Shown here one piece after another: positions 1-64,000 of a stretch of 64,000 nt of DNA. The stretch lies in NCBI GenBank assembly GCA_022788085.1, contig JALEWA010000066.1:6465-70464 (forward strand), given 5' to 3'. Below the pieces are notes generated by a model. It was given only the letters and a program-made list of their open reading frames with translations, did no database searches and had not been told where the DNA came from. The stretch comes from Lachnospiraceae bacterium. Its GTDB lineage: Bacteria; Bacillota; Clostridia; Lachnospirales; Lachnospiraceae. Position 1 is the stretch's first letter, and every line of letters starts with the position of its first letter. Both the position numbers and the translations under genes were made by a program.

Positions 1-2353
1 CGGTCAGACAGACTTTGAGATTCCTGTCAATGTGATCGGTTCAAGCAGTGGAATCGAGGCGGTATCGACGGATGATGCACAGGTGCATGTGTCCTGTACG
101 ATGGACAGCATTAAGGTTTCTTTAGAGAAGACAGCAGGAGAAACAAACAGTGCGGTTAACATAAATGTTTCGACAAGAGAGAAAAATGGAGATGGAACGC
201 CATTAGCAACCTCGACCATTTGCATACAGATCAGGCGTGTAGATGAGCTGACCGTGACCTCGACACTGCTGGAAGGTGAAGAGGGTATGGCAGGAGCAAA
301 ATATAAGTTCACGAGTGCGTTAACAAGATATACGCCATACCTTGCCAAGAAACCGGGAGTGGCATGGGATGCTGACTATAAGAATCCATATGCCGTACAG
401 TGGAACTACGACAGCAATTTTGTTATTAATGGAACAGCTGCCGATTTCAATGAATATTTTGAAGTTGTAGAGAAGGAAGAGGATATTGATACACCTTATC
501 TGATTCTAAAGCTGAAGAAGAATCTTGTGGTTGGCGCTACCCTGACAGTAGAGGGCGTATCCAGGCATGCTGCTATTGATGGCGGTAATAAGTCCGGTAC
601 AGCATATAATACGGAAGTAAAGGCTTCTGCCACAATTGTAGGACCGACACTGCGTGGTGTGGAGAACATAGTCTTAGAGCCCGGTGAAACATATAGTGTA
701 TCACTTCCAATCGCAGAGTGCGGCATTACGACAACACCGGATGCACTGGCACTCGGAAGCAAGGGTACAACAATGAGCTTTGCAGATGGCGAATTCAAAA
801 TTAAGCTTGGCAAGGACGAAAAGGGCGATACCAACGGTCAGATTAAGATAGAGCTTAGAGCTAAGGATGATACGGATATCAGTAATGTCAGAACGATATA
901 CATATCTGTCAGACGTTTAAATGAACTGAGGCTGGAATTAAAACAGCTTACAGGCAAGGGACATCCTGTAAAAGAGCCTTTACTAAGAGGAGCAGATTAC
1001 CAGTTCGCTACAAGAATGAAGGGAACCAATATGAAGAAGACAGCAGAGGAACAGGAAGCAGATTACCTGCCGAATCCTTATGCGGTTGAATTCAGTTGGG
1101 AATTCTGGCTGAACGGAGTAAAGATAACAGGTCTTCCCGGAATTGAAGGAACTGTAATTTGGGATAAATATGAATATTATGAGAAGACAGGCAAATATAC
1201 GCTGGTATACAGTCATGCTGCGACCAATCCGGGAAATCAGTATTTCAGGCTGGTAGATTTGGGCACGAATAAAGAGCAGCCTTGCATTAACTTTATTTTG
1301 AAGCAGGACTTCCCGGATAACGCCGAGCTTATTGTAACGGCGAAAGCGCTTCACCCCGCAGGTAAGGATTCTTCCGGAGTGGTAAGAAACCAGACAGGAG
1401 AAGCCTATATTGAGGGCGAAATGATAGCTGTCGCTATCCTGGAGGGAAACAAGACTACGATTATTGATCCGGATGATCCGTTTGATGATAATGAGATTGA
1501 TTTCCTTGATAATATCAAGCGTGGACAGGACTTTTCAGCATTTCCGGACTCTCATGAAACTGCAAACTTCCCAAGTACTGTAGATTGGAATATGGGAAGA
1601 TGGTTCATGCGTGTAAGAGAAATCCTTGGCGAGGATGCAAGTGGTAATCTCTTGTATGGACCATGGTCTTCTTACCGGAGAACGAAGGAAGGAAGCAGTG
1701 CGAAAAAGCTGAATGCTGAAGAAACAAGGTCGTTCCTTCCTGATAAGAGATATCAGCTGGAGATGGCATTTATGGCAGTTAATCAGAATACGAAGACCAT
1801 ATACTGGCCGTATGATGATTCCCTGTTTGAAGCAGGAACCGGCTTTGAATCGTATAATAAGGCATGGAGTACAGATACACCGCAGACTGCAAAGGCTGTT
1901 TACAGCAGTACTTATAACATTGGAAGAGCATGCATTACCTTTAAGAAGGATGGTACAAGCTATAAGTGTATCGGCTCTTTGGAGGATCCTGTTGTATTAC
2001 ATGCGGGTGGTTCCTTCCAGATTGATTTGGATGGCTATACAATAGAATATGGTCATTATCAGGGAAAGTGCTATGCACGTGTACAGGAGCTTGTGGGTAA
2101 TACCTGGGTTGAAGTCGGCAATAAGGGCTGGTCGATACAGGATAGAAGCAGCTTCTTCCTGATAAAGGACATTCAGGACAGTGCGAAAGGAACTTATCGA
2201 ATCAGCTTCAAGGTAGTTGATGATAGCGGAGCTGACTGGACGAAGTTTACCGGTGATATGTGGAATCCTGTTTATACAGGATACGAGGATACAGAGTTCT
2301 TACTTTGCGGCTCTAACGGAACGGCAGGCTATATTTACATCAGAATCGAATAA
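1..2353 (+). CDS. Large probable surface/secreted protein with internal beta-rich repeats, 5'-truncated by the window edge
   Basis: Frame 2 is open from base 2 (GQTDFEIPVNVIG...), so the track's GTG at 32 is not the true start. Two similar segments: TICIQIRRVDEL..GAKYKF..NPYAVQW and TIYISVRRLNEL..GADYQF..NPYAVEFSW. Confidence 0.6.
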   Translation, partial: GQTDFEIPVNVIGSSSGIEAVSTDDAQVHVSCTMDSIKVSLEKTAGETNSAVNINVSTREKNGDGTPLATSTICIQIRRVDELTVTSTLLEGEEGMAGAKYKFTSALTRYTPYLAKKPGVAWDADYKNPYAVQWNYDSNFVINGTAADFNEYFEVVEKEEDIDTPYLILKLKKNLVVGATLTVEGVSRHAAIDGGNKSGTAYNTEVKASATIVGPTLRGVENIVLEPGETYSVSLPIAECGITTTPDALALGSKGTTMSFADGEFKIKLGKDEKGDTNGQIKIELRAKDDTDISNVRTIYISVRRLNELRLELKQLTGKGHPVKEPLLRGADYQFATRMKGTNMKKTAEEQEADYLPNPYAVEFSWEFWLNGVKITGLPGIEGTVIWDKYEYYEKTGKYTLVYSHAATNPGNQYFRLVDLGTNKEQPCINFILKQDFPDNAELIVTAKALHPAGKDSSGVVRNQTGEAYIEGEMIAVAILEGNKTTIIDPDDPFDDNEIDFLDNIKRGQDFSAFPDSHETANFPSTVDWNMGRWFMRVREILGEDASGNLLYGPWSSYRRTKEGSSAKKLNAEETRSFLPDKRYQLEMAFMAVNQNTKTIYWPYDDSLFEAGTGFESYNKAWSTDTPQTAKAVYSSTYNIGRACITFKKDGTSYKCIGSLEDPVVLHAGGSFQIDLDGYTIEYGHYQGKCYARVQELVGNTWVEVGNKGWSIQDRSSFFLIKDIQDSAKGTYRISFKVVDDSGADWTKFTGDMWNPVYTGYEDTEFLLCGSNGTAGYIYIRIE

Positions 2354-2358
2354 ATTTA

Positions 2359-2408
2359 TTGAAACCTTCCCGAGATTATGTTAATATAGATTCGACCAGA
2401 TAAGTCAA
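2359..2408 (+). promoter_or_regulatory. SigA-like promoter with extended -10 and a putative TetR operator
   Basis: TTGAAA (2359-2364), 17 bp, TG-n-TAATAT (2382-2387), then imperfect palindrome TCGACC-AGATA-AGTCAA at 2392-2408. Confidence 0.5.
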
Positions 2409-2431
2409 TTGCTCAAGGGAGGAAAACATAA

Positions 2432-3082
2432 ATGAATGACAAGTTCTTTGATTTATCCAGAGAGAAACAGGACCGCATGATTAATGGGGCGATAGAGGTT
2501 TTTGCGAAGAATGGATTTAAGCATGCCAGTACAGACGATATGGTGAAGGCAGTGGATGTAAGCAAAGGATTATGGTTTCATTATTTCGGTTCCAAGCTGG
2601 GATTATATACCTTTGTCTATGGCTATAGCGTAAAGTATATGATACTGGAATTATCTTCCGTCGTAGATGCGGATGAAAAGAATTATTTTGAAATCATGAA
2701 GCAGATAGAGTTTGCTAAGATGCGAATCAGAAAGAGTTATCCATATATGACGTTATTCCTTGAACAGGCTCTTACGGAAACCGATACGGACATTTTGGAA
2801 CAGACAGCTGAGGATCGTAGAATTTTCCAGGAGAAAATGACCGGATTAATCAAGAGTGGAGAGATTCCGGGCGTTGTGGATAAGGCAAGACGTGAGAAGA
2901 TTAAAAGGATGACACAATATACAATCGACGGTATTGTGAGAGATAAGGCATTCTCTGTGGAGCCGGAGGCTGTTTATAGGGAAATCAGGAATTATTTGGA
3001 ACTGTTGCGTGATATGGTTACAGCAGGGAGTAATGTAACAAAGGAAGAACAGGATTTAATGATAGAATCCGTGGCTTCTTGA
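2432..3082 (+). CDS. TetR/AcrR family transcriptional regulator
   Basis: N-terminal HTH: AIEVFAKNGFKHASTDDMVKAVDVSKGLWFHYFGSK. SD AGGGAGG upstream. Confidence 0.9.
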   Translation: MNDKFFDLSREKQDRMINGAIEVFAKNGFKHASTDDMVKAVDVSKGLWFHYFGSKLGLYTFVYGYSVKYMILELSSVVDADEKNYFEIMKQIEFAKMRIRKSYPYMTLFLEQALTETDTDILEQTAEDRRIFQEKMTGLIKSGEIPGVVDKARREKIKRMTQYTIDGIVRDKAFSVEPEAVYREIRNYLELLRDMVTAGSNVTKEEQDLMIESVAS

Positions 3083-3096
3083 AGAGAATAGGTAAA

Positions 3097-3128
3097 TAGA
3101 AAAACAGGGGACATCCCCTGTTTTTCTA
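3097..3128. terminator. Bidirectional intrinsic terminator
   Basis: Perfect 14-bp inverted repeat TAGAAAAACAGGGG-ACAT-CCCCTGTTTTTCTA between convergent genes. Confidence 0.85.
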
Positions 3129-3887
3129 TTTACGCTGCTGATAAGCAGGATCGGCAGGATAGCCGCCCTTTAGCTTTTGCATTCCTCTTTGAATCGCATC
3201 TTTTGAGTTTTTCCAGTCTGCATCATGATTCTGGTAGTCGAATTTCTCAACCATCCAGCTTACATCTTCTTCAACACGCTTCATATTTTCCTGCATGAGC
3301 CTGAATAAAACAGGAAAGAATTCCTGCTGTTGTTTTTCAGGAAGCTTTTCTACGGCTGCCTGACACAAATCACCAAAGTGTACGAGGCAGAACCCTTTAC
3401 TCTCTGCAAAACGCTTACGGAAGTCATCATCCTTCCTGTACATAAAGAAAAAGGTATCCAGGTATCTTTCATATGTTTCGCGGTAATGGTTGCAGATGTA
3501 GCAGGAGTCCTGTTTCGCATAGGTCCATGCGGTCATGGTATTATTGATTTCCTTCGACTTCTTTAAGCGGTCTAAGAAGGAAATCTTTGCAGGCTTGAAT
3601 TTCCTGATTTCATCGGAAAGCTCCTTGTTCATGCGCTGGTAGTGAGTCTTAAGAATCCATGCATTTCCGAGTGTATTGCCATATTGGAACATTTTCTTGA
3701 AATGATAGCGGCAAAAGCCTGTCTGATCAGTCTGTTCCCTGATATCACTTTCCATATAGGAAGAGCCGGAACCTAAAGTGAAATCGAGGATATCCTGCTC
3801 CAATTTACGTTCTATAAAACAGAATGGGCATTCATCATTTGCAGCAAATGCGTCATTTAATGGAATCGTATAAAGCTGTTCTTTCAT
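3126..3887 (-). CDS. DUF6062-like conserved protein with CxxC motifs
   Basis: ECPFC, GFCRYH, SCYIC and GFCLVH motifs in two similar halves; family recognised from memory. Confidence 0.7.
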   Translation of the reverse strand: MKEQLYTIPLNDAFAANDECPFCFIERKLEQDILDFTLGSGSSYMESDIREQTDQTGFCRYHFKKMFQYGNTLGNAWILKTHYQRMNKELSDEIRKFKPAKISFLDRLKKSKEINNTMTAWTYAKQDSCYICNHYRETYERYLDTFFFMYRKDDDFRKRFAESKGFCLVHFGDLCQAAVEKLPEKQQQEFFPVLFRLMQENMKRVEEDVSWMVEKFDYQNHDADWKNSKDAIQRGMQKLKGGYPADPAYQQRK

Positions 3888-4045
3888 GTTAATAACCTCC
3901 GAAGGAATGGAATATGTTCAGTCTAGCATATTTTTTGAAGTGCAACAAGTAAAGAGCTTAGTTTTCAGATAAAACATTGAAATAACTGACAAAAAGGAGT
4001 ATACTAAAGTTGAACCTCTATTTTTGGAGAAAAGGAGAGAGAGAA

Positions 4046-4957
4046 ATGAGTCGTTTTATGGTTGCAGGTTTTATCCAGATTGAAACAATTGTGAAAGTAG
4101 ATACTCTTCCGGTGCCATATTTTCAATTTCAGAGTATCCCGGATATGATCGATACAAACCTTGGCGGATGCGGATATAATGAAGCCATGGCACTTACCTG
4201 GCTTGGAGATGAAGTCGATTTTATGAGCATGGTTGGAAAGGATATGAGTACTCAGAAGGTTTATGACCAGCTGGTATCCAGCGGTGTCAGGATAAAAATG
4301 GATTATGTCCTTCCAAGACTTGATTCCATGCCGTCTTCTGTGATTCTGTATCATAATGGAAAGAAACAGATCTTTGAAGATGTAAAAGATATTCGTACTG
4401 TTCCATATGACTATGATCTTTTTGAAAAGCAGATTCAGGATAAGGATATGGTTCTTATCTCAAGCTGCAATTTCTGTCGTCCCGTGATTGAACTTGCCAG
4501 GAAATATCATAAGCCTCTGGCGGTAAATGTCAGGAGTATGCGCAAGGAGAAGGTAATACAGAAGGGAGATTTTCTTAAAGATGCAGATATTTTATATATC
4601 AGTGATGATGAACTGGATGGAGATCCATATGAATGTATAGAAATGTGTCGCAGGGAATTTGATTCGGAAATTGTAATTATAGGAATTGGAAGCAAGGGAG
4701 TAATCCTATATACAAAAGAGGATAACAGTATTCTGGAATACAATCCTGTGAAAACGAATGAAATCGTGAATACCGTTGGTGCAGGTAATGCTCTGTTTTC
4801 CGCATTCCTTCACTATTATACCAAAACAGGAGATGCAAAGGAGGCAATCAAGAATGCATTGCTTTTTGCATCTTATAAAATAGGTTTTGTTGGTACTTCT
4901 AATGGTTTCATGACAGAGGAGCAGATTGAACAATGGAAGCCGTTAATCTGGAAGTGA
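4046..4957 (+). CDS. PfkB/ribokinase family carbohydrate kinase
   Basis: GGCGYN N-terminal motif and C-terminal NTVGAGNAL (variant of DTxGAGD). ATG at 4046 follows the SD AGGAG. Confidence 0.85.
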   Translation: MSRFMVAGFIQIETIVKVDTLPVPYFQFQSIPDMIDTNLGGCGYNEAMALTWLGDEVDFMSMVGKDMSTQKVYDQLVSSGVRIKMDYVLPRLDSMPSSVILYHNGKKQIFEDVKDIRTVPYDYDLFEKQIQDKDMVLISSCNFCRPVIELARKYHKPLAVNVRSMRKEKVIQKGDFLKDADILYISDDELDGDPYECIEMCRREFDSEIVIIGIGSKGVILYTKEDNSILEYNPVKTNEIVNTVGAGNALFSAFLHYYTKTGDAKEAIKNALLFASYKIGFVGTSNGFMTEEQIEQWKPLIWK

Positions 4958-4966
4958 CAGATGAGT

Positions 4967-4998
4967 AAATAAAAAAGAGCGTAAGCTCTTTTTTATTT
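4967..4998. terminator. Bidirectional intrinsic terminator
   Basis: AAATAAAAAAGAGC-GTAA-GCTCTTTTTTATTT between convergent genes. Confidence 0.85.
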
Positions 4999-5039
4999 GC
5001 GGTATAAGAAATTGTTGTAACGAAGTGGAATCCTCTTTG

Positions 5040-5744
5040 TTACTCCGTATACAAATATCTTAAGAAAGTAATTGCATTTTCCATACTGTTGGAGTTAACA
5101 AGGAATCCAAGAATGGGTTCTTTATCTACATAGTAATAATATTCATTCAGCTTCGGCGAATCCGTTACATAAATACCAAGTGGAAGTGTTTCGCCTGTCT
5201 CTTCATTTGTGTAATAATAAAGCTTGTCCTTGAACTGCTCCATCAGATCATCAGGAAGGACAGTAGTAATATCGGGAAAGCATTCAGACTTACAGAAATA
5301 GTCAAATGCTTCTGAGTCACCAATGATAACATCCAATTCACCGGTAGAGATAACGGCCATGCTCTTTTCCAAACCGGAGTATGCATCGAAATCAGAAGCT
5401 TCCGGATTATAATTCATGGTCGCATCAATATAAGCTTCATGCTCTTTGGTATCAATACCTGCGTAGGAAACGAATTCATCCAGCATGGCGGTACTGGAGG
5501 AATCTCCGGTATCATTAAAGAAGAAGGCTGCAAAACCGGTATCTTCCGGCGCTGTTATCATGGTATAGGCAATGTTTCCAAGAAAGATAAGCGCAATAAT
5601 AATGATAATGGTCGTTTTCAGGTAATAATCTTTAAAATAGGAAAGCTTCTCCTTCAGAGGGGCATCTTTCAGCTTGGCATTCTGTTCTCTGATTTCGTCA
5701 TGAATAGAATTATTCTGATCGCGGTTTTTATTATAAACGTCCAT
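5040..5744 (-). CDS. Membrane-anchored hypothetical protein with a solute-binding-like extracellular domain
   Basis: Hydrophobic TIIIIIALIFLGNIAY segment followed by an acidic domain (GELDVIIGD). SD GGAGG upstream. Confidence 0.65.
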   Translation of the reverse strand: MDVYNKNRDQNNSIHDEIREQNAKLKDAPLKEKLSYFKDYYLKTTIIIIIALIFLGNIAYTMITAPEDTGFAAFFFNDTGDSSSTAMLDEFVSYAGIDTKEHEAYIDATMNYNPEASDFDAYSGLEKSMAVISTGELDVIIGDSEAFDYFCKSECFPDITTVLPDDLMEQFKDKLYYYTNEETGETLPLGIYVTDSPKLNEYYYYVDKEPILGFLVNSNSMENAITFLRYLYTE

Positions 5745-5919
5745 ATGTAACCTCCATAGATATTTTGCTATTTATCATGATATATGTGGGAGGCATCAGA
5801 TGTCAATGAAGGAGACTATTAATTTTTTCTAAAGCACGAAGAATGCGTTGATTTCTTTAGTGAAATACGATATATTTTAAGATATACTATTACATAAGAA
5901 AATAGGAAGGGCAAAGAAT

Positions 5920-6420
5920 ATGAACGACAGTTATAAAGAACTATTAGTTACGAAGGAAAAGGGGTTCAAGGATAAGCTTCTTCGAGTTGTCTGCGTGATT
6001 CCCACTATTTTTTTAGGCTTATTGGTATTACTTACAGGTAATATTATTGTTTTCATCCTTACGGTTGCATTTGGAGTACTTGACTATTTTATTTTCCAGT
6101 GGACTGATATTGAGTTTGAATATCTGTATCTGGATAAAGAAATCTGCATTGACAAGATTATGGCTAAGAACAGAAGAAAACGTGTTGCAACCCTTAACGT
6201 TGAAAAGATGGAAATTCTTGCACCGGAGAAATCACATGAGTTAGACTCTTACAGAAACAGAAGTGTTAAGACTGTTGATTACAGTGCAGGTCAGGATTTG
6301 CCGGGGCAGAAGCTGTATGCAATGTTCTATGAGGGAAATCAGAAATATCTGATGAACCTTGATGAGGACTTTGCAAAAACAGTGAAGGGCATCGCGCCAA
6401 GAAAGGTATTTATGGATTGA
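5920..6420 (+). CDS. DUF6106-like membrane protein
   Basis: Two TM helices, then EFEYLYLDKEICIDKIMAKNRRK; family recognised from memory. Confidence 0.65.
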   Translation: MNDSYKELLVTKEKGFKDKLLRVVCVIPTIFLGLLVLLTGNIIVFILTVAFGVLDYFIFQWTDIEFEYLYLDKEICIDKIMAKNRRKRVATLNVEKMEILAPEKSHELDSYRNRSVKTVDYSAGQDLPGQKLYAMFYEGNQKYLMNLDEDFAKTVKGIAPRKVFMD

Positions 6421-6445
6421 CAACCAGGTCAGACTTTTGTATAAT
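6417..6445 (+). promoter_or_regulatory. Consensus SigA promoter of guaB
   Basis: TTGACA (6417-6422), 17 bp, TATAAT (6440-6445). Confidence 0.8.
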
Positions 6446-6493
6446 TTTAAATTACTATTCGGGAGCTTTTAAGTATAATCCCGGATAAAGTGA

Positions 6494-7990
<1,497 letters not shown>

Positions 7991-8003
7991 TAATTATTAA
8001 TAT

Positions 8004-8040
8004 AAGACGCTGTCACAATGTTGCGACAGCGTCTTTTTTT
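8004..8040. terminator. Intrinsic terminator after guaB
   Basis: AAGACGCTGTC...GACAGCGTCTT followed by a T run. Confidence 0.85.
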
Positions 8041-8052
8041 AAATCTCTTATT

Positions 8053-8679
8053 TTACATCTGCGAAATAAAGGACAGATAGCTAAGAGTCCCCGGCTTGAC
8101 TTCTGTTCCTTTTTCCAGGAGGGAGATAAGTCCCCGCATGGTGTCCTCTGTTTCTTCGATGGAAGAGGGAAGGAGGGAATTATCAAGCTTTACGGCAATA
8201 ACAATCAATACGATTTCTGCAAGAGCAGCAGGGTAGTCAAAGTGGATTTCACCGCTTTCGACGCCCTGCTTAATGATTTCTGCCAAATCAGGCTTTAACT
8301 TTGAGATGACATGATTAAGATATTTCTGATGAAGATATGCAATATCCTGTGCACTGGCATCACTGGAGGAGCTGTTGTTCTGTTTTAAAAATGCGATGGA
8401 AGAGTTCCTGCATGCCTGAAGCAGCATTGCCATACGCGTAAAAGGAGAAATATCAGTCTGTGCCGCCAGATTGCTGGCAGTCTGCAGTGGAGTCTCATAG
8501 CTTCTCTGGATAAGTGCATCCAGAATGGCATCCTTTGAAGGAAAATAATAATAAATACTTCCTTTGCCAATTCCTGCCTTTTGGGCAATCTCACTTACCG
8601 ATATATTTTGTATTTTCTTTTCCTCCAAAAGCTGCTGGAGTGCATCTAAAATCAAATCATATTTTTTCATATCAGGCAT
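8053..8679 (-). CDS. TetR/AcrR family regulator, divergent from the fatty-acid-amide-type cluster
   Basis: HTH ISVSEIAQKAGIGKGSIYYYFPSK. Likely ATG at 8679 (MPDMKKY) with SD GAGG. Confidence 0.9.
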   Translation of the reverse strand: MPDMKKYDLILDALQQLLEEKKIQNISVSEIAQKAGIGKGSIYYYFPSKDAILDALIQRSYETPLQTASNLAAQTDISPFTRMAMLLQACRNSSIAFLKQNNSSSSDASAQDIAYLHQKYLNHVISKLKPDLAEIIKQGVESGEIHFDYPAALAEIVLIVIAVKLDNSLLPSSIEETEDTMRGLISLLEKGTEVKPGTLSYLSFISQM

Positions 8680-8824
8680 ATGACAGTCACCTCTCGATTT
8701 CATCAAAACGGTAAATCCTTGTTGTTCTAAGTGACTCATTATAGCATGGAAAATGCAGGAAAACAATTGTAAAAAAATACTATAAATAAGAGTCTTGTTT
8801 TATAAAAATTTGGAAGAAGCGTAC

Positions 8825-8883
8825 TTGACTAGCGGTCGAAAAACATGATATTTTTATAAAAAACAAAGTCGACCATGGGTCGA
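8825..8883 (+). promoter_or_regulatory. Two putative TetR operators, one overlapping the -35
   Basis: Perfect palindrome TCGACC-ATG-GGTCGA (8869-8883) and variant TTGACT-AGC-GGTCGA (8825-8839) containing the -35 TTGACT. Confidence 0.65.
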
Positions 8884-8917
8884 ATGAATTATGAGCGTAG
8901 GAGATGGAGGAAAAATT

Positions 8918-9337
8918 ATGACATATGCAGAGCTTTTTTATGAGATTAAGGGCAAATTTATGGGAGCTGATGTAAGTGATATACATGAGCATTTGGCATA
9001 TCAGTTTAATATCGAGGATGAGGAGGCAGGAGGTTCCTTTTATGTAGAGGTGAAGGAAGGCGTGCTTCACGTAGAGCCATATGAATATTATGACAGAGAT
9101 GCAAGATTTATCTGTGCACCGGATGTGCTTCTTAAGATTGCAGATGGAGAAATGGATCCGGTTTGGGCATTCACAACCCAGAAACTTCGTGTAGAGGGAA
9201 ACATTGATAAGGCATTACGTCTGAATGAGATTATTGAAATGAAGAAGAAACAGGCAAAGAAGGAAAGTAAGGAAGCCAGGAAGGTAGAAAAAGCAGAGAA
9301 GAAAAAGTCCGCAAAAGCAAAAAAAGAGGAGGAATAG
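8918..9337 (+). CDS. SCP2 (sterol carrier protein-2) lipid-binding domain protein with a Lys-rich tail
   Basis: AYQFNIEDEEAGGSFYVEVKEG...MDPVWAFTTQKLRVEGNIDKAL. ATG at 8918 after SD GGAGG. Confidence 0.85.
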   Translation: MTYAELFYEIKGKFMGADVSDIHEHLAYQFNIEDEEAGGSFYVEVKEGVLHVEPYEYYDRDARFICAPDVLLKIADGEMDPVWAFTTQKLRVEGNIDKALRLNEIIEMKKKQAKKESKEARKVEKAEKKKSAKAKKEEE

Positions 9338-9340
9338 CAG

Positions 9341-10300
9341 ATGGGAAAGTTATTAAATGCTGCAGCCTGTGCAGGGGCTCTTGTAGTAGCCGGTGTCGGT
9401 GAGACCGCTTACTTTTATAACAGGACAATGGTAAGGAATAATGTGGACAGGGAGCGTACCATGAAAATGGCAGGTACAGACTGGTCACAGTACTGGACAC
9501 TGATTCAGAAGAGAAAGGCTTATTTATTATCACAACCTCATGAAGATGTGTATCAGACATCTTTTGATGATTTAAAGCTTCATGCATCTTATTTCCCTGC
9601 ATTACCGGAGTATAAACCGGCAGATGGCAAAAAGAAAGTCGCTATATGTTTTCATGGCTACACAAGTATGGGACTTTCTGACTATGTTGGACTTTCTGAC
9701 TACTATTTAAAAAGAGGATTTGCGATGCTGCTTCCTGATGCGCGTGCACACGGTGACAGCGAAGGCAGGTATATCGGCTTTGGCTGCCTTGACAGAAAGG
9801 ATGCCCTTGGCTGGATCAAATGGGTGTTTCAGAAATGCGGCAAGGACGTTGAGATTATCCTTCACGGAACCTCCATGGGAGGCGCGACTGTGCTTATGAC
9901 AAGTGGTTTAGAGCTCCCACCTCAGGTTAAGGGCATTGTCTCTGATTGTGGCTTTACCTCACCCAAAGAGGTATTTACCCATGTGCTCAAATCTATGTAT
10001 CACTTACCGGCATTTCCTATTATACCGGCAGCTAATGTGGTTAATAAGAGACTTGCAGGCTATGGCATGGACGAGTGTAATGCAAAACGTGAGGTCAGAA
10101 AGGCAAAGGTTCCGATTCTGTTCATTCACGGCTCTAAGGATACATTTGTACCATGTCAGATGTGTCATGAGATTTATGCGAACTGTGCATCACCTAAGAA
10201 AAAGCTGATTATTGATGGCGCTGCACATGCAGAGAGCTATTATAAGGCTACCGAGAAGTATGAAAAGGCTTTGACGGAATTTTTTGACGGAATATTATAG
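9341..10300 (+). CDS. Alpha/beta hydrolase
   Basis: CFHGY, HGTSMGG nucleophile elbow, HGSKDTFVP (Asp), GAAHA (His). Confidence 0.9.
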   Translation: MGKLLNAAACAGALVVAGVGETAYFYNRTMVRNNVDRERTMKMAGTDWSQYWTLIQKRKAYLLSQPHEDVYQTSFDDLKLHASYFPALPEYKPADGKKKVAICFHGYTSMGLSDYVGLSDYYLKRGFAMLLPDARAHGDSEGRYIGFGCLDRKDALGWIKWVFQKCGKDVEIILHGTSMGGATVLMTSGLELPPQVKGIVSDCGFTSPKEVFTHVLKSMYHLPAFPIIPAANVVNKRLAGYGMDECNAKREVRKAKVPILFIHGSKDTFVPCQMCHEIYANCASPKKKLIIDGAAHAESYYKATEKYEKALTEFFDGIL

Positions 10301-10321
10301 GCCAATGCGGGAGGAAAAAGA

Positions 10322-11719
10322 ATGAAGACAAAAAACGGACATAAGACATACCCATTAACTAAGGCACAGAAGTTTCATATTTTCTATAGTGAGTACTGCC
10401 CTAAGAAAGAGGTATTGAACATAGGAACAAGCCTTACCATTGCCTATGAGCTTGACCTTGAAGTTTTAAAGCAGTCTGTTTACAAGGCTTACGAACGTTG
10501 TGAATCGATGCGTGTACGCTTTACATATGATAAAAAAGAGGAACAGTGGTATCAGTATGTGGCAGACAAAGAGGAACGTGACATTGAATATGTAGACTTC
10601 ACGGAAAAGACAATGGAGGAAGCAGAGCAGATTATGACGCAGTGGACGCGTGTACCTTTCCCACGTGAGGATTCCCCGATGAACCGTGTAGTCATGATTA
10701 AAACTCCTGATGGAAACCAGGGACTTTATCTTCTGGGCGACCATATGCTGATCGATGCGCAGTCACTGATCCAGTTTTTAAGAGATGTGATTGAATTATA
10801 CTGTAATGCGAAGTTTGAAAATGTTCCTTATCCGGCTGACATGCGTTCTTATGTGGAACAGCTTGAAAAGGATCTGGCATATGAAGCAGGCAGCAAGGCA
10901 CAGCAGCGTGACAGAGAGTATTTCCATAAGCTGATTGAAAAGTCAGAACCTGTTTTTAACGGAGTGGAAGGAACAAGACAGCTCGAGGAAGCAAGAAAGA
11001 AGGTACCGGGTACCAGGGCAGCCTTTTCCGCATCAACGAATGTAGATTCTACGATTGATGTATTTCATCTGGAAGAAGAGCCGACACAACGTCTTATGAA
11101 ATTCTGTGAGGAGAATCATATTTCCTTACAGTGCCTGCTGATTATGGGAATCCGTACTTATTTCCAGAAAATGAACGGAAATGATGACGTGTCTTTCAAT
11201 GTGGCTTATGCAAGACGTGCTACTCTTTTGGAGAAAAAGTCGGGTGGAACAAGAATCCATTCTTTACCATTTAGAACGGTTATATCTGAGGATCAAACTT
11301 TCATGGAAGGAATTCATCAGATTCGGGACGGACAGAATGAGGTTTTCCGTTATACTAACTTTGACCCGGTGGAATATTTCACATACAGAAGCAAATATTA
11401 TTCCACTCCAAGAGGTGCTACATATGAACCTTTGTCCATAACATACCAGCCAATGACTCTGAAGGAAAAAGGACTGAATATGCTGGGTGATATCAAGTAT
11501 AAGACAAAATGGTACTCAAACGGAGCGTGTACACATGCTATGTATCTGACGGTTATGCATCGCCCGGACGATAATGGACTTGATTTTAGCTTTGAGCATC
11601 AGCTCGCAGCTTTCAGCAAGGAACAGCTGGAGTATTTTTATTACTATATTTGCAGAATTATGTTCAAGGGTATAGAAACACCTAATCTTAAAATAGGGGA
11701 TATTATTAAACTAATCTGA
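10322..11719 (+). CDS. Stand-alone NRPS-type condensation domain protein
   Basis: YPLTKAQ N-terminus, active-site variant DHMLIDA (HHxxxDG), and typical C-domain length. Confidence 0.85.
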   Translation: MKTKNGHKTYPLTKAQKFHIFYSEYCPKKEVLNIGTSLTIAYELDLEVLKQSVYKAYERCESMRVRFTYDKKEEQWYQYVADKEERDIEYVDFTEKTMEEAEQIMTQWTRVPFPREDSPMNRVVMIKTPDGNQGLYLLGDHMLIDAQSLIQFLRDVIELYCNAKFENVPYPADMRSYVEQLEKDLAYEAGSKAQQRDREYFHKLIEKSEPVFNGVEGTRQLEEARKKVPGTRAAFSASTNVDSTIDVFHLEEEPTQRLMKFCEENHISLQCLLIMGIRTYFQKMNGNDDVSFNVAYARRATLLEKKSGGTRIHSLPFRTVISEDQTFMEGIHQIRDGQNEVFRYTNFDPVEYFTYRSKYYSTPRGATYEPLSITYQPMTLKEKGLNMLGDIKYKTKWYSNGACTHAMYLTVMHRPDDNGLDFSFEHQLAAFSKEQLEYFYYYICRIMFKGIETPNLKIGDIIKLI

Positions 11720-11799
11720 TGAAATGAGACAATTTGCAGGTTTCATAAATGTATAAAATTCAGTGATATTTGTAATTCATGAAAGGGAGGATTGTAATT

Positions 11800-12024
11800 A
11801 TGTTTGAAAAATTAGCAGAGATCATCACAAATTATGTGGAAGTAAAGAAAGAGGATATTAAACCGGAGTCACGTTTTATGGAGGATTTAGGTTTTACTTC
11901 TTTTGATTTCATGAGCATGCTCGGTGAAATTGAGGATGAACTTGATGTGGAAATCGATGCAGGGAAGGCAGCAGATATCCGCACAGTACAGGAAGCAGTC
12001 GATTATCTGGAACAGTTACAGTAA
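11800..12024 (+). CDS. Acyl/peptidyl carrier protein
   Basis: DLGFTSFD phosphopantetheine Ser motif. ATG at 11800 after SD AGGGAGG. Confidence 0.9.
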   Translation: MFEKLAEIITNYVEVKKEDIKPESRFMEDLGFTSFDFMSMLGEIEDELDVEIDAGKAADIRTVQEAVDYLEQLQ

Positions 12025-12048
12025 AGATAGCAAAGAGGGAGGGTTATT

Positions 12049-13587
12049 ATGAACGAGTTAAGAAGCACCATACGTGAAATTCTGGTGGCAGCCGAGCAGG
12101 AATTTGGTGGACAGGACGCTTTTCGCTACAAGGTGAAGGGCAATGAGGACGGCGGAAAGAAAGAAGTAAAGGTTGAAAGCAAGTCCTATACACAGTTGAG
12201 GAAGGACAGTGAGGCGTTCTCAGCAGCTTTGGCAGGACTTGGAGAACAGGGAAAGCATATAGCTGTTCTTGGAACAACCTCCTATTCCTGGATTGTTACT
12301 TACTTCGGTGTTGTAAACAGCGGAAGTGTGGCAGTACCTCTTGATGCAAACCTTCCGGCAGAGGATTTATGTGAGCTGATTGACCGTGCAGATGTGACAA
12401 CGTTTGTATATGATGAGACAAAAGAAGCAGTAGCTGCCATGGCAGCAGAGAAATGCAGCGGATTAAAGAATATCATTTGCATGGGTGATGGTAAGGATGA
12501 TACAAAGGTACTTTCTCTTTGGAAGTTGATTGAAGAACAGAGCACAGGCTTTGATTATCAGCCACAGCCTGACCAGCTTGCAACCATCATGTTTACATCC
12601 GGTACGACAGGAAAAAGCAAGGGCGTTATGCTGACACACAGAAATCTTGCAGAGAATGCAACCTGTCTTGATATGGGATTTGAGCAGGGAACAGTTCTTA
12701 TGTCGGTGCTTCCGATTCACCATGCATATTGTCTAAGCAATGATATTTTAAAGGCTCTATCCCTCGGTTCCGTAATCTGTATTAATGACTCGCTTCTTCG
12801 TGTAGCAAAGAATATCAAGCTGTTTGAACCGAATATGATTCTGATGGTGCCATTGATGATAGAAACACTTGCCAAAAAGCTTGAAGAGGCTGCATGGATA
12901 CCGGCACCACTTGTAAAAGCAAAAGTATTTGGAAAGCAGTTCCGTACCATAGTCAGTGGTGGAGCTTACTTAAATCCGGCATATATAGATATGTTCAGGA
13001 AGTATGGAATCGAAATCCTGCAGGGCTATGGAATGACAGAATGCTCACCTGTTATCAGTACCAATATAAGCTCTAATACAAAGCCGGGTTCTGTTGGAAA
13101 GCTGATGCCAAACTGTGAAGCTAAGGTAGTTGACGAAGAACTATGGGTAAAAGGTTCAAGTGTTATGCAGGGATACTACAAGATGCCAAAGGAAACAGAG
13201 GAAACGCTGTGTGACGGTTGGTTAAAGACCGGTGACTTGGGATATGTAGATGAGGATGGTTTCGTATTCCTGACCGGACGTAAGAAGAATCTGATTATCA
13301 CCCCAAATGGAGAGAATGTTTCTCCTGAGGAGATTGAGAATAAGCTTGGCGAGAATCGTCTGGTTCAGGAGGTCCTTGTCCGTGAAGCAGACGGCGTCAT
13401 TGAGGCAGAAATCTTCCCAGATTATGAATATGCCACTAAGAAGAAAATCAAGGATATTCAGAGCGAACTGCAAAAACAGATTGACGCCTACAATAAGACG
13501 GCACCACTTTATAAGAGAGTACTCAAACTGAAAGTGCGTGAGGTGGAATTCGAGAAGAATACTACGAAGAAAATTAAACGCTTTTAA
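12049..13587 (+). CDS. AMP-binding adenylation enzyme (fatty acyl-CoA/ACP ligase type)
   Basis: MFTSGTTGKSKG, QGYGMTECSP, LKTGDLG, GRKKNLII motifs. Confidence 0.92.
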   Translation: MNELRSTIREILVAAEQEFGGQDAFRYKVKGNEDGGKKEVKVESKSYTQLRKDSEAFSAALAGLGEQGKHIAVLGTTSYSWIVTYFGVVNSGSVAVPLDANLPAEDLCELIDRADVTTFVYDETKEAVAAMAAEKCSGLKNIICMGDGKDDTKVLSLWKLIEEQSTGFDYQPQPDQLATIMFTSGTTGKSKGVMLTHRNLAENATCLDMGFEQGTVLMSVLPIHHAYCLSNDILKALSLGSVICINDSLLRVAKNIKLFEPNMILMVPLMIETLAKKLEEAAWIPAPLVKAKVFGKQFRTIVSGGAYLNPAYIDMFRKYGIEILQGYGMTECSPVISTNISSNTKPGSVGKLMPNCEAKVVDEELWVKGSSVMQGYYKMPKETEETLCDGWLKTGDLGYVDEDGFVFLTGRKKNLIITPNGENVSPEEIENKLGENRLVQEVLVREADGVIEAEIFPDYEYATKKKIKDIQSELQKQIDAYNKTAPLYKRVLKLKVREVEFEKNTTKKIKRF

Positions 13588-13614
13588 TGAAAACGCTTTT
13601 AATAAAAAAACCTC

Positions 13615-13643
13615 TTGACATCTCACTGACACGTTACTATAAT
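13615..13643 (+). promoter_or_regulatory. Consensus SigA promoter of the T-box/por operon
   Basis: TTGACA (13615-13620), 17 bp, TATAAT (13638-13643). Confidence 0.85.
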
Positions 13644-13701
13644 AAAGTTTAATTGAATAAAGTTATCAATAACACATTATAAAAATGATGTGTGGTATGA
13701 A

Positions 13702-13941
13702 AGACGATGATGGAGACAGTACTTATATCTGGAAAGTCACAGAGAGCCGCGAGAAGCTGAGAAGCGGTACGAGTAAGGGCATAGGGAATATCCCTCCTGA
13801 GTTGCAACGCAAAAGTTCGAAATGCTCGGATGAGTAGACGTTGTCGGCTTCCTCCCGTGAAAGAGGACGCATATGTTGGTATGTCGTAGATGGTTTTTGT
13901 GAAGATATTAGACTTCTGCCGTTTGCGGCAGAAGTTTTTTT
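13702..13941 (+). ncRNA. T-box-like leader RNA (probable Ile AUC specifier; antiterminator degenerate)
   Basis: GA-motif GATGA; GGAG/CTCC stem; AGTA (13718)/GAA (13786) loop-E; AGAGAG box (13741) and GCTGAGA loop; stem II CAACG/CGTTG with AGTA; TCCTC-CCGTGAAA-GAGGA (F-box-like); TGGT at 13891; terminator ACTTCTGCCG/CGGCAGAAGT plus poly-T. Confidence 0.72.
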
Positions 13942-13975
13942 ATTTCATAATATTAGGAAGGACATGGTGAATAAC

Positions 13976-14548
13976 ATGAACAAAACAGTGGAAATCAGAT
14001 GGCATGGTCGTGGTGGTCAGGGCGCAAAAACAGCAGCCCTTCTTCTTGCAGATGTAGCATTCAAGACAGGAAAGTACGTACAGGGCTTCCCAGAGTACGG
14101 TCCTGAGAGAATGGGTGCACCGATTACAGCATACAACCGTATTAGTGACCAGCCTATTACGGTACATTCCAATATTTATGAGCCTGATTATGTAGTTGTT
14201 GTAGATGAAAGTCTTTTAGAGACTATCGATGTAACAAAGGGACTGAAGGAAAATGGTGCTGTTATCATTAATTCCGAGCGCTCCAAGGAAGAGCTTAGAA
14301 GCCTTCTTCATGGATATAAGGGAGAGGTTTATACCGTAAATGCAAAGCAGATTTCCCTTCGTGCATTAGGCAAGAACTATCCGAATTCCCCAATGCTTGC
14401 TGCAGCAGTAGCAGTTTCCCATGTCATGGAAAGAAAAGATTTCTTAAAGGAAATGAGGGCTTCCTTCCAGCATAAGTTTGCTAAGAAGCCGGAAGTAATC
14501 GATGGAAATATGATGGCATTAGAGCTGGCTTTCGAAGAAGCCTGCTGA
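13976..14548 (+). CDS. porC: 2-oxoacid:ferredoxin oxidoreductase gamma subunit
   Basis: EIRWHGRGGQGAKT, FPEYGPERMGAP. The real start is 13976; the track's upstream extension overlaps the leader RNA. Confidence 0.9.
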   Translation: MNKTVEIRWHGRGGQGAKTAALLLADVAFKTGKYVQGFPEYGPERMGAPITAYNRISDQPITVHSNIYEPDYVVVVDESLLETIDVTKGLKENGAVIINSERSKEELRSLLHGYKGEVYTVNAKQISLRALGKNYPNSPMLAAAVAVSHVMERKDFLKEMRASFQHKFAKKPEVIDGNMMALELAFEEAC

Positions 14549-14585
14549 TACCTATACATTTATACAGAAAGGTACATATAGTAAA

Positions 14586-14882
14586 ATGATACAAGATAGA
14601 ATTAACGAGAGAAGTCCATGGCAGGATATAACGGAAGGAAATAAGATTTACGAGCCTGCTACATCCAAAGAATTCTGTACAGGAGAGTGGAGAACGCAGA
14701 CCCCAATCTTTGACAAGGAGAAGTGCAAGCAGTGTCTTCTTTGTGCACCGGTATGTCCTGACTGTTCCATTCCTGTTGTAAATAGTGAGAGACAGGAATT
14801 TGACTTAGACCACTGCAAGGGCTGTGGAATCTGCGCAAAGGTTTGTCCTTTTGGTGCAATTACCATGAAGGAGGGTAAATAA
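14586..14882 (+). CDS. porD: 2-oxoacid:ferredoxin oxidoreductase delta subunit (2x[4Fe-4S])
   Basis: TGEWRTQTP, CKQCLLCAPVCP and CKGCGICAKVCP. Confidence 0.9.
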   Translation: MIQDRINERSPWQDITEGNKIYEPATSKEFCTGEWRTQTPIFDKEKCKQCLLCAPVCPDCSIPVVNSERQEFDLDHCKGCGICAKVCPFGAITMKEGK

Positions 14883-14965
14883 CAAGCTCTAAAGAGAGCT
14901 TGTTATTAGCAAATTTGTACCTGCGGTCCAAATATTGCAGGTAAGAGAAAGGTTTGGTTATAAAA

Positions 14966-16153
14966 ATGGCTATCAGAGAACGTTTATCAGGAAATGAGGC
15001 AGTCGCATACGCAATTAAACAGATTAATCCTGATGTTATGCCTGCATTCCCTATTACACCATCAACAGAAATCCCACAGTATGTGGCAACCTATATTGCA
15101 AATGGTGAAATCGATACAGAATTCATTCATGTAGAGAGTGAACATAGTGCAATGAGTGCGACCATTGGCGCATCCGCAGCAGGTGCAAGAGCATTAACTG
15201 CAACATCTTCCTGTGGTATGGCACTGATGTGGGAAGAACTCTATGTGGCAGCTTCCGACAGACTTCCTATTGTACTTGCACTTGTTAACAGAGCATTGAC
15301 TGGACCCATCAATATTAACGCTGACCACTCCGACAGTATGGGTGCCAGAGATACCGGATGGATTCAGATTTATGCAGAGTCTAATCAGGAGGTATATGAT
15401 AACTTCTTACAGGCATTCCCAATTGCAGAACATAAAGATGTCATGCTCCCTGTTATGATTTGTCAGGATGGATTTATCACAAGCCATGGTGTTGAAAATA
15501 TTCTTCTTGTAGAGGATGAACTTGCAAAAGAGTTTGTTGGTGAATATGAACCGGAGCATTATCTTTTGAATGCAAAAGAACCCATGGCAGTTGGACCATA
15601 TGCTGTTTCCAATTACTATATGGAAACAAAGCGTGCACAAAGAGAAGCTATGTTGAATGCCAAGAAAGTAATCCTTGAAATCGCAGAGAAATTTGAGAAG
15701 ATGACAGGAAGAAAGTATGGCTTCTTTGAGGAATACAGAATGGATGATGCAGAATATGCAGTTGTTATTATTGGTTCTGCAGCAGGAACCTGTAAAGCTG
15801 CCATTGAGAAGATACGTAAAGAGACAGGCAAGAAGGTTGGCTTGATTAAGATTCGTGTATTCCGTCCGTTCCCGGAGGAAGAGATTGCCAAGGCACTATC
15901 AAAGGTAAAGGCAATTGCAATTATGGATCGTTCTGAAATGTTTTCCGCAACAAGCGGCCCTCTTGGTGCAGAGGTAAGAGCTGCATTGTTCCAGGCTAAG
16001 TCACAGGCAGAGGTAGTTAATTATTTCTATGGCCTTGGTGGACGAGATATTACAGTAGACGATTTCGAAGAGATATATAAGAATCTGGAAGAGATGGCAG
16101 AGACTCATGTTGTGAAAGACATGTACAAATACATTGGATTGAGGGAAAGATAA
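14966..16153 (+). CDS. porA: 2-oxoacid:ferredoxin oxidoreductase alpha subunit
   Basis: SGNEAVA, FPITPSTE, ESEHSAMS, TATSSCG. Confidence 0.92.
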   Translation: MAIRERLSGNEAVAYAIKQINPDVMPAFPITPSTEIPQYVATYIANGEIDTEFIHVESEHSAMSATIGASAAGARALTATSSCGMALMWEELYVAASDRLPIVLALVNRALTGPININADHSDSMGARDTGWIQIYAESNQEVYDNFLQAFPIAEHKDVMLPVMICQDGFITSHGVENILLVEDELAKEFVGEYEPEHYLLNAKEPMAVGPYAVSNYYMETKRAQREAMLNAKKVILEIAEKFEKMTGRKYGFFEEYRMDDAEYAVVIIGSAAGTCKAAIEKIRKETGKKVGLIKIRVFRPFPEEEIAKALSKVKAIAIMDRSEMFSATSGPLGAEVRAALFQAKSQAEVVNYFYGLGGRDITVDDFEEIYKNLEEMAETHVVKDMYKYIGLRER

Positions 16154-17088
16154 TGGAAACAGCATATAATTTTAAAGAAGTAATGAATAAACCGGAGCGG
16201 CTTGCACCGGGACACAGAATGTGTGCAGGCTGTGGTGGTACGATTGCAGTTCGAACTGTTTTAAGAGCGCTGCATGAGGGAGATAAGGCGGTTATTGGTA
16301 ATGCAACAGGCTGTTTGGAGGTATCTTCCTTCATGTATCCTTATACCGCTTACGAGGACAGCTATATCCATAATGCCTTTGAAAATGCAGGTGCTACACT
16401 GTCTGGTGTGGAAACCGCATATAATGTATTAAAGAAGAAGGGCAAGATTAAGGATAACTATAAGTTCATTACCTTCGGTGGAGATGGTGGAACCTATGAT
16501 ATTGGCTTCCAGTCCTTATCAGGAGCCATGGAGCGTGGTCATGACTTAGTGTATGTCTGCTATGATAATGGTGCTTATATGAATACGGGAACACAGCGTT
16601 CCTCAGCAACACCTCATTTTGCAGATACGACAACAACACCTGCCGGAAAGGTTTCTAATGGTAAGGTACAGGTAAGAAAGGATCTTGCTGCTATTATTGC
16701 AGAGCATCATGTTCCATATGTGGGACAGACAACCTATATTGGCAATTTTAAAGATATCTATACAAAGGCGGAGAAGGCGATTTATACACCGGGTCCGGCA
16801 TTCTTAAATGTAATGTCTCCATGCCCAAGAGGCTGGGGCTATGAGCCGTCAGAGTTGATGAACATATGCAAGCTGGCTGTAGAGACCTGTTATTGGCCTT
16901 TGTTCGAGGTTGTTGATGGTAAATGGATTTTAAGCTATGCACCTAAGAATAAGCTTCCAATCGAGGAGTTCCTTCGTCCTCAGAGACGATTCAGGCATTT
17001 GTTCAAAAAAGGTAATGAAGACATGATCGTAGCATTTCAGGATGAAATTGATAAGAGATGGGAAGAACTTCGTAATCGTTGTGAATAG
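16153..17088 (+). CDS. porB: 2-oxoacid:ferredoxin oxidoreductase beta subunit (TPP-binding)
   Basis: GHRMCAGC, GGDGGTYDIG TPP motif, YMNTGTQRS, SPCP. Confidence 0.92.
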   Translation: METAYNFKEVMNKPERLAPGHRMCAGCGGTIAVRTVLRALHEGDKAVIGNATGCLEVSSFMYPYTAYEDSYIHNAFENAGATLSGVETAYNVLKKKGKIKDNYKFITFGGDGGTYDIGFQSLSGAMERGHDLVYVCYDNGAYMNTGTQRSSATPHFADTTTTPAGKVSNGKVQVRKDLAAIIAEHHVPYVGQTTYIGNFKDIYTKAEKAIYTPGPAFLNVMSPCPRGWGYEPSELMNICKLAVETCYWPLFEVVDGKWILSYAPKNKLPIEEFLRPQRRFRHLFKKGNEDMIVAFQDEIDKRWEELRNRCE

Positions 17089-17124
17089 AAAAAGTAAGGC
17101 AGCTCCTGTTAAAGGGACTGCCTT

Positions 17125-17679
17125 TTATGTATGGGCTTCCATGGCTTTTTTTACGGCTTCGATTTCAGCAGCCTTTCGTTCTTCATCTTCCTTTGCCTCA
17201 CGTAAAAGTCTTTCATAGATGGCGTTAGCTTCCCGGATAATTTCATCCTGTTCCGGTGGAAGTACTACATCGGATGTTGATTCTTTATCCCCTTTTGATG
17301 TCTGTTCAGAAGAGTTTTGAAGAATTGCATCAATAGAGTTCTGGGAGCTGGAAATACTCATGATCTGATCCAGCATAGATTGCGTATCATCATCCATGGG
17401 ACCTTTGCCATATAATCCGGAATAGGAACCGGTTGTTTCATTATATGCCTCATCCTCAATGGGCTGCTGTGCATCTTCCTGTGGCGGAGCTTCCTTTGCT
17501 TTGGCTTCTTCGATAGCAGCAAGCTCTTCCTCTTCCTTTTTACGGGCTTCTTCCTCCTCTTTCTTGGAAGGCCATATTTTCTTTGCATCGGGATTATAGA
17601 TTACAAACCACCACTTGATGATATTTCGATAGAATTTCTTAAAAAAATAAGCAGTGTTTGGGTCCATCATAAGTATCAT
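17125..17679 (-). CDS. Hypothetical acidic/coiled-coil protein
   Basis: 184-aa ORF with a plausible SD (GAAAGG); aromatic N-terminus and Glu/Lys-rich body. Confidence 0.6.
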   Translation of the reverse strand: MILMMDPNTAYFFKKFYRNIIKWWFVIYNPDAKKIWPSKKEEEEARKKEEEELAAIEEAKAKEAPPQEDAQQPIEDEAYNETTGSYSGLYGKGPMDDDTQSMLDQIMSISSSQNSIDAILQNSSEQTSKGDKESTSDVVLPPEQDEIIREANAIYERLLREAKEDEERKAAEIEAVKKAMEAHT

Positions 17680-17880
17680 ACCTTTCTTGAAAGTAACTTA
17701 ATCTTATTTTATCATAAATTTTTAGAAATCTATAGAAAAATTGTAAATAAATAATAAAATTGATAATATAATCATAAACTAAATTGACAAATAAAAATAC
17801 AGTGTTATAGTATATGTAGAACAGATAAAACAATATACCACATATATAAGCTGATTTTTATATCGGCAGTAGAGGGAGGA

Positions 17881-20490
17881 ATGGTTATGAATATTCAAAA
17901 GTTTACACAGAAATCCATAGAGGCTGTGAATGAATGTGAAAAGCTTGCTATGGAATATGGAAACCAGGAGCTTGAACAGGAGCATCTTCTCTATGCACTT
18001 CTTACTATAGATGATAGTCTGATACTTAAATTAGTAGAGAAGATGGAGATTAACAGTGAACATTTTGTTAATCGTGTCAAAACAGCACTTGAAAAACGTG
18101 TCAAGGTGCAAGGTGGACAGCCCTATGTTGGACAATACCTGAATAAGGTACTTATATCAGCAGAGGATGAGGCAAAGAGAATGGGAGATGAATATGTTTC
18201 CGTTGAGCATCTCTTTCTGTCCATGATACAGAATCCTAATAAGGAGATAAAGGAAATCTTTCGTGAATACGGAATTACGAGAGAACGTTTCTTAAAGAGC
18301 TTATCCGAGGTACGTGGTAATCAGAGAGTCACGAGTGACAATCCGGAAGCAACGTATGACACTTTGGAAAAATACGGACAGGATTTGGTAGAAAAGGCAA
18401 GGAACCAGAAGCTGGATCCAGTCATCGGAAGAGACAATGAGATTCGAAATATCATTCGTATTCTTTCAAGAAAGACGAAGAACAACCCTGTTCTGATTGG
18501 TGAGCCTGGTGTTGGTAAAACAGCAGTAGTAGAAGGATTGGCGCAGCGAATCGTAAGAGGAGATGTACCGCAGGGACTTAAGGACAAGAAGGTATTTGCA
18601 CTTGATATGGGAGCACTTGTTGCAGGTGCAAAATATCGAGGTGAATTTGAGGAACGTTTAAAGGCTGTTCTGGAGGATGTGAAGAACAGTGATGGGCAGA
18701 TTATTCTGTTTATTGATGAACTTCATACAATTGTAGGCGCAGGTAAAACAGATGGTGCACTGGATGCAGGCAACATGCTAAAGCCTATGCTTGCAAGAGG
18801 CGAACTGCATTGTATTGGTGCAACAACACTGGATGAGTATAGACAGTATATTGAAAAGGATCCTGCACTCGAAAGACGTTTCCAGCCTGTTATGGTAGCA
18901 GAGCCTACTGTTGAAGATACGATCAGTATTCTTCGAGGCTTAAAGGAACGTTACGAGGTATTCCATGGCGTAAAAATCATGGATAATGCTCTGGTAAGTG
19001 CAGCAACTCTTTCAAACCGCTATATATCTGACAGATTTTTGCCGGATAAGGCAATTGACCTTGTGGATGAGGCATGCGCCATGATTAAGACAGAACTGGA
19101 TTCCATGCCGGCAGAACTTGATGAGATGCAGCGTCATATCATGCAGATGGAGATTGAGGAAGCTGCTCTGAAGAAAGAAGAAGACAGATTAAGTAAGGAA
19201 CGTTTGGAAGTCCTGCAGAAAGAACTTGCAGAAGAGAAAGCAGAATTTAATAACCGTAAGGCGCAATGGGAGAATGAAAAGGCCTCTGTTGAGAGACTTT
19301 CCAAGCTGCGTGAGGAGATTGAGGAAGTCAATGCACAGATTCAGATTGCACAGAGAGAAGGTAATCTGGAAAAGGCAGCAGAGTTAAGCTATGGTAAGCT
19401 TCCTGCTATGAGGAAACAGCTTGAAATTGAAGAAGAGGCTGTCAGAAATAAGGATTTGAGTCTCGTACATGAAAGCGTGTCAGAAGAGGAAATCGCAAAG
19501 ATTATCTCAAGGTGGACAGGAATTCCTGTTGCAAAGCTGAATGAGAGTGAGCGAAATAAAACTTTACATCTTGACGAAGAGCTTCATAAGCGTGTGATTG
19601 GTCAGGATGAAGGTGTTACCAAGGTAACAGAGGCGATTATACGTTCTAAGGCAGGCATTAAGGACCCAAGCAAGCCGATTGGCTCCTTCCTGTTCCTTGG
19701 ACCTACCGGTGTTGGTAAGACAGAGCTTGCAAAGACTTTGGCAGCAGCGCTTTTTGATGATGAGAACAATATGGTTCGAATTGATATGAGCGAGTATATG
19801 GAGAAGTACTCCGTATCCAGATTAATCGGAGCGCCTCCAGGATATGTTGGTTATGATGAGGGTGGACAGCTTACCGAAGCAGTTCGAAGAAAGCCCTATA
19901 GCGTTGTCTTATTTGATGAGGTAGAGAAAGCACATCCTGATGTCTTTAACGTATTACTACAGGTATTGGATGACGGTCGTATCACGGATTCACAGGGACG
20001 TACTGTGGACTTTAAGAATACCATTTTGATTATGACCTCCAATATCGGGGCACAGTATCTTTTAGATGGTATTGAAGAAAATGGCGAGATTAAGCAGGAA
20101 GCGCAGGATATGGTGATGGATGAGTTGAGAGCACATTTCAGACCTGAGTTCCTGAACCGTCTGGATGAAACCATCATGTTCAAACCATTAACAAAGAGCA
20201 ACATTGGCGGTATTATCAGACTGATTATTGAAGATCTGAATAAGCGTCTTGCTGACAAGGAGCTTACGATTGAGCTTTCCAAGGAGGCAGAACAGTTTAT
20301 TATAGATAATGGTTATGATCCGGTATATGGAGCAAGACCGCTAAAGAGATATATTCAGAAGTACGTCGAAACACTGGCTGCTAAGCTGATACTTGCAGAT
20401 GAAGTAGATACAGGAGACACCATTGTCATTCATGTAGAGGATGGGCAGTTGACTGCTGTTTGCAGACCACATGCAGAAATTGTTGAATAA
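17881..20490 (+). CDS. clpB: ATP-dependent chaperone ClpB
   Basis: Two AAA+ modules ([16 protein letters not shown]), coiled-coil M domain, GAPPGYVGY. Confidence 0.97.
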
Positions 20491-20495
20491 ACATG

Positions 20496-20540
20496 AAAAT
20501 CTCCGGAAATGAAGAAAAACTCATTTCCGGGGATTTTTTT
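20496..20540. terminator. Intrinsic terminator after clpB
   Basis: AAAATCTCCGGAAATGA...TCATTTCCGGGGATTTTTTT. Confidence 0.8.
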
Positions 20541-20560
20541 GAAGGAGTATCCAATTTTAA

Positions 20561-21538
20561 CTAAATATTAGCATTTGTATTTTTAACAATTCCATGTTTT
20601 AACAAAAAGTCTTTCCAAACTTCATAATACTGGGCTTTGATATGAACCTGATCCCAGGTAAATTCAGGAAGCAGGGCACCATTGCTGCATAAGGAACTTT
20701 GGTTGATATCAATATAAAAGGTGTCCTGCTGATTGGCCAGCGTAGCAATCAAATCATTACGTGAGGCAATATTTTCATTTGTAATTCCTGTATTGCTGTC
20801 CGACTTTGATTGTGTTACTAACAAATTTCCTTCGATAAAGATAAGGGCATCAGGCTGAAGCCTTCGAATATCTTCCACAACATCACGGTATAGCTCATAG
20901 AAAGATTCCGGTGTTCCGCAGCCACTTTCATTGATACCAACCATAAGATAGATCTTGCCAAAGGTTTCGTTCTGTAGCACTTCCTGTATGGAGGTTTTTT
21001 TGTTTTTATACGTAATTTTTGGCTTTGTATAATCATAAATAGAAAGCGATGTCTTACATAGGAAAGTTGCATTCTCAATTCCGGAATATTCACTAATTCC
21101 TACCGTTCTCGAATCACCGATAAAGACAGCATCGTCGAAATAGTCTTCAGATACAGGGGTGAAGGAATAGGTTTTAGAACCATCCAATCCTACATTTTCC
21201 ATGATAGGAGCAAGAGCAGTTGAATTCTCTGTAATTTCTGTTTGAGAGGTTTGGCTTTCTTCTTCAGATTCTGTGGAAGAAGGAATAGATGCCAAGGCAA
21301 GCAATGCATCTTCGTCAGAAACAGGTTCTTCATCGGGAACAGGTTCCGGTTCAGACATCTGTAACAGCAGACCATCGTGTAGTCCCATCATTGCCATTGC
21401 CAGAGGTGGTTCTGTTAGTGAGAAGGTGTCTGATTCATGATAATGCTCCTGATTCCAGTAGCCTCCAAGCATAGTAAAGAAGAGACTTGAAAGCAGAAGG
21501 CAAAAGGTTAATAGATAAGGCTTTATGGAATTCATCAT
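20561..21538 (-). CDS. Membrane-anchored SGNH/GDSL family protein (PatB/AlgX-like acyltransferase or esterase)
   Basis: FIGDSRT (GDS), GINE (Asn), DQVH (DxxH), N-terminal TM helix. Confidence 0.8.
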   Translation of the reverse strand: MMNSIKPYLLTFCLLLSSLFFTMLGGYWNQEHYHESDTFSLTEPPLAMAMMGLHDGLLLQMSEPEPVPDEEPVSDEDALLALASIPSSTESEEESQTSQTEITENSTALAPIMENVGLDGSKTYSFTPVSEDYFDDAVFIGDSRTVGISEYSGIENATFLCKTSLSIYDYTKPKITYKNKKTSIQEVLQNETFGKIYLMVGINESGCGTPESFYELYRDVVEDIRRLQPDALIFIEGNLLVTQSKSDSNTGITNENIASRNDLIATLANQQDTFYIDINQSSLCSNGALLPEFTWDQVHIKAQYYEVWKDFLLKHGIVKNTNANI

Positions 21539-21547
21539 TTACCCCTC

Positions 21548-22966
21548 CTAAAAACGAAAATATAAAAACGGATTATTTAGGCCAATGGAAAGATAATAAA
21601 CGGCATACCAGAATACAGCGAGCGAAAAGCCGACACTGACTATTTTTTGCTCTAACCTTTGCAAAAGCTTTTGAGGCAAATCGGTACAGAAAATCAGGCA
21701 GATGATAAGCAGTGGTGCATAATTTGCCAAATATTTTAAAAAGTCCATAGGATTTATGGCGCTACCGATTCCGAAGAATGGGAACATTCTGGCAAGATAA
21801 ATTTTAAGCTGATGAAAATCACTGATAGCAAAAATAGTCCAGCTTACAAGTATATAGAAAACCATGTAAGTGTGGGAAAGAATTTTTGCTATGATGTTGT
21901 CTTTCTTAAGATGGGGAAGTAAGAAATTCTTCTCCACAATCTGCAGTACAAAAATCAGCAACCCCCAAAGAATAAAATTCCAATCAGCACCATGCCAAAA
22001 GCCAACGAAAAACCATACAATAAAGAGATTGCGTATCGTTTTGAAACGTCCCTTTCTGTTTCCACCTAACGGAATATACACATATTCACGAAACCAGGCG
22101 CCCAGTGTAATATGCCATCGACGCCAGAAATCTGTTACACAACGGGCAGTATATGGGTGGCGGAAATTTTCAGGCATATCAAAGCCAAGCATTTTCCCAA
22201 GACCGATTGCCATCAGGGAATATCCCCAAAAATCAAAGTAGAGCTGTAGGGAATAGGCAAGTGCACCAAGCCAGGCTAAAGGTGTTGAGATGCTTTCGTA
22301 TCCAATCATGCAAATGTCATTCCATAAGGTTCCAATCCGGTTTGCAAGAATAACCTTAGAGCCAAGACCAAGAATAAAGATTTTCAGTCCTTCATCAAGA
22401 TTGCAGATAGATATCTCACGCTTTTCCAGTGCCTTACGGATATCAGAATAGACAACAATCGGACCTGCGATGAGCTGTGGAAACATGCAAAGGTAGGCAC
22501 CAAGATTCACAAATGATTTTTCAACCGGAACGCTGCCACGGTATACATCAATGATATAAGAAACAATCTGGAAGGTATAAAAGCTGATACCAAGGGGAAG
22601 AACAAGCTGTAACAGGTTAAACTGCAGGGAGCTTCCACTCAGCCTTAGTACGGCATTGATATTTTCCAGAAAGAAATCCATATATTTGAAGTAGAATAAC
22701 AGACCAAAATTGTACAGTAAGGAAATAATAAGCAGTAGTCGTTTACGGATTGGATAAGCTTTACAATTGCCAATCAGTAAGCCAAGCAGGTAATTTACCA
22801 GAACGGAGTACAAAATCAGAAGCAGATAGGTAGGCTCTCCAATGCCATAGAAGAGAAGGCTGCCGACAAAAAGTAAGCCATTTCGGAATTTGGCCGGAAG
22901 ACAATAATATAATACCAAAAAAATTGGTAAAAAAACAAATAAAAACTCTAAGCTGCTAAAAACCAT
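21548..22966 (-). CDS. MBOAT family O-acyltransferase (AlgI/DltB/PatA-like)
   Basis: LPLGISFYTFQ, FPQLIAGPIV, FWRRWHITLG, GFWHGA. Confidence 0.92.
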   Translation of the reverse strand: MVFSSLEFLFVFLPIFLVLYYCLPAKFRNGLLFVGSLLFYGIGEPTYLLLILYSVLVNYLLGLLIGNCKAYPIRKRLLLIISLLYNFGLLFYFKYMDFFLENINAVLRLSGSSLQFNLLQLVLPLGISFYTFQIVSYIIDVYRGSVPVEKSFVNLGAYLCMFPQLIAGPIVVYSDIRKALEKREISICNLDEGLKIFILGLGSKVILANRIGTLWNDICMIGYESISTPLAWLGALAYSLQLYFDFWGYSLMAIGLGKMLGFDMPENFRHPYTARCVTDFWRRWHITLGAWFREYVYIPLGGNRKGRFKTIRNLFIVWFFVGFWHGADWNFILWGLLIFVLQIVEKNFLLPHLKKDNIIAKILSHTYMVFYILVSWTIFAISDFHQLKIYLARMFPFFGIGSAINPMDFLKYLANYAPLLIICLIFCTDLPQKLLQRLEQKIVSVGFSLAVFWYAVYYLSIGLNNPFLYFRF

Positions 22967-23167
22967 GACATTTCCCCCATAAGCGCCAAGTAACAGGTAA
23001 ATATTTTATGTTATCCCCTTATCCATTATTATAACAAAAGAAAAGTGAAAATTCCACTAAATTATCACAAAAATAGACACAACTTAGGATAAAAAATATT
23101 CCTCGTTTATGTTGCACAATCTGTTTATTTTATGCGATAATCGTAGAGGAAAAGGATATTAGATTAT

Positions 23168-24256
23168 ATGAAATTAAGGATTATAGATATGAAAAAGAGA
23201 TTGAAATTGAGCCGGAAGGCAATGCTGTTGCTTTTTGCGGCAGCTTTAACTTTAACTGGCTGTCAGAATAAGGAAGCACAAGAGAATGGAGGAACAAAAA
23301 TTGTTCTGACAACGGGCTTTGCAGATAATGAGATATTCCGCATTGATAAATCCTCCTGTACAGTTCCGGAAGTCATGGTATATCTGATGAACACGAAGAA
23401 TCAGTATGAAGAGATATTTGGAGAAGAAATCTGGAATACCTCCCATGAGGGGATGACATTGGAGGAGAATATAAAGGAGACGGTACTCGCTAAAATCGCA
23501 AAGATTAAGGCAATGAATCTGCTTGCACAGCAGGAGGGAATCATATTAAGTGTGGAAGAGAAGCAAAGGACAAGAAAGGCTGCAGAAGTATATTATGCTT
23601 CCCTGAATGATACAGAGATAGAGCAGCTTGCAGTAACCGAAGAGCTGATTATCTCTATGTATGAGGAATATGCGCTGGCAGAGAAGGTGTATGAGCATTT
23701 GATTGCAGATATAAATCCTGAAATCAGTGATGATGAAGCAAGAACCATTACGGTTCAGCATGTTTTGATTAAAACGTATTCGTTGAATGAAAATGGTGAG
23801 AGGGTACCATATACGGATCAGGCAAAGAGCGAGGCATATCAGACTGCAAGAGAGGTCTGGCAGAAGGCAATGAATGGTGAGGAATTTGCAGGCTTGATTG
23901 CAGAGTATAGTGAAGACAGCAATTCGTCCTATTCTTTTAGTAAGGGAAGCATGGATGAAGCTTTTGAGCAGGCAGCTTTTAATCTGGGAACCGGTGAAAT
24001 CAGCAATATTGTGGAGAGTGAATCCGGTTATCATATCATCAAGTGTATCAGTACCTTTGACAGAGAAGAAACGGATCGTAACAAAGTAAAGATTGTAGAG
24101 CAGCGCCGAAAGGAAGTCTTTAATGAAGAATATACCAGCTTTGTAAATGGGCTTACGAGGAATCTGAATGCAAAGCTTTGGGAAACGATAGTCTTTCCGG
24201 ATGATGAAAGAATAACAACCAGCACCTTTTTTGAGACCTTTCATAACTATTTCTAA
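23168..24256 (+). CDS. Parvulin-type peptidyl-prolyl isomerase lipoprotein (PrsA-like)
   Basis: Lipobox LTGC, VQHVLIK, FAGLIAEYSED, GYHIIK. Confidence 0.85.
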   Translation: MKLRIIDMKKRLKLSRKAMLLLFAAALTLTGCQNKEAQENGGTKIVLTTGFADNEIFRIDKSSCTVPEVMVYLMNTKNQYEEIFGEEIWNTSHEGMTLEENIKETVLAKIAKIKAMNLLAQQEGIILSVEEKQRTRKAAEVYYASLNDTEIEQLAVTEELIISMYEEYALAEKVYEHLIADINPEISDDEARTITVQHVLIKTYSLNENGERVPYTDQAKSEAYQTAREVWQKAMNGEEFAGLIAEYSEDSNSSYSFSKGSMDEAFEQAAFNLGTGEISNIVESESGYHIIKCISTFDREETDRNKVKIVEQRRKEVFNEEYTSFVNGLTRNLNAKLWETIVFPDDERITTSTFFETFHNYF

Positions 24257-24282
24257 ATGAAATATAAACAAAATATTAATTA

Positions 24283-24309
24283 TTAGCACTCAAGACTTTT
24301 GAGTGCTAA
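24283..24309. promoter_or_regulatory. CIRCE element (HrcA operator)
   Basis: Exact TTAGCACTC-N9-GAGTGCTAA, just upstream of the htpG promoter TTGACT (24317), 17 bp, TAAACT (24340). Confidence 0.95.
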
Positions 24310-24403
24310 TTTTCTATTGACTTTTATTTTAGGGCGTATTAAACTATGTTACAGACATGGGAGGAATCCGAAAATATAGTAAATCGAAAGGAATGTGATT
24401 TTT

Positions 24404-26503
24404 ATGGCAGAGAAACATGGTAGTCTATCTATCAATAGCGAGAATATTTTCCCGATAATCAAGAAGTGGTTATATTCAGACCACGATATCTTTTATAGAG
24501 AGCTGATTTCTAACGGTTGTGATGCAATTACAAAGCTTAAGAAATTAGAGATGATGGGTGAATACACCTATCCGGCAGATGTGAAGAGTGATATTCATGT
24601 TATTGTCGATCCGGAGAAGAAGACATTAAAGTTCATTGATACCGGTCTTGGTATGACAGCCGATGAAGTAGAAGAGTACATCAATCAGATTGCTTTTTCC
24701 GGCGCTACAGACTTTATTGAGAAATATAAGGATAAGACAAATGATGACCAGATCATCGGTCATTTCGGACTTGGCTTCTACTCAGCATTCATGGTAGCTG
24801 ATGAGGTTCATATCGATACACTTTCTTATAAAGAGGGTGCCAAGCCTGTACATTGGGAATGTGATGGCGGAACAGAGTTTGATATGAAGGATGGCGACAG
24901 AACAGCTGTAGGTACAGAGATTACCTTATTCCTGAATGAAGACTGCTTAGAGTTCTGTAACGAGTATAAGGCAAGAGAGGTCATTAAGAAGTACTGTTCC
25001 TTCATGCCATATGAAATCTACCTGGAAAAGGCAAATGCACCGGAGGAATTCGAAACCATCAATCCTGAGGACAAGAGAGAGGATGATGTTGTTGTAGAAA
25101 CAATAGAAGAGGATAAGCCGGGTGCAGAGGCTGATGAGAATGGCGAAAAAGAAAAGGTTACAAAGCTTAAGATTAAGAAGAGACCGGTTCCGTTGAATGA
25201 TACACATCCATTGTGGACAAAGCATCCAAATGAGTGCTCCAGAGAAGATTATATTGATTTCTACCGTAAGGTATTCCAGGATTATAAAGAGCCATTATTC
25301 TGGATTCATCTGAATATGGATTATCCATTTAACATGAAGGGTATTCTTTACTTCCCTAAGATTAATATGGAATATGAATCCATTGAAGGTACGATTAAGC
25401 TATATAACAATCAGGTATTTATTGCTGATAATATCAAGGAGGTTATTCCTGAGTTCCTGTTATTATTAAAGGGTGTTATTGACTGTCCTGATCTTCCTCT
25501 TAATGTATCAAGAAGTGCATTACAGAATGACGGATTTGTTACGAAAATCAGTGAATACATTACCAAGAAGGTTGCAGATAAGCTTTCCGGAATGTGTAAG
25601 ACAGACAAGGAAAACTATGAGAAGTACTGGGATGATATCAGCCCATTCATCAAATTTGGCTGCTTAAAGGATGATAAGTTCTGTGAAAAGATGACAGATT
25701 ATATCTTATTCAAGAATCTGGATGGGCAGTATGTAACATTACCTGAGTGTCTTGAAGTTAAGAAAATCGATCCGGATGCAGAAGAGAACCAGACAAAGGC
25801 AACAGATGCTGAGACAGGAGAAACAGTCGATGCAGAAGTTGTTGATAATGAGGACGATGTAGAGATTCCATCCGAGGATGAAGAAACCAAGGAGAAGATT
25901 ATCTACTATGTAACAGATACCGTTCAGCAGAGCCAGTATATCAATATGTTCAAGAAGGCAAAGATGGATGCGGTAATCTTACCGGATAAGATCGATCAGC
26001 CATTTGTTTCCCAATTGGAGTCTAAGAATCAGGGAATTAAGTTTGCAAGAATTGATGCTGACTTGACAGATACCTTTAAGACAAAGAACTCCAAGAAGGT
26101 AGAAGAAGAACTTGCCAAGAAGAGCGAGGAAGTATCCAAGCTGTTCAAGAAGGCGATTAAGAAGGATAATATTACCGTTAAGGTTGAAAAGCTTAAGAAT
26201 AAAGATATTTCTTCCATGATTACCGTTTCCGAAGAAGCCCGCAGAATGCAGGATATGATGAAGATGTATGCAATGCCTGGCATGGATATGGGTGCTATGG
26301 GTAAGGAAGGTGAAACACTGATTCTGAATGCAAACAACAAATTAGTTGAATATATTTTAGAGCATCAGGATGGTGAAAATGTAGACCTAATCTGTGAACA
26401 GCTCTATGACCTTGCATTGATCCAGCAGGCTCCATTACAGCCGGAAGCAATGACAAAATTTATTGCAAGAAGTAATAAAATCATGATGTTGCTTGCACAA
26501 TAA
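24404..26503 (+). CDS. htpG: Hsp90 chaperone HtpG
   Basis: RELISNGCDA, DTGLGMT, IGHFGLGFYSAF, LPLNVSR. Confidence 0.96.
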   Translation: MAEKHGSLSINSENIFPIIKKWLYSDHDIFYRELISNGCDAITKLKKLEMMGEYTYPADVKSDIHVIVDPEKKTLKFIDTGLGMTADEVEEYINQIAFSGATDFIEKYKDKTNDDQIIGHFGLGFYSAFMVADEVHIDTLSYKEGAKPVHWECDGGTEFDMKDGDRTAVGTEITLFLNEDCLEFCNEYKAREVIKKYCSFMPYEIYLEKANAPEEFETINPEDKREDDVVVETIEEDKPGAEADENGEKEKVTKLKIKKRPVPLNDTHPLWTKHPNECSREDYIDFYRKVFQDYKEPLFWIHLNMDYPFNMKGILYFPKINMEYESIEGTIKLYNNQVFIADNIKEVIPEFLLLLKGVIDCPDLPLNVSRSALQNDGFVTKISEYITKKVADKLSGMCKTDKENYEKYWDDISPFIKFGCLKDDKFCEKMTDYILFKNLDGQYVTLPECLEVKKIDPDAEENQTKATDAETGETVDAEVVDNEDDVEIPSEDEETKEKIIYYVTDTVQQSQYINMFKKAKMDAVILPDKIDQPFVSQLESKNQGIKFARIDADLTDTFKTKNSKKVEEELAKKSEEVSKLFKKAIKKDNITVKVEKLKNKDISSMITVSEEARRMQDMMKMYAMPGMDMGAMGKEGETLILNANNKLVEYILEHQDGENVDLICEQLYDLALIQQAPLQPEAMTKFIARSNKIMMLLAQ

Positions 26504-26512
26504 GTAAATATG

Positions 26513-26544
26513 AAGTACCCTGCTATATAGTAGGGTACTTTTTT
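26513..26544 (+). terminator. Intrinsic terminator after htpG
   Basis: AAGTACCCTGCTA-TA-TAGTAGGGTACTT plus T run. Confidence 0.8.
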
Positions 26545-26555
26545 GGGGGAAGGAC

Positions 26556-27182
26556 ATGGATGCATTTATATTCATTATAGAAATCATAGGAACAATCGCT
26601 TTTTCAGTTTCGGGAGCAATGACGGGAATTGAGAAGAAGATGGATATTTTTGGAATTGCGATTCTGGGACTGACAACGGCAGTAGGAGGTGGAATCCTAA
26701 GGGATATCCTTACGGGCTGTATACCGCCGCAGACCTTTCGAAATCCGATATATGCAATGATTGCCGTTATTACGGCAGTGATTATCTTTTTGTTTGCTTA
26801 TACCGGAAAGCTCGTCTATAATACAAAGATATTTGAGTTCTTAGTCTTCCTGATGGATTCCCTTGGACTTGGCATTTTTACAGTCGTAGGAATCAATACA
26901 GCATTTCATACATCGAATGAATTCGGACACTTTCTACTTATCTTTGTCGGAGTGATCACTGGTGTAGGTGGAGGTGTCTTGCGTGATATGCTTGCAGGTA
27001 ATACACCATATATTTTTGTGAAGCATGTATATGCATGTGCTTCCCTTGCAGGAGCTGTTGTATGTGTATATGCATGGGACTCTCTTGGAGCTACCAGAGC
27101 AATGCTTACCGGAGCTGTTATTATTGTACTGATCAGATTCCTTTCAGCATACTTTAAATGGAATCTGCCAAGAATAAGATAA
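26556..27182 (+). CDS. Trimeric intracellular cation channel (TRIC/UPF0126) family membrane protein
   Basis: Two repeats of TAVGGG-x-LRD / TGVGGGVLRD, and multiple TM helices. Confidence 0.88.
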   Translation: MDAFIFIIEIIGTIAFSVSGAMTGIEKKMDIFGIAILGLTTAVGGGILRDILTGCIPPQTFRNPIYAMIAVITAVIIFLFAYTGKLVYNTKIFEFLVFLMDSLGLGIFTVVGINTAFHTSNEFGHFLLIFVGVITGVGGGVLRDMLAGNTPYIFVKHVYACASLAGAVVCVYAWDSLGATRAMLTGAVIIVLIRFLSAYFKWNLPRIR

Positions 27183-27199
27183 AAAAGAGGAAGCTTTCG

Positions 27200-27766
27200 C
27201 TACGAAGCTTCCTCTTCTCTCTCATTTCCAGGATTCTCAATAACACATACCTGCATGATTCTGTCTTTATCTGCAAACCATGTATTTTCACAATCTGCAT
27301 TGACTGCCTGACAGAAGGTAGCATAGATACCAAGTGTAGGATTCCAGAGGTAATCACGTTCCTCATACATGCCAATCAGCAGGCTTCTGTCAACAAGTCC
27401 GGTAAATCCTAATTCCTTTACCGGCTTTAAGTTCAATTCAAAAGCAAGCCTTGGATTATAGGTTGAAATCACAACACCTTCTTCTAAGATATCGCGAATC
27501 ATAACATTTTCATAGCCTTCCTTCATGATACCAACCATACGGATTTCACTGGCGCGTGTCAATGAAGTGTCCCGAAGGTCTGTCTGTAACAGATACCTTC
27601 CGTCCTGAGCAGGAAAGGTAAAGTTCTCATCCGCAACATCAGAATAAAGAATAAATCTGCCTACACCAAGATAGACAGCAGGATATTCCCGTCCACAATA
27701 AGTAACATACAGACCGCTTTTGTATTCGCCTGTAGCAGTTCCTTCATGTTCAAAGCTCTCCCTCAT
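27200..27766 (-). CDS. Hypothetical protein resembling TNT-immunity (IFT-like) proteins
   Basis: GLYVTYCGREYPA...ILYSD...KEGYENVMI...LVDRS pattern. SD GGGAG upstream. Family call is by pattern only. Confidence 0.45.
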   Translation of the reverse strand: MRESFEHEGTATGEYKSGLYVTYCGREYPAVYLGVGRFILYSDVADENFTFPAQDGRYLLQTDLRDTSLTRASEIRMVGIMKEGYENVMIRDILEEGVVISTYNPRLAFELNLKPVKELGFTGLVDRSLLIGMYEERDYLWNPTLGIYATFCQAVNADCENTWFADKDRIMQVCVIENPGNEREEEAS

Positions 27767-28081
27767 ATAGCATCTCCCTTATTATGTAATTGATAAAACG
27801 GCATGCAGATTCCTCCCAAATACATGCAGTAGTCTGTTGATCTGCTCAACAACTAATCATCATGATAGTATAAGGAGGAGTGATTGACAAGGGGTAAAAA
27901 GTACAAAGAAATAAGGCAACACATAATTGTGTGAATACACAAAAAAATAGAAACTGTATTATTTTATTAGACAAAAGATAAAAAGATAGACAAAAGCTTA
28001 CATCATAATTGATTAAATAAAAATAGAGTGATACACTATAAGTATTCTGAATAGTTACGTTATATAATAAGGAGCAAAAAT

Positions 28082-29140
28082 ATGGCAGTGTCAATAGAAG
28101 AAATTCTGAGTAAAGCAAAGGAAGCAGGTGCTTCTGATGTACATATTACGGTAGGTATACCGCCTAAAATGAGAGTCAATGGAAAACTGATTACCATGGA
28201 AGGACCAAAGCTTCTTCCTCCTGATACCATGGAAATTGCAATCCATGTCATGAATGAGAAACAAAGGCAGCATTTTGAAGAAAATGGAGAAGTAGATATG
28301 TCCTTTGCCATTGCAGGTGAGGGCAGATATCGAGTAAATGTCTATAAACAAAGAGGCTCTATTGCGATGGCATTCCGTTTAGTAGGAACCACTATTCCAT
28401 CACCGGAATCATTAGGAGTACCGCAGTCAGTTATTGATTTGTACCAGAAGAAGAGAGGTCTTGTATTGGTAACAGGACCTACGGGAAGTGGTAAGTCTAC
28501 AACGTTAGCTTCTATTATTGATACAGTAAACAATAACAGAGAGGCTCATGTGATTACGCTGGAGGACCCAATTGAATATCTGCATCAGCATAAGAAATCA
28601 ATTGTAAATCAAAGAGAAATCGGATTGGATTCGAATAACTATGCAAAAGCGTTACGTGCAGCACTTCGTGAGGATCCTGATGTCATTCTGGTCGGAGAGA
28701 TGCGTGACTTTGAAACCATCAGTACTGCAATTACCGCAGCAGAGACAGGTCATCTTGTGTTCTCCACATTGCATACCATTGGTGCGGCAAGTACAGTAGA
28801 CCGAGTAATTGATGTATTCCCACCACATCAGCAACAGCAGATACGTGTCCAGTTTGCCAATGTGTTGGAGGCAGTTATTTCACAGCAGTTGATACCAATG
28901 GTGAATGGAGAAGGACGAGTCGCAGCCTTTGAGGTACTTCACAACAATCCGGCAGTCCGTAATTTGATTCGTGAGGGCAAGACACATCAGCTTACCAGTG
29001 TTATGCAGACAAACCGGAAGATGGGAATGATAACGATGGATGATGCACTTACGCAGCTTTATCAGGAATATAAGATTAGCCGTGAAATGGCTTTGCAATT
29101 TGCTCAGGATCAGGAAAGCTTAAAGAACAAGCTATTATAA
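28082..29140 (+). CDS. pilT: Type IV pilus retraction ATPase PilT
   Basis: ASDVHI, GPTGSGKSTT, EDPIE, LREDPDVILVGEMRD, TGHLVFSTLHT. Confidence 0.95.
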   Translation: MAVSIEEILSKAKEAGASDVHITVGIPPKMRVNGKLITMEGPKLLPPDTMEIAIHVMNEKQRQHFEENGEVDMSFAIAGEGRYRVNVYKQRGSIAMAFRLVGTTIPSPESLGVPQSVIDLYQKKRGLVLVTGPTGSGKSTTLASIIDTVNNNREAHVITLEDPIEYLHQHKKSIVNQREIGLDSNNYAKALRAALREDPDVILVGEMRDFETISTAITAAETGHLVFSTLHTIGAASTVDRVIDVFPPHQQQQIRVQFANVLEAVISQQLIPMVNGEGRVAAFEVLHNNPAVRNLIREGKTHQLTSVMQTNRKMGMITMDDALTQLYQEYKISREMALQFAQDQESLKNKLL

Positions 29141-29153
29141 AAGGAAAAGCAGA

Positions 29154-30653
29154 ATGTCGAAAGTACTTTGTATAGAAATCGGTCGTGAAATGACCAAAAT
29201 ATGTGAGATGGATTATAAAACAAAAAATCCAAAGGTTTATCATTGTATTGAACTTCCAACTCCGGCCGGGGCAGTTGTTGATGGATATCTGGCAGAAGAC
29301 AGGCTTACGGGGCTGAAGAATTCTATGCAGATAGCTTTGACTGAAAAAAAGATTAAAACGAAGAAAGTGATCTTCAGTATTTTTTCAAGCAAAATCATTA
29401 CCAGAGAAGTAGTACTTCCGGCTGTACGTACAGGACAGATACAAAATGTGATAGAAGCCAATATCTCAGAGTATTTTCCGATTGAGCCTGAAGATTATGT
29501 AATTGCCCACTCTGTGCTTACGACTTTTTCGGAGGGGGAAAATGCAAGACGTCATAGGACGCTTATCTTTGCAGCAGAGAAGAAACTGGTCAGAGCGTAT
29601 GAAGCACTTGCGGTAGAATGTGGCTGGGTATTGGAAAATATTGACTATGCCGGCAATGGTATTTATCAGGCAGCAAGGAGCCTGGTGAAGGAACAGACAG
29701 GAATGTTCGTGAAGGCAGAAACAGAGAATACGATGGTGTCTATTATAAAGAATGGAACACTTATGCTTCAAAGAATCGTGAATTATGGAGTTAATTCAGA
29801 TTCAGAAGACCAGGAAATGCTGATAAGCTCGTTATTACGTATAGAAGATTTCTATCTGTTACAGTCGGAGGAAAACAAAATAGATCATATTTTTGTTACG
29901 GGAAAAGGAGCAGAAGACAGTGTTTTTGTAGCTTCTATTGGAAAGCAGACAAATATTTCCTGTAACAGGGTAGAGCGTTTACAGGAAATCAGGCTTCTAC
30001 AGGCTTCACAGGGGGTAAGAGTCTATCGCTTTGTTTCCTGTATCGGCGCAGGAATAGCGCCTGTTGGATTGACAACGCAGATTAAAAAGGGAAAACAGGA
30101 AACAGATTATTTTCATGCAAGCATGTTGTTAATTATTCTTTTCCTTGTATTAGGTGGAGCTATTATTTCAAGTTCAGTTCTGCCTTATTTGGCAGAGCTG
30201 GAAAAAGAGCAGGAACTAAAGCAGTTGGAAGAAACGTATATTCCGGCTAAGGCTGTTTATGAAAGATATATGGCTTTATCAGAATTGTATGAGCAGATTG
30301 ATTATGCCAATCGATTAACAGAGCATGCCAATGACGGGCTGCTTCAATTCCTGAATGAGCTTGAGAAAAAGCTGCCAAGTGATGTAAGGGTAAAGGAATT
30401 TCAGTCGGATGATGAGCAGGCTGTCATCCAAATGGTGGTAGCAGATAAGGAAACGGCAGCGCGCGTAATTCATACACTAAGGGAGTTTGACAGCATTATG
30501 TCACTTAGTGTTAAAGATGTGGTAGAGGAATCAGAAGACGAAACCAAAGAAAAAGAAGTATCCTTCCTGATTAACTGCATGTATGTGCAGCCGGAGATTA
30601 CACAACCGGAAGAATCAGGCACAGTAGCAACAGATGGCACAGCTGTGGAATAG
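29154..30653 (+). CDS. Type IV pilus assembly protein, PilM-like domain fused to a TM + PilN-like domain
   Basis: Actin-like N-terminus (IEIGREMTKI, FVTGKGA), TM MLLIILFLVLGGAII, C-terminal LEKKLPSDV PilN-type region; directly after pilT. Confidence 0.7.
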   Translation: MSKVLCIEIGREMTKICEMDYKTKNPKVYHCIELPTPAGAVVDGYLAEDRLTGLKNSMQIALTEKKIKTKKVIFSIFSSKIITREVVLPAVRTGQIQNVIEANISEYFPIEPEDYVIAHSVLTTFSEGENARRHRTLIFAAEKKLVRAYEALAVECGWVLENIDYAGNGIYQAARSLVKEQTGMFVKAETENTMVSIIKNGTLMLQRIVNYGVNSDSEDQEMLISSLLRIEDFYLLQSEENKIDHIFVTGKGAEDSVFVASIGKQTNISCNRVERLQEIRLLQASQGVRVYRFVSCIGAGIAPVGLTTQIKKGKQETDYFHASMLLIILFLVLGGAIISSSVLPYLAELEKEQELKQLEETYIPAKAVYERYMALSELYEQIDYANRLTEHANDGLLQFLNELEKKLPSDVRVKEFQSDDEQAVIQMVVADKETAARVIHTLREFDSIMSLSVKDVVEESEDETKEKEVSFLINCMYVQPEITQPEESGTVATDGTAVE

Positions 30654-30656
30654 GGG

Positions 30657-31334
30657 GTGACAGCGATAGGGAAGTTAAGGAAAGCATTTACCAAAAGGAT
30701 TACATCAGGAATTGGTATTTCAGGAGTGATGATTATGCTGATTCTATATGTATTTGTTTATATGAGGTATTCACAGCTTACAGAACAGTTGGAAGAATCG
30801 AATATTCAGTTAAAGAATAGTCTTGTAGAGCTAAAAGATTATTATGATAATATGGAAAAGTACCAGAGGGAAAGCAATCAACTGGAAGAAGCTATTGAAG
30901 CCCTTATGGTGGAATATCCGGCTGATACAAAGGAAGAGGATGTTATCATGCTTGCAGTCCACACGCAGGAGCAGAACCTGCTGAATTATGATAATATCAG
31001 TATGTCACAGCCGGAACTTGTTTACACTGTTCCGCAAAATATTGTCACGGCAGCATCTATGGAAGGCTATCGCCGGCAAATAGACTTTTTGGAAAAGCAG
31101 GCAACATATACCAATGTTACGGATTACAATAATCTGAAGGGAATTATTGAACAGATTTATGAAATGCCAAACAGGATTGCAATAAATAACGTTACTTATA
31201 CTGTCAATGAGGAGTCAGGAAGCCTGGAGGGGATGCTTGATTTATCTTTTTATATTGCAACAGGAACAGAAAAGCAGTATGTATATCCTGACATAGATGA
31301 ATATATCAGTGGCACTGATAATCCATTTCAATAG
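30657..31334 (+). CDS. PilO-like pilus assembly protein
   Basis: N-terminal TM, coiled coil, and C-terminal ferredoxin-like segment (YNNLKGIIEQIY...LEGMLDLSFY); position after pilMN. Confidence 0.6.
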   Translation: MTAIGKLRKAFTKRITSGIGISGVMIMLILYVFVYMRYSQLTEQLEESNIQLKNSLVELKDYYDNMEKYQRESNQLEEAIEALMVEYPADTKEEDVIMLAVHTQEQNLLNYDNISMSQPELVYTVPQNIVTAASMEGYRRQIDFLEKQATYTNVTDYNNLKGIIEQIYEMPNRIAINNVTYTVNEESGSLEGMLDLSFYIATGTEKQYVYPDIDEYISGTDNPFQ

Positions 31335-31360
31335 AGAAAACGTAAAAACATAGGGAAGTT

Positions 31361-31391
31361 AGATGATGCCGCTGGGCATCATCTTTTTTTT
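31361..31391 (+). terminator. Terminator hairpin, identical to the copy at 49046
   Basis: AGATGATGCC-GCTG-GGCATCATCT plus T run. Confidence 0.85.
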
Positions 31392-31429
31392 GTGATAAAA
31401 TGGTTACATAATACCAGGGAGGGATATGT

Positions 31430-32812
31430 ATGAATCCGGCAGTAAGCATTATTGTTCCTGTGTATAATGCACAGAAAACAATCGGTCGTTGTATTGAAAG
31501 TATTTTGAATCAGGAATTTACGGATTTTGAAGTGATTCTTGTGAATGATGGTAGCAAGGATGCATCAGGTGCTATTTGTGATGAATATGCAGCAAAGGAT
31601 TCCCGAATCAGGGTGATTCACAAGGAAAATACAGGGGTATCAGACAGCAGGAATCTTGCACTCGATGAAGCAAGAGGTGAATATCTGCAATTTATGGATA
31701 GTGATGACTGGATTACAACAGATGCAACCAGTCTGCTTTACAGGGCAGCCAAGGAGTATCAGTGTGATATGGTAATCGCTGATTTTTATCGCGTTGTGGG
31801 ACAACGTGTTTCACAAAAGGGTGATATAGATGATGATATTCTGATGACAAGAGAGGAATTTGCCTCTCATATGATGGAGAATCCGGCAGATTTTTATTAT
31901 GGAGTACTCTGGAATAAATTCTTTAAAAGGGAAATTATAGAGAAGTATCATTTGCGTATGGATAAGGATATCAGCTGGTGCGAGGATTTTATGTTCAATT
32001 TGGAGTATATCCGTCATGCAGAAAGCGTATATGCTTTGGGAGTACCAATTTACTATTATGTAAAAACAAAGGGCTCCCTTGCCAGCCAGGGCATGAATAT
32101 TTCAAAAACGATTCAGATGAAACGTATGGTATTTTCTTATTATCATAAGTTTTATAAGTCAGTATTTACGGAAGAAGATTATGAAAAGAACCGTTTACAG
32201 GTATATAAATTTCTGTTGGATGCAGCGGGAGACGGTATGGTTCCGCCTGCAATCCTTCGAGGCTCAAAGAAGCTGGGAAATGAGCGAAGCAGTGCCTGTG
32301 CAATTGATGTTGATGGTGATGGCGTTTTGATGGACGAATATCGTGACAGAAAGCTTCTGGATCGTTATCTGGAACAGGTCGCAATCAAAAATGAAATGAC
32401 CCTGCAGGAGGTCAGGCTTTTGACATATCTCAGTCAGCCTCATGGAGTTAACAGCCGCAAGGAGCTGGTTGATTTTACCAATATGAATTGGGGAAGTCTT
32501 TCTATAATCTTACAGAAGCTGGTGGCAAAGGGAATGCTAAAAGTTGAGGATGTACGGGTGCCTGCGCCGGAAGCAGAGACCGAAGAAGTGAAGAAAGAGG
32601 GAAAAGCAAAACGCAGAAAGAGTGTGCGTAAGCTTTTGATTACCATGCTTCCTGCATCAGAATCGGTCATGAAGAGTCTGGCAACCGCACAGAATGATTA
32701 TGAACAGGCAAGATATGCCGGATTCTCAGAAGATGAACTGGTTCAATATGAATATCTTTCTAATAAGATAAAGGAAAACATACAAAGAGTACTGGCAAAA
32801 AGTTTGGAATGA
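31430..32812 (+). CDS. GT2 glycosyltransferase fused to a C-terminal MarR-like winged helix
   Basis: SIIVPVYN, VNDGSKD, FMDSDD; C-terminal MTLQEVRLLTYLS...RKELVDFT...LSIILQKLVAKGML. Confidence 0.85.
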   Translation: MNPAVSIIVPVYNAQKTIGRCIESILNQEFTDFEVILVNDGSKDASGAICDEYAAKDSRIRVIHKENTGVSDSRNLALDEARGEYLQFMDSDDWITTDATSLLYRAAKEYQCDMVIADFYRVVGQRVSQKGDIDDDILMTREEFASHMMENPADFYYGVLWNKFFKREIIEKYHLRMDKDISWCEDFMFNLEYIRHAESVYALGVPIYYYVKTKGSLASQGMNISKTIQMKRMVFSYYHKFYKSVFTEEDYEKNRLQVYKFLLDAAGDGMVPPAILRGSKKLGNERSSACAIDVDGDGVLMDEYRDRKLLDRYLEQVAIKNEMTLQEVRLLTYLSQPHGVNSRKELVDFTNMNWGSLSIILQKLVAKGMLKVEDVRVPAPEAETEEVKKEGKAKRRKSVRKLLITMLPASESVMKSLATAQNDYEQARYAGFSEDELVQYEYLSNKIKENIQRVLAKSLE

Positions 32813-32869
32813 CAAACATTAAGAAAAAGCTTATAATCAAAAATAATGTTAAGAAAATGGAGGCATAAT

Positions 32870-33481
32870 ATGCAACAGTTACCTAGACCATACGAAATAT
32901 ACAGACATTTTAAGGGAAAGCATTATCAGGTGCTGTCGATAGCCACACACTCTGAGACGGGAGAGCAGATGGTGGTATATCAGCAGTTATATGCTCCCTT
33001 TGGCGTTTATGTCAGACCGCTTGCCATGTTTATGAGCAAAGTTGATAAAGAGAAATATCCACAGGTACAGCAGGAGTATCGTTTTGAGAAGCTGCAGTCG
33101 CCCGCTTGGGAATTGAATATGGTGCAGGAAACACAAGCGCAGCAGATACCGGTACAACAGCCAAGTGTACATGCAAAGCAGGAAGCTGAACCGGAGGAAA
33201 AGAAGACAGAACAGGAATCTGTTGAAAAGGCTAAGGAGCCTGAAAATCAGGAAGAACCTGCGTTGGATTCCGGACTTATGAAGTTTCTGGAAGCGGATAC
33301 CTATGAGGCGAAGCTTGAAATCTTAAGTATGCTGCATCCAAGAATAACGGATGATATGATTGATACCATGGCGGTGAGCCTTGATATTGAAGTAAAGAGC
33401 GGAGACATTGAACAACGATACAGTGAGATCCTGAATTGTCTGCTTACCATGGAACGTTTTGAATGTAACCGTTTACGTTAG
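32870..33481 (+). CDS. DUF1653 domain protein
   Basis: IYRHFKGKHYQVLSIATHSETGEQMVVYQQLY...VRPLAMF. ATG at 32870 after SD GGAGG. Confidence 0.8.
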   Translation: MQQLPRPYEIYRHFKGKHYQVLSIATHSETGEQMVVYQQLYAPFGVYVRPLAMFMSKVDKEKYPQVQQEYRFEKLQSPAWELNMVQETQAQQIPVQQPSVHAKQEAEPEEKKTEQESVEKAKEPENQEEPALDSGLMKFLEADTYEAKLEILSMLHPRITDDMIDTMAVSLDIEVKSGDIEQRYSEILNCLLTMERFECNRLR

Positions 33482-33493
33482 GGTGTCTGATAG

Positions 33494-34582
33494 ATGGAAC
33501 AGTTTGATTTAGAGAAAATAGTAAAACCGCTTCTTGGCTGGTATGATGCACATGCAAGGATATTACCATGGCGTGAGGAACCGACTGCCTACCGTGTGTG
33601 GGTATCAGAAATTATGCTCCAGCAGACAAGAGTAGAGGCGGTAAAGCCATATTATGAGCGTTTTATGAAAGCACTGCCAAATGTAAAGACTCTTGCAGAT
33701 GCAGAGGAGGAAACACTTTTAAAGCTGTGGGAAGGACTTGGCTATTATAACCGTGTAAGAAATCTGAATAAGGCAGCTATACAGATTGAGGAGAAATACC
33801 ATGGAAACATTCCTGACACATATGAGGAGCTTTGCTCTCTGCCTGGAATAGGAAGCTATACAGCCGGTGCTATAGCATCCATTGCATATGGGCGTAGTGT
33901 TCCTGCTGTAGATGGAAATGTGCTTCGGGTGATTTCCAGAATACGTCTGGATGAAAGAGATATTCTACAGGCAAGTGTCAAGAAAAGCGTGGAGCAGGAT
34001 TTAAGTGCGGTAATGCCACATGACAGACCCGGAGACTTTAATCAGGCATTGATGGAGCTTGGTGCAACTGTCTGCATTCCAAATGGGGAACCAAAATGCG
34101 GAGAATGTCCCTGGAACAGCTTCTGTATGGCAAAGCAAAGGGGCTGTATGACGGATTACCCTAAGAAAACGCCTAAAAAGGCGAGAACAATTGAGTATAA
34201 GACAATTCTGGTATTACAGGATGAACAGAAAACGGCTTTACGAAAACGGCCTTCCAAGGGACTGCTTGCGGGCATGTATGAGTTCCCGTGGATAGAGGGA
34301 ATACAGGATGAGGATAGCGTACTGGCATATCTGAAGGAAATTGGCTTACAGGCAATTCATATAAAACGATTAGAGGATAGTAAGCATATTTTTTCCCATA
34401 AGGAATGGCATATGACAGGGTATGCAATCCGAGTGGATGAGCTTACACGTTCTGAGGATAAGAGTGGTCTTTTATTTGTAGAACGTGAGGAAACCCAGAA
34501 TAATTATGCAATTCCTGCCGCATATGCCGCATATACGGGATATCTGAATATTAAGCTTGGGAATGAAAGGTTTGAAAAATAG
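33494..34582 (+). CDS. mutY: A/G-specific adenine glycosylase
   Basis: WVSEIMLQQT, WEGLGYY, HhH LPGIGSYTAGA, VDGNV, CxxxxxxCxxCxxxxxC Fe-S motif. Confidence 0.95.
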   Translation: MEQFDLEKIVKPLLGWYDAHARILPWREEPTAYRVWVSEIMLQQTRVEAVKPYYERFMKALPNVKTLADAEEETLLKLWEGLGYYNRVRNLNKAAIQIEEKYHGNIPDTYEELCSLPGIGSYTAGAIASIAYGRSVPAVDGNVLRVISRIRLDERDILQASVKKSVEQDLSAVMPHDRPGDFNQALMELGATVCIPNGEPKCGECPWNSFCMAKQRGCMTDYPKKTPKKARTIEYKTILVLQDEQKTALRKRPSKGLLAGMYEFPWIEGIQDEDSVLAYLKEIGLQAIHIKRLEDSKHIFSHKEWHMTGYAIRVDELTRSEDKSGLLFVEREETQNNYAIPAAYAAYTGYLNIKLGNERFEK

Positions 34583-34609
34583 ATTTATGACAGAAAAGAG
34601 GAATAGAAA

Positions 34610-35635
34610 ATGAAATTATTATCCATAGCAATTCCATGCTATAATTCATCAGCATATATGAGAAAGTGTATTGACTCCTTACTTCCGGGTGGTGAGGATG
34701 TTGAGATTATCATTGTAAATGATGGCTCTAAGGATAATACACCTGATATTGCAGAGGAGTACAGAGAACGTTTCCCAAGCATTATCAAGGTAGTGAACAA
34801 GGAAAATGGTGGACACGGTTCTGCCGTAAACAGTGGTATCGAGCATGCAACAGGACTTTATTTCAAGGTCGTAGACAGCGATGACTGGGTAAACCAGAGT
34901 GCATATATCCAGATATTGAATACATTAAAGGAACTGGTCAAGGATGGTAAATCCGTGGATATGCTGATCAGTAATTTTGTGTATGAGAAGGAGGGAGAGA
35001 AGCATAAGAGGGCTATGAAATACCATCATGCCCTGCCGCAGAATCGTGTGTTTACCTGGAATGATGTCAAGCATTTCAGAGTTGGTCAGTATATTCTAAT
35101 GCATTCTGTTATTTACAGAACAAATCTGTTAAGAGAATGTGGATTAAGTTTGCCGGAGCACACCTTCTATGTGGATAATATTTTTGTTTTCAACCCTTTG
35201 CCATATGTTAAGACGATGTATTATCTGGATGTGAATTTTTACCGTTATTATATCGGAAGAGCTGACCAGTCTGTCAACGAACAGGTTATGATAGGAAGAA
35301 TCGACCAGCAGATTAAGGTAAATAAGCTCATGGTAGATTATTATGTGGAAGAGATGGACAGGATTCATGCAAATGGTAAGGTAAAGCGGTATATGCGTAA
35401 TTACCTTGATATTATCACAACAGTATCGTCTGTTTTGCTGATTCGTTCAGGGTTAGAAGAGAATCTGGAGAAGAAAAAGGAGCTTTGGCAGTATATCAGG
35501 AGTAAGGACAAATGGTTGTGGGTAAGACTGCGTTACGGTCTGCTTGGGAATGCGATGAATCTTCCGGGCAAAGGAGGAAGAAAGATTTCGGTCGACGGCT
35601 ATAAGATTTGTCAGAGGATATTCCATTTTAATTGA
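34610..35635 (+). CDS. GT2 family glycosyltransferase
   Basis: SIAIPCYN, VNDGSKD, KENGGHG, VDSDD. Confidence 0.9.
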   Translation: MKLLSIAIPCYNSSAYMRKCIDSLLPGGEDVEIIIVNDGSKDNTPDIAEEYRERFPSIIKVVNKENGGHGSAVNSGIEHATGLYFKVVDSDDWVNQSAYIQILNTLKELVKDGKSVDMLISNFVYEKEGEKHKRAMKYHHALPQNRVFTWNDVKHFRVGQYILMHSVIYRTNLLRECGLSLPEHTFYVDNIFVFNPLPYVKTMYYLDVNFYRYYIGRADQSVNEQVMIGRIDQQIKVNKLMVDYYVEEMDRIHANGKVKRYMRNYLDIITTVSSVLLIRSGLEENLEKKKELWQYIRSKDKWLWVRLRYGLLGNAMNLPGKGGRKISVDGYKICQRIFHFN

Positions 35636-35722
35636 CATAAGTCTTGTCAAATGCCGGTAAAATTATTATACTAAGAAATGATTATAAATCGATCAAACAA
35701 TATTTTAAGATGGAGGTTTAGC

Positions 35723-36961
35723 ATGTACACACTGGATGAAGTAAAGAAAGTTGATTCTGAAATCGCTGATGCGATAGTTGCAGAGCAGGCAAGACAGAAT
35801 AGCCATATAGAGCTGATTGCGTCTGAAAACTGGGTAAGCAAGGCTGTTATGGCAGCAATGGGAAGCCCTTTGACAAATAAATATGCAGAAGGATACCCTG
35901 GAAAGAGATACTATGGCGGATGTGAAGTAGTAGACGTAGTAGAGAATCTTGCCATTGAACGTGCAAAGGAATTATTTGGATGTGATTATGCAAATGTTCA
36001 GCCTCATTCAGGTGCACAGGCTAATATGGCAGTACAGTTTGCTATTTTGCAGCCGGGCGATACGATTATGGGTATGAACCTTGACCATGGCGGACATCTG
36101 ACACATGGTTCACCGGTAAATATGTCAGGTAAGTACTTCAACGTAGTTCCTTACGGTGTAAATGATGATGGCTTCCTTGATTATGATAAAATGGAAGAAC
36201 TTGCATTAGAGTGTAAGCCTAAGATGATTATTGCAGGTGCAAGTGCATATGCAAGAACGATTGATTTCAAGCGTTTTAGAGAAGTAGCGGATAAGGTAGG
36301 AGCTGTATTAATGGTAGATATGGCTCATATTGCAGGTCTTGTGGCAGCAGGACTTCATCCAAGCCCAATCCCATATGCAGATGTTGTAACAACAACAACA
36401 CATAAGACTTTAAGAGGACCAAGAGGTGGACTTATCCTTGCAAACAAGGAAGCAGCAGAGAAGTATAACTTCAATAAGGCAATTTTCCCTGGAATCCAGG
36501 GAGGACCATTGATGCATGTTATTGCAGGTAAGGCAGTCTGCTTTAAGGAAGCTCTTTCTGATGATTTCAAGGCTTATCAGAAGCAGATTATCGACAATGC
36601 ACAGGCTCTTTGCAAGGGCTTGATGAGCAGAGATATTAAGATTGTATCAGGTGGTACAGATAATCATTTGATGTTAGTAGATCTTACTACATATGACTTA
36701 ACAGGTAAAGCAGTAGAGAAGCTTCTTGACGAGGCTCATATTACCTGTAATAAGAATACGATTCCAAATGATCCTAAGTCTCCATTTGTTACAAGCGGCA
36801 TCAGACTAGGTACACCGGCTATTACAAGTCGTGGTATGAAGGAAGACGATATGGATAGAATTGCAGAAGCAATCGCAATCGTAATCAAGAAACAGGAAGC
36901 AGGCGTTGCAGAGGCAAGAGCTATCGTTCAGGAGCTAACAGACAAGTATCCATTAGTATAA
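35723..36961 (+). CDS. glyA: Serine hydroxymethyltransferase
   Basis: [36 protein letters not shown] at 35723 after SD GGAGG. Confidence 0.98.
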
Positions 36962-36984
36962 CATGGAAATAAAAAAACGTGATA

Positions 36985-37020
36985 AAATCCCCGACATAGG
37001 TTTTCTTATGTCGGGGATTT
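36985..37020 (+). terminator. Intrinsic terminator after glyA
   Basis: AAATCCCCGACATA...TATGTCGGGGATTT. Confidence 0.8.
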
Positions 37021-37112
37021 GTGTTATGATAATAAAGAGAGTTACTGGAAACGGAGTGAACAATAACAAAAGAAGTTTTGTAAATACAGATCAGGTTTAA
37101 AAGGAAATATAG

Positions 37113-38423
37113 ATGAAAAAAGAAGAATTAACAAGCAGAGAAAAAAGAAGGCGCAGAAGAATCAGAAGTCAGATAACGGCATATGTCACTTTACTATGTC
37201 TTATTATCATGGCTGGCGTCGGTGTTTTCTTTGGAGTGCGGGCAATTATAAATGGGTTAAAAGCATATGACGATAAGGTAAGTGGCGCATTATCTGAGGC
37301 AGAGACAAGTGTTCCCACAGAGGCAGAGAATGAAGCAATACAAAGTTCGCAGGAGAGCCAGACAGGAGATACAGCATCAGCTATTGAGCCGGAAATTGAT
37401 CCGCTTGATGAACTTGTAAGTGCACTGTTGCAGGAGATGACGTTAGAAGAGAAGGTGGCAGGAATGTTTATCGTGACACCGGAATCCATAACAGGTGTTG
37501 GGAAAGTTGTACAGGCGGGGGAAGGAACTAAGACGGCACTGGCTGAGAATCCGATTGGAGGTATTCTTTATACAGAGAAGAACTTTAAGTCAGAGGAACA
37601 GTTTTTAGAGATGCTTACTAATACCAGAGCATATTCGGAGTATCCTTTATTTCTTGCAGTTCAACGAGAGCCCGGCAGTGTGGACACCTTTGGAATTCCG
37701 GCTACAGCAAAGGCATCGGAAATGACCAGTTCAGAAGATGTTAAGACAGCGTTCATGACGATTGCCGAGAAGCTTGCAGGATATGGAATTAATATGAATA
37801 TTGCTCCTGTCGCAGATGTGGTGTCGGAGGAGGGAAATACTTCCCTGCAAGGCAGAACATATGGAAGCGATGCTGCAACAGCAGCTCCACTGGTAAATGC
37901 AGCAGTGGAAGCACTCCAGGAGAAAGAGATTAGTGCAGTGCTTACAAAATTCCCGGGAGAAGGTTCCATTAATCCAAATCAGGGAATGACGATAACAAAA
38001 ACCATGGAGGAATTAAAGAATAGTGAATTTTTAACCTATCAAATGGCAATCCAGAATGGTGTTGACTGTATCATGGTATCAAATGCAAAAGCACCGGAAG
38101 TAATTGGAGACGAAACCCCATGCTCTTTGTCATCTGTTATCATACAGGATACTTTGAGAAATTCTCTTGGTTTTCAGGGTGTTGTGATGTCGGATAAGCT
38201 AAGTGATAGCACAATAACGTCAAAATACAGTGATGCAGAGGCCGCTGTAGCGGCAATTTTAGCTGGAGCTGATATATTATTTGTTCCTGCTGATTATCAT
38301 AAAGCATACGAAGGCGTTATGCAGGCTATTGCAGATGGAACAATTACAGAAGAGAGAATTCAGGAATCGCTGATGCGTATATATCGGGTGAAGTATAAGC
38401 ATGCATTAGACAATGTTGAGTAA
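37113..38423 (+). CDS. Membrane-anchored GH3 (NagZ-like) domain protein with degenerate motifs
   Basis: MTLEEKVAGMF, GINMNIAPVADV, RNSLGFQGVVMSD, AILAGADIL; N-terminal basic patch plus TM. Confidence 0.8.
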   Translation: MKKEELTSREKRRRRRIRSQITAYVTLLCLIIMAGVGVFFGVRAIINGLKAYDDKVSGALSEAETSVPTEAENEAIQSSQESQTGDTASAIEPEIDPLDELVSALLQEMTLEEKVAGMFIVTPESITGVGKVVQAGEGTKTALAENPIGGILYTEKNFKSEEQFLEMLTNTRAYSEYPLFLAVQREPGSVDTFGIPATAKASEMTSSEDVKTAFMTIAEKLAGYGINMNIAPVADVVSEEGNTSLQGRTYGSDAATAAPLVNAAVEALQEKEISAVLTKFPGEGSINPNQGMTITKTMEELKNSEFLTYQMAIQNGVDCIMVSNAKAPEVIGDETPCSLSSVIIQDTLRNSLGFQGVVMSDKLSDSTITSKYSDAEAAVAAILAGADILFVPADYHKAYEGVMQAIADGTITEERIQESLMRIYRVKYKHALDNVE

Positions 38424-38438
38424 AATAAAAATTATGTA

Positions 38439-38467
38439 TTGACACGGTATGAAATGTGTAGTATAGT
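38439..38467 (+). promoter_or_regulatory. SigA promoter of the tRNA gene
   Basis: TTGACA (38439-38444), 17 bp, TATAGT (38462-38467). Confidence 0.7.
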
Positions 38468-38507
38468 ATATCTTGTTCGCAGGTAATAAACGAGGAACAA
38501 GATAAAT

Positions 38508-38580
38508 GCGATAGTGGCGTAGTTGGTAACGCGCGACCTTGCCAAGGTCGAGACCGCGGGTTCGAGCCCCGTCTATCGCT
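38508..38580 (+). tRNA. tRNA-Gly (anticodon GCC), CCA not encoded
   Basis: Acceptor stem GCGATAG/CTATCGC, D arm GCGT/ACGC, anticodon stem CGACC-TTGCCAA-GGTCG, T arm GCGGG-TTCGAGC-CCCGT. Confidence 0.97.
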
Positions 38581-38584
38581 CTTG

Positions 38585-38612
38585 AAGGCTTCTGAGATTT
38601 CAGAAGCCTTTT
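38585..38612 (+). terminator. Terminator after tRNA-Gly
   Basis: AAGGCTTCTGA-GATT-TCAGAAGCCTT-TT. Confidence 0.85.
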
Positions 38613-38694
38613 GTATTTTGTGGCATAGAAAAGAGCCGCGACCTGGTGGCGGTTAGGATGATGCTGACGAACATCATCTTTTAGGAGGTATACA

Positions 38695-38895
38695 ATGACA
38701 AAGAAGTTTAAGGAATTATATCTTGCGGGAGAAATTGAATTTGAAGCAATTGATGATTACAGTTACGATTGGGGTATGAGCGATGAAGAGTGTACGTTAG
38801 CGGAATATCTTGGACTGAACGAAGAAGAGGAAGATGCATGGGTGAGTGAAAGTGAGGATGCTTTAAGAGAATTACTGGATAAACAGAAAAAATAA
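38695..38895 (+). CDS. Small acidic hypothetical protein (66 aa)
   Basis: Strong SD AGGAGG; coherent codon usage. Confidence 0.75.
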   Translation: MTKKFKELYLAGEIEFEAIDDYSYDWGMSDEECTLAEYLGLNEEEEDAWVSESEDALRELLDKQKK

Positions 38896-39130
38896 ACAAA
38901 GAGAATTGCGTTTGCGCGCAGTGAATCCTTTTCATTTTATGACATTTGCATATCAAGGTTAACATAGCTTTTACTTAAGGAATAAAAGTAACAAAAAAAG
39001 AGTTAAAAAATTGTAAATGAGTGAAATTGACAGAAAAATTATGAAATTATATAATCAAAATACACTCTTCGATAGAGACTTGAAAGGTAAAAGGGAAGCT
39101 ATGTTGTAAAAGAATAATGGAGGGATTCGC

Positions 39131-39832
39131 ATGAAGAAAAAATGTATCTTTGTTGGATTTTTTTCAATACTTGTTTTTAGTTTGTCAGCATGCGGAGCTG
39201 TTTTGCCTGCAGAGTCTGTGGAGGCAAAGGAACCTGAAGTTATTATTATTAAAGATGAGATTGCTGTTGCAAAGACAGAAAAACCGGATTCAGAGAATGA
39301 AGTTGAAATACAGGAAACGGAAGAAACCGTGCAGGAAGGTATCGTGTCAAGCACAGAAAGTACAATGGAGGAGGCATATGTAGTGATGCCATCTTCTGAT
39401 GTAGAAGGGGAAATGGCTGATGCAAAGGTAGATGAGTCGGATTTTATAGCAGAAATCAGAGGGACTAAGGTTGTTCTTGGCTCGGAAATAAATGGTCTTA
39501 TGTATTCATTGGGAATACCGGATGTCTTTGAAGAAGAACCAAACAGTAGAAGAGATGGAAGTAATAAGACATATACCTACAATGGCATTGTGATCTATAC
39601 GAGACCGTTGAATAACAGGGATGTGGTAGAGACGATTGAGTATCGTGGAGAAGAAAAGACACCATCTGGAATTGGGTTAGGCAGTACAAGGGCAGATATC
39701 GAAGCAGCCTATGGTATTGAGTATGAGATGGATCCTGACTATATTACATATACTTATTGTGAAAATGAAACTATTAGTTTTCAGATGGATGGTGAGAAAT
39801 GTGTTTGCATAGAACTGTCTTGGAGAAAATAG
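39131..39832 (+). CDS. Hypothetical lipoprotein
   Basis: Signal peptide with lipobox LSAC; acidic linker; C-terminal TPSGIGLGSTRADIEAAYG domain. Confidence 0.75.
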   Translation: MKKKCIFVGFFSILVFSLSACGAVLPAESVEAKEPEVIIIKDEIAVAKTEKPDSENEVEIQETEETVQEGIVSSTESTMEEAYVVMPSSDVEGEMADAKVDESDFIAEIRGTKVVLGSEINGLMYSLGIPDVFEEEPNSRRDGSNKTYTYNGIVIYTRPLNNRDVVETIEYRGEEKTPSGIGLGSTRADIEAAYGIEYEMDPDYITYTYCENETISFQMDGEKCVCIELSWRK

Positions 39833-39841
39833 AACAAAAGA

Positions 39842-39877
39842 AAAAGCTCTCGGTTTGGAATCGAACCGGGAGCTTTT
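39842..39877 (+). terminator. Intrinsic terminator
   Basis: AAAAGCTCTCGGTT...AACCGGGAGCTTTT. Confidence 0.8.
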
Positions 39878-40098
39878 CTATGAAATAAGCACTTTAACAC
39901 ACTAAAGTATAATTAATCGACAATTCAGTGTACATTATATCATAAAAGAAAATAAAAGTCTAGTAATATCGTAAAAAATTAGTATACTTATACATGTATC
40001 AAGTTAACTCAAATACATAACCCCTTGGAACAGGATACTCTTTATCTTGGGAAGTGTGTATGTAAGCAAATTCGCAACGGGAAAGGCAAGGTATTAAG

Positions 40099-42132
40099 AT
40101 GAATGCACAGAATGAGAGGCAGCAGGAAGAAAAACATCTGCAGGAATGCAGAGAAATCATACATAACAATATTGTGATGTATGAGCAGCAGGTGGAGGCA
40201 AGGCATGAAGAGACGCAGGCTTTGTTTCGGGAGGTACAAAGCGGAAACGTCGAGCTTTATGACCAGATGTTTACCTCGAAAAGTTTAGAGGAGCACAGCA
40301 GGAATCAGCTCAGTAAGAATCAGGCAGCATACGAAAGACCGTTCTTTGGGAGGATTGATTACAAGAATCTGGACGAGAAGCTGTATGAATCCATTTACAT
40401 CGGAAAGCATGGCGTACAGAAGGATCAGACAAATGTTGTAGTAGTAGATTGGCGGGCTCCGATTTCTACGGTCTATTATGAGAACGAGCTTGGAAGGGGC
40501 AGCTACGGTATTCCTGATGGAAGGGAATATGAGATTGATTTGCAGTTAAAGAGAACCTTCGACATCGAAAATGGAAAGCTTCAAGGTTATTATGACAGCG
40601 ATGTGGCTGCAAATGATGAACTTTTAGTAAAATATCTTAGTAAGAACCGAGATGCCGTTCTGGGGGACATCATTGCAACGATTCAAAAGGAACAGAATGC
40701 AATTATCCGCGAAAATCCGTTTCATAATGTCATTGTACAGGGAGTCGCAGGAAGTGGAAAAACCACAGTGGCAATGCACAGGATTTCCTATATCATGTAT
40801 AATTACAAGGAACGTTTTACCTCAAATGAATTCTGTATTGTCGGCGGCAGTGATATTCTGATTGACTACATTACAGGAGGCTTGCCGGAGCTGGATGTAT
40901 ATGATGTGAAGCACATGCGAATGGATGAGCTTCTGACATATCTGCTCAAAAGAGAGTGGAAGAAAAAGTATCAGTTAATAGAACCGGATACCGCCTGTGC
41001 ATGGAAGAGTAAGATACTTTTTGCAAAGGAGCTTGAGAGCTATCTTTTGAATCTTAGAAAACATATTCTTGAAAATAGTGCAGTCATTGACAAGGATTTG
41101 GGAACATTGCTGTCACAGAAGAATAATGACAGGTTCATTGACAGCAATCCAGATTTCTCTATTAATCGTTTGTTGGTCACTCTCGATGAGAGACTTCGGG
41201 CAAGGATAAAACTTCAATCCATGGACAGGGAAGAAGTAGGTATTTATGGCAGAAAGCTTGCCCAATATAAGAATTACTTTGGTTCACATCAGTATAAGGG
41301 AAGTATCGTCACAATCTATGAAAGATTTCTTGAGGTTTATGGAAAGACATATTATATTGATGTTGCGCCGGTTATTGACAGGCTTCATAAAGGCTGTTTC
41401 GATGTATATGATGTAGCGGCACTTGTCATTATTTATTATCGGACAATACAGAAGAAACCGGATGAAGAATTTGGGCAGATGTTTATTGATGAAGCACAGG
41501 ATTTTGGACCGATTGTATATTATGCTTTACGAACAGTACTTCCACAATGCTTTTTTACGATTATGGGCGATGTTTCACAGAACGTGAATTATGAATTCGG
41601 TATGAATGACTGGCGTGATATGAGAGAGAAGATATTCTGTGAGAATACGGATGATTTCAGAGTGCTGGCCAAGAGTTATCGGAATACCATTGAAATATCA
41701 GAATTTGCAGGTAAATTATTGGATAGTGCTTCGAGAGGAGCTTATAAAATAGAACCTGTTATCCGTCATGGAGAACCGGTGCACATGATAGAGAGTATTT
41801 CCATGGAGGAAGCACTGGGATTGGCAGAAGACATTGTTCAAAGAATGCAGGAAAATGGCTATGAGACGATTGCTCTTGTCTGCTTTGATATCGAGACAGC
41901 CGAGGAAATCAGAAGCAGATTACATGGACGTATTCAAATTGAGGACACCTCAAAAAGTGGATTTTCGAAGGGAGTTACTGTATTGACAGTCAAGGAAACA
42001 AAGGGCTTGGAATTTGACTGTGTTCTGTTATGGAAACCGGATTTGAAAGGATATAAGGATAATCCAAAGCTTGCAAAGCAGCTTTATGTTGCAGCGACCA
42101 GAGCTTTACATGAATTGTTTGTTATATCATAA
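40099..42132 (+). CDS. HelD-like SF1 helicase/ATPase (RNA polymerase recycling family)
   Basis: RPFFGRID, DWRAPIS, ATIQKEQ, GVAGSGKT, DEAQD, KGLEFD, YVAATRA. Confidence 0.85.
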   Translation: MNAQNERQQEEKHLQECREIIHNNIVMYEQQVEARHEETQALFREVQSGNVELYDQMFTSKSLEEHSRNQLSKNQAAYERPFFGRIDYKNLDEKLYESIYIGKHGVQKDQTNVVVVDWRAPISTVYYENELGRGSYGIPDGREYEIDLQLKRTFDIENGKLQGYYDSDVAANDELLVKYLSKNRDAVLGDIIATIQKEQNAIIRENPFHNVIVQGVAGSGKTTVAMHRISYIMYNYKERFTSNEFCIVGGSDILIDYITGGLPELDVYDVKHMRMDELLTYLLKREWKKKYQLIEPDTACAWKSKILFAKELESYLLNLRKHILENSAVIDKDLGTLLSQKNNDRFIDSNPDFSINRLLVTLDERLRARIKLQSMDREEVGIYGRKLAQYKNYFGSHQYKGSIVTIYERFLEVYGKTYYIDVAPVIDRLHKGCFDVYDVAALVIIYYRTIQKKPDEEFGQMFIDEAQDFGPIVYYALRTVLPQCFFTIMGDVSQNVNYEFGMNDWRDMREKIFCENTDDFRVLAKSYRNTIEISEFAGKLLDSASRGAYKIEPVIRHGEPVHMIESISMEEALGLAEDIVQRMQENGYETIALVCFDIETAEEIRSRLHGRIQIEDTSKSGFSKGVTVLTVKETKGLEFDCVLLWKPDLKGYKDNPKLAKQLYVAATRALHELFVIS

Positions 42133-42133
42133 G

Positions 42134-42173
42134 AAAGCGACAGGAGTGTCAGATGACATTCCTGTCGCTTTTT
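42134..42173. terminator. Bidirectional terminator
   Basis: AAAGCGACAGGA...TCCTGTCGCTTT between convergent genes. Confidence 0.8.
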
Positions 42174-42190
42174 AGAAGAAACTTATTCAA

Positions 42191-44530
42191 TTAAAAGGTG
42201 ATTTCAATGATATTAGCATTCTTATCCGGTGTAACCAGAGTATCATTTCCATCAATAACAACAAGTCCGTTTACTGCACTCGCTGCATGGAGATTTACCA
42301 TACGGATGGTATATGGCTTATTACCATCACTTGTTACGATAATAGTATGACCCTGACGTTTTATAGAAACGGTCAGTTCAGGAATATTTTCCATACCGTA
42401 CACAACCGTGTCAGCCTTTGCACCATCGTGAAGGGCATAAACACGAAGCTCACAGCCATCTGCATAATCATAATCAGGTCTGTCATCATGGGCACCGATT
42501 GCTACGATGGAGTTCTCGCGAACCATAAGTGGAATACTTAAGTAGCTGTGCGTTTCCTCTACCCATGTACCTCCCTTGTATTCCTTACCGGTAAAGAAGT
42601 TGGTCCAGATTCCTTTTGGCAGGTAATATTCTGCACGGCTCTCATCATTGAAGATTGGAGCAACTAACAGGTTATCACCTAACATATACTGTTTGTCAAG
42701 ATACTGGCAGTTCTTATCAGAAGTAAATTCCAGAACCATACTTCTCATAGTAGGAATACCGGTAGTAGAAGCAGTAATTGAAGTCTGATACAGGTATGGC
42801 ATCAGCCTTGCCTTTAATCTTGTGAAGTAGCGTACTACATCAACGGCTTCATCATCATATACCCAGGGAACACGGTAAGAAGAACTTCCGTGCAGACGGC
42901 TGTGTGAAGACAGAAGACCGAAAGCAACCCAACGCTTGTATACATCAGCGGTAGAGGTATTCTCAAAGCCACCAATATCATGTGCCCAGAATCCAAAACC
43001 GGACATACACAAGGAGAGCCCGCCACGAAGACTTTCTTCCATGGATTCATAATCTGACCAGCAGTCACCGCCCCAGTGAACAGGGAACTTTTGACCACCT
43101 ACGGTTGCGGAACGGGCAAAGAGTACTGCCTGACCTTTTCCACGCTTACGCTCCAATAATTCGTATACGCATTTGTTATATAAATATGTATAGTAATTGT
43201 GCATTTTCTTAGGGTCTGAACCATCATAATAAACAGCATCCGTAGGAATTCTTTCGCCGAAGTCTGTTTTAAAGCAGTCAACACCCATATCAAGAAGAAC
43301 TTCCAATTTATTCTGGAACCATTTCCAGGCTTCCGGGTTGGTGAAGTCTACGATTGCCATTCCGGGCTGCCACATATCCCATTGCCATACCTGACCATTA
43401 GGACGCTTGATGAAGTACCCCTTTTCCATACCTTCTTTGAACAGCACAGATTCCTGACCAATGTATGAATTGATCCATACACAGATGTTAAGTCCTTTGT
43501 CCTTGATGCGCTTCAATAAACCTGCAGGATCAGGGAATACCCTGTTATCCCAAAGGAAATCGCTCCAATGGAATTCCTTCATCCAGAAGCAGTCAAAGTG
43601 GAAGGTACGAAGAGGGATTCCTCTGTCTAACATACCGTCAATGAAGCTCATAACAGTTGCTTCATCGTAATTTGTTGTAAAAGAAGTAGAGAGCCATAAT
43701 CCGAAGGTCCATGGAGCCGGAAGTGATGGCTTACCTGTAATATCTGTATAACGAACGAGGACATCCTTCATAGTAGGTCCGTTGATCAGGAAATAATCAA
43801 GATAGCAGCCTTCTACGGAGAATTCTGTCCTTGTTACCATTTCTGTAGCGATTTCAAAGGAAACCTTTTCAGGATGGTTTACGAATACACCATAACCTTT
43901 GTTGGAAATATAGAATGGAATATTCTTATAGGACTGTTCTGTACTTGTACCACCGTCTGCATTCCAGATATCAACAGACTGACCGTTTTTAATAAATGGT
44001 GTGAAGCGTTCGCCAAGTCCATAGATTAATTCGCCAACGCCGAGACTTAACTGCTGGCGGATATAGGTATCAGCATTATCACCCTTGTCATAAGCAAGAC
44101 CCTTCCAATCAGTTTTCATAAGGGCAAGGTCACGGCCTTTGGATTCGGTGATAAGTTTACCATTTCTGGTGTATTTCATATACCATTGATTCTTTCCAAT
44201 CTCAAGAGAAAGAGAGCCGCTTGTGATGATGATACGCTCCTCATTTTCATCAACCTGAAGAGGAATGGGATTTGCTTCAATTTCAAAGGCGGGCTCCTGT
44301 ACTACAGCGCCAAGATGATGATAAGTCTGTAGACGAATGACCTCTTCCATAGGAGAAGTGATAACTAAGGTAAGATTGATGCCACCTAAGGTATCACCTC
44401 TGTGATTGATTCTGTTGGTTGGAGCACATATGGTAACTTTATCTTTTTCTACTTTTGTGAAATAAGCCTGCTGCGGAGCAAAGCATTCACAACCTTCCTG
44501 CTGAAGCCAGCAGCCATTACTGAATTTCAT
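42191..44530 (-). CDS. yicI: GH31 alpha-xylosidase (YicI-type)
   Basis: MKFSNGCW start (ATG 44530), HFDCFWM, FKTDFGER nucleophile, WGGDC, HDIGGF. Confidence 0.93.
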   Translation of the reverse strand: MKFSNGCWLQQEGCECFAPQQAYFTKVEKDKVTICAPTNRINHRGDTLGGINLTLVITSPMEEVIRLQTYHHLGAVVQEPAFEIEANPIPLQVDENEERIIITSGSLSLEIGKNQWYMKYTRNGKLITESKGRDLALMKTDWKGLAYDKGDNADTYIRQQLSLGVGELIYGLGERFTPFIKNGQSVDIWNADGGTSTEQSYKNIPFYISNKGYGVFVNHPEKVSFEIATEMVTRTEFSVEGCYLDYFLINGPTMKDVLVRYTDITGKPSLPAPWTFGLWLSTSFTTNYDEATVMSFIDGMLDRGIPLRTFHFDCFWMKEFHWSDFLWDNRVFPDPAGLLKRIKDKGLNICVWINSYIGQESVLFKEGMEKGYFIKRPNGQVWQWDMWQPGMAIVDFTNPEAWKWFQNKLEVLLDMGVDCFKTDFGERIPTDAVYYDGSDPKKMHNYYTYLYNKCVYELLERKRGKGQAVLFARSATVGGQKFPVHWGGDCWSDYESMEESLRGGLSLCMSGFGFWAHDIGGFENTSTADVYKRWVAFGLLSSHSRLHGSSSYRVPWVYDDEAVDVVRYFTRLKARLMPYLYQTSITASTTGIPTMRSMVLEFTSDKNCQYLDKQYMLGDNLLVAPIFNDESRAEYYLPKGIWTNFFTGKEYKGGTWVEETHSYLSIPLMVRENSIVAIGAHDDRPDYDYADGCELRVYALHDGAKADTVVYGMENIPELTVSIKRQGHTIIVTSDGNKPYTIRMVNLHAASAVNGLVVIDGNDTLVTPDKNANIIEITF

Positions 44531-44846
44531 TGTAATACCTCTTTCTGTGCCGGATGAGTATTGATCAGCCTGATTGCGGTACAGTCCCGGCACGGACATG
44601 TATACCGGATACATAATATCTTGAAAACATGAATTACTTTCAAGACAGGTTCTGAATAACTATTACAATTTTAACATAATGCAAGAAAAGATAAATGTAA
44701 AAAATAGAGATATTTATTGTAATTATCAGTACAATTGGAAGGAGAATATGATATGATATATTAATAAGGATAAGTAACTATAGAGATAATGAATAGTTGC
44801 GAAGGTATTTGGGTTAGGGCAAATAATATAGAAGGAGGCATTAACT

Positions 44847-46445
44847 ATGAAATTGACATTTGTTGGTGCAGATCATCAGGTTACGGGAAGCTGTCATTAT
44901 TTACAGGCATGTGGTAAGAACATATTGGTTGACTGTGGTATGCAGCAGGGAGCAAATCCGTTTGAGTGTTGTGATATTCCGGTGGAAGAAGCGAAGCTTG
45001 ATTATGTATTTCTGACACATGCGCATGTAGATCACTCAGGCAATCTGCCACTTTTGTATGCAAGAGGTTTTCGCGGTCAGATATTTACGACAGAGGCATC
45101 AGCAGACTTGTGTTCCATTATGCTTCGTGACTGTGCACACATTCAGATGCAGGAAGCAGAGTGGAAGAACCGGAAAGCGAAGAGAAGCTCCGGCTCACAG
45201 ATAATTGAGCCTCTTTACAAGATGGAGGATGCAGATGGCATTATCCGTAGGATTGTTCCCTGCGCTTATGACCAGATGGTTGAAATTTGTGAGGGTATAT
45301 CGATTCGTTTTACGGATATCGGACACTTGCTTGGTTCCTCCAGTATTGAAGTATGGCTGACAGAAGGAGATATTACGAAGAAAATTGTCTTTTCCGGTGA
45401 TATCGGAAATAAGGATCAGCCATTGATTAAGGACCCGATTTATACGAAGGAAGCAGACTATGTTGTTATGGAATCAACCTATGGCGACAGACTGCATACA
45501 AAAGAGAAGCCGGAATATGTAAAGGATCTTGCGGAAGTGATCAATCGTACATTCGCAAGAGGAGGAAATGTTGTGATTCCTTCCTTTGCAGTGGGCAGAA
45601 CACAGGAAATGCTTTATTTCTTAAGAAAGATAAAGGCTGATAATCTGATTCCCGATTTTCCTAAGTTTGAAGTCTATGTGGATAGTCCTCTTGCAGTAGA
45701 AGCAACAGGTGTTTTTCAAAAGAATATATATAGCTGTTTTGATGAAGAAGCAATGGAACTTGTGAATTCAGGTATCAATCCATTGACGTTTCCGGGATTA
45801 AAGCTAGCCATCACAAGTGATGAATCTAAGCAGATTAACTTTGATGATAAGCCAAAGGTTATAATCTCGGCAAGCGGTATGTGTGAAGCCGGAAGAATCA
45901 GGCATCATTTGAAGCATAATCTGTGGAGACCGGAATGTACCATCCTTTTTGTTGGCTATCAGGCAGCAGGAACTTTAGGAAGGGTATTGATTGATGGCGT
46001 GGATGAGGTTAAACTCTTTGGTGAAAGTGTTGGAGTAAGAGCCGATATCAGACAGCTTCCGGGATTAAGCGGTCATGCTGACAAGAATGGTCTGATTGAG
46101 TGGGTAAATGCTTTTGAGAAGAAACCGGACAGGGTATTTGTCGTACATGGCGAGGATAGTGTATGTAATCTTTTTACAGAGTGTCTGAAGATAGAACATG
46201 GACATAATGCATATGCGCCTTATTCCGGAACGAGAGTTGATCTGATTACCAATACGATTGAATATGAAGCAGCACCTGTTGTCGTGAAGAAACGTGTATT
46301 TATTGTGTCCGATGTATTCCAGAGACTATTGGCAGCAGGACAGAGACTCATTTCTGTTATTCATAAGAATGAGGGTGGTGCCAATAAGGATCTGGCAAAG
46401 TTTGCTGACCAGATTAATGCATTGTGCGACAAGTGGGAAAGATGA
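44847..46445 (+). CDS. MBL-fold beta-CASP ribonuclease (YSH1/CPSF-like family)
   Basis: VTGSCH, LTHAHVDHSG, GHLLGS, MESTYGDR, SGHAD, VHGE. Confidence 0.9.
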   Translation: MKLTFVGADHQVTGSCHYLQACGKNILVDCGMQQGANPFECCDIPVEEAKLDYVFLTHAHVDHSGNLPLLYARGFRGQIFTTEASADLCSIMLRDCAHIQMQEAEWKNRKAKRSSGSQIIEPLYKMEDADGIIRRIVPCAYDQMVEICEGISIRFTDIGHLLGSSSIEVWLTEGDITKKIVFSGDIGNKDQPLIKDPIYTKEADYVVMESTYGDRLHTKEKPEYVKDLAEVINRTFARGGNVVIPSFAVGRTQEMLYFLRKIKADNLIPDFPKFEVYVDSPLAVEATGVFQKNIYSCFDEEAMELVNSGINPLTFPGLKLAITSDESKQINFDDKPKVIISASGMCEAGRIRHHLKHNLWRPECTILFVGYQAAGTLGRVLIDGVDEVKLFGESVGVRADIRQLPGLSGHADKNGLIEWVNAFEKKPDRVFVVHGEDSVCNLFTECLKIEHGHNAYAPYSGTRVDLITNTIEYEAAPVVVKKRVFIVSDVFQRLLAAGQRLISVIHKNEGGANKDLAKFADQINALCDKWER

Positions 46446-46465
46446 AAGGAGCATAATTTTTAAAA

Positions 46466-47146
46466 ATGGCAAAGGTAACAATCATTAGCGAGACACCAAA
46501 GAATCCGATTACGTTGATGGGGGAGCGCGCCGGCGTTTGCTGGGGTGCTGATATCACGAATCAGGAGAAAAACTATAAGAGAGGCTTAGATTGTATTAAA
46601 TCCGGTCATCACCGCGTTATGGAATATGTGAATGTGGAAATGATTCTGGATGGATATTCTGCCCGCGTAATCAGGGAGTGGTATACACATATCGGTGGTG
46701 CGCCAACGAGATTGCAGGCAAGCACAAGATACATCAATTACAAGGATTTTGAGTATATTATTCCGCCAACGATTGAAAGCAATGAGGAGGCTAAGAAGAT
46801 CTATATGGATACCATGCAGCAGATTACTGATGCATGCAGCCAGTTGGAGGCACAATTTGGTATACCCAGAGAAGATGCTGCTATGCTTCTGCCACTCGGT
46901 ATGGGAACGAAAATTGTAGATAAGCGAAATCTGCGTAATCTGATTGAAATGTCACATCAGAGGTTATGTACCAGAGCTTATTGGGAATACCGCAGGCTCA
47001 TGCAGGATATCATGAAAGAACTTACGGCTTATTCGAAGGAATGGGCATATCTTGTGGAGCATTATTTCCAGCCTAAATGTGAACTGGCAGGTTTCTGCAC
47101 CGAGAAAAAGAGCTGTGGACGAAAACCGCCGCTACAGGCAGAGTAA
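46466..47146 (+). CDS. thyX: FAD-dependent thymidylate synthase (variant signature)
   Basis: KSGHHRVMEY, QASTRY, GIPREDAAMLLP, NLRNLIEMSHQRLCTRAYWEYR. Confidence 0.85.
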   Translation: MAKVTIISETPKNPITLMGERAGVCWGADITNQEKNYKRGLDCIKSGHHRVMEYVNVEMILDGYSARVIREWYTHIGGAPTRLQASTRYINYKDFEYIIPPTIESNEEAKKIYMDTMQQITDACSQLEAQFGIPREDAAMLLPLGMGTKIVDKRNLRNLIEMSHQRLCTRAYWEYRRLMQDIMKELTAYSKEWAYLVEHYFQPKCELAGFCTEKKSCGRKPPLQAE

Positions 47147-47164
47147 GCAAAAGGAGAAGACATC

Positions 47165-47653
47165 ATGAATATTATTGTAGCAGCAGACAGAAATTGGGGA
47201 ATTGGTAAAAATAACAGTCTTCTGGTTCAGATCCCACGTGACCAGAAAATGTTTCGAGAGATGACGACAGGTAAGGTAGTCGTTATGGGAAGAAAGACTC
47301 TCGAGTCTTTGCCGCAGAAGCAGCCGTTGGCAAACCGCACCAATATTGTTTTGTCCGAGAATCCCAAATTTAAAATAAAGGGTGCCATAGTAGTTCATTC
47401 CATGGATGAACTGATGGAAGAGCTGAAGAAATACGATGATGATGATATCTATATAGTCGGAGGAGAATCTGTTTACAGACAACTGCTTCCTTATTGTAAT
47501 ACTGCTCATGTAACGAAGATTGATTATACCTATGAGGCTGATGCTCATTTCCCAAATCTTGATGAACTGCAGGAGTGGCATATCACGGCAGACAGTGAGG
47601 AACAGACATATTTTGATTTGGAGTATGTATTCCTGAAGTATGAGAGAAAATAG
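47165..47653 (+). CDS. folA: Dihydrofolate reductase
   Basis: NWGIGKNNSL, VVMGRKTLES, PLANRTNIVLS, IVGG, ADAHFP. Confidence 0.95.
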   Translation: MNIIVAADRNWGIGKNNSLLVQIPRDQKMFREMTTGKVVVMGRKTLESLPQKQPLANRTNIVLSENPKFKIKGAIVVHSMDELMEELKKYDDDDIYIVGGESVYRQLLPYCNTAHVTKIDYTYEADAHFPNLDELQEWHITADSEEQTYFDLEYVFLKYERK

Positions 47654-47741
47654 CCATAACTTTATGTAATATCCATTATGAATATAGGTTAAAATATATC
47701 AATTTTTGTTATAAAAACATGATGTTTTCAACCTTTTTCGA

Positions 47742-47770
47742 TTGACATTTTTTAACACAAGGACGATAAT
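47742..47770 (+). promoter_or_regulatory. SigA promoter of ilvE
   Basis: TTGACA (47742-47747), 17 bp, GATAAT (47765-47770). Confidence 0.7.
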
Positions 47771-47780
47771 GTTGTTAACA

Positions 47781-47956
47781 ATTCATAACTGCAAGCTTGT
47801 TGGAACAGATGTATCAGGATGCTTGCATACTGAGGCATCTGTTTCAATAAGCTTATAGGATGGACATCCGAAGCGAGGAAATCTGAAGGATTTTCGAGCG
47901 TGCAGTTATGAATACAACTGTACCCCGAGGGATTTTCGAGCGTGCAGTTATGAATA
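47781..47956 (+). repeat. Nested inverted-repeat element with a 27-bp direct duplication in the ilvE 5' leader
   Basis: ATTCATAACTGCA (47781) is complementary to TGCAGTTATGAAT (47901 and 47943). 18-bp inner stem 47794-47811/47836-47853. GGATTTTCGAGCGTGCAGTTATGAATA at 47888 and 47930. Confidence 0.8.
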
Positions 47957-48005
47957 ATTCATAAACAATAAACGTAAGAAATAAATATTAAGGGAGAAAT
48001 GTGTC

Positions 48006-49028
48006 ATGGAAAAGAAGAATATGGACTGGTCAACTCTTGGCTTCGGTTATCATCAGACAGAGAAGAGATATGTTACAAATTATAAGAACGGAGCATGGGA
48101 TGAAGGTGTCATTACAGAGGACGCTAACATTGTATTAAATGAGTGTGCAGGCGTGTTACAGTATGCACAGACATGTTTTGAAGGATTAAAGGCATATACA
48201 ACTGAAGATGGACGTACCGTAGTATTCCGTCCTGATCTGAATGCACAGCGTATGTATGACAGCTGTAAGAGACTTGAGATGCCTACCTTACCGGAAGGAC
48301 GTTTTGTAGAGGCTGTTAAGGCAGTTGTTAAGGCAAATGAAGCATATGTTCCACCATTTGGTTCAGGGGCAACTTTATATCTCCGTCCTTATATGTTTGG
48401 AACGAATCCTGTTATTGGTGTAAAGCCTGCTGAAGAATATCAGTTCAGAATCTTTGCTACACCTGTTGGACCATATTTCAAGGGTGGCGCAAAGCCTATT
48501 ACAATCTGTGTCAGCGATTTTGACCGTGCGGCACCACATGGTACAGGTCATATCAAGGCTGGATTAAACTACGCAATGAGCTTACATGCCATTGTGACAG
48601 CACATGCAAACGGATTTGACGAGAATATGTATCTTGATCCGGCAACAAGAACAAAGGTTGAGGAAACAGGTGGTGCAAACTTCCTGTTCGTAACAAAGGA
48701 CAACAAGGTAGTAACTCCGAAGTCTAATAGTATCTTACCTTCCATTACACGTCGTTCTTTGATGGTTGTTGCGAAAGAATATCTTGGATTAGAGGTAGAG
48801 GAAAGAGAAGTTCTTTTTGAAGAAGTTAAAGATTTTGCAGAATGTGGTCTTTGTGGTACAGCAGCAGTTATTTCCCCTGTTGGAAAGATTGTTGACCATG
48901 GCAAGGAAATCTGCCTGCCAAGCGGTATGGATGAAATGGGACCTGTAACGAAGAAGCTTTATGATACTTTAACAGGTATCCAGATGGGACGTATCAAGGC
49001 TCCTGAAGGATGGGTTGTTGAGATTTAA
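48006..49028 (+). CDS. ilvE: Branched-chain amino acid aminotransferase
   Basis: LQYAQTCFEGLKAY, LYLRPY, IKAGLNY (PLP Lys), EETGGAN, ILPSITR, CGTAAVISP. Confidence 0.95.
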   Translation: MEKKNMDWSTLGFGYHQTEKRYVTNYKNGAWDEGVITEDANIVLNECAGVLQYAQTCFEGLKAYTTEDGRTVVFRPDLNAQRMYDSCKRLEMPTLPEGRFVEAVKAVVKANEAYVPPFGSGATLYLRPYMFGTNPVIGVKPAEEYQFRIFATPVGPYFKGGAKPITICVSDFDRAAPHGTGHIKAGLNYAMSLHAIVTAHANGFDENMYLDPATRTKVEETGGANFLFVTKDNKVVTPKSNSILPSITRRSLMVVAKEYLGLEVEEREVLFEEVKDFAECGLCGTAAVISPVGKIVDHGKEICLPSGMDEMGPVTKKLYDTLTGIQMGRIKAPEGWVVEI

Positions 49029-49045
49029 TATGAAAAATTCTTGTA

Positions 49046-49074
49046 AGATGATGCCGCTGGGCATCATCTTTTTT
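49046..49074 (+). terminator. Terminator after ilvE, identical to the copy at 31361
   Basis: AGATGATGCC-GCTG-GGCATCATCT plus T run. Confidence 0.85.
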
Positions 49075-49267
49075 GTAATAGGTAATTGCTGTAACGTAGT
49101 GGAAGTTAATCAAGAATTTGCAAGGCAAATTCTTGTAGCGTTTGCTGTTGAGCAAACGCTTTTTTTTACATACAATTTGTTGCGTTATGTTAACAAATCA
49201 TATATACTTTATTGTAGAAAAATGTAAGAAATTCTAAGATATTGCCGATAGGAAGGGGAGTGAAGGC

Positions 49268-52200
49268 ATGGGAGAGAGCAGATATTTGGAATTTTCATGC
49301 CAAAGCTTGGAATTTAGCGTAAATCAGGGGGAAGTTATACAGGACAGATTTACGATATACGCAGATGATAGCCAGGCAGAAGGTAGTATTTATTCCTCAG
49401 ATACCAGAATGCAGCTTAAGGAAAACCATTTTTCCGGTAAAGAGGCAGTGATAGAATATTGCTTTGATGGAAGCTGTGTGGAGGCCGGCAGTGTAGTTAA
49501 AGGGTACTTTACGATTATTAGCAATCAGGGAGAATATACACTTAATTATAAGATTCTGGTTCAGAAGCCAATATTACAGGGCTCAATGGGAAATGTAAAG
49601 AACCTGTTCCATTTTACGAATCTTGCAAAGACGAACTGGAATGAAGCAGTAGATTTATTTTACTCACCAGAGTTCATTAATATCTTTCGCAAAAATGAGA
49701 AGAATATTATTTCCGCCTATATGGGACTTTCCAGAATACCAGGTAATTCGGCGAATGTAGAAGAGTTCTTTATTGAAATCAATAAAAAGGCGCCTGTTTC
49801 CTATCAGACAGATATAGAAGGATTTTCTATGGAGGAAGTCCTTGATACAACAGTTAAGACCATTACCATAACAAAATCCGGATGGGGATATACGAATTTA
49901 CAGGTACTTACAGAGGGAGAATTCCTGAGCACACAGGTACAGAGTCTTACCAGTGATGATTTTGTGGCAGGGGTTTGCCAGCTTGACTTTACGATAGACG
50001 CGGTAAAGCTTCATTGTGGCAAGAATACAGGAAAGATTACGATATGTGATACACGTACCGAGATTGTAATTCCTGTTACGGTCATGATGAACTTGAATAA
50101 TAAGAAGCATGAAAGGGAGAAATATGCGAAACGCCTGACTTTAGAGCTTGTAAATAATTACATCGATATGAAGTTTGGAAGAATCACGAAGGATTTGTGG
50201 GTAAAGAGAGCAGGGGAAAACATAGATGAACTCCTTGATATGGAACCCGATAACATTCTTGCAAAGCTTTATAAGGTACAGATTCTCTTGGTGCGTGAAC
50301 GTTTTCATGAAGCAAAATGGCATTTAGACCAGCTTGATGCGGATATTTTGAAAGAAGACACGAAAGAAGTGGCAAGATGTTTCTATTTTTATCTGACGAC
50401 ACTTTTTAACCGTGATGAAGATTATGTTCAGAAGGTCATTAATGAGATTGAGACAGCTCGTGTAAATAAGCCGGAAGAATGGCGTTTTGTGTGGCTTCTG
50501 TTGTATATGGAGGATGAATATACAAGAAATATAGAAAAAAAGTGGAAGCTTTTAGAAGAGCAGTATAAGCTTGGCTGTTCAAGCCCTGTATTGTTTTGTG
50601 AAGCAGTTCTGCTGTTACAGAAATACCCAAAGCTTCTTATTAAGCTGGAGCAATTTGAACAGAATATTCTCCTTTTTGCAGCAAAGAACAAAATGCTCAA
50701 GGGGGATACTATAGAGCAGCTTCAATACCTTGTTGCAAGAGAGGAAGAATATTCCTCCTTATTATTTCGAACCTTATGTGAGGTTTATCAAACGAATAAA
50801 GCTTCACAGACGGTTGCAGCAATCTGCAGAATGCTGATCCTTGGAAAAAGAAAAGGAACAGAGTATTTTGAATGGTATGCGTTGGGCGTTTCTTTTGAGG
50901 TCAGGGTGACAAAGCTATATGAGTATTATATGATGTCGATACCGCTGGATTATGCAGGAGAACTGCCTAAGATGGTATTGATGTATTTTGCATACCAGAG
51001 TAATTTGGATTATGAGCATAATGCATTTTTATATTCCTATATTGTGAGAAATAGAGAGAAACTGCCGGATTTAGAGCAAAGCTACCGGATTGCAATAGAG
51101 CGTTTTGTGGTGGATCAGATTAAGCAGGGACATATCAATGAGAATCTCGCATATTTGTATCAGCATATTCTTGCACCGCAGATGCTTCGTGATGAAACGG
51201 TTTATGCTTTTACACCATTGCTTTTTACGCATAGAATATATGTCGAAAATCCTAAGATTGTTTCCGTTGTAGTGATTCATGATAAGATAAATGGAGAAAG
51301 TATTTATCCGGTGGAAAATCATGTATGTATGCTCCCAATCTATGGAAACGAGTATACGCTTTTGCTTCAGGATGCAGAGGGAAATCGCTTTACAAGGAGT
51401 ATTCCTTATGAAAACAGTCAGCTTATGATACCGGAGAAATTATTGCCGTTTATCGGAACCTATATGGAGGGACGACTTAGTTTTGATATTTATCAGTGCC
51501 AGCAGGATAGGGGATATATCACCATTACACCGGAAAATGAGAAAAGATTCAAGTCACTATCCGAGTCAGAGCAGGTGATAGAAGAATTCAAGAAGGAGAT
51601 TAGGACTAAACTGCTTCGTTTTTATTATGATCATGATATGATAGGTGAGCTTGACAGCTTTTTGGAGGAAATAGAGCCGGATGCTATGGAAACGGAGGAA
51701 AGAGCCGAATTTATCCGTTTTATGATTTCGCGAGGAATGTTTGAAAAGGCATATCAATGGCTTAGATGCTTTGGATTGTCAGGTGTAAATATCAAATCAG
51801 TGGCAAGACTTGTCAGCAGGCGCATTGTTATAGTTCAGTTTGAACGGGAGGAATTCCTTGTCAATGTAGCTTTTTATATCTTTGAGAATTCCAGATACGA
51901 TGAAAATGTACTCACTTATCTGATGATGCATTTTGAAGGGAAAACAACACAACTTAAAAGCATCTGGAAGGCTGCCCGTGAACTTGAGATGGATACGGCA
52001 GGTATTATGCAGAAGATGCTGAAACAAATGCGTTATACCAATACCTTTATTCCGGAAAGGGATGCCTTACTTATAGAATACAGCAAGGTATCCGAACATG
52101 ATGAGGAATTAGTAGAGGAATGTTTAAGAGATACAGCATACGATTTTTTTATAATGGATTCCTTAACAGATACGGCAATTTTCAACATGCTGTACGAACG

Positions 52201-52789
52201 TTACCGCCAGACAGGCGATACGGAACTTATCTTTCGTCTTGCTTTACTTAAGTTTTGGTCAGAGGATAGAAAAAATTGTGAAAACGTAATGAGAGAAACG
52301 ATATCATTGTTTGTCGAAGAGCTTTTACAGAAAAATATGTATTTCCCGTTTTACCAAAAGCTTGCTGATCTGGTGCCACAGCTCCGTTTCTATTTAGACA
52401 AGACTTTTATCGAGTACAGGACGATACCGGGGGCATATGTGCGTATTCACTATATTTTGGATGAGGGCGTAGAAGAACAGGCAAAGGATTACGAGATTGA
52501 AGAAATGCAGGAGATGTATGGCGGTATTTTTGTCAAGACATTCAGCCTGTTTCATGGAGAGGCTTTGCAATATTACATTACAGAAATCATAGATGGCGAA
52601 GAACAGGTTACGGAAAGTAATACTCTATTGGGAGCAGATTTACAGAACTTGTCTCAGGAAGGAAGATTCTCCCGTATTAATGATATCCTTGTCAGTCTTG
52701 AAATGCAGGATAGCGTAACAGCAGAACAGATGCTTGAAGAGTATCTGCAGCAGGATTATTGTACAAGAGAGCTGTTTCGCGTTATATAG
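49268..52789 (+). CDS. DUF5717 family large protein (Ig-like N-terminus, helical repeats, beta-sandwich C-terminus)
   Basis: SNQGEYTL, NVKNLFHFTNLAKTNW, TKLYEYYMMS, GIFVKTFSLFHGE; family recognised from memory. Confidence 0.75.
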   Translation: MGESRYLEFSCQSLEFSVNQGEVIQDRFTIYADDSQAEGSIYSSDTRMQLKENHFSGKEAVIEYCFDGSCVEAGSVVKGYFTIISNQGEYTLNYKILVQKPILQGSMGNVKNLFHFTNLAKTNWNEAVDLFYSPEFINIFRKNEKNIISAYMGLSRIPGNSANVEEFFIEINKKAPVSYQTDIEGFSMEEVLDTTVKTITITKSGWGYTNLQVLTEGEFLSTQVQSLTSDDFVAGVCQLDFTIDAVKLHCGKNTGKITICDTRTEIVIPVTVMMNLNNKKHEREKYAKRLTLELVNNYIDMKFGRITKDLWVKRAGENIDELLDMEPDNILAKLYKVQILLVRERFHEAKWHLDQLDADILKEDTKEVARCFYFYLTTLFNRDEDYVQKVINEIETARVNKPEEWRFVWLLLYMEDEYTRNIEKKWKLLEEQYKLGCSSPVLFCEAVLLLQKYPKLLIKLEQFEQNILLFAAKNKMLKGDTIEQLQYLVAREEEYSSLLFRTLCEVYQTNKASQTVAAICRMLILGKRKGTEYFEWYALGVSFEVRVTKLYEYYMMSIPLDYAGELPKMVLMYFAYQSNLDYEHNAFLYSYIVRNREKLPDLEQSYRIAIERFVVDQIKQGHINENLAYLYQHILAPQMLRDETVYAFTPLLFTHRIYVENPKIVSVVVIHDKINGESIYPVENHVCMLPIYGNEYTLLLQDAEGNRFTRSIPYENSQLMIPEKLLPFIGTYMEGRLSFDIYQCQQDRGYITITPENEKRFKSLSESEQVIEEFKKEIRTKLLRFYYDHDMIGELDSFLEEIEPDAMETEERAEFIRFMISRGMFEKAYQWLRCFGLSGVNIKSVARLVSRRIVIVQFEREEFLVNVAFYIFENSRYDENVLTYLMMHFEGKTTQLKSIWKAARELEMDTAGIMQKMLKQMRYTNTFIPERDALLIEYSKVSEHDEELVEECLRDTAYDFFIMDSLTDTAIFNMLYERYRQTGDTELIFRLALLKFWSEDRKNCENVMRETISLFVEELLQKNMYFPFYQKLADLVPQLRFYLDKTFIEYRTIPGAYVRIHYILDEGVEEQAKDYEIEEMQEMYGGIFVKTFSLFHGEALQYYITEIIDGEEQVTESNTLLGADLQNLSQEGRFSRINDILVSLEMQDSVTAEQMLEEYLQQDYCTRELFRVI

Positions 52790-52802
52790 AGAATAGGTAA
52801 CT

Positions 52803-54209
52803 ATGAGGATATCGAATAGTTACGAGAATAGGAGTTTATACGGAGTGTTCTTGGAAAAAGCATTAGATGAAGTGACAAAAAAGAATAAAGTGGTTATTGG
52901 CTTTGATCTTGGAAATGATACTTCCCAAATCAGTCTTTGCAGACTGGATCAGAGCATGCCGGATACAATCAGCCTGGTGGCAGGAGCAGAGGAGTACCAT
53001 ATTCCGACAGTGTTATGCAGGAAAACACTGAAAGAAGAAATACATAATGGGAATCAGACAATCAAAGGACTATGGTCGATGGGAAAGGAAGCACTGCAGC
53101 AGGCTTCCGAAAAGCAGGGAACTTTAGTAGAGGATCTGGTTCTGTTAGCAAAGAATCGTGTGAAGGTGCAGGTAGGTGAAGAGGAGTTTGAAGCCGAAGA
53201 GCTTCTGGAAATATTCCTTAGGAAATCACTGGTGCTGATATCTTCCTATACGAGAATCGAAGATATTATCTGCATTACTTTTACGTTGAAGGATATGAAT
53301 ACGGAGCTGATGGATATGCTCAAAAGAATTGTTCAAAGGCTTGATATGCAAAGGGCAATTGTGTCCTTCATGTCACATGAGGACTGCTTTTTCCAGTATA
53401 TGTTGCATCAGCCGGAGGAAATGTGGATTCACGATGTGTTACTATATGAGTATAGGCCGGATGGAATCAGAAGCTTTTGTCTTCAGTTGAACCGTAATAC
53501 AAGACCTATTGTGGCATTTATAGAAACAGAAATGTTTCCACAGATGAAGATGACAGATGTGTCACATATGAAGGCGGAACAAAAGGCTGCATTTTTTAGA
53601 CAATTGGATGATGCGTTTCTGGAAATTGCAAGGCAGCAGTGCGAAGAAAGAAATGTGACAAGTGTATTTTTGTTAGGCGATGTCTTTTCAAAGGAATGGT
53701 GCAAGGAATCGTTACGTTTCTTATGTAAGGATCGCAGAGTTTTTCAGGGAAATAACCTGTTTAGCAAGGGGGCATGCTATGGCGCAAGAGAGAAGGCTCT
53801 GCCATCCATGCTTTCCCGTGAATATGTTTTTTTGTCAGAAGAGAAGTTAAGGGCAAATATTGGTATAGAGTGCAGCAAGGGGAAGGAGAAGGTATATCAG
53901 CCACTTCTGGATGCAGGGACAAACTGGTTCGAAGCAAGAAAAGAAATGGATTTTATTCTTGAAAGAAATAACAGGATACCTCTCACGGTAACACCTTTGG
54001 ATGGAGGAAAACCAAGAATTGCAGAGATCACACTGGATGGTTTTCAGGTAAGAGGAAACAGAACGAACAGAATTGGGTTATCTGTGTTCATGGAGGATGT
54101 AGATACGGTAACGATAGAAGTAACAGATAAAGGTTTTGGAGAATTCTTTCCATCAACCGGACAGATTTGGAAGGAAAGCTTTTCTTTGAACCAGATTTCC
54201 GGTAATTAG
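52803..54209 (+). CDS. DUF5716 family protein with an Hsp70/actin-like N-terminus
   Basis: VVIGFDLGNDTSQIS (like the Hsp70 phosphate-1 motif IGIDLG), IPTVL, GNNLFSKGACY, GFGEFFPSTG. Confidence 0.75.
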   Translation: MRISNSYENRSLYGVFLEKALDEVTKKNKVVIGFDLGNDTSQISLCRLDQSMPDTISLVAGAEEYHIPTVLCRKTLKEEIHNGNQTIKGLWSMGKEALQQASEKQGTLVEDLVLLAKNRVKVQVGEEEFEAEELLEIFLRKSLVLISSYTRIEDIICITFTLKDMNTELMDMLKRIVQRLDMQRAIVSFMSHEDCFFQYMLHQPEEMWIHDVLLYEYRPDGIRSFCLQLNRNTRPIVAFIETEMFPQMKMTDVSHMKAEQKAAFFRQLDDAFLEIARQQCEERNVTSVFLLGDVFSKEWCKESLRFLCKDRRVFQGNNLFSKGACYGAREKALPSMLSREYVFLSEEKLRANIGIECSKGKEKVYQPLLDAGTNWFEARKEMDFILERNNRIPLTVTPLDGGKPRIAEITLDGFQVRGNRTNRIGLSVFMEDVDTVTIEVTDKGFGEFFPSTGQIWKESFSLNQISGN

Positions 54210-54233
54210 TAATGAAAGAGGCAAGGTATTGTT

Positions 54234-55046
54234 GTGAATAATGTGCATTTATGCATAGGAAATTATGCAAAAAAACCATTTTATGTAAATTTATCAGATA
54301 TTTATCTGTATTCTATGGAAGAATTGTGTTATTATTTTATAGATAAGATATATTTCTTTGATTATACAATAGTTGGTCAGGAACTGGTGGACTGGATTCG
54401 AAATGAATGTGGAATGCAGGAACTGGCTGATGAACTGGATGTATATGTAAGAAAACATGTGTCTGCCGTAGCTTTTGTTACTACGATTCTGGAGAAAACA
54501 GGCATCTATGATGAAAATATTATTAAGAAGGTTGATCGAATCTTAAAGGAACAGGCAGATCTGTCTCCGTTTGAACGTCTTAAGAAAAGAGCAGAGTATT
54601 TTTACCAGGGGGGGAAGTTCAGACAGGCATTACTTATTTATACAGACTTACTGGCAAGAACACCTAAGCAGGAGATAGAGACGAGAGCGATGCTTCTTTA
54701 TAATGTTGCATCCATTTATGCCATGAACTTTGAATTTGCACTTGCCGCTGAATCTTACTATGAGTCATATCGGCTGGTGGAAACCAGGCAGACCAGGCAG
54801 GCGTATATTCTGGCAAACAGAAAAGCGATGACGGATTTTGCCTATGGCAATTTCATGAGGGAGCATGCAGGCTGGCAGGAGGACTTTCAAGAGGTGGAAG
54901 CAAGCATGCAGCAGGCAGAAACAGCATGGCATGCATCGAAACAGAAGCTTTGCCTGGAGGAATGGAAAAAGGATATATCAAGTCATCATAAAAATGGGGA
55001 ACTGATACAAAGTATCAAAGAAGATTATAGAAGACAAACCATGTAA
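54234..55046 (+). CDS. TPR-containing hypothetical protein
   Basis: LYSMEELCYY...VDWIRNECG helical domain, then TPR-like AEYFYQGGKFRQALLIY / LLYNVASIYAMNFEFALAAESY. Confidence 0.7.
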   Translation: MNNVHLCIGNYAKKPFYVNLSDIYLYSMEELCYYFIDKIYFFDYTIVGQELVDWIRNECGMQELADELDVYVRKHVSAVAFVTTILEKTGIYDENIIKKVDRILKEQADLSPFERLKKRAEYFYQGGKFRQALLIYTDLLARTPKQEIETRAMLLYNVASIYAMNFEFALAAESYYESYRLVETRQTRQAYILANRKAMTDFAYGNFMREHAGWQEDFQEVEASMQQAETAWHASKQKLCLEEWKKDISSHHKNGELIQSIKEDYRRQTM

Positions 55047-55068
55047 GGCATAAGTAAGGGGGATTCAT

Positions 55069-56259
55069 ATGGGATTACTGGGGAGCATGAAGGAGAGACT
55101 TAACAGAAAAAAGGTACAGCCTAAGGAGGTAGAATACGTTCCGACTCAGGAGGAAGTCAGCTTAAAGAGGGATGATGTTGACATTCATGACAGGAAGCAA
55201 AGAGAACGTTATGTAAGGGCTTGCCTGGAGCAAATGGCAGAGGCTTCGAAGGAGCTGGAAACCCTTGGGGGCGAATATAATCTGGTTACATCATATCTGA
55301 CAGATATGGAAGAGATAGAAGCACTTCCACCGGAAATCAAGGAACAGCTTTCTAATATGGCTAAGCAGTTGGTAGAGCTGGAGGATAATCACAAGAAGAA
55401 GAAGGAAAGAAAGAATATTATGCCTGAGGAGCAATATCAGCATATGGAACGCATAGCAGAGTATATGCCTGAAGGCTATGAGAAATTGAAGAAGACTGAG
55501 GAATACCAGGTTCTTGTAAAACGGGATCTGAACAGGCTGGAAGGAGAAAAACAGGCATATTACTTCAGAAAGAATGAGCTTCAGAATGGTCAGAAGAATA
55601 TGAAAGGAATGACAGCAATCTGTGTTGGCTCCATGGTATTTTTGATGATACTTCTGGCAATTCTTGGAGTAACCTTTAAACTGGATGTGACAATGGGATA
55701 TCTGATTGCTGTGCTGATTGCAGCAGGAGCACTTACTCTCGTTTATGTAAAGCATGGAGACAGTGAAAGGGAGCTGGCAAGAGTGAATAAGGCAATTAAT
55801 AAAATCGTATTACTGCAGAATACAGTGAAGATTCGCTATGTGAACAATACAAATTTGCTGGAATATCTCTATATTAAGTATGATGTGGACAGCGCTTCAG
55901 ATTTGAAAAAGCTTTGGGCAAAATACGAAGAGGAAACAAAGCAGAGAGAAGAGGAACGTCAGCTTCAAAAGGATATGGACTTTAATCAGGCTGCATTAGT
56001 GAGATTGTTAAGAAAATGTAAGATTCAGGATCCTAATATATGGCTCCATCAGGCAGTTGCATTGTATGATAATAAGGAAATGGTAGAAATCAGGCATGGA
56101 CTCATTATCAGAAGACAGAAGCTTAGAAAGCAAATGGAATACAATGCAAAGGCTGCACAGAATGCTCAGGACGAAGTAAAAGATTTAGTACAGAAATTCC
56201 CAGAGTATGCCAAGAAAATCATTGATATGGTATCGGAATATGAAAAGGCACTTGCTTAG
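55069..56259 (+). CDS. Coiled-coil protein with two central TM helices
   Basis: Long heptad-rich regions flanking AICVGSMVFLMILLAILGV and GYLIAVLIAAGALTLVYV. Confidence 0.75.
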   Translation: MGLLGSMKERLNRKKVQPKEVEYVPTQEEVSLKRDDVDIHDRKQRERYVRACLEQMAEASKELETLGGEYNLVTSYLTDMEEIEALPPEIKEQLSNMAKQLVELEDNHKKKKERKNIMPEEQYQHMERIAEYMPEGYEKLKKTEEYQVLVKRDLNRLEGEKQAYYFRKNELQNGQKNMKGMTAICVGSMVFLMILLAILGVTFKLDVTMGYLIAVLIAAGALTLVYVKHGDSERELARVNKAINKIVLLQNTVKIRYVNNTNLLEYLYIKYDVDSASDLKKLWAKYEEETKQREEERQLQKDMDFNQAALVRLLRKCKIQDPNIWLHQAVALYDNKEMVEIRHGLIIRRQKLRKQMEYNAKAAQNAQDEVKDLVQKFPEYAKKIIDMVSEYEKALA

Positions 56260-56339
56260 AATAAGGCATTATTGACAAAAAAGAAATAAAAAAAATATTT
56301 TTTTCTATTGTTCAGGGACTTGAAAGAGAGGCAAAGACA

Positions 56340-56369
56340 TTGACTTTCTAAAAGTCCCTGTATTATAAT
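56340..56369 (+). promoter_or_regulatory. SigA promoter of the pur operon
   Basis: TTGACT (56340-56345), 18 bp, TATAAT (56364-56369). Confidence 0.65.
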
Positions 56370-56428
56370 TTATGCAAAAGTCTGTGAATTAAGATTTTTA
56401 ATGCAGAATATAATTAGGAGGAATAAAC

Positions 56429-57301
56429 ATGCAGGAATTTACACCGATTAAAGAAGGAAAAGTACGTGAGGTATATGATAACGGAGACAGCCTTATCATT
56501 GTGGCAACTGACAGAATCTCAGCCTTTGACCACATCTTAAAGAACAAGATTACCAAGAAAGGTGCTATCCTTACTCAGATGTCAAAGTTTTGGTTTGATT
56601 TTACAAAGGATGTACTTCCAAATCATATGATTTCCGTTGATGTGAAGGATATGCCGGAATTTTTCCAGAATGAGAGATTTGATGGAAACAGCATGATGTG
56701 CAAGAAGCTGGAAATGCTTCCAATCGAGTGCATCGTTCGTGGTTACATCACAGGAAGCGGTTGGGCAAGCTATCTGGAAAACGGAACCGTGTGCGGCATC
56801 AGGCTTCCGGAAGGCTTAAAGGAATCAGAGAAGCTGCCTGAGCCTATCTACACGCCAAGTACAAAAGCTGAAATCGGTCTGCATGATGAAAATATATCTT
56901 TTGAAAGAAGTGTAGAGGTTCTTGAAGCAAGCTATCCTGGAAAAGGATTGGAATATGCGACAAAGATTAAGGATGCTACCATTGCTTTATATAAGAAGTG
57001 TGCAGAATATGCATTAAGCAAAGGAATTATCATTGCTGATACCAAGTTTGAATTTGGTCTTGATGAGAATGGAAATGTAGTACTTGGTGACGAGATGTTA
57101 ACTCCTGACAGCTCAAGATTCTGGCCGTTAGAGGGCTATGAAGCAGGAAAGGGACAGCCATCCTTCGATAAGCAGTATGTAAGAGACTGGTTAAAAGCTA
57201 ATCCGGATAATGATTATCTTCTTCCGGAGGAAGTAGTGACCAAGACAGTAGATAAGTATAAAGAAGCATTTGCATTGCTTACCGGAAAAGAATTTAAGTA
57301 A
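56429..57301 (+). CDS. purC: SAICAR synthase
   Basis: KEGKVREVY, TDRISAFD, ECIVRGYITGSG, IADTKFEFG, TPDSSRFW. Confidence 0.97.
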   Translation: MQEFTPIKEGKVREVYDNGDSLIIVATDRISAFDHILKNKITKKGAILTQMSKFWFDFTKDVLPNHMISVDVKDMPEFFQNERFDGNSMMCKKLEMLPIECIVRGYITGSGWASYLENGTVCGIRLPEGLKESEKLPEPIYTPSTKAEIGLHDENISFERSVEVLEASYPGKGLEYATKIKDATIALYKKCAEYALSKGIIIADTKFEFGLDENGNVVLGDEMLTPDSSRFWPLEGYEAGKGQPSFDKQYVRDWLKANPDNDYLLPEEVVTKTVDKYKEAFALLTGKEFK

Positions 57302-57361
57302 AGCTACCTTGACTTAAGGGTTGATGTTGAAACAATAGGATAAGGAAAGGTAGAATTGAAT

Positions 57362-58852
57362 ATGGAAAAGATAGTGAAGAAGATTTTGCCGGAAGGTGAA
57401 TCGGTTGAAAACACAAGAGTGCAGAGAGAGCAGGTTGAAGACATACTTCATGAGGAATGCGGCGTATTCGGGATGTATGATTTTAGTGGCAACGACGTGG
57501 CGTCCACTATATACTACGGATTGTTCGCTTTACAGCACAGAGGACAGGAAAGCTGCGGTATTGCAGTCAGTGATACGGCAGGCCCAAAGGGTAAGGTGCT
57601 TTCCTATAAGGGAATGGGACTTGTAAACGAAGTGTTCACTTCAGAGAATCTTGAACCGTTACATGGTGATATTGGAGTCGGTCATGTGCGGTACTCGACA
57701 GCCGGTGCATCGACACGAGAGAATGCGCAGCCGTTGGTTCTTAACTATGTGAAAGGAACCTTGGGACTTGCACATAACGGTAATCTGATCAATGCGGCAG
57801 AGCTGCGAAAGGAGTTAGAGTACACAGGCGCAATCTTTCAGACAACTATCGATTCAGAAGTTATCGCTTATCATATTGCAAGAGAACGTCTGAATTCCAA
57901 AACGGTTGAAGAAGCTGTGAATCGTGCATGCTGTAAGATTAAGGGAGCATATGCCCTAGTTGTTATGAGCCCACGTAAGCTTATTGGTGCAAGAGATCCG
58001 TTTGGATTTAAGCCACTTTGCATTGGAAAGAGAGATCAGGCTTATATTCTGGCATCGGAAACCTGTGCACTTGATACCATTGGGGCAGAGTTCGTACGTG
58101 ATGTCTTACCGGGAGAAACAGTCACGATTACTCCGGAAAATGGCATTGTGTCAGATATGTCAAGAGCACTTCCAAAGGAAAAGGAAGGAAGATGCATCTT
58201 TGAATATATTTATTTTGCAAGACCGGACAGCCATATTGATGGAGTAAGTGTCTATGCATCCAGAATCAGGGCAGGGAGATTCCTTGCAATGGATTCGCCG
58301 GTTGAGGCAGATTTAGTCATAGGTGTGCCGGAATCCGGTAATGCAGCAGCACTTGGCTATTCTCTGGAATCAGGAATACCGTATGGTACCGCTTTTGTAA
58401 AGAATGGCTATGTAGGAAGAACTTTCATCAAACCAAAACAGAGCAGCCGTGAGTCTAGCGTAAGAGTCAAGCTGAATGTTTTAAAGGAAGCCGTTGACGG
58501 AAAAAGAGTCATTATGATTGATGATTCCATTGTACGTGGAACAACCTCAGACCGTATTGTGAAGATGCTTCGTGAAGCAGGTGCAACAGAAGTGCATGTA
58601 AGAATCAGTTCACCACCATTTTTATGGCCATGCTATTTTGGAACGGATGTGCCTGCAAGGGAGCAGTTAATAGCTTATAATAGAAGTATTGAAGATATAA
58701 GAAAGATTATCGGAGCAGATTCTTTGGGATATCTTGAGATAGGAAGACTAGAGGAAATGTCCGAAGGACTTAATATCTGCAAGGGATGCTTTACCGGAGT
58801 TTATCCGTTAGAGCCGCCCAAGGAGGATATTAGAGGTGAATACGAACGTTAA
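57362..58852 (+). CDS. purF: Amidophosphoribosyltransferase
   Basis: EECGVFG, LQHRGQE, GHVRYST, CIFEYIYFARPDS, IDDSIVRGTTS. Probable ATG at 57362. Confidence 0.97.
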   Translation: MEKIVKKILPEGESVENTRVQREQVEDILHEECGVFGMYDFSGNDVASTIYYGLFALQHRGQESCGIAVSDTAGPKGKVLSYKGMGLVNEVFTSENLEPLHGDIGVGHVRYSTAGASTRENAQPLVLNYVKGTLGLAHNGNLINAAELRKELEYTGAIFQTTIDSEVIAYHIARERLNSKTVEEAVNRACCKIKGAYALVVMSPRKLIGARDPFGFKPLCIGKRDQAYILASETCALDTIGAEFVRDVLPGETVTITPENGIVSDMSRALPKEKEGRCIFEYIYFARPDSHIDGVSVYASRIRAGRFLAMDSPVEADLVIGVPESGNAAALGYSLESGIPYGTAFVKNGYVGRTFIKPKQSSRESSVRVKLNVLKEAVDGKRVIMIDDSIVRGTTSDRIVKMLREAGATEVHVRISSPPFLWPCYFGTDVPAREQLIAYNRSIEDIRKIIGADSLGYLEIGRLEEMSEGLNICKGCFTGVYPLEPPKEDIRGEYER

Positions 58853-58876
58853 AGAGTTTTAAATAAGGAGAATGAA

Positions 58877-60328
58877 ATGAGTACAGATAGATATGTAAGC
58901 CCATTATCAGAGCGTTATGCAAGCAAGGAAATGCAGTATATATTTTCACCGGATATGAAATTCAGAACATGGAGAAAGCTGTGGATCGCACTTGCTGAGA
59001 CAGAGATGGAGCTTGGACTTAGTGAAAATGGCAAACCGGTTATTTCACAGGAGCAGATTGATGAACTCAAGGCTCATGCAGAGGATATCAATTATGATGT
59101 TGCAAGAGAAAGAGAGAAACTGGTTCGTCATGATGTTATGAGCCATGTGTATGCATATGGACAGCAGTGCCCGAAGGCAGCAGGTATTATTCATCTTGGA
59201 GCAACCTCTTGTTATGTAGGTGATAATACAGATATCATCGTTATGAACGAGGCATTGAAGCTTGTTCATAAGAAGCTTGTAAATGTGATTGCCGAGCTTG
59301 CAAAGTTTGCAGAAAAATACAAGGATTTACCAACACTTGCATTTACCCATTTCCAGCCTGCACAGCCAACAACAGTTGGTAAGCGTGCAACGCTCTGGAC
59401 ACAGGAATTCTTAATGGATTTAGAAGATCTTGAGTATGTTATGAGCACTTTGAAACTTCTTGGTTCCAAGGGTACAACAGGAACACAGGCAAGCTTCCTG
59501 GAACTCTTTAATGGTGATCAGGAAACAATCGACAAGATTGATCCGATGATTGCAGCAAAGATGGGCTTCAAGGAGTGCTACGCAGTATCCGGACAGACTT
59601 ATTCCAGAAAGGTAGATACCAGAGTAGCTAACATCCTTGCAGGTATTGCAGCAAGTGCTCATAAAATGTCAAATGACATCAGACTGTTACAGCATTTGAA
59701 GGAAGTAGAAGAGCCGTTTGAGAAGAACCAGATTGGTTCCTCTGCTATGGCATATAAGAGAAATCCGATGAGAAGTGAGAGAATCGCGTCTCTGTCCAGA
59801 TATGTCATGATTGATGCGCTGAACCCTGCTATCACATCAGCAACACAGTGGTTTGAGAGAACTCTTGATGATTCTGCAAACAAGAGACTTTCCATTCCGG
59901 AAGGCTTCCTTGCAATCGATGGAATTCTTGACCTTTGCCTGAATGTCGTAGATGGTCTTGTTGTATATGACAAGGTTATTACAAAGCGTTTAATGTCAGA
60001 GCTTCCATTCATGGCAACAGAGAATATTATGATGGATGCCGTAAAGAACGGTGGAAACCGTCAGGAGCTTCATGAGAAGATTAGAACTCTTTCCATGGAA
60101 GCAGGAAAGAATGTAAAGCAGGAGGGTAAGGATAACAATCTCCTTGAATTAATTGCTGCTGATCCTGAATTCAACCTGACACTGGAAGAACTGCAGGCAA
60201 CGATGGACCCATCCAAGTATGTCGGACGTTCCCCATTACAGGTAGAGAACTTCTTAAAGAATGTAGTAAATCCGGTTCTTGAGACGAATAAGGATGAACT
60301 TGGCATGAAGGCTGAGATTAATGTATAA
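58877..60328 (+). CDS. purB: Adenylosuccinate lyase
   Basis: SPLSERY, RHDVMSH, THFQPAQPTT, GSSAMAYKRNP. Confidence 0.97.
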   Translation: MSTDRYVSPLSERYASKEMQYIFSPDMKFRTWRKLWIALAETEMELGLSENGKPVISQEQIDELKAHAEDINYDVAREREKLVRHDVMSHVYAYGQQCPKAAGIIHLGATSCYVGDNTDIIVMNEALKLVHKKLVNVIAELAKFAEKYKDLPTLAFTHFQPAQPTTVGKRATLWTQEFLMDLEDLEYVMSTLKLLGSKGTTGTQASFLELFNGDQETIDKIDPMIAAKMGFKECYAVSGQTYSRKVDTRVANILAGIAASAHKMSNDIRLLQHLKEVEEPFEKNQIGSSAMAYKRNPMRSERIASLSRYVMIDALNPAITSATQWFERTLDDSANKRLSIPEGFLAIDGILDLCLNVVDGLVVYDKVITKRLMSELPFMATENIMMDAVKNGGNRQELHEKIRTLSMEAGKNVKQEGKDNNLLELIAADPEFNLTLEELQATMDPSKYVGRSPLQVENFLKNVVNPVLETNKDELGMKAEINV

Positions 60329-60336
60329 GAAATAGA

Positions 60337-60379
60337 AAAAGATAAGGGACATCTTTCTTAACGATAGATGTCTCTTTTT
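60337..60379 (+). terminator. Terminator after purB
   Basis: GGGACATCT...AGATGTCTC followed by TTTTT. Confidence 0.7.
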
Positions 60380-60427
60380 GTGTATGGTGACAGTAATGGT
60401 ATTATAGACAGAATGGTAAGAGGGAAA

Positions 60428-60585
60428 CATCGAAAATCTCATCTTATGTTTATATCGATGCTGTTTTCTTCATTTTTAGAGCAAATCAACATCGATAAAT
60501 GGCAAATAAACAAATTCCGATGCTGATAATTGAAAAAATAGCGTTTTTGAGCATCGAAAAAATTCCTATAAGCTATTATCGATGC
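60428..60585. repeat. Phased array of three inverted motifs, 62-bp period
   Basis: CATCGA at 60428, 60490 and 60552, each followed after exactly 21 nt by (T/C)CGATGC (60455, 60517, 60579). Confidence 0.85.
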
Positions 60586-60715
60586 AAAACAGATAAAAAC
60601 TCATTTAATGTAATCTTGTCTTAGTATATCGTACATGATAAAATAGTACTTAAGTATGGACATATATTCTTGAAAAAAATAATAGTATATAAAATTCGTT
60701 AGACAAAAGTTTTGT

Positions 60716-61591
60716 ATGAAGGGAGTTTTAGCATATACAATGAAGGACATGAATGAAGAACGTAAAAAGCAAAATATTAGTTCTAATATTAATGTTTCAA
60801 ATTATAAAGATTCTAGGACTGAAAAAATGTTACAACGTATTAAAAAGTTTCGATTATTAGACGATGATTTTATGATAGTGTGTTTTGAGAATAATATAGA
60901 GGCAACAGAATTAGTACTTAGTATTATTCTTGAGAAGCCTGATATTATTGTAAAGACTGTGCAAACACAGTATACTATGAAGAATATCAAAGGGCGTTCT
61001 GTACGACTTGACATCTATGCAACAGATGCAGATAATAAAAAGTACAATATAGAAATACAAAGAGCAGACAAAGGTGCTGGAGCTAAGAGAGCAAGATATA
61101 ATAGTAGTCTTATAGACAGCAATATTATTCCTGCTGGTTCTGATATAGAAGACTTACCGGAAACATTTGTCATTTTTATTACTGAAAATGATGTACTTGG
61201 AAAAGGAAAATCAATATATCATATTAATAGGTATATTGAAGAGATTGGTGAGTATTTTAATGATGGCTCACACATTATATATGTAAATGCAGCTACCACA
61301 GAGAAAACAGCACTGGGTCAACTTATGTCTGACTTTAGAGCTACAACGGCTGATGAGATGAAGAATAAAGTACTTGCAGATACAGTAAGACATTTCAAAG
61401 AAGATGAGGAAGGAGTTAGCGTTATGTGTAAAATAATGGAAGAAGTAAAAGCAGAAGGCGAAATTATAGGTAAAGTTAAATTATTATATCAGGATTTTGG
61501 AATGTCAATTTCTGATATAGCAATAAAGTTAAGAATTTCTAATGAAGAGGTAGAGAAGATTGTTAAGGAAGAAATACTATGTGTAAAATGA
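60716..61591 (+). CDS. Rpn family recombination-promoting nuclease / PD-(D/E)XK 'putative transposase'
   Basis: LLDDDF, VRLDIYATD, YNIEIQ, RARYNSSLID, FVIFITEND, IIYVN; variable C-terminal HTH-like tail. Start codon is uncertain (60716 or 60740). Confidence 0.88.
   Translation: MKGVLAYTMKDMNEERKKQNISSNINVSNYKDSRTEKMLQRIKKFRLLDDDFMIVCFENNIEATELVLSIILEKPDIIVKTVQTQYTMKNIKGRSVRLDIYATDADNKKYNIEIQRADKGAGAKRARYNSSLIDSNIIPAGSDIEDLPETFVIFITENDVLGKGKSIYHINRYIEEIGEYFNDGSHIIYVNAATTEKTALGQLMSDFRATTADEMKNKVLADTVRHFKEDEEGVSVMCKIMEEVKAEGEIIGKVKLLYQDFGMSISDIAIKLRISNEEVEKIVKEEILCVK
61424..61591 (+). CDS. Putative intragenic RpnS antitoxin (55 aa, in frame within Rpn)
   Basis: AAGGAG at 61410-61415, 8 nt before an in-frame ATG at 61424 (MCKIMEEVKAEG...). 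Confidence 0.6.
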   Translation: MCKIMEEVKAEGEIIGKVKLLYQDFGMSISDIAIKLRISNEEVEKIVKEEILCVK

Positions 61592-61704
61592 CGGAAGAAG
61601 TGAAAGCAGTCTATTACTGACATTTCTAAAGCTGCAGAGCTAACAGAAGAGCAAACTCTTGAGAAAATAATAGTATATAATTTCCATCAAAAGGAGGAAT
61701 TCAA

Positions 61705-62460
61705 ATGAAGAGAACAAATTTAGTTAACAAATCAGTAAAGTTATTAATGTCAGTCATCATTGCCAGCAGTGTTGTTGCGATGGGCTCAAATGGCACAGTC
61801 GCTGCAACACTAACAAATAATGACGCAATCATTTCAAGTATTGTTATGGCAGCTGAGACAACACCACTTCCTAAGCAATGGTCTACGGCTGAGGTGTATA
61901 AAGACGCTCGGTATGGTGAGACATGGTCAGGTGAAATGGCAGGTGGTTCTTATGTATCTTGGAAGTGGCTTAATGATCAGAGTTATGTATTTTCAACAGA
62001 GGGTGTTACAACAAACAATGGAACTAATTTAAACTTTCAGTGGTTAATTCCAGTAGATATGACTCAAAGTGGTTCTCATGATACATACTACTCTCATACT
62101 GATAACAATGAACCTATTCGGAAATGGTTTAGGGTAAGTAAAGATAAATATTCAGAAGGCGATCACTTATGGAATCATTTAGTAGACTATTTACAGTTAA
62201 TACAGAGCTGGGATTACATTATAGAGGCAGGTAATACTTATTTACAGACAAATGAGGATGAAAATTTTTGTAGATATACTCTTAATGTAACACAGCGCAA
62301 TGATGCATATGGTACAATTCAAAAAGGTTATTGTACTATTATAGAAGTAAAGGCAACTGGTGAAGAATATACTTTCTGGTATGAGGAGCAAGAAGAATAT
62401 GTTGATTTAAATCGGGCTCTTACAGTTATCTACAGCTGTTTACCCGTTATACAGAAATAA
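61705..62460 (+). CDS. Secreted hypothetical protein
   Basis: SD AAGGAGG; signal-peptide-like N-terminus; AT-rich codon usage. Confidence 0.75.
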   Translation: MKRTNLVNKSVKLLMSVIIASSVVAMGSNGTVAATLTNNDAIISSIVMAAETTPLPKQWSTAEVYKDARYGETWSGEMAGGSYVSWKWLNDQSYVFSTEGVTTNNGTNLNFQWLIPVDMTQSGSHDTYYSHTDNNEPIRKWFRVSKDKYSEGDHLWNHLVDYLQLIQSWDYIIEAGNTYLQTNEDENFCRYTLNVTQRNDAYGTIQKGYCTIIEVKATGEEYTFWYEEQEEYVDLNRALTVIYSCLPVIQK

Positions 62461-62478
62461 TTGATTAATAAAGTATAT

Positions 62479-62510
62479 AAGATACCTTTCCTATTGAAGG
62501 GTATCTTTTT
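62479..62510 (+). terminator. Intrinsic terminator
   Basis: AAGATACCTTTC...GAAGGGTATCTT plus T run. Confidence 0.75.
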
Positions 62511-62531
62511 ATATGTAAAGGAGTTGATAAA

Positions 62532-64000
62532 TTGAAAAAGAAACTATCAAAAGTGCTACCACGGTTGTTAGCACTTTTTCTTATTTTAACAATGGTAATG
62601 ACACTTAATGTAGTTCAACTAATAGCTGCTCCTACAGGAACATCAGATTCAGTTAAAGATGCTATTGGTAATAATCAAACCGCCAATGGTGCTAATCCAG
62701 ATGGTACACAAACAATAGTAGGCGCTAAAGTATCTAACTTACCTAAAGACCCAAATTGTGATGGATATTCAATACAGGGTGTTATGATTCGACTGGTATC
62801 ATTTGATAACACAGCGCAAGGTGAGGAATATCAGAAATACATAGCAGAGTACAATCAGTCACTTGATGTTAAAAGTAAGATTAGTGAATGTCAGATGTCT
62901 GCAATTGATAAATACTTATATACGTATCCAGCAGAATTTATCAGTAATCCAAATGTTGTCAATGAATGTGCATTGATATTTCAGAGAGGTGATAAGCCAT
63001 ATGGAATGAGTACTATAAATTCTCATGGAAAGCCTGTCGCTTATAAGACAGGAGATGGATATGTATCCACAGAGTATTTTAAGAATGTGTATGATGTTAA
63101 GCTTAATAGTGGTTCAAGCTATCCATGGTTTCCGGCACATTTAGCTTATGAACAACTTGCACATAATGAAGCTTATCGTACAGCTTTCTTTAATGGTGAA
63201 TTAACTTATGATGCAGTGAAGGCTATAGTTGATACTAATCATATTGAAGATGCTAAGAAGAATATTTTAGCACTATTTGAAAATACTTCCAGGATAGGTG
63301 ATATGTTGGGTGGTATCTGGACAAATGCACAGAATGCCAAAGACGAATTAGGCAGACCAATTGAAGACGTATACCGTTTATTCTATCTTGACATGCTTCT
63401 CGCCATTGATTATTTGTGTGGCGAAGGTACATTCAGAAGTGAGATAGATACATACTTGAAATATCTAAACAAGAATGGCGCCGATAAATTCACAATACCC
63501 ATTATGGCAAATGTTATGATATTCCGTAAGACTGGTGGTGATGGTGTAGCATGGGCATCCACTTTACCGGATTATTACGGCTGGATTTCGGGTAAAGGTG
63601 CAAATACATTTGCAACAATGGAAACACTTGGAGGAAAGACAAAATCCTATCTTCAAAAGAAAGATGATGGGAGAGAGGATTTGAAAACTCATTACGATAG
63701 CCAAACACAAAATTGGTGGGGGAAGTATGAAGACCTTTTACCAACCAAGGCACCTGTAGGTAAAGAGGAATGGTATAGACGTAGATTATGGTGGACGAGT
63801 ATAGCTGGTGATGCAAATGCATCACAGGAAAACTGGGCAAATGCATTCGGCTTATTACCAACAGACTGTTTTGGTCAGGCAACAGGTAATATCGGTTATA
63901 CATACCTCGCTCTTGGTGGAGGTTCTGGAACTGAGCCAGCACTCCCATTCAAATTAACAGCACAGTCAAGTCAGACAGAAGTAGAGCCGGGCAGTAAGGT
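62532..64000 (+). CDS. Large secreted/surface protein, 3'-truncated by the window edge (absent from the ORF track)
   Basis: SD AAGGAG, TTG at 62532, signal peptide MKKKLSKVLPRLLALFLILTMVMTLNVVQLIAA; my manual translation finds no stop to base 64000. Confidence 0.8.
   Translation, partial: MKKKLSKVLPRLLALFLILTMVMTLNVVQLIAAPTGTSDSVKDAIGNNQTANGANPDGTQTIVGAKVSNLPKDPNCDGYSIQGVMIRLVSFDNTAQGEEYQKYIAEYNQSLDVKSKISECQMSAIDKYLYTYPAEFISNPNVVNECALIFQRGDKPYGMSTINSHGKPVAYKTGDGYVSTEYFKNVYDVKLNSGSSYPWFPAHLAYEQLAHNEAYRTAFFNGELTYDAVKAIVDTNHIEDAKKNILALFENTSRIGDMLGGIWTNAQNAKDELGRPIEDVYRLFYLDMLLAIDYLCGEGTFRSEIDTYLKYLNKNGADKFTIPIMANVMIFRKTGGDGVAWASTLPDYYGWISGKGANTFATMETLGGKTKSYLQKKDDGREDLKTHYDSQTQNWWGKYEDLLPTKAPVGKEEWYRRRLWWTSIAGDANASQENWANAFGLLPTDCFGQATGNIGYTYLALGGGSGTEPALPFKLTAQSSQTEVEPGSK

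Follow-up and report, generated by a model that had tools for sequence, protein, structure and literature searches.

A predicted isoleucine T-box leader precedes a four-subunit 2-oxoacid:ferredoxin oxidoreductase operon in Lachnospiraceae

The porCDAB operon and its leader

The window analyzed is a stretch of 64,000 nucleotides from the genome of a gut Lachnospiraceae bacterium, and the promoter, leader, and por genes described here lie on its forward strand. A preliminary description, made from the sequence, had proposed a consensus promoter, a T-box leader with a terminator, and porCDAB-type genes between positions 13615 and 17088, and all of these elements were found there. The sigma-70 promoter (13615-13643) consists of a -35 box TTGACA (13615-13620), a 17-nt spacer, and a -10 box TATAAT (13638-13643); it matches the consensus at 12 of 12 positions and is the top site in a 4-kb region.

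The four genes following the leader encode the gamma, delta, alpha, and beta subunits of a 2-oxoacid:ferredoxin oxidoreductase. PorC (13976-14548, 190 aa), the gamma subunit, matches TIGR02175 with 211.6 bits (cut-off 81) and contains PF01558 (POR). PorD (14586-14882, 98 aa), the delta subunit and a 2x[4Fe-4S] ferredoxin, matches TIGR02179 with 89.6 bits (cut-off 60) and carries Fer4. The alpha subunit PorA (14954-16153) has the POR_N and PFOR_II domains, and the TPP-binding beta subunit PorB (16153-17088, 311 aa) has TPP_enzyme_C. The porA reading frame begins with TTG at 14954, and orthologs align from residue 5; to judge from the alignment, the true start is likely the ATG at 14966 (MAIRERL..., as in the orthologs).

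The closest structure is the pyruvate:ferredoxin oxidoreductase (PFOR) of Methanosarcina acetivorans (PDB 9BT4; PorA against 9BT4_B, 320 bits; PorB against 9BT4_C, 282 bits), a PorCDAB/PorABDG enzyme with the same four subunits and domains, with which the window's enzyme shares the PITP, NRA, and PINI motifs. Scores were higher for POR than for VOR models, with 504 bits for PorA_Arch versus 346 for VorA, and 353 for PorB (PRK11865) versus 284 for Vor-beta. Unlike the Methanosarcina enzyme, none of the subunits attains an NCBIfam equivalog cut-off, PorA and PorB falling short of those of the pyruvate synthase equivalogs NF040682 and NF008819 (504 of 550 and 353 of 405 bits, respectively), and the operon is predicted to be gated by an isoleucine sensor. 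We infer from these comparisons that the enzyme is a POR-type four-subunit oxidoreductase, POR-like rather than VOR-like.

T-box identity and specifier codon

The leader was searched with the Rfam T-box model, as had been suggested for checking the preliminary description. In a 441-nt stretch, RF00230 matched positions 13698-13874 with 59.6 bits (E 1.3e-12), a match that lies under the gathering score of 93 bits, because of which a default scan of the whole window came back empty. The por leaders of orthologs likewise scored 59.5-77.4 bits, all below 93, and the family's bona fide ileS leaders also stayed under it (53-83 bits). Most isoleucine T-boxes of this family are missed at Rfam's threshold, which constitutes an annotation gap.

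A total of 54 distinct homologous leaders were found 5' of orthologous operons in related species, and together with the window's own they gave an alignment of 55 leaders from more than 50 species. Stem I, Stem II, the Stem IIA/B pseudoknot, and the terminator were together 95.7% paired, compared with 37-51% in slid controls, and 28 pairs had changes on both sides. Stem I (13704-13802), supported by the covariance model alignment and by covariation in helices 1-5, comprises a GA/K-turn base, an AGUA...GAA specifier loop, an AGAGA bulge, and a GCUGAGA distal loop, the last two being invariant. Stem II (13805-13843; helices 6-7) showed changes on both sides in 8 of 10 pairs. In the Stem IIA/B pseudoknot (13845-13867), IIA (CGG/CCG) is invariant, and IIB, formed by UCCUC (13850-13854) with GAGGA (13863-13867), is paired in 97.8% and changed on both sides in 4 of 5 pairs. 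The consensus fold then places a short Stem III hairpin (13868-13886; CGCAUA / UAUG-U-CG), a motif that also forms Stem III, with covariation, in the family's canonical leaders of ileS and trpS. The intrinsic terminator (13910-13946) consists of a 12-bp stem (13910-13937) and a trailing U run, and 7 of 8 pairs in its lower stem covary.

The specifier loop had been described as GAA-U-AUC-C, and it reads exactly so at 13786-13793, with GAA at 13786-13788, U at 13789, the isoleucine codon AUC at 13790-13792, and C at 13793. All three bases of AUC are invariant in 55 of 55 leaders, and Stem I is 78% identical to that of the ileS T-box in the same genome, a close paralog; both results bear out the proposed isoleucine setting. 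The same description had offered UAU (Tyr) at 13789-13791, readable one base 5' of AUC in the window, as an alternative specifier, by which the operon would answer to tyrosine. The base preceding AUC varies freely, however (U in 22 leaders, A in 20, C in 8, and G in 5), so that this frame reads UAU 22, AAU 20, CAU 8, and GAU 5 times, and the ileS paralog, reading GAA-U-AUC-A, uses the AUC register. A tyrosine specifier is therefore ruled out. A tRNA-Ile(GAU) with discriminator A73 occurs in the host genus; none was found in the source assembly itself, a metagenome-assembled genome.

Compared with the same genome's ileS T-box at C226 (RF00230, transcriptional class), the por leader shares Stem I with the GAA-N-AUC register, and ileS leaders of this kind also have in common with it Stem II, the IIA/B pseudoknot, the Stem III motif, the intrinsic terminator, and a helix reaching into the terminator loop. 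The por leader differs in lacking the UGGN bulge and the ACGA/UCGU A2 helix, in having C where that ileS leader has A after the codon, and in controlling an oxidoreductase rather than a tRNA synthetase. Within the alignment, the base 3' of AUC is C in 53 leaders and A in 2, in place of the conserved purine of T-boxes.

The 3' domain of the leader

The 3' discriminator domain, on which the preliminary description had not remarked, is non-canonical. An antiterminator can form between a 5' strand UCGUAGAUGG (13884-13893), a homolog of the A1 helix in canonical leaders, and a 3' strand CCGUUUGCGG (13919-13928), which spans the terminator loop together with the uppermost part of both terminator arms. 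The antiterminator helix was paired in 99.8% of cells, versus 38-51% in slid controls; one pair showed a compensatory change, in 4 sequences, and an unbiased alifold consensus fold returned the same helix. A swap test over the por, ilvA, and ileS leaders gave -9.2 versus -7.6 kcal/mol (96 of 50000 permutations). The antiterminator is the minimum-energy fold until the 3' arm of the terminator is transcribed and then competes with the terminator, the full-length leader folding at -22.1 kcal/mol versus -20.4 with the antiterminator forced; the two structures are mutually exclusive, as expected for a T-box. All leaders share the terminator loop GUUU.CG without variation, and they keep it even where the loop carries a 4-nt insertion.

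The canonical 7-nt UGGN bulge between A1 and A2 is absent from the por leaders, and the covariance model skips the region. Between the A1 strands lies a bulge of 2-7 nt without fixed sequence, and UGGU occurs in the Stem III loop only (13877-13880), where it is complementary to ACCA, the tRNA 3' end; this UGG-U is present in 53 of 54 aligned leaders and in 5 of 5 from other genera. With the canonical bulge absent, the best candidate for the place where the 3' end of the tRNA docks is the Stem III UGGU.

Two other arrangements were considered. Helix A1 might be formed by GCAUAUG (13869-13875) with the 3' arm of the terminator, leaving UGGUAUG as a 7-nt bulge, a pairing found at 98.5% in close relatives. 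This model was downgraded, since it fails in the distant por leaders L152, L153, and L162 and since the motif is the canonical Stem III hairpin. A second UGGU (13891-13894) was rejected as the T-box: its fourth base varies (26 leaders with A, 18 with G, and 6 with U), and four sequences read UGA at this site, covarying with the terminator.

The same 3' design was found directly 5' of ileS in at least 8 other Lachnospiraceae genera, and a leader of the same type, with AUC, precedes ilvA in one other genus. As it adjoins the essential ileS in so many genera, the design must be functional. The missing UGGN bulge, the C after the specifier codon, and the score under the Rfam cut-off would also fit a decayed T-box, blind to tRNA charging, that attenuates constitutively or is governed by another factor. 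We consider such decay very improbable, given that 31 nt of the 3' domain are identical in the genomes of 20 species, that every helix shows covariation, that AUC is fixed while its flanking bases vary, that the design recurs before ileS, and that the family's canonical ileS leaders score below the cut-off as well. A tentative proposal, which we hold with limited confidence, is instead that these leaders form a distinct Lachnospiraceae T-box class that lacks the A1-A2 UGGN bulge and still regulates ileS, ilvA, and porCDAB, that they may sense the tRNA 3' end at the relocated Stem III UGGU or by other means than NCCA-UGGN pairing, and that the por enzyme may be a natural 2-oxobutyrate synthase gated by isoleucine demand. 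With the bulge missing even before an essential ileS, the textbook charge-sensing contact is perhaps not universal.

Possible function of the enzyme under isoleucine limitation

When isoleucine is scarce, uncharged tRNA-Ile would bind Stem I by pairing of its anticodon with the codon and by contacts at its elbow, and would stabilize the antiterminator, so that RNA polymerase would continue into porCDAB. The enzyme would then most likely work in the synthase direction, converting propionyl-CoA, CO2, and reduced ferredoxin into 2-oxobutyrate, which could be carried on to isoleucine by the genome's IlvBNCD and IlvE. T-box specifiers rank among the most reliable clues to function from sequence alone, and an isoleucine switch 5' of a POR-like enzyme points to a likely starvation-induced maker of an isoleucine precursor. 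Known T-box targets are genes for the synthetase, the biosynthesis, and the transport of the cognate amino acid (PMC2494555, PMC3766115). The sister leader on ilvA, which encodes a 2-oxobutyrate-forming enzyme, ties the leader type to isoleucine supply. With 2-oxobutyrate, four-subunit PORs reach 30-54% of their rate on pyruvate (PMC13768988, Table 1), and an engineered propionate-to-isoleucine route in E. coli uses the Moorella nifJ PFOR as 2-oxobutyrate synthase (PMC12879463), the same chemistry as proposed here. Our overall reading, to which we give about even chances, is that the leader is a transcription-attenuating T-box for tRNA-Ile(GAU), born from a duplicated ileS T-box, and gates a self-contained porCDAB operon whose product most likely serves as a 2-oxobutyrate synthase under isoleucine limitation.

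The distribution of por genes leaves room for an ordinary PFOR, catabolic or acting as pyruvate synthase, for which the isoleucine T-box would be a general nutritional signal rather than a pathway-specific one. Isoleucine serves as a nutritional signal in this way for CodY. The operon is single-copy per genome and encodes the sole PorCDAB of the host genus, in which nifJ occurs in 0 of 31 genomes and a PorA-like enzyme in 27 of 31; PorA is 82-96% identical between species, as conserved as a housekeeping enzyme, and the nearest structure is a true PFOR. In addition, a clade of about 23-25 species has por orthologs of 82-87% identity that lack the T-box and sit behind guaB, in housekeeping contexts; a search farther 5' of these orthologs found no T-boxes. 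With a sole PorCDAB, no nifJ, and leaderless orthologs, a housekeeping pyruvate role thus keeps some probability, though we judge it unlikely. Switching off the main pyruvate enzyme at plentiful isoleucine would be odd, the sister leaders sit on ileS and ilvA, the known T-box targets are of another kind, and pyruvate breakdown can go through pyruvate formate-lyase, which occurs throughout the genus and scored above the cut-off in 24 of the 31 genomes.

The preliminary description had also held that the enzyme may not be simply catabolic, and had named 2-methylbutyryl-CoA or propionyl-CoA as its substrate. The first idea is favored by pyruvate formate-lyase, the ilvA sister leader, and 2-oxobutyrate use by PORs, and is opposed by the points on por distribution given above; an anabolic role is plausible, though unproven. 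Several observations run against our overall reading: the C, not a purine, after the codon and the missing UGGN bulge, which leaves charge sensing a prediction; the housekeeping-like conservation of this sole PorCDAB in a genus without nifJ; the leaderless orthologs; and the lack of a conserved CoA ligase, CoA transferase, or aminotransferase next to por in about 50 loci. Moreover, ilvA is present, and with it a second source of 2-oxobutyrate is not strictly needed. In favor of the reading, ilvD and ilvE are also present and could complete the pathway.

As to the substrate, labelling studies of anaerobes from the rumen and gut established long ago that isoleucine can be made from 2-methylbutyrate, and the por enzyme might reductively carboxylate 2-methylbutyryl-CoA to 2-oxo-3-methylvalerate, to be transaminated by IlvE. 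The isoleucine-specific leader and an ilvE in the genome would agree with this, yet we regard it as rather improbable. The enzyme is POR-like, not VOR-like, which makes 2-methylbutyryl-CoA the less likely substrate, its pocket motifs match PFOR, and none of about 50 por loci has a linked acyl-CoA synthetase gene or ilvE. The ilvE that had been invoked to finish the route does exist in the window (48006-49028); it lies 31 kb from the operon, has its own leader, and is unlinked to por. Formation of 2-oxobutyrate from propionyl-CoA is favored over the 2-methylbutyrate route. An AMP-ligase gene upstream of the promoter (12049-13587) was rejected as a partner: it is part of an NRPS-like cluster, and its adjacency to por is not conserved.

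No T-box linked to an oxoacid:ferredoxin oxidoreductase was found in the literature searched, including Wels 2008, Sun 2013, and TBDB 2020, and an earlier mention in Vitreschak 2008 or Gutierrez-Preciado 2009 is possible. Synthesis of the precursor is known biochemically; within that literature, no natural gene or regulator was found assigned to the propionate route, for which the isoleucine sensor described here marks a candidate. Our findings suggest that the por operon is a candidate for ferredoxin-dependent synthesis of isoleucine precursors from short-chain acids. The gut is rich in propionate and branched acids, and by such a route fermentation products and CO2 would be linked to the supply of amino acids. 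The leader element is also present in a cultured organism, Acetatifactor muris DSM 23669.

The por operon and its leader

A perfect sigma-70 promoter (TTGACA-17-TATAAT, 13615-13643) and a terminator with a 12-bp stem and a U run (13910-13946) delimit a leader of about 300 nt, followed by porC (13976-14548), porD (14586-14882), porA (14954/14966-16153) and porB (16153-17088). The domain content of the four genes is that of a four-subunit 2-oxoacid:ferredoxin oxidoreductase (OFOR), so that both the consensus promoter and the porCDAB-type genes named in the preliminary description were recovered. In family profile scoring, the gamma and delta subunits lay above subfamily cut-offs, and none of the Por subunits reached the substrate-specific equivalog cut-offs. 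The relatives of this MAG carry the labels Acetatifactor or Roseburia.

Around the operon, a perfect 9-bp hairpin, ACACAUUAU-AAAA-AUGAUGUGU, lies at 13672-13693, after the predicted transcription start and ahead of Stem I, in a leader region that is not kept in relatives. An NRPS-like set (10322-13587), consisting of a stand-alone condensation-domain protein, an ACP and an AMP-binding adenylating enzyme, ends 28 nt 5' of the promoter and is not conserved beside por in relatives. On the minus strand, a 184-aa ORF without a family match (17125-17679) converges on porB, and the two closest relatives (L030, L031) have homologs in this place.

An Rfam scan of the window at the gathering threshold returned only a tRNA and no T-box, whereas with permissive filters RF00230 matched 13698-13874 (59.6 bits, E 1.3e-12), in an alignment that covers Stem I, the specifier loop, Stem II and IIA/B and skips the 3' part of the model. 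The match is the weakest of 14 T-box matches in the genome. Eight orthologous leaders scored 59.5-77.4 bits and genuine ileS leaders from other Lachnospiraceae genera 53-83 bits; the low score is a trait of the family. None of the Ile T-boxes tested in Lachnospiraceae (53-83 bits; ileS leaders L154-L178) reaches the gathering score of 93 bits, and standard annotation thus under-reports T-boxes in this family. Elsewhere in the genome, a T-box of 97 bits (G000 contig C85:12365-12630, L006) lies upstream of a gene for a CstA-like membrane protein.

Across Stem I, the por leader is 78% identical to the ileS leader on contig C226, with specifier loops reading GGGAAUAUCCCUCC and GGGAAUAUCACUCC, respectively. 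Orthologs were collected from 80 species genomes (PorA at least 82% identical), and 20 additional loci by an exact match to a 31-nt block of the leader's 3' domain. With nhmmer, 54 different leaders homologous to the one in the window were retrieved, at 67-86% identity. When these are aligned, pairing in Stem I, Stem II, the IIA/B pseudoknot and the terminator amounts to 95.7%, compared with 37-51% in slid controls, and 28 pairs of the leader helices show two-sided changes. From these homologs and their pairing and covariation above controls, we conclude that the por leader is a real T-box homolog under constraint.

Specifier and cognate tRNA

The AUC (Ile) specifier read in the preliminary description at 13790-13792 is invariant in 55 of 55 leaders. 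The base 5' of it varies (U22/A20/C8/G5), which excludes the alternative UAU (Tyr) frame, whose first position it would be. The base 3' of AUC is C in 53 of the 55, instead of the usual purine. The MAG assembly contains no tRNA-Ile(GAU); a tRNA-Ile with anticodon GAU and discriminator A73 is present in two genomes of the same genus. The regulatory half of the interpretation, in which the leader couples the operon to tRNA-Ile sensing, is well supported. At one further locus (L151, G257:C5:38347-38428), a por-type leader with AUC followed by C and the same 3' domain precedes a nucleoside-phosphorylase-like 254-aa ORF rather than por.

The 3' domain and leaders lacking the UGGN bulge

Among the aligned por leaders, the block CGCAUAUG-N-UGGUAUGUCGU and the terminator loop CCGUUURCGG are nearly invariant. 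Positions 13884-13893 (UCGUAGAUGG, 10 nt) pair with 13919-13928 (CCGUUUGCGG), which comprise the upper 5' arm, loop and upper 3' arm of the terminator. This helix is paired in 99.8% of cells, against 38-51% in slid controls, with one pair changed from GC to AU in four sequences. An unbiased consensus fold recovers it when the transcript ends before the terminator 3' arm and replaces it by the terminator when that arm is included. The window RNA behaves alike, folding into the antiterminator helix (-13.2 kcal/mol) when it ends before the 3' arm and favouring the terminator at full length (-22.1 vs -20.4 kcal/mol). Four por leaders (L102, L103, L105, L065) carry an extra ACGG or GCGG inside the terminator loop and keep CCGUUUACG intact.

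A covariance model of the 3' domain found matches in 98 of 301 Lachnospiraceae genera, and the top 30 loci were inspected. The hairpin motif CGCAUAUG-NNN-GUAUG-YCG is Stem III of canonical ileS and trpS leaders, where it covaries and is followed by a normal AGGUGGUA T-box sequence; the por helix is the counterpart of their helix A1. In a canonical example (L161), A1 (GUAAAUGG/CCUUUUAC) precedes the bulge UGGUUAU, after which comes the A2 helix ACGA/UCGU. In this inspection, every por leader, eight ileS leaders and one ilvA leader were without the UGGN-type bulge and A2; we group them as class B. The A1-like helix of this group covaries (CGUGAUUGA/UCAAUUGCG in L155, CGUGAUA/UAUCGCG in L159, CGUAAU/AUUACG in L154), and in a swap test cognate strand-terminator pairs reached -9.2 kcal/mol vs -7.6 for non-cognate pairs, a value matched by 96 of 50,000 permutations. 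Since the essential ileS lies directly behind class B leaders, the predicted design must permit regulated read-through. The ilvA member (L156, G310:C21:199873-199961, minus strand), a class B Ile T-box with GAA-A-AUC-A and no UGGN bulge, stands directly 5' of ilvA (threonine ammonia-lyase, 428 bits).

As a docking site for the tRNA 3' end, the Stem III loop UGGU (13877-13880), complementary to ACCA, is a candidate. Of the 54 aligned por leaders 53 have it, and 5/5 from other genera do too. A trpS leader also contains this loop, however, and only about 14 of 24 ileS leaders do. After the UGG that closes the A1 strand comes A, G or U, and this UGG covaries with the terminator. In TBDB, a recognisable UGGN is missing from only 48 sequences (PMC7778990); an entire class without it, preceding ileS, ilvA and por, would represent a new variant.

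The Por enzyme and its possible metabolic role

The nearest solved structure is the four-subunit pyruvate-type enzyme (PFOR) of Methanosarcina acetivorans (9BT4; 320 and 282 bits), with PITP, NRA and PINI motifs common to both, and models of the pyruvate type (POR) score above those of the branched-chain type (VOR). Neither the searched literature nor the T-box surveys examined mention an OFOR in a T-box regulon; our survey places a POR-type operon with an Ile T-box in more than 50 species.

For the metabolic half of the interpretation, we infer that PorCDAB may take part in isoleucine supply. T-boxes control synthetase, biosynthesis and transport genes of the cognate amino acid (PMC2494555, PMC3766115), and ilvA, the maker of 2-oxobutyrate, is under the control of the sister leader in another genus. 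Among four-subunit PORs, the rate with 2-oxobutyrate is 30-54% of that with pyruvate (PMC13768988), and an engineered propionate-to-isoleucine pathway employs PFOR as 2-oxobutyrate synthase (PMC12879463). Pyruvate breakdown could be covered by pyruvate formate-lyase (PFL), which scores above cut-off in 24 of 31 congeneric genomes and is matched in 13/13 high-quality ones. However, 2-oxobutyrate is already provided by ilvA (449 bits in this genome, which also has ilvD, at 786 bits), and PorCDAB is single-copy and highly conserved, with a PorA-like gene in 27 of the 31 genomes. The operon is also leaderless in many species: about 25 orthologous operons without a leader lie 20-90 nt behind unrelated genes (guaB, two unknown ORFs). 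On the PorA tree, leader presence is clustered (11 changes vs 26 under label shuffling), with one clean 23-species clade devoid of it; the closest relative (L030) has the leader between porC and an unknown ORF that also precedes leaderless operons. Furthermore, nifJ-type (single-chain) PFOR was found neither in this genome nor in any of the 31; with nifJ missing from the genus and PorCDAB left as its sole PFOR-like enzyme, PorCDAB may have a housekeeping pyruvate role.

Under an isoleucine-supply role, PorCDAB would probably convert propionyl-CoA to 2-oxobutyrate. The ilvE gene expected elsewhere in the window is present (48006-49028, 462 bits), and no CoA ligase, CoA transferase or aminotransferase gene is conserved adjoining the T-box-por unit in the loci compared. 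Given a POR-like enzyme and no linked acyl-CoA synthetase or ilvE, the propionyl-CoA route is ranked above a putative conversion of 2-methylbutyryl-CoA to 2-oxo-3-methylvalerate.

The absence of nifJ-type PFOR is unusual for Lachnospiraceae, and all high-quality genomes of the genus combine PFL with the four-subunit Por. Besides its one PorCDAB, this genome encodes one distant fused OFOR (G000 contig C72:926-4341, L131; gamma-delta 396 aa, alpha-beta 741 aa, 26-36% identity), with ABC-transporter genes ahead and a rubrerythrin gene behind, a type present in about half of the genomes of the genus.

Follow-up and report, generated by a model that had tools for sequence, protein, structure and literature searches.

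The array of inverted CATCGA motifs that follows purB in the window (the whole 64,000-nucleotide stretch of Lachnospiraceae DNA analysed here) is almost certainly an orphan, truncated member of a family of dispersed arrays, the CATCGR arrays. Another member in this genome lies directly upstream of a gene on contig C86 whose ~275-aa product has a predicted C-terminal PD-(D/E)XK nuclease fold, and linkage, specificity and co-occurrence make it very likely that the CATCGR family is the cognate DNA of this protein. Taken as a whole, the window array is probably best explained as an orphan copy of a modular element whose half-sites (RCATCGRAAW) would be bound as duplex DNA by a protein of the C86 type.

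The array in the window and its surroundings

Inspection of the sequence and a pattern search both found the three CATCGA-N21-YCGATG units (Table 1). Their starts follow an exact 62-bp period with inter-unit gaps of 29 nt, and the units end as (A/G)CATCGA...YCGATGC, so the phasing, gaps and inverted half-sites described in the initial annotation are all borne out. The chance expectation for CATCGA-N21-YCGATG in the window is 0.02 matches, and the observed count was reached in none of 100 dinucleotide-preserving shuffles of the window. Tandem Repeats Finder (TRF) reported no repeat in this region, because only the arms (the 6-7-bp ends) are repeated inside the array. An nhmmer profile of the CATCGR element built from six full-length copies matched the array (C19:66883-67056 in contig coordinates) over model positions 57-230 with an E value of 4.9e-38. 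The A/C combination at the innermost arm position of unit 2 is typical for module C across the other copies. Rfam 15 covariance models returned no relevant match at E <= 10 for window positions 59500-62000, in agreement with the earlier view that no named feature explains the array.

Table 1 Features at the purB end of the island and in the CATCGR array, in window coordinates.
Feature	Position	Strand	Remarks
purB (adenylosuccinate lyase)	58877..60328	+	ORF; last conserved gene before the island
Low-GC island, left part	60329..64000		~6.2 kb between purB and purA; continues to ~66587, past the window
Terminator-like hairpin AAGGGACATCTTTC / GATAGATGTCTCTT, then T-run	60344..60381	+	Inverted repeat (60344-60376), downstream of purB
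Truncated CATCGR array element, orphan copy	60419..60592	+ (A->D)	Modules B, C and D; module A (5') missing
Unit 1 = module B	60428..60460		Inverted half-site pair CATCGA-N21-TCGATG
Unit 2 = module C	60490..60522		Inverted half-site pair CATCGA-N21-CCGATG
Unit 3 = module D	60552..60584		GCATCGA-N21-TCGATGC, then conserved tail CAAAACAG (to 60592)
Promoter-like site TTGTCT-17-TAAAAT with TG	60616..60644	+	Consensus scan only; between array and Rpn-like gene
PD-(D/E)XK_2 / Rpn-like gene	60716..61591	+	Pfam PF12784, E 1e-11; neighbour, not the array's partner

The array is preceded by purF and purB, which end at 60328, and lies 90 bp inside the left edge of a low-GC insertion where GC declines from about 0.42 to 0.27-0.36. 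The purA gene of this genome begins at C19:73052, 6.2 kb past purB; between them lie the array, the PDDEXK_2 gene and ORFs that match no Pfam family. In most of the same-genus relatives fetched, whose purB proteins are 82-95% identical, purB is followed directly by purA with a gap of roughly 25-300 bp. Five related metagenome contigs share the 3' end of purB, and each has a different gene after it; the site after purB is variable between genomes. These five contigs include no empty site from the same species. The setting described in the initial annotation, at an island border between a purB terminator and an Rpn-like gene where composition shifts, agrees with the hairpin, the PF12784 gene and the GC drop found here. 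The hairpin 3' of purB was not called by a consensus terminator scan, and consensus promoter and terminator scans around the array gave nothing decisive.

The Rpn-like gene does not account for the array. Its product has one distant partial relative in the genome, on contig C122 (tblastn, 120 aa at 32% identity). No other array locus adjoins either the Rpn-like gene or this relative, which removes the link to Rpn that had been suggested. It is unlikely that the window copy serves purB or the Rpn-like gene in any dedicated role.

A dispersed modular element in this genome

A pattern made of the two arms gave 44 + 40 matches in the genome compared with 0/1 for a reversed control pattern. These matches fall into 17 strict arrays, each with 2-5 units spaced 61-63 bp apart, and the nhmmer profile search raises the count to about 20 loci. 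Alignment of the copies shows an element of ~230 bp with four modules, A-B-C-D, and an occasional extra module, ending in ...TCGATGCAAAAYRG. The arms GCATCGA/TCGATGC are common to every module, while the loop and spacer are module-specific and conserved between loci. The initial annotation had called the sequences between the arms unrelated: they do differ from one another within the window array, but module by module they are conserved with ~19 other copies in the genome and are therefore not free to vary. Degenerate copies contain variant half-sites (CACCGA) placed without regard to pairing.

All CATCGR copies in this genome are intergenic. Relative to the downstream genes, 8 orphans are oriented with and 9 against, a nearly even split on which we rejected a directional cis-regulatory role for them. 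As judged by eye, the neighbours of orphans are ordinary housekeeping genes; a single IS66-like transposase was present among 20, and a general link of orphans to mobile DNA was rejected on this count. No target-site duplications were seen at the ends of full-length copies, and dispersal is the one observation which suggests that the arrays may be mobile.

Occurrence of arrays and of the protein family in Lachnospiraceae

Similar phased arrays, sought by pattern, are indeed present elsewhere. A scan of one genome per prokaryote species returned at least 111 array stretches in at least 50 assemblies, almost all of them from Lachnospiraceae (Agathobacter, Blautia, Butyrivibrio, Acetatifactor, Roseburia and many MAGs). 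One match in a Pyrinomonadaceae genome is probably due to chance. Among the arrays listed, units are spaced by 62 bp in 133 cases and by 63 bp in 102, counts which come from loci where at least one unit pair had to satisfy the search pattern. Some genomes contain homogeneous tandem arrays of up to 10 units in which whole 62-63-bp units are near-identical. Across 40 relatives, the two-unit pattern was found in a single other genome of the window's genus.

The nuclease-fold family described below is present in 105 of 401 sampled Lachnospiraceae genera, with 1-6 copies per genome, and is encoded as full-length genes in 6 of 24 other species of the window's genus.

A nuclease-fold protein gene goes with the arrays

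All ORFs within 1.2 kb of the listed arrays were clustered. The gene for the ~275-aa protein adjoins the array in 14 of the 111 listed loci from other assemblies and usually starts 50-200 bp behind it; other families of neighbours recur in at most 7 loci. As a rule, a genome has one array copy a short way upstream of such a gene. Tabulating the neighbours, which had been proposed with Rpn, integrases and island edges in mind, brings out one gene family that goes with the arrays, but this family is an unannotated PD-(D/E)XK protein and not Rpn.

Three homologues of this protein are encoded in the genome, all on contigs other than that of the window. The gene at C86:647->3, which is outside the window and cut by the contig end, is directly downstream of a CATCGR array (C86:711-938). 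A second homologue (C173:8281-9081) is found behind a different array, TTACGTG-N25-CACGTAA with a period of 73, and the third (C71:37902-38678), which comes after a comEC-like gene, lacks an array. TTACGTG orphans that match the C173 paralogue occur on contigs C31 (two copies), C177, C199 and C223, with a variant at C49. Both array-bearing paralogues of this genome therefore own orphan arrays. Homologues from elsewhere likewise have upstream tandem arrays, with inverted-repeat arms that are different in each lineage. Over the homologues as a whole, the arms include AATACGGAG, GACGGAAAA, ACTACGG, CCGACCG and TTACGTG. One paralogue lineage adjoins comEC.

The association is also seen at the level of genomes: the family is encoded in 38 of the 50 listed CATCGR-array assemblies (76%) compared with 105 of the 401 sampled genera (26%; Fisher p 9e-12). 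Of 36 listed array assemblies without the gene in the stretch fetched, 24 encode the family elsewhere, and several of these genes again adjoin CATCGR arrays. No family gene was found in 12 of the 50 listed array assemblies, a set which includes three isolates and one probable chance match from another phylum. The arrangement is polar, with arrays (TRF, at least 2.5 units) upstream of homologues in 22 of 34 loci and downstream in 4 of 33 (p 1e-5); at locus L251 the gene is flanked by arrays on both sides.

Searches of Pfam and NCBIfam with the ~275-aa protein gave no match, and a sequence search of the PDB found no relative. Its residues 145-268 gave a match at 1e-29 to the C-terminal part of the PADLOC candidate PDC-S68, and also match PHROG endonuclease and resolvase families; the similarity to the Holliday-junction resolvases is weak. 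A large protein collection contains at least 1020 clusters of homologues, and the few named ones are called "hypothetical protein". The AlphaFold (AF2) model, made with a 40-sequence alignment, has a mean pLDDT of 90. It shows a helix at the N-terminus, a three-stranded sheet, a helix of 45 residues and, at the C-terminus, an alpha/beta domain. The structures that Foldseek aligned with the model were all PD-(D/E)XK nucleases, with probabilities up to 0.99 and E values of about 4e-3; the matches are Bax1, the DrdV nuclease domain, the restriction-like endonuclease (RLE) of R2 and cap-snatching endonucleases. In the 40-sequence alignment, K165, E167, D198, E213 and H214 are invariant, and it is therefore plausible that the protein is an active nuclease.

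Array periods and the half-site

Among 64 arrays located upstream of homologues, periods cluster at 41, 52-54, 61-64, 71-77, 83 and 94 bp, with 23 arrays at 52-54 bp, 21 at 61-64 bp and 16 at 71-77 bp. When moduli from 7 to 16 were scanned, the best fit was obtained for 10.3-10.5 bp, and a modulus of 10.5 bp gives a phase of +0.2 bp with R = 0.85. In a cluster-level simulation, random cluster centres reached the observed fit in about 1/10,000 trials (p about 1e-4), for a quantisation that rests on few length classes. Periods quantised in steps of 10.5 bp across the family favour the one-face protein-binding platform which the initial annotation had put forward among its options; its suggestion of arm-type or relaxosome sites found no support.

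The period can change while the unit stays the same. The identical CATCGR-N21-YCGATG unit occurs with 29/30-nt or with 40-nt spacers, and at locus L262 the spacings are mixed inside one array (63, 73, 73, 62). The arrays of L150 (period 62) and L152 (period 73) have the arms AAAGCATCA/TGATGCTTT in common and differ by 11 bp in one segment. On the protein tree, which is poorly resolved, the period classes are interleaved. It is the total period, and not just the spacer, that comes to whole helical turns, however large the inverted repeat is; this is expected of linear B-DNA and argues against extruded hairpins.

Comparison of 391 distinct CATCGR units shows the half-site RCATCGRAAW to be common to both arms. 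Arm position 6 is R/Y and is independent between the arms (G-C 123, G.T 113, A.C 90, A-T 65). When right arms were shuffled within the same array (326 CATCGR units), Watson-Crick pairs were not fewer at any variable position. The "stem" implied by a CATCGR unit would be only 5-6 bp long, with a loop of 21-23 nt. Counts of stem mismatches inside arrays revealed only 4 compensated among 721 pairs and hence nothing that speaks positively for selection on the stem.

In the non-CATCGR arrays the arms are 7-10 bp long and wholly different between systems. Their gene-sense strand is mostly purine-rich and has more G.T than A.C mismatches (37 vs 18, p 0.014), a hint of a role for the transcribed strand. 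Between systems, the arm-to-arm distance in the unit ranges from ~21 to 35 bp, which is awkward for one rigid dimer geometry.

Proposed mechanism and alternatives

The evidence leans towards the array being a duplex platform, with inverted half-sites phased on one face, for cooperative assembly of the nuclease-fold protein. Dimers of the ~275-aa protein would bind each inverted pair, with centres about 27-32 bp apart. The six-turn period (62-63 bp; five or seven turns in other lineages) would set all units on one face of the helix, which would let the bound proteins assemble cooperatively. The gene-proximal ("master") array may serve autoregulation, be the substrate of the enzyme, or both. Breaks provoked by the nuclease and their repair could copy whole arrays to new intergenic sites and homogenise the units, a step proposed by analogy with the REP/RAYT and Ssn/NTS partnerships (PMC11893778). 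More tentatively, we consider it possible that the restriction-fold protein polymerises on one duplex face, that the period is held at 5, 6 or 7 turns, and that nuclease activity spreads and homogenises the arrays; orphans might then be hot spots of recombination or insertion, as at the island edge here, or a protein-bound, chromatin-like feature.

The arms could instead be extruded as hairpins, in single-stranded DNA or as cruciforms, and be recognised by a structure-specific nuclease or transposase-like enzyme whose cutting during replication or uptake spreads the arrays. Arms that differ completely between systems and yet remain complementary over 7-10 bp would be accounted for in this way, and the weak PHROG similarity of the nuclease domain to Holliday-junction resolvases and the paralogue lineage beside comEC point in the same direction, as does the gene with arrays on both sides at L251, an arrangement often seen for RAYT and ssnA genes (PMC11893778). 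We nevertheless regard extrusion as unlikely: total periods are whole turns at any hairpin size, unit-level covariation is absent at the variable arm positions of 326 CATCGR units, A.C occurs at arm position 6 in 23% of units whose stem would be so short and loop so long, and the CACCGA half-sites of degenerate copies ignore pairing. An RNA transcribed from the array might act on the protein, as in a type III toxin-antitoxin pair or a structured leader, with orphans as extra RNA copies. The layout of tandem, paralogue-specific repeats upstream of and co-oriented with a nuclease gene does resemble type III loci, and the purine-rich sense strand of most arrays, the excess of G.T over A.C on that strand and the folding of the window array (z about -3 relative to shuffles) would fit. 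However, both strands of the window array fold equally well and without a unique fold, the arms of neighbouring units pairing promiscuously, and the CATCGR element of this genome is neither purine-rich nor matched in Rfam. The fold of the protein is PD-(D/E)XK and not ToxN/AbiQ. No terminator was seen in 22 gaps between array and gene, promoter-like sites lie downstream of the array at several loci, orphans take either orientation relative to neighbouring genes, and there is no RNA rationale for unit lengths quantised at 10.5 nt, all of which makes an RNA-based function improbable.

Passive satellite or MITE-like DNA without a protein partner, with the gene as a frequent hitch-hiker or preferred insertion site, would be consistent with the preponderance of orphans beside ordinary housekeeping genes and with the genomes that carry arrays and no detectable gene. 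It is difficult to reconcile with paralogue-specific arms, orphans that match a resident gene-linked array, the strong co-occurrence (76% vs 26%) and the conserved upstream position; moreover, a period that has been re-set time and again to whole turns implies that the geometry is under selection, and a passive origin is very improbable. We give next to no credence to the idea that the neighbouring Rpn nuclease acts at the units, or that they form a degenerate CRISPR-like array, both of which the initial annotation had raised. The Rpn-like gene does adjoin the array, and about 33-bp units with 29-bp gaps are CRISPR-like in geometry, but just one of ~20 copies is next to the Rpn-like gene and the C122 relative is not beside an array. 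A CRISPR array was rejected: only the 6-7-bp arm ends are repeated, cores and gaps ("spacers") recur across ~20 loci instead of being unique, whole units are near-identical tandem repeats in other genomes, the neighbours here are purB and the PDDEXK_2 gene with no cas gene, and no cas family is enriched near the 111 listed array loci. The phased duplex platform for a C86-type protein remains the reading that we favour.

Relation to known repeat systems

BOX elements of Streptococcus pneumoniae (boxA-boxB(n)-boxC) are also modular, non-coding and dispersed between genes; they measure a few hundred bp, vary in how many internal modules they contain and could form secondary structure. To our knowledge, BOX elements have no cognate protein gene, no reported helical-turn periodicity and no common inverted half-site repeated in every module. 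The F plasmid centromere sopC consists of 12 units of 43 bp, each with a 7-bp inverted repeat bound by SopB; sopC and the parC/ParR system resemble the arrays in having inverted-repeat tandem units at approximately whole turns, beside the gene of the binding protein, that form a cooperative nucleoprotein complex. As far as we know these systems, the contrast is that here no ParA or ParM partner gene is seen, the protein has a nuclease fold and is not a ParB or RHH protein, and the arrays are chromosomal and dispersed.

Type III toxin-antitoxin loci (ToxIN, CptIN, TenpIN) have direct tandem repeats immediately upstream of a co-oriented nuclease gene, with repeats specific to each paralogue. They differ in several respects: units are 34-45 nt there and 53-75 bp here, fold and profile searches returned PD-(D/E)XK matches only and no endoribonuclease of the ToxN/AbiQ/CptN type, and the arrays described here show no terminator in the array-gene gaps inspected, orphans in either orientation and a helix-quantised unit length.

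The closest parallels are partnerships between a repeat and an enzyme. In the REP/BIME (REPIN)-RAYT (TnpA-REP) systems of Proteobacteria, short palindromic units are likewise intergenic, dispersed and often clustered at fixed spacing; one or a few cognate enzyme genes per genome lie beside copies of their own repeat, and paralogues with different repeats have repeat populations of their own. The enzyme there, however, is an HUH/Y1 transposase of the IS200/IS605 type, in contrast to the PD-(D/E)XK fold without a Pfam match found here. The arrays here are tandem with whole-turn periods in Lachnospiraceae (Firmicutes), and, where REP units are hairpins with a conserved 5' tetranucleotide, the arms here would be independent duplex half-sites. 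Ssn GIY-YIG single-strand nucleases pair with NTS/SRM repeats (Chenal et al. 2025, PMC11893778). As here, a many-copy repeat is statistically tied to a small nuclease gene flanked by repeats of its own, the repeat variant differs from homologue to homologue, and the association statistics are of a comparable kind (PMC11893778). The differences are the enzyme class, GIY-YIG in contrast to the PD-(D/E)XK predicted here from the model, and the DNA form, with single hairpins cut as ssDNA there and phased tandem arrays whose geometry points to duplex here.

A dispersed palindromic repeat with a cognate enzyme gene is thus a known concept (REP/RAYT, Ssn/NTS). What would be new, as judged from sequence, is the PD-(D/E)XK class, the tandem-array organisation and the helical-turn rule with arms as duplex half-sites. 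No description of the element was found in the searchable literature, and the partnership of a phased array with a small nuclease-like protein is apparently undescribed.

Implications for Lachnospiraceae

At the level of the window the message is modest: the array is a stray copy and probably regulates neither purB nor the Rpn-like gene. At the level of the family it is broader, since Lachnospiraceae are dominant gut and rumen bacteria and this unannotated protein family is present in about a quarter of the genera sampled, in many cases as several paralogues, each paired with an array of its own. In Lachnospiraceae genomes, the arrays account for one type of CRISPR-like false positive and of assembly break. 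The family would offer natural orthogonal pairs of protein and half-site, as predicted here, with a built-in n x 10.5 bp rule. If the favoured reading is true, PD-(D/E)XK would join RAYT/HUH and Ssn/GIY-YIG as a third enzyme class in repeat-nuclease partnerships.

Other array families in the genome

The genome that carries the CATCGR-type arrays also contains a second, independent array family, with units of the form TTACGTG-N25-CACGTAA and a period of 73 bp, or 7 helical turns. Like the CATCGR family, it has a gene-linked array and orphan copies of its own, all within the same genome. Two further periodic hairpin arrays have arms that differ from those of both families, and neither is linked to any gene among those examined. 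The 67-bp period of the TCACAC-arm array lies off the proposed spacing rule of whole turns (n x 10.5 bp).

Coordinates of arrays, paralogous genes and island genes in the Lachnospiraceae bacterium genome
Feature	Position	Remarks
TTACGTG array	C173:7834-8200	upstream of paralogous nuclease gene
Paralogous nuclease gene	C173:8281-9081	predicted fold
TTACGTG orphan	C31:5146-5330	
TTACGTG orphan	C31:37069-37330	
TTACGTG orphan	C177:2573-2760	
TTACGTG orphan	C199:9172-9290	
TTACGTG orphan	C223:7458-7640	
TTACGTG orphan	C49:16796-16980	variant copy
TCACAC-arm hairpin array	C150:10996-11330	period 66-67, five units
GGGCAT-arm hairpin array	C225:139-360	period 72-73, three units
comEC-adjacent paralogue	C71:37902-38678	
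PDDEXK_2 gene		purB-purA island
ORF, no Pfam match	window 61705-62460	purB-purA island
ORF, no Pfam match	window 62532->	purB-purA island

Array spacing, and possible copying and boundary elements

The CATCGR orphan at C198:14320-14669 and the gene-linked master copy at C86:650-940 have the same degenerate module C and D arms (CAACAA, CAACGA), and the ~25 bp following module D at the master locus are also present in the orphan; these common sequences suggest that the orphan was copied from the master locus.

Within a single array of another genome (L262:896-1240, G464), an identical 33-bp CATCGR unit is spaced 63, 73, 73 and 62 bp, a step of one helical turn within one array. At L251:779-2490 (G442), CATCGR units of equal orientation flank a nuclease gene on both sides, with four units upstream of it and another two a short way downstream; a gene lying inside an array, or bracketed by its repeats, would be expected to show this arrangement. 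In two species, ~60 bp directly upstream of the arrays are conserved (L141, G013, 1187-1250; L142, G019, 761-825) and contain …TTAGAAGGRTATCAGTTTYCWGGGGGCTGTATKTAGTMATGTATTATGTT…, while the array units themselves differ between the two. The conserved stretch may serve as a promoter or mark the boundary of the array.

A single match to the pattern beyond Lachnospiraceae, two units in a Pyrinomonadaceae MAG (Acidobacteriota; L078), is probably due to chance. No homologue of the nuclease-family protein was found in that genome.

Genomic neighbourhoods

The low-GC island separating purB from purA is ~6.2 kb long. It begins at window position 60329, continues past the end of the window at 64000 and reaches C19:73051 (equivalent to window position ~66587); at least two of its ORFs lack a Pfam match. 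purA directly follows purB in most of the same-genus relatives fetched.

One paralogue lineage of the nuclease family lies immediately 3' of a comEC-like gene in several genera. The representative in the present genome has no array; at two loci from other assemblies (L145, G022; L192, G128), a 53-54-bp array sits between comEC and the nuclease-family gene. The adjacency of this lineage to comEC, a DNA-uptake gene, recalls the tie of Ssn/NTS to transformation.
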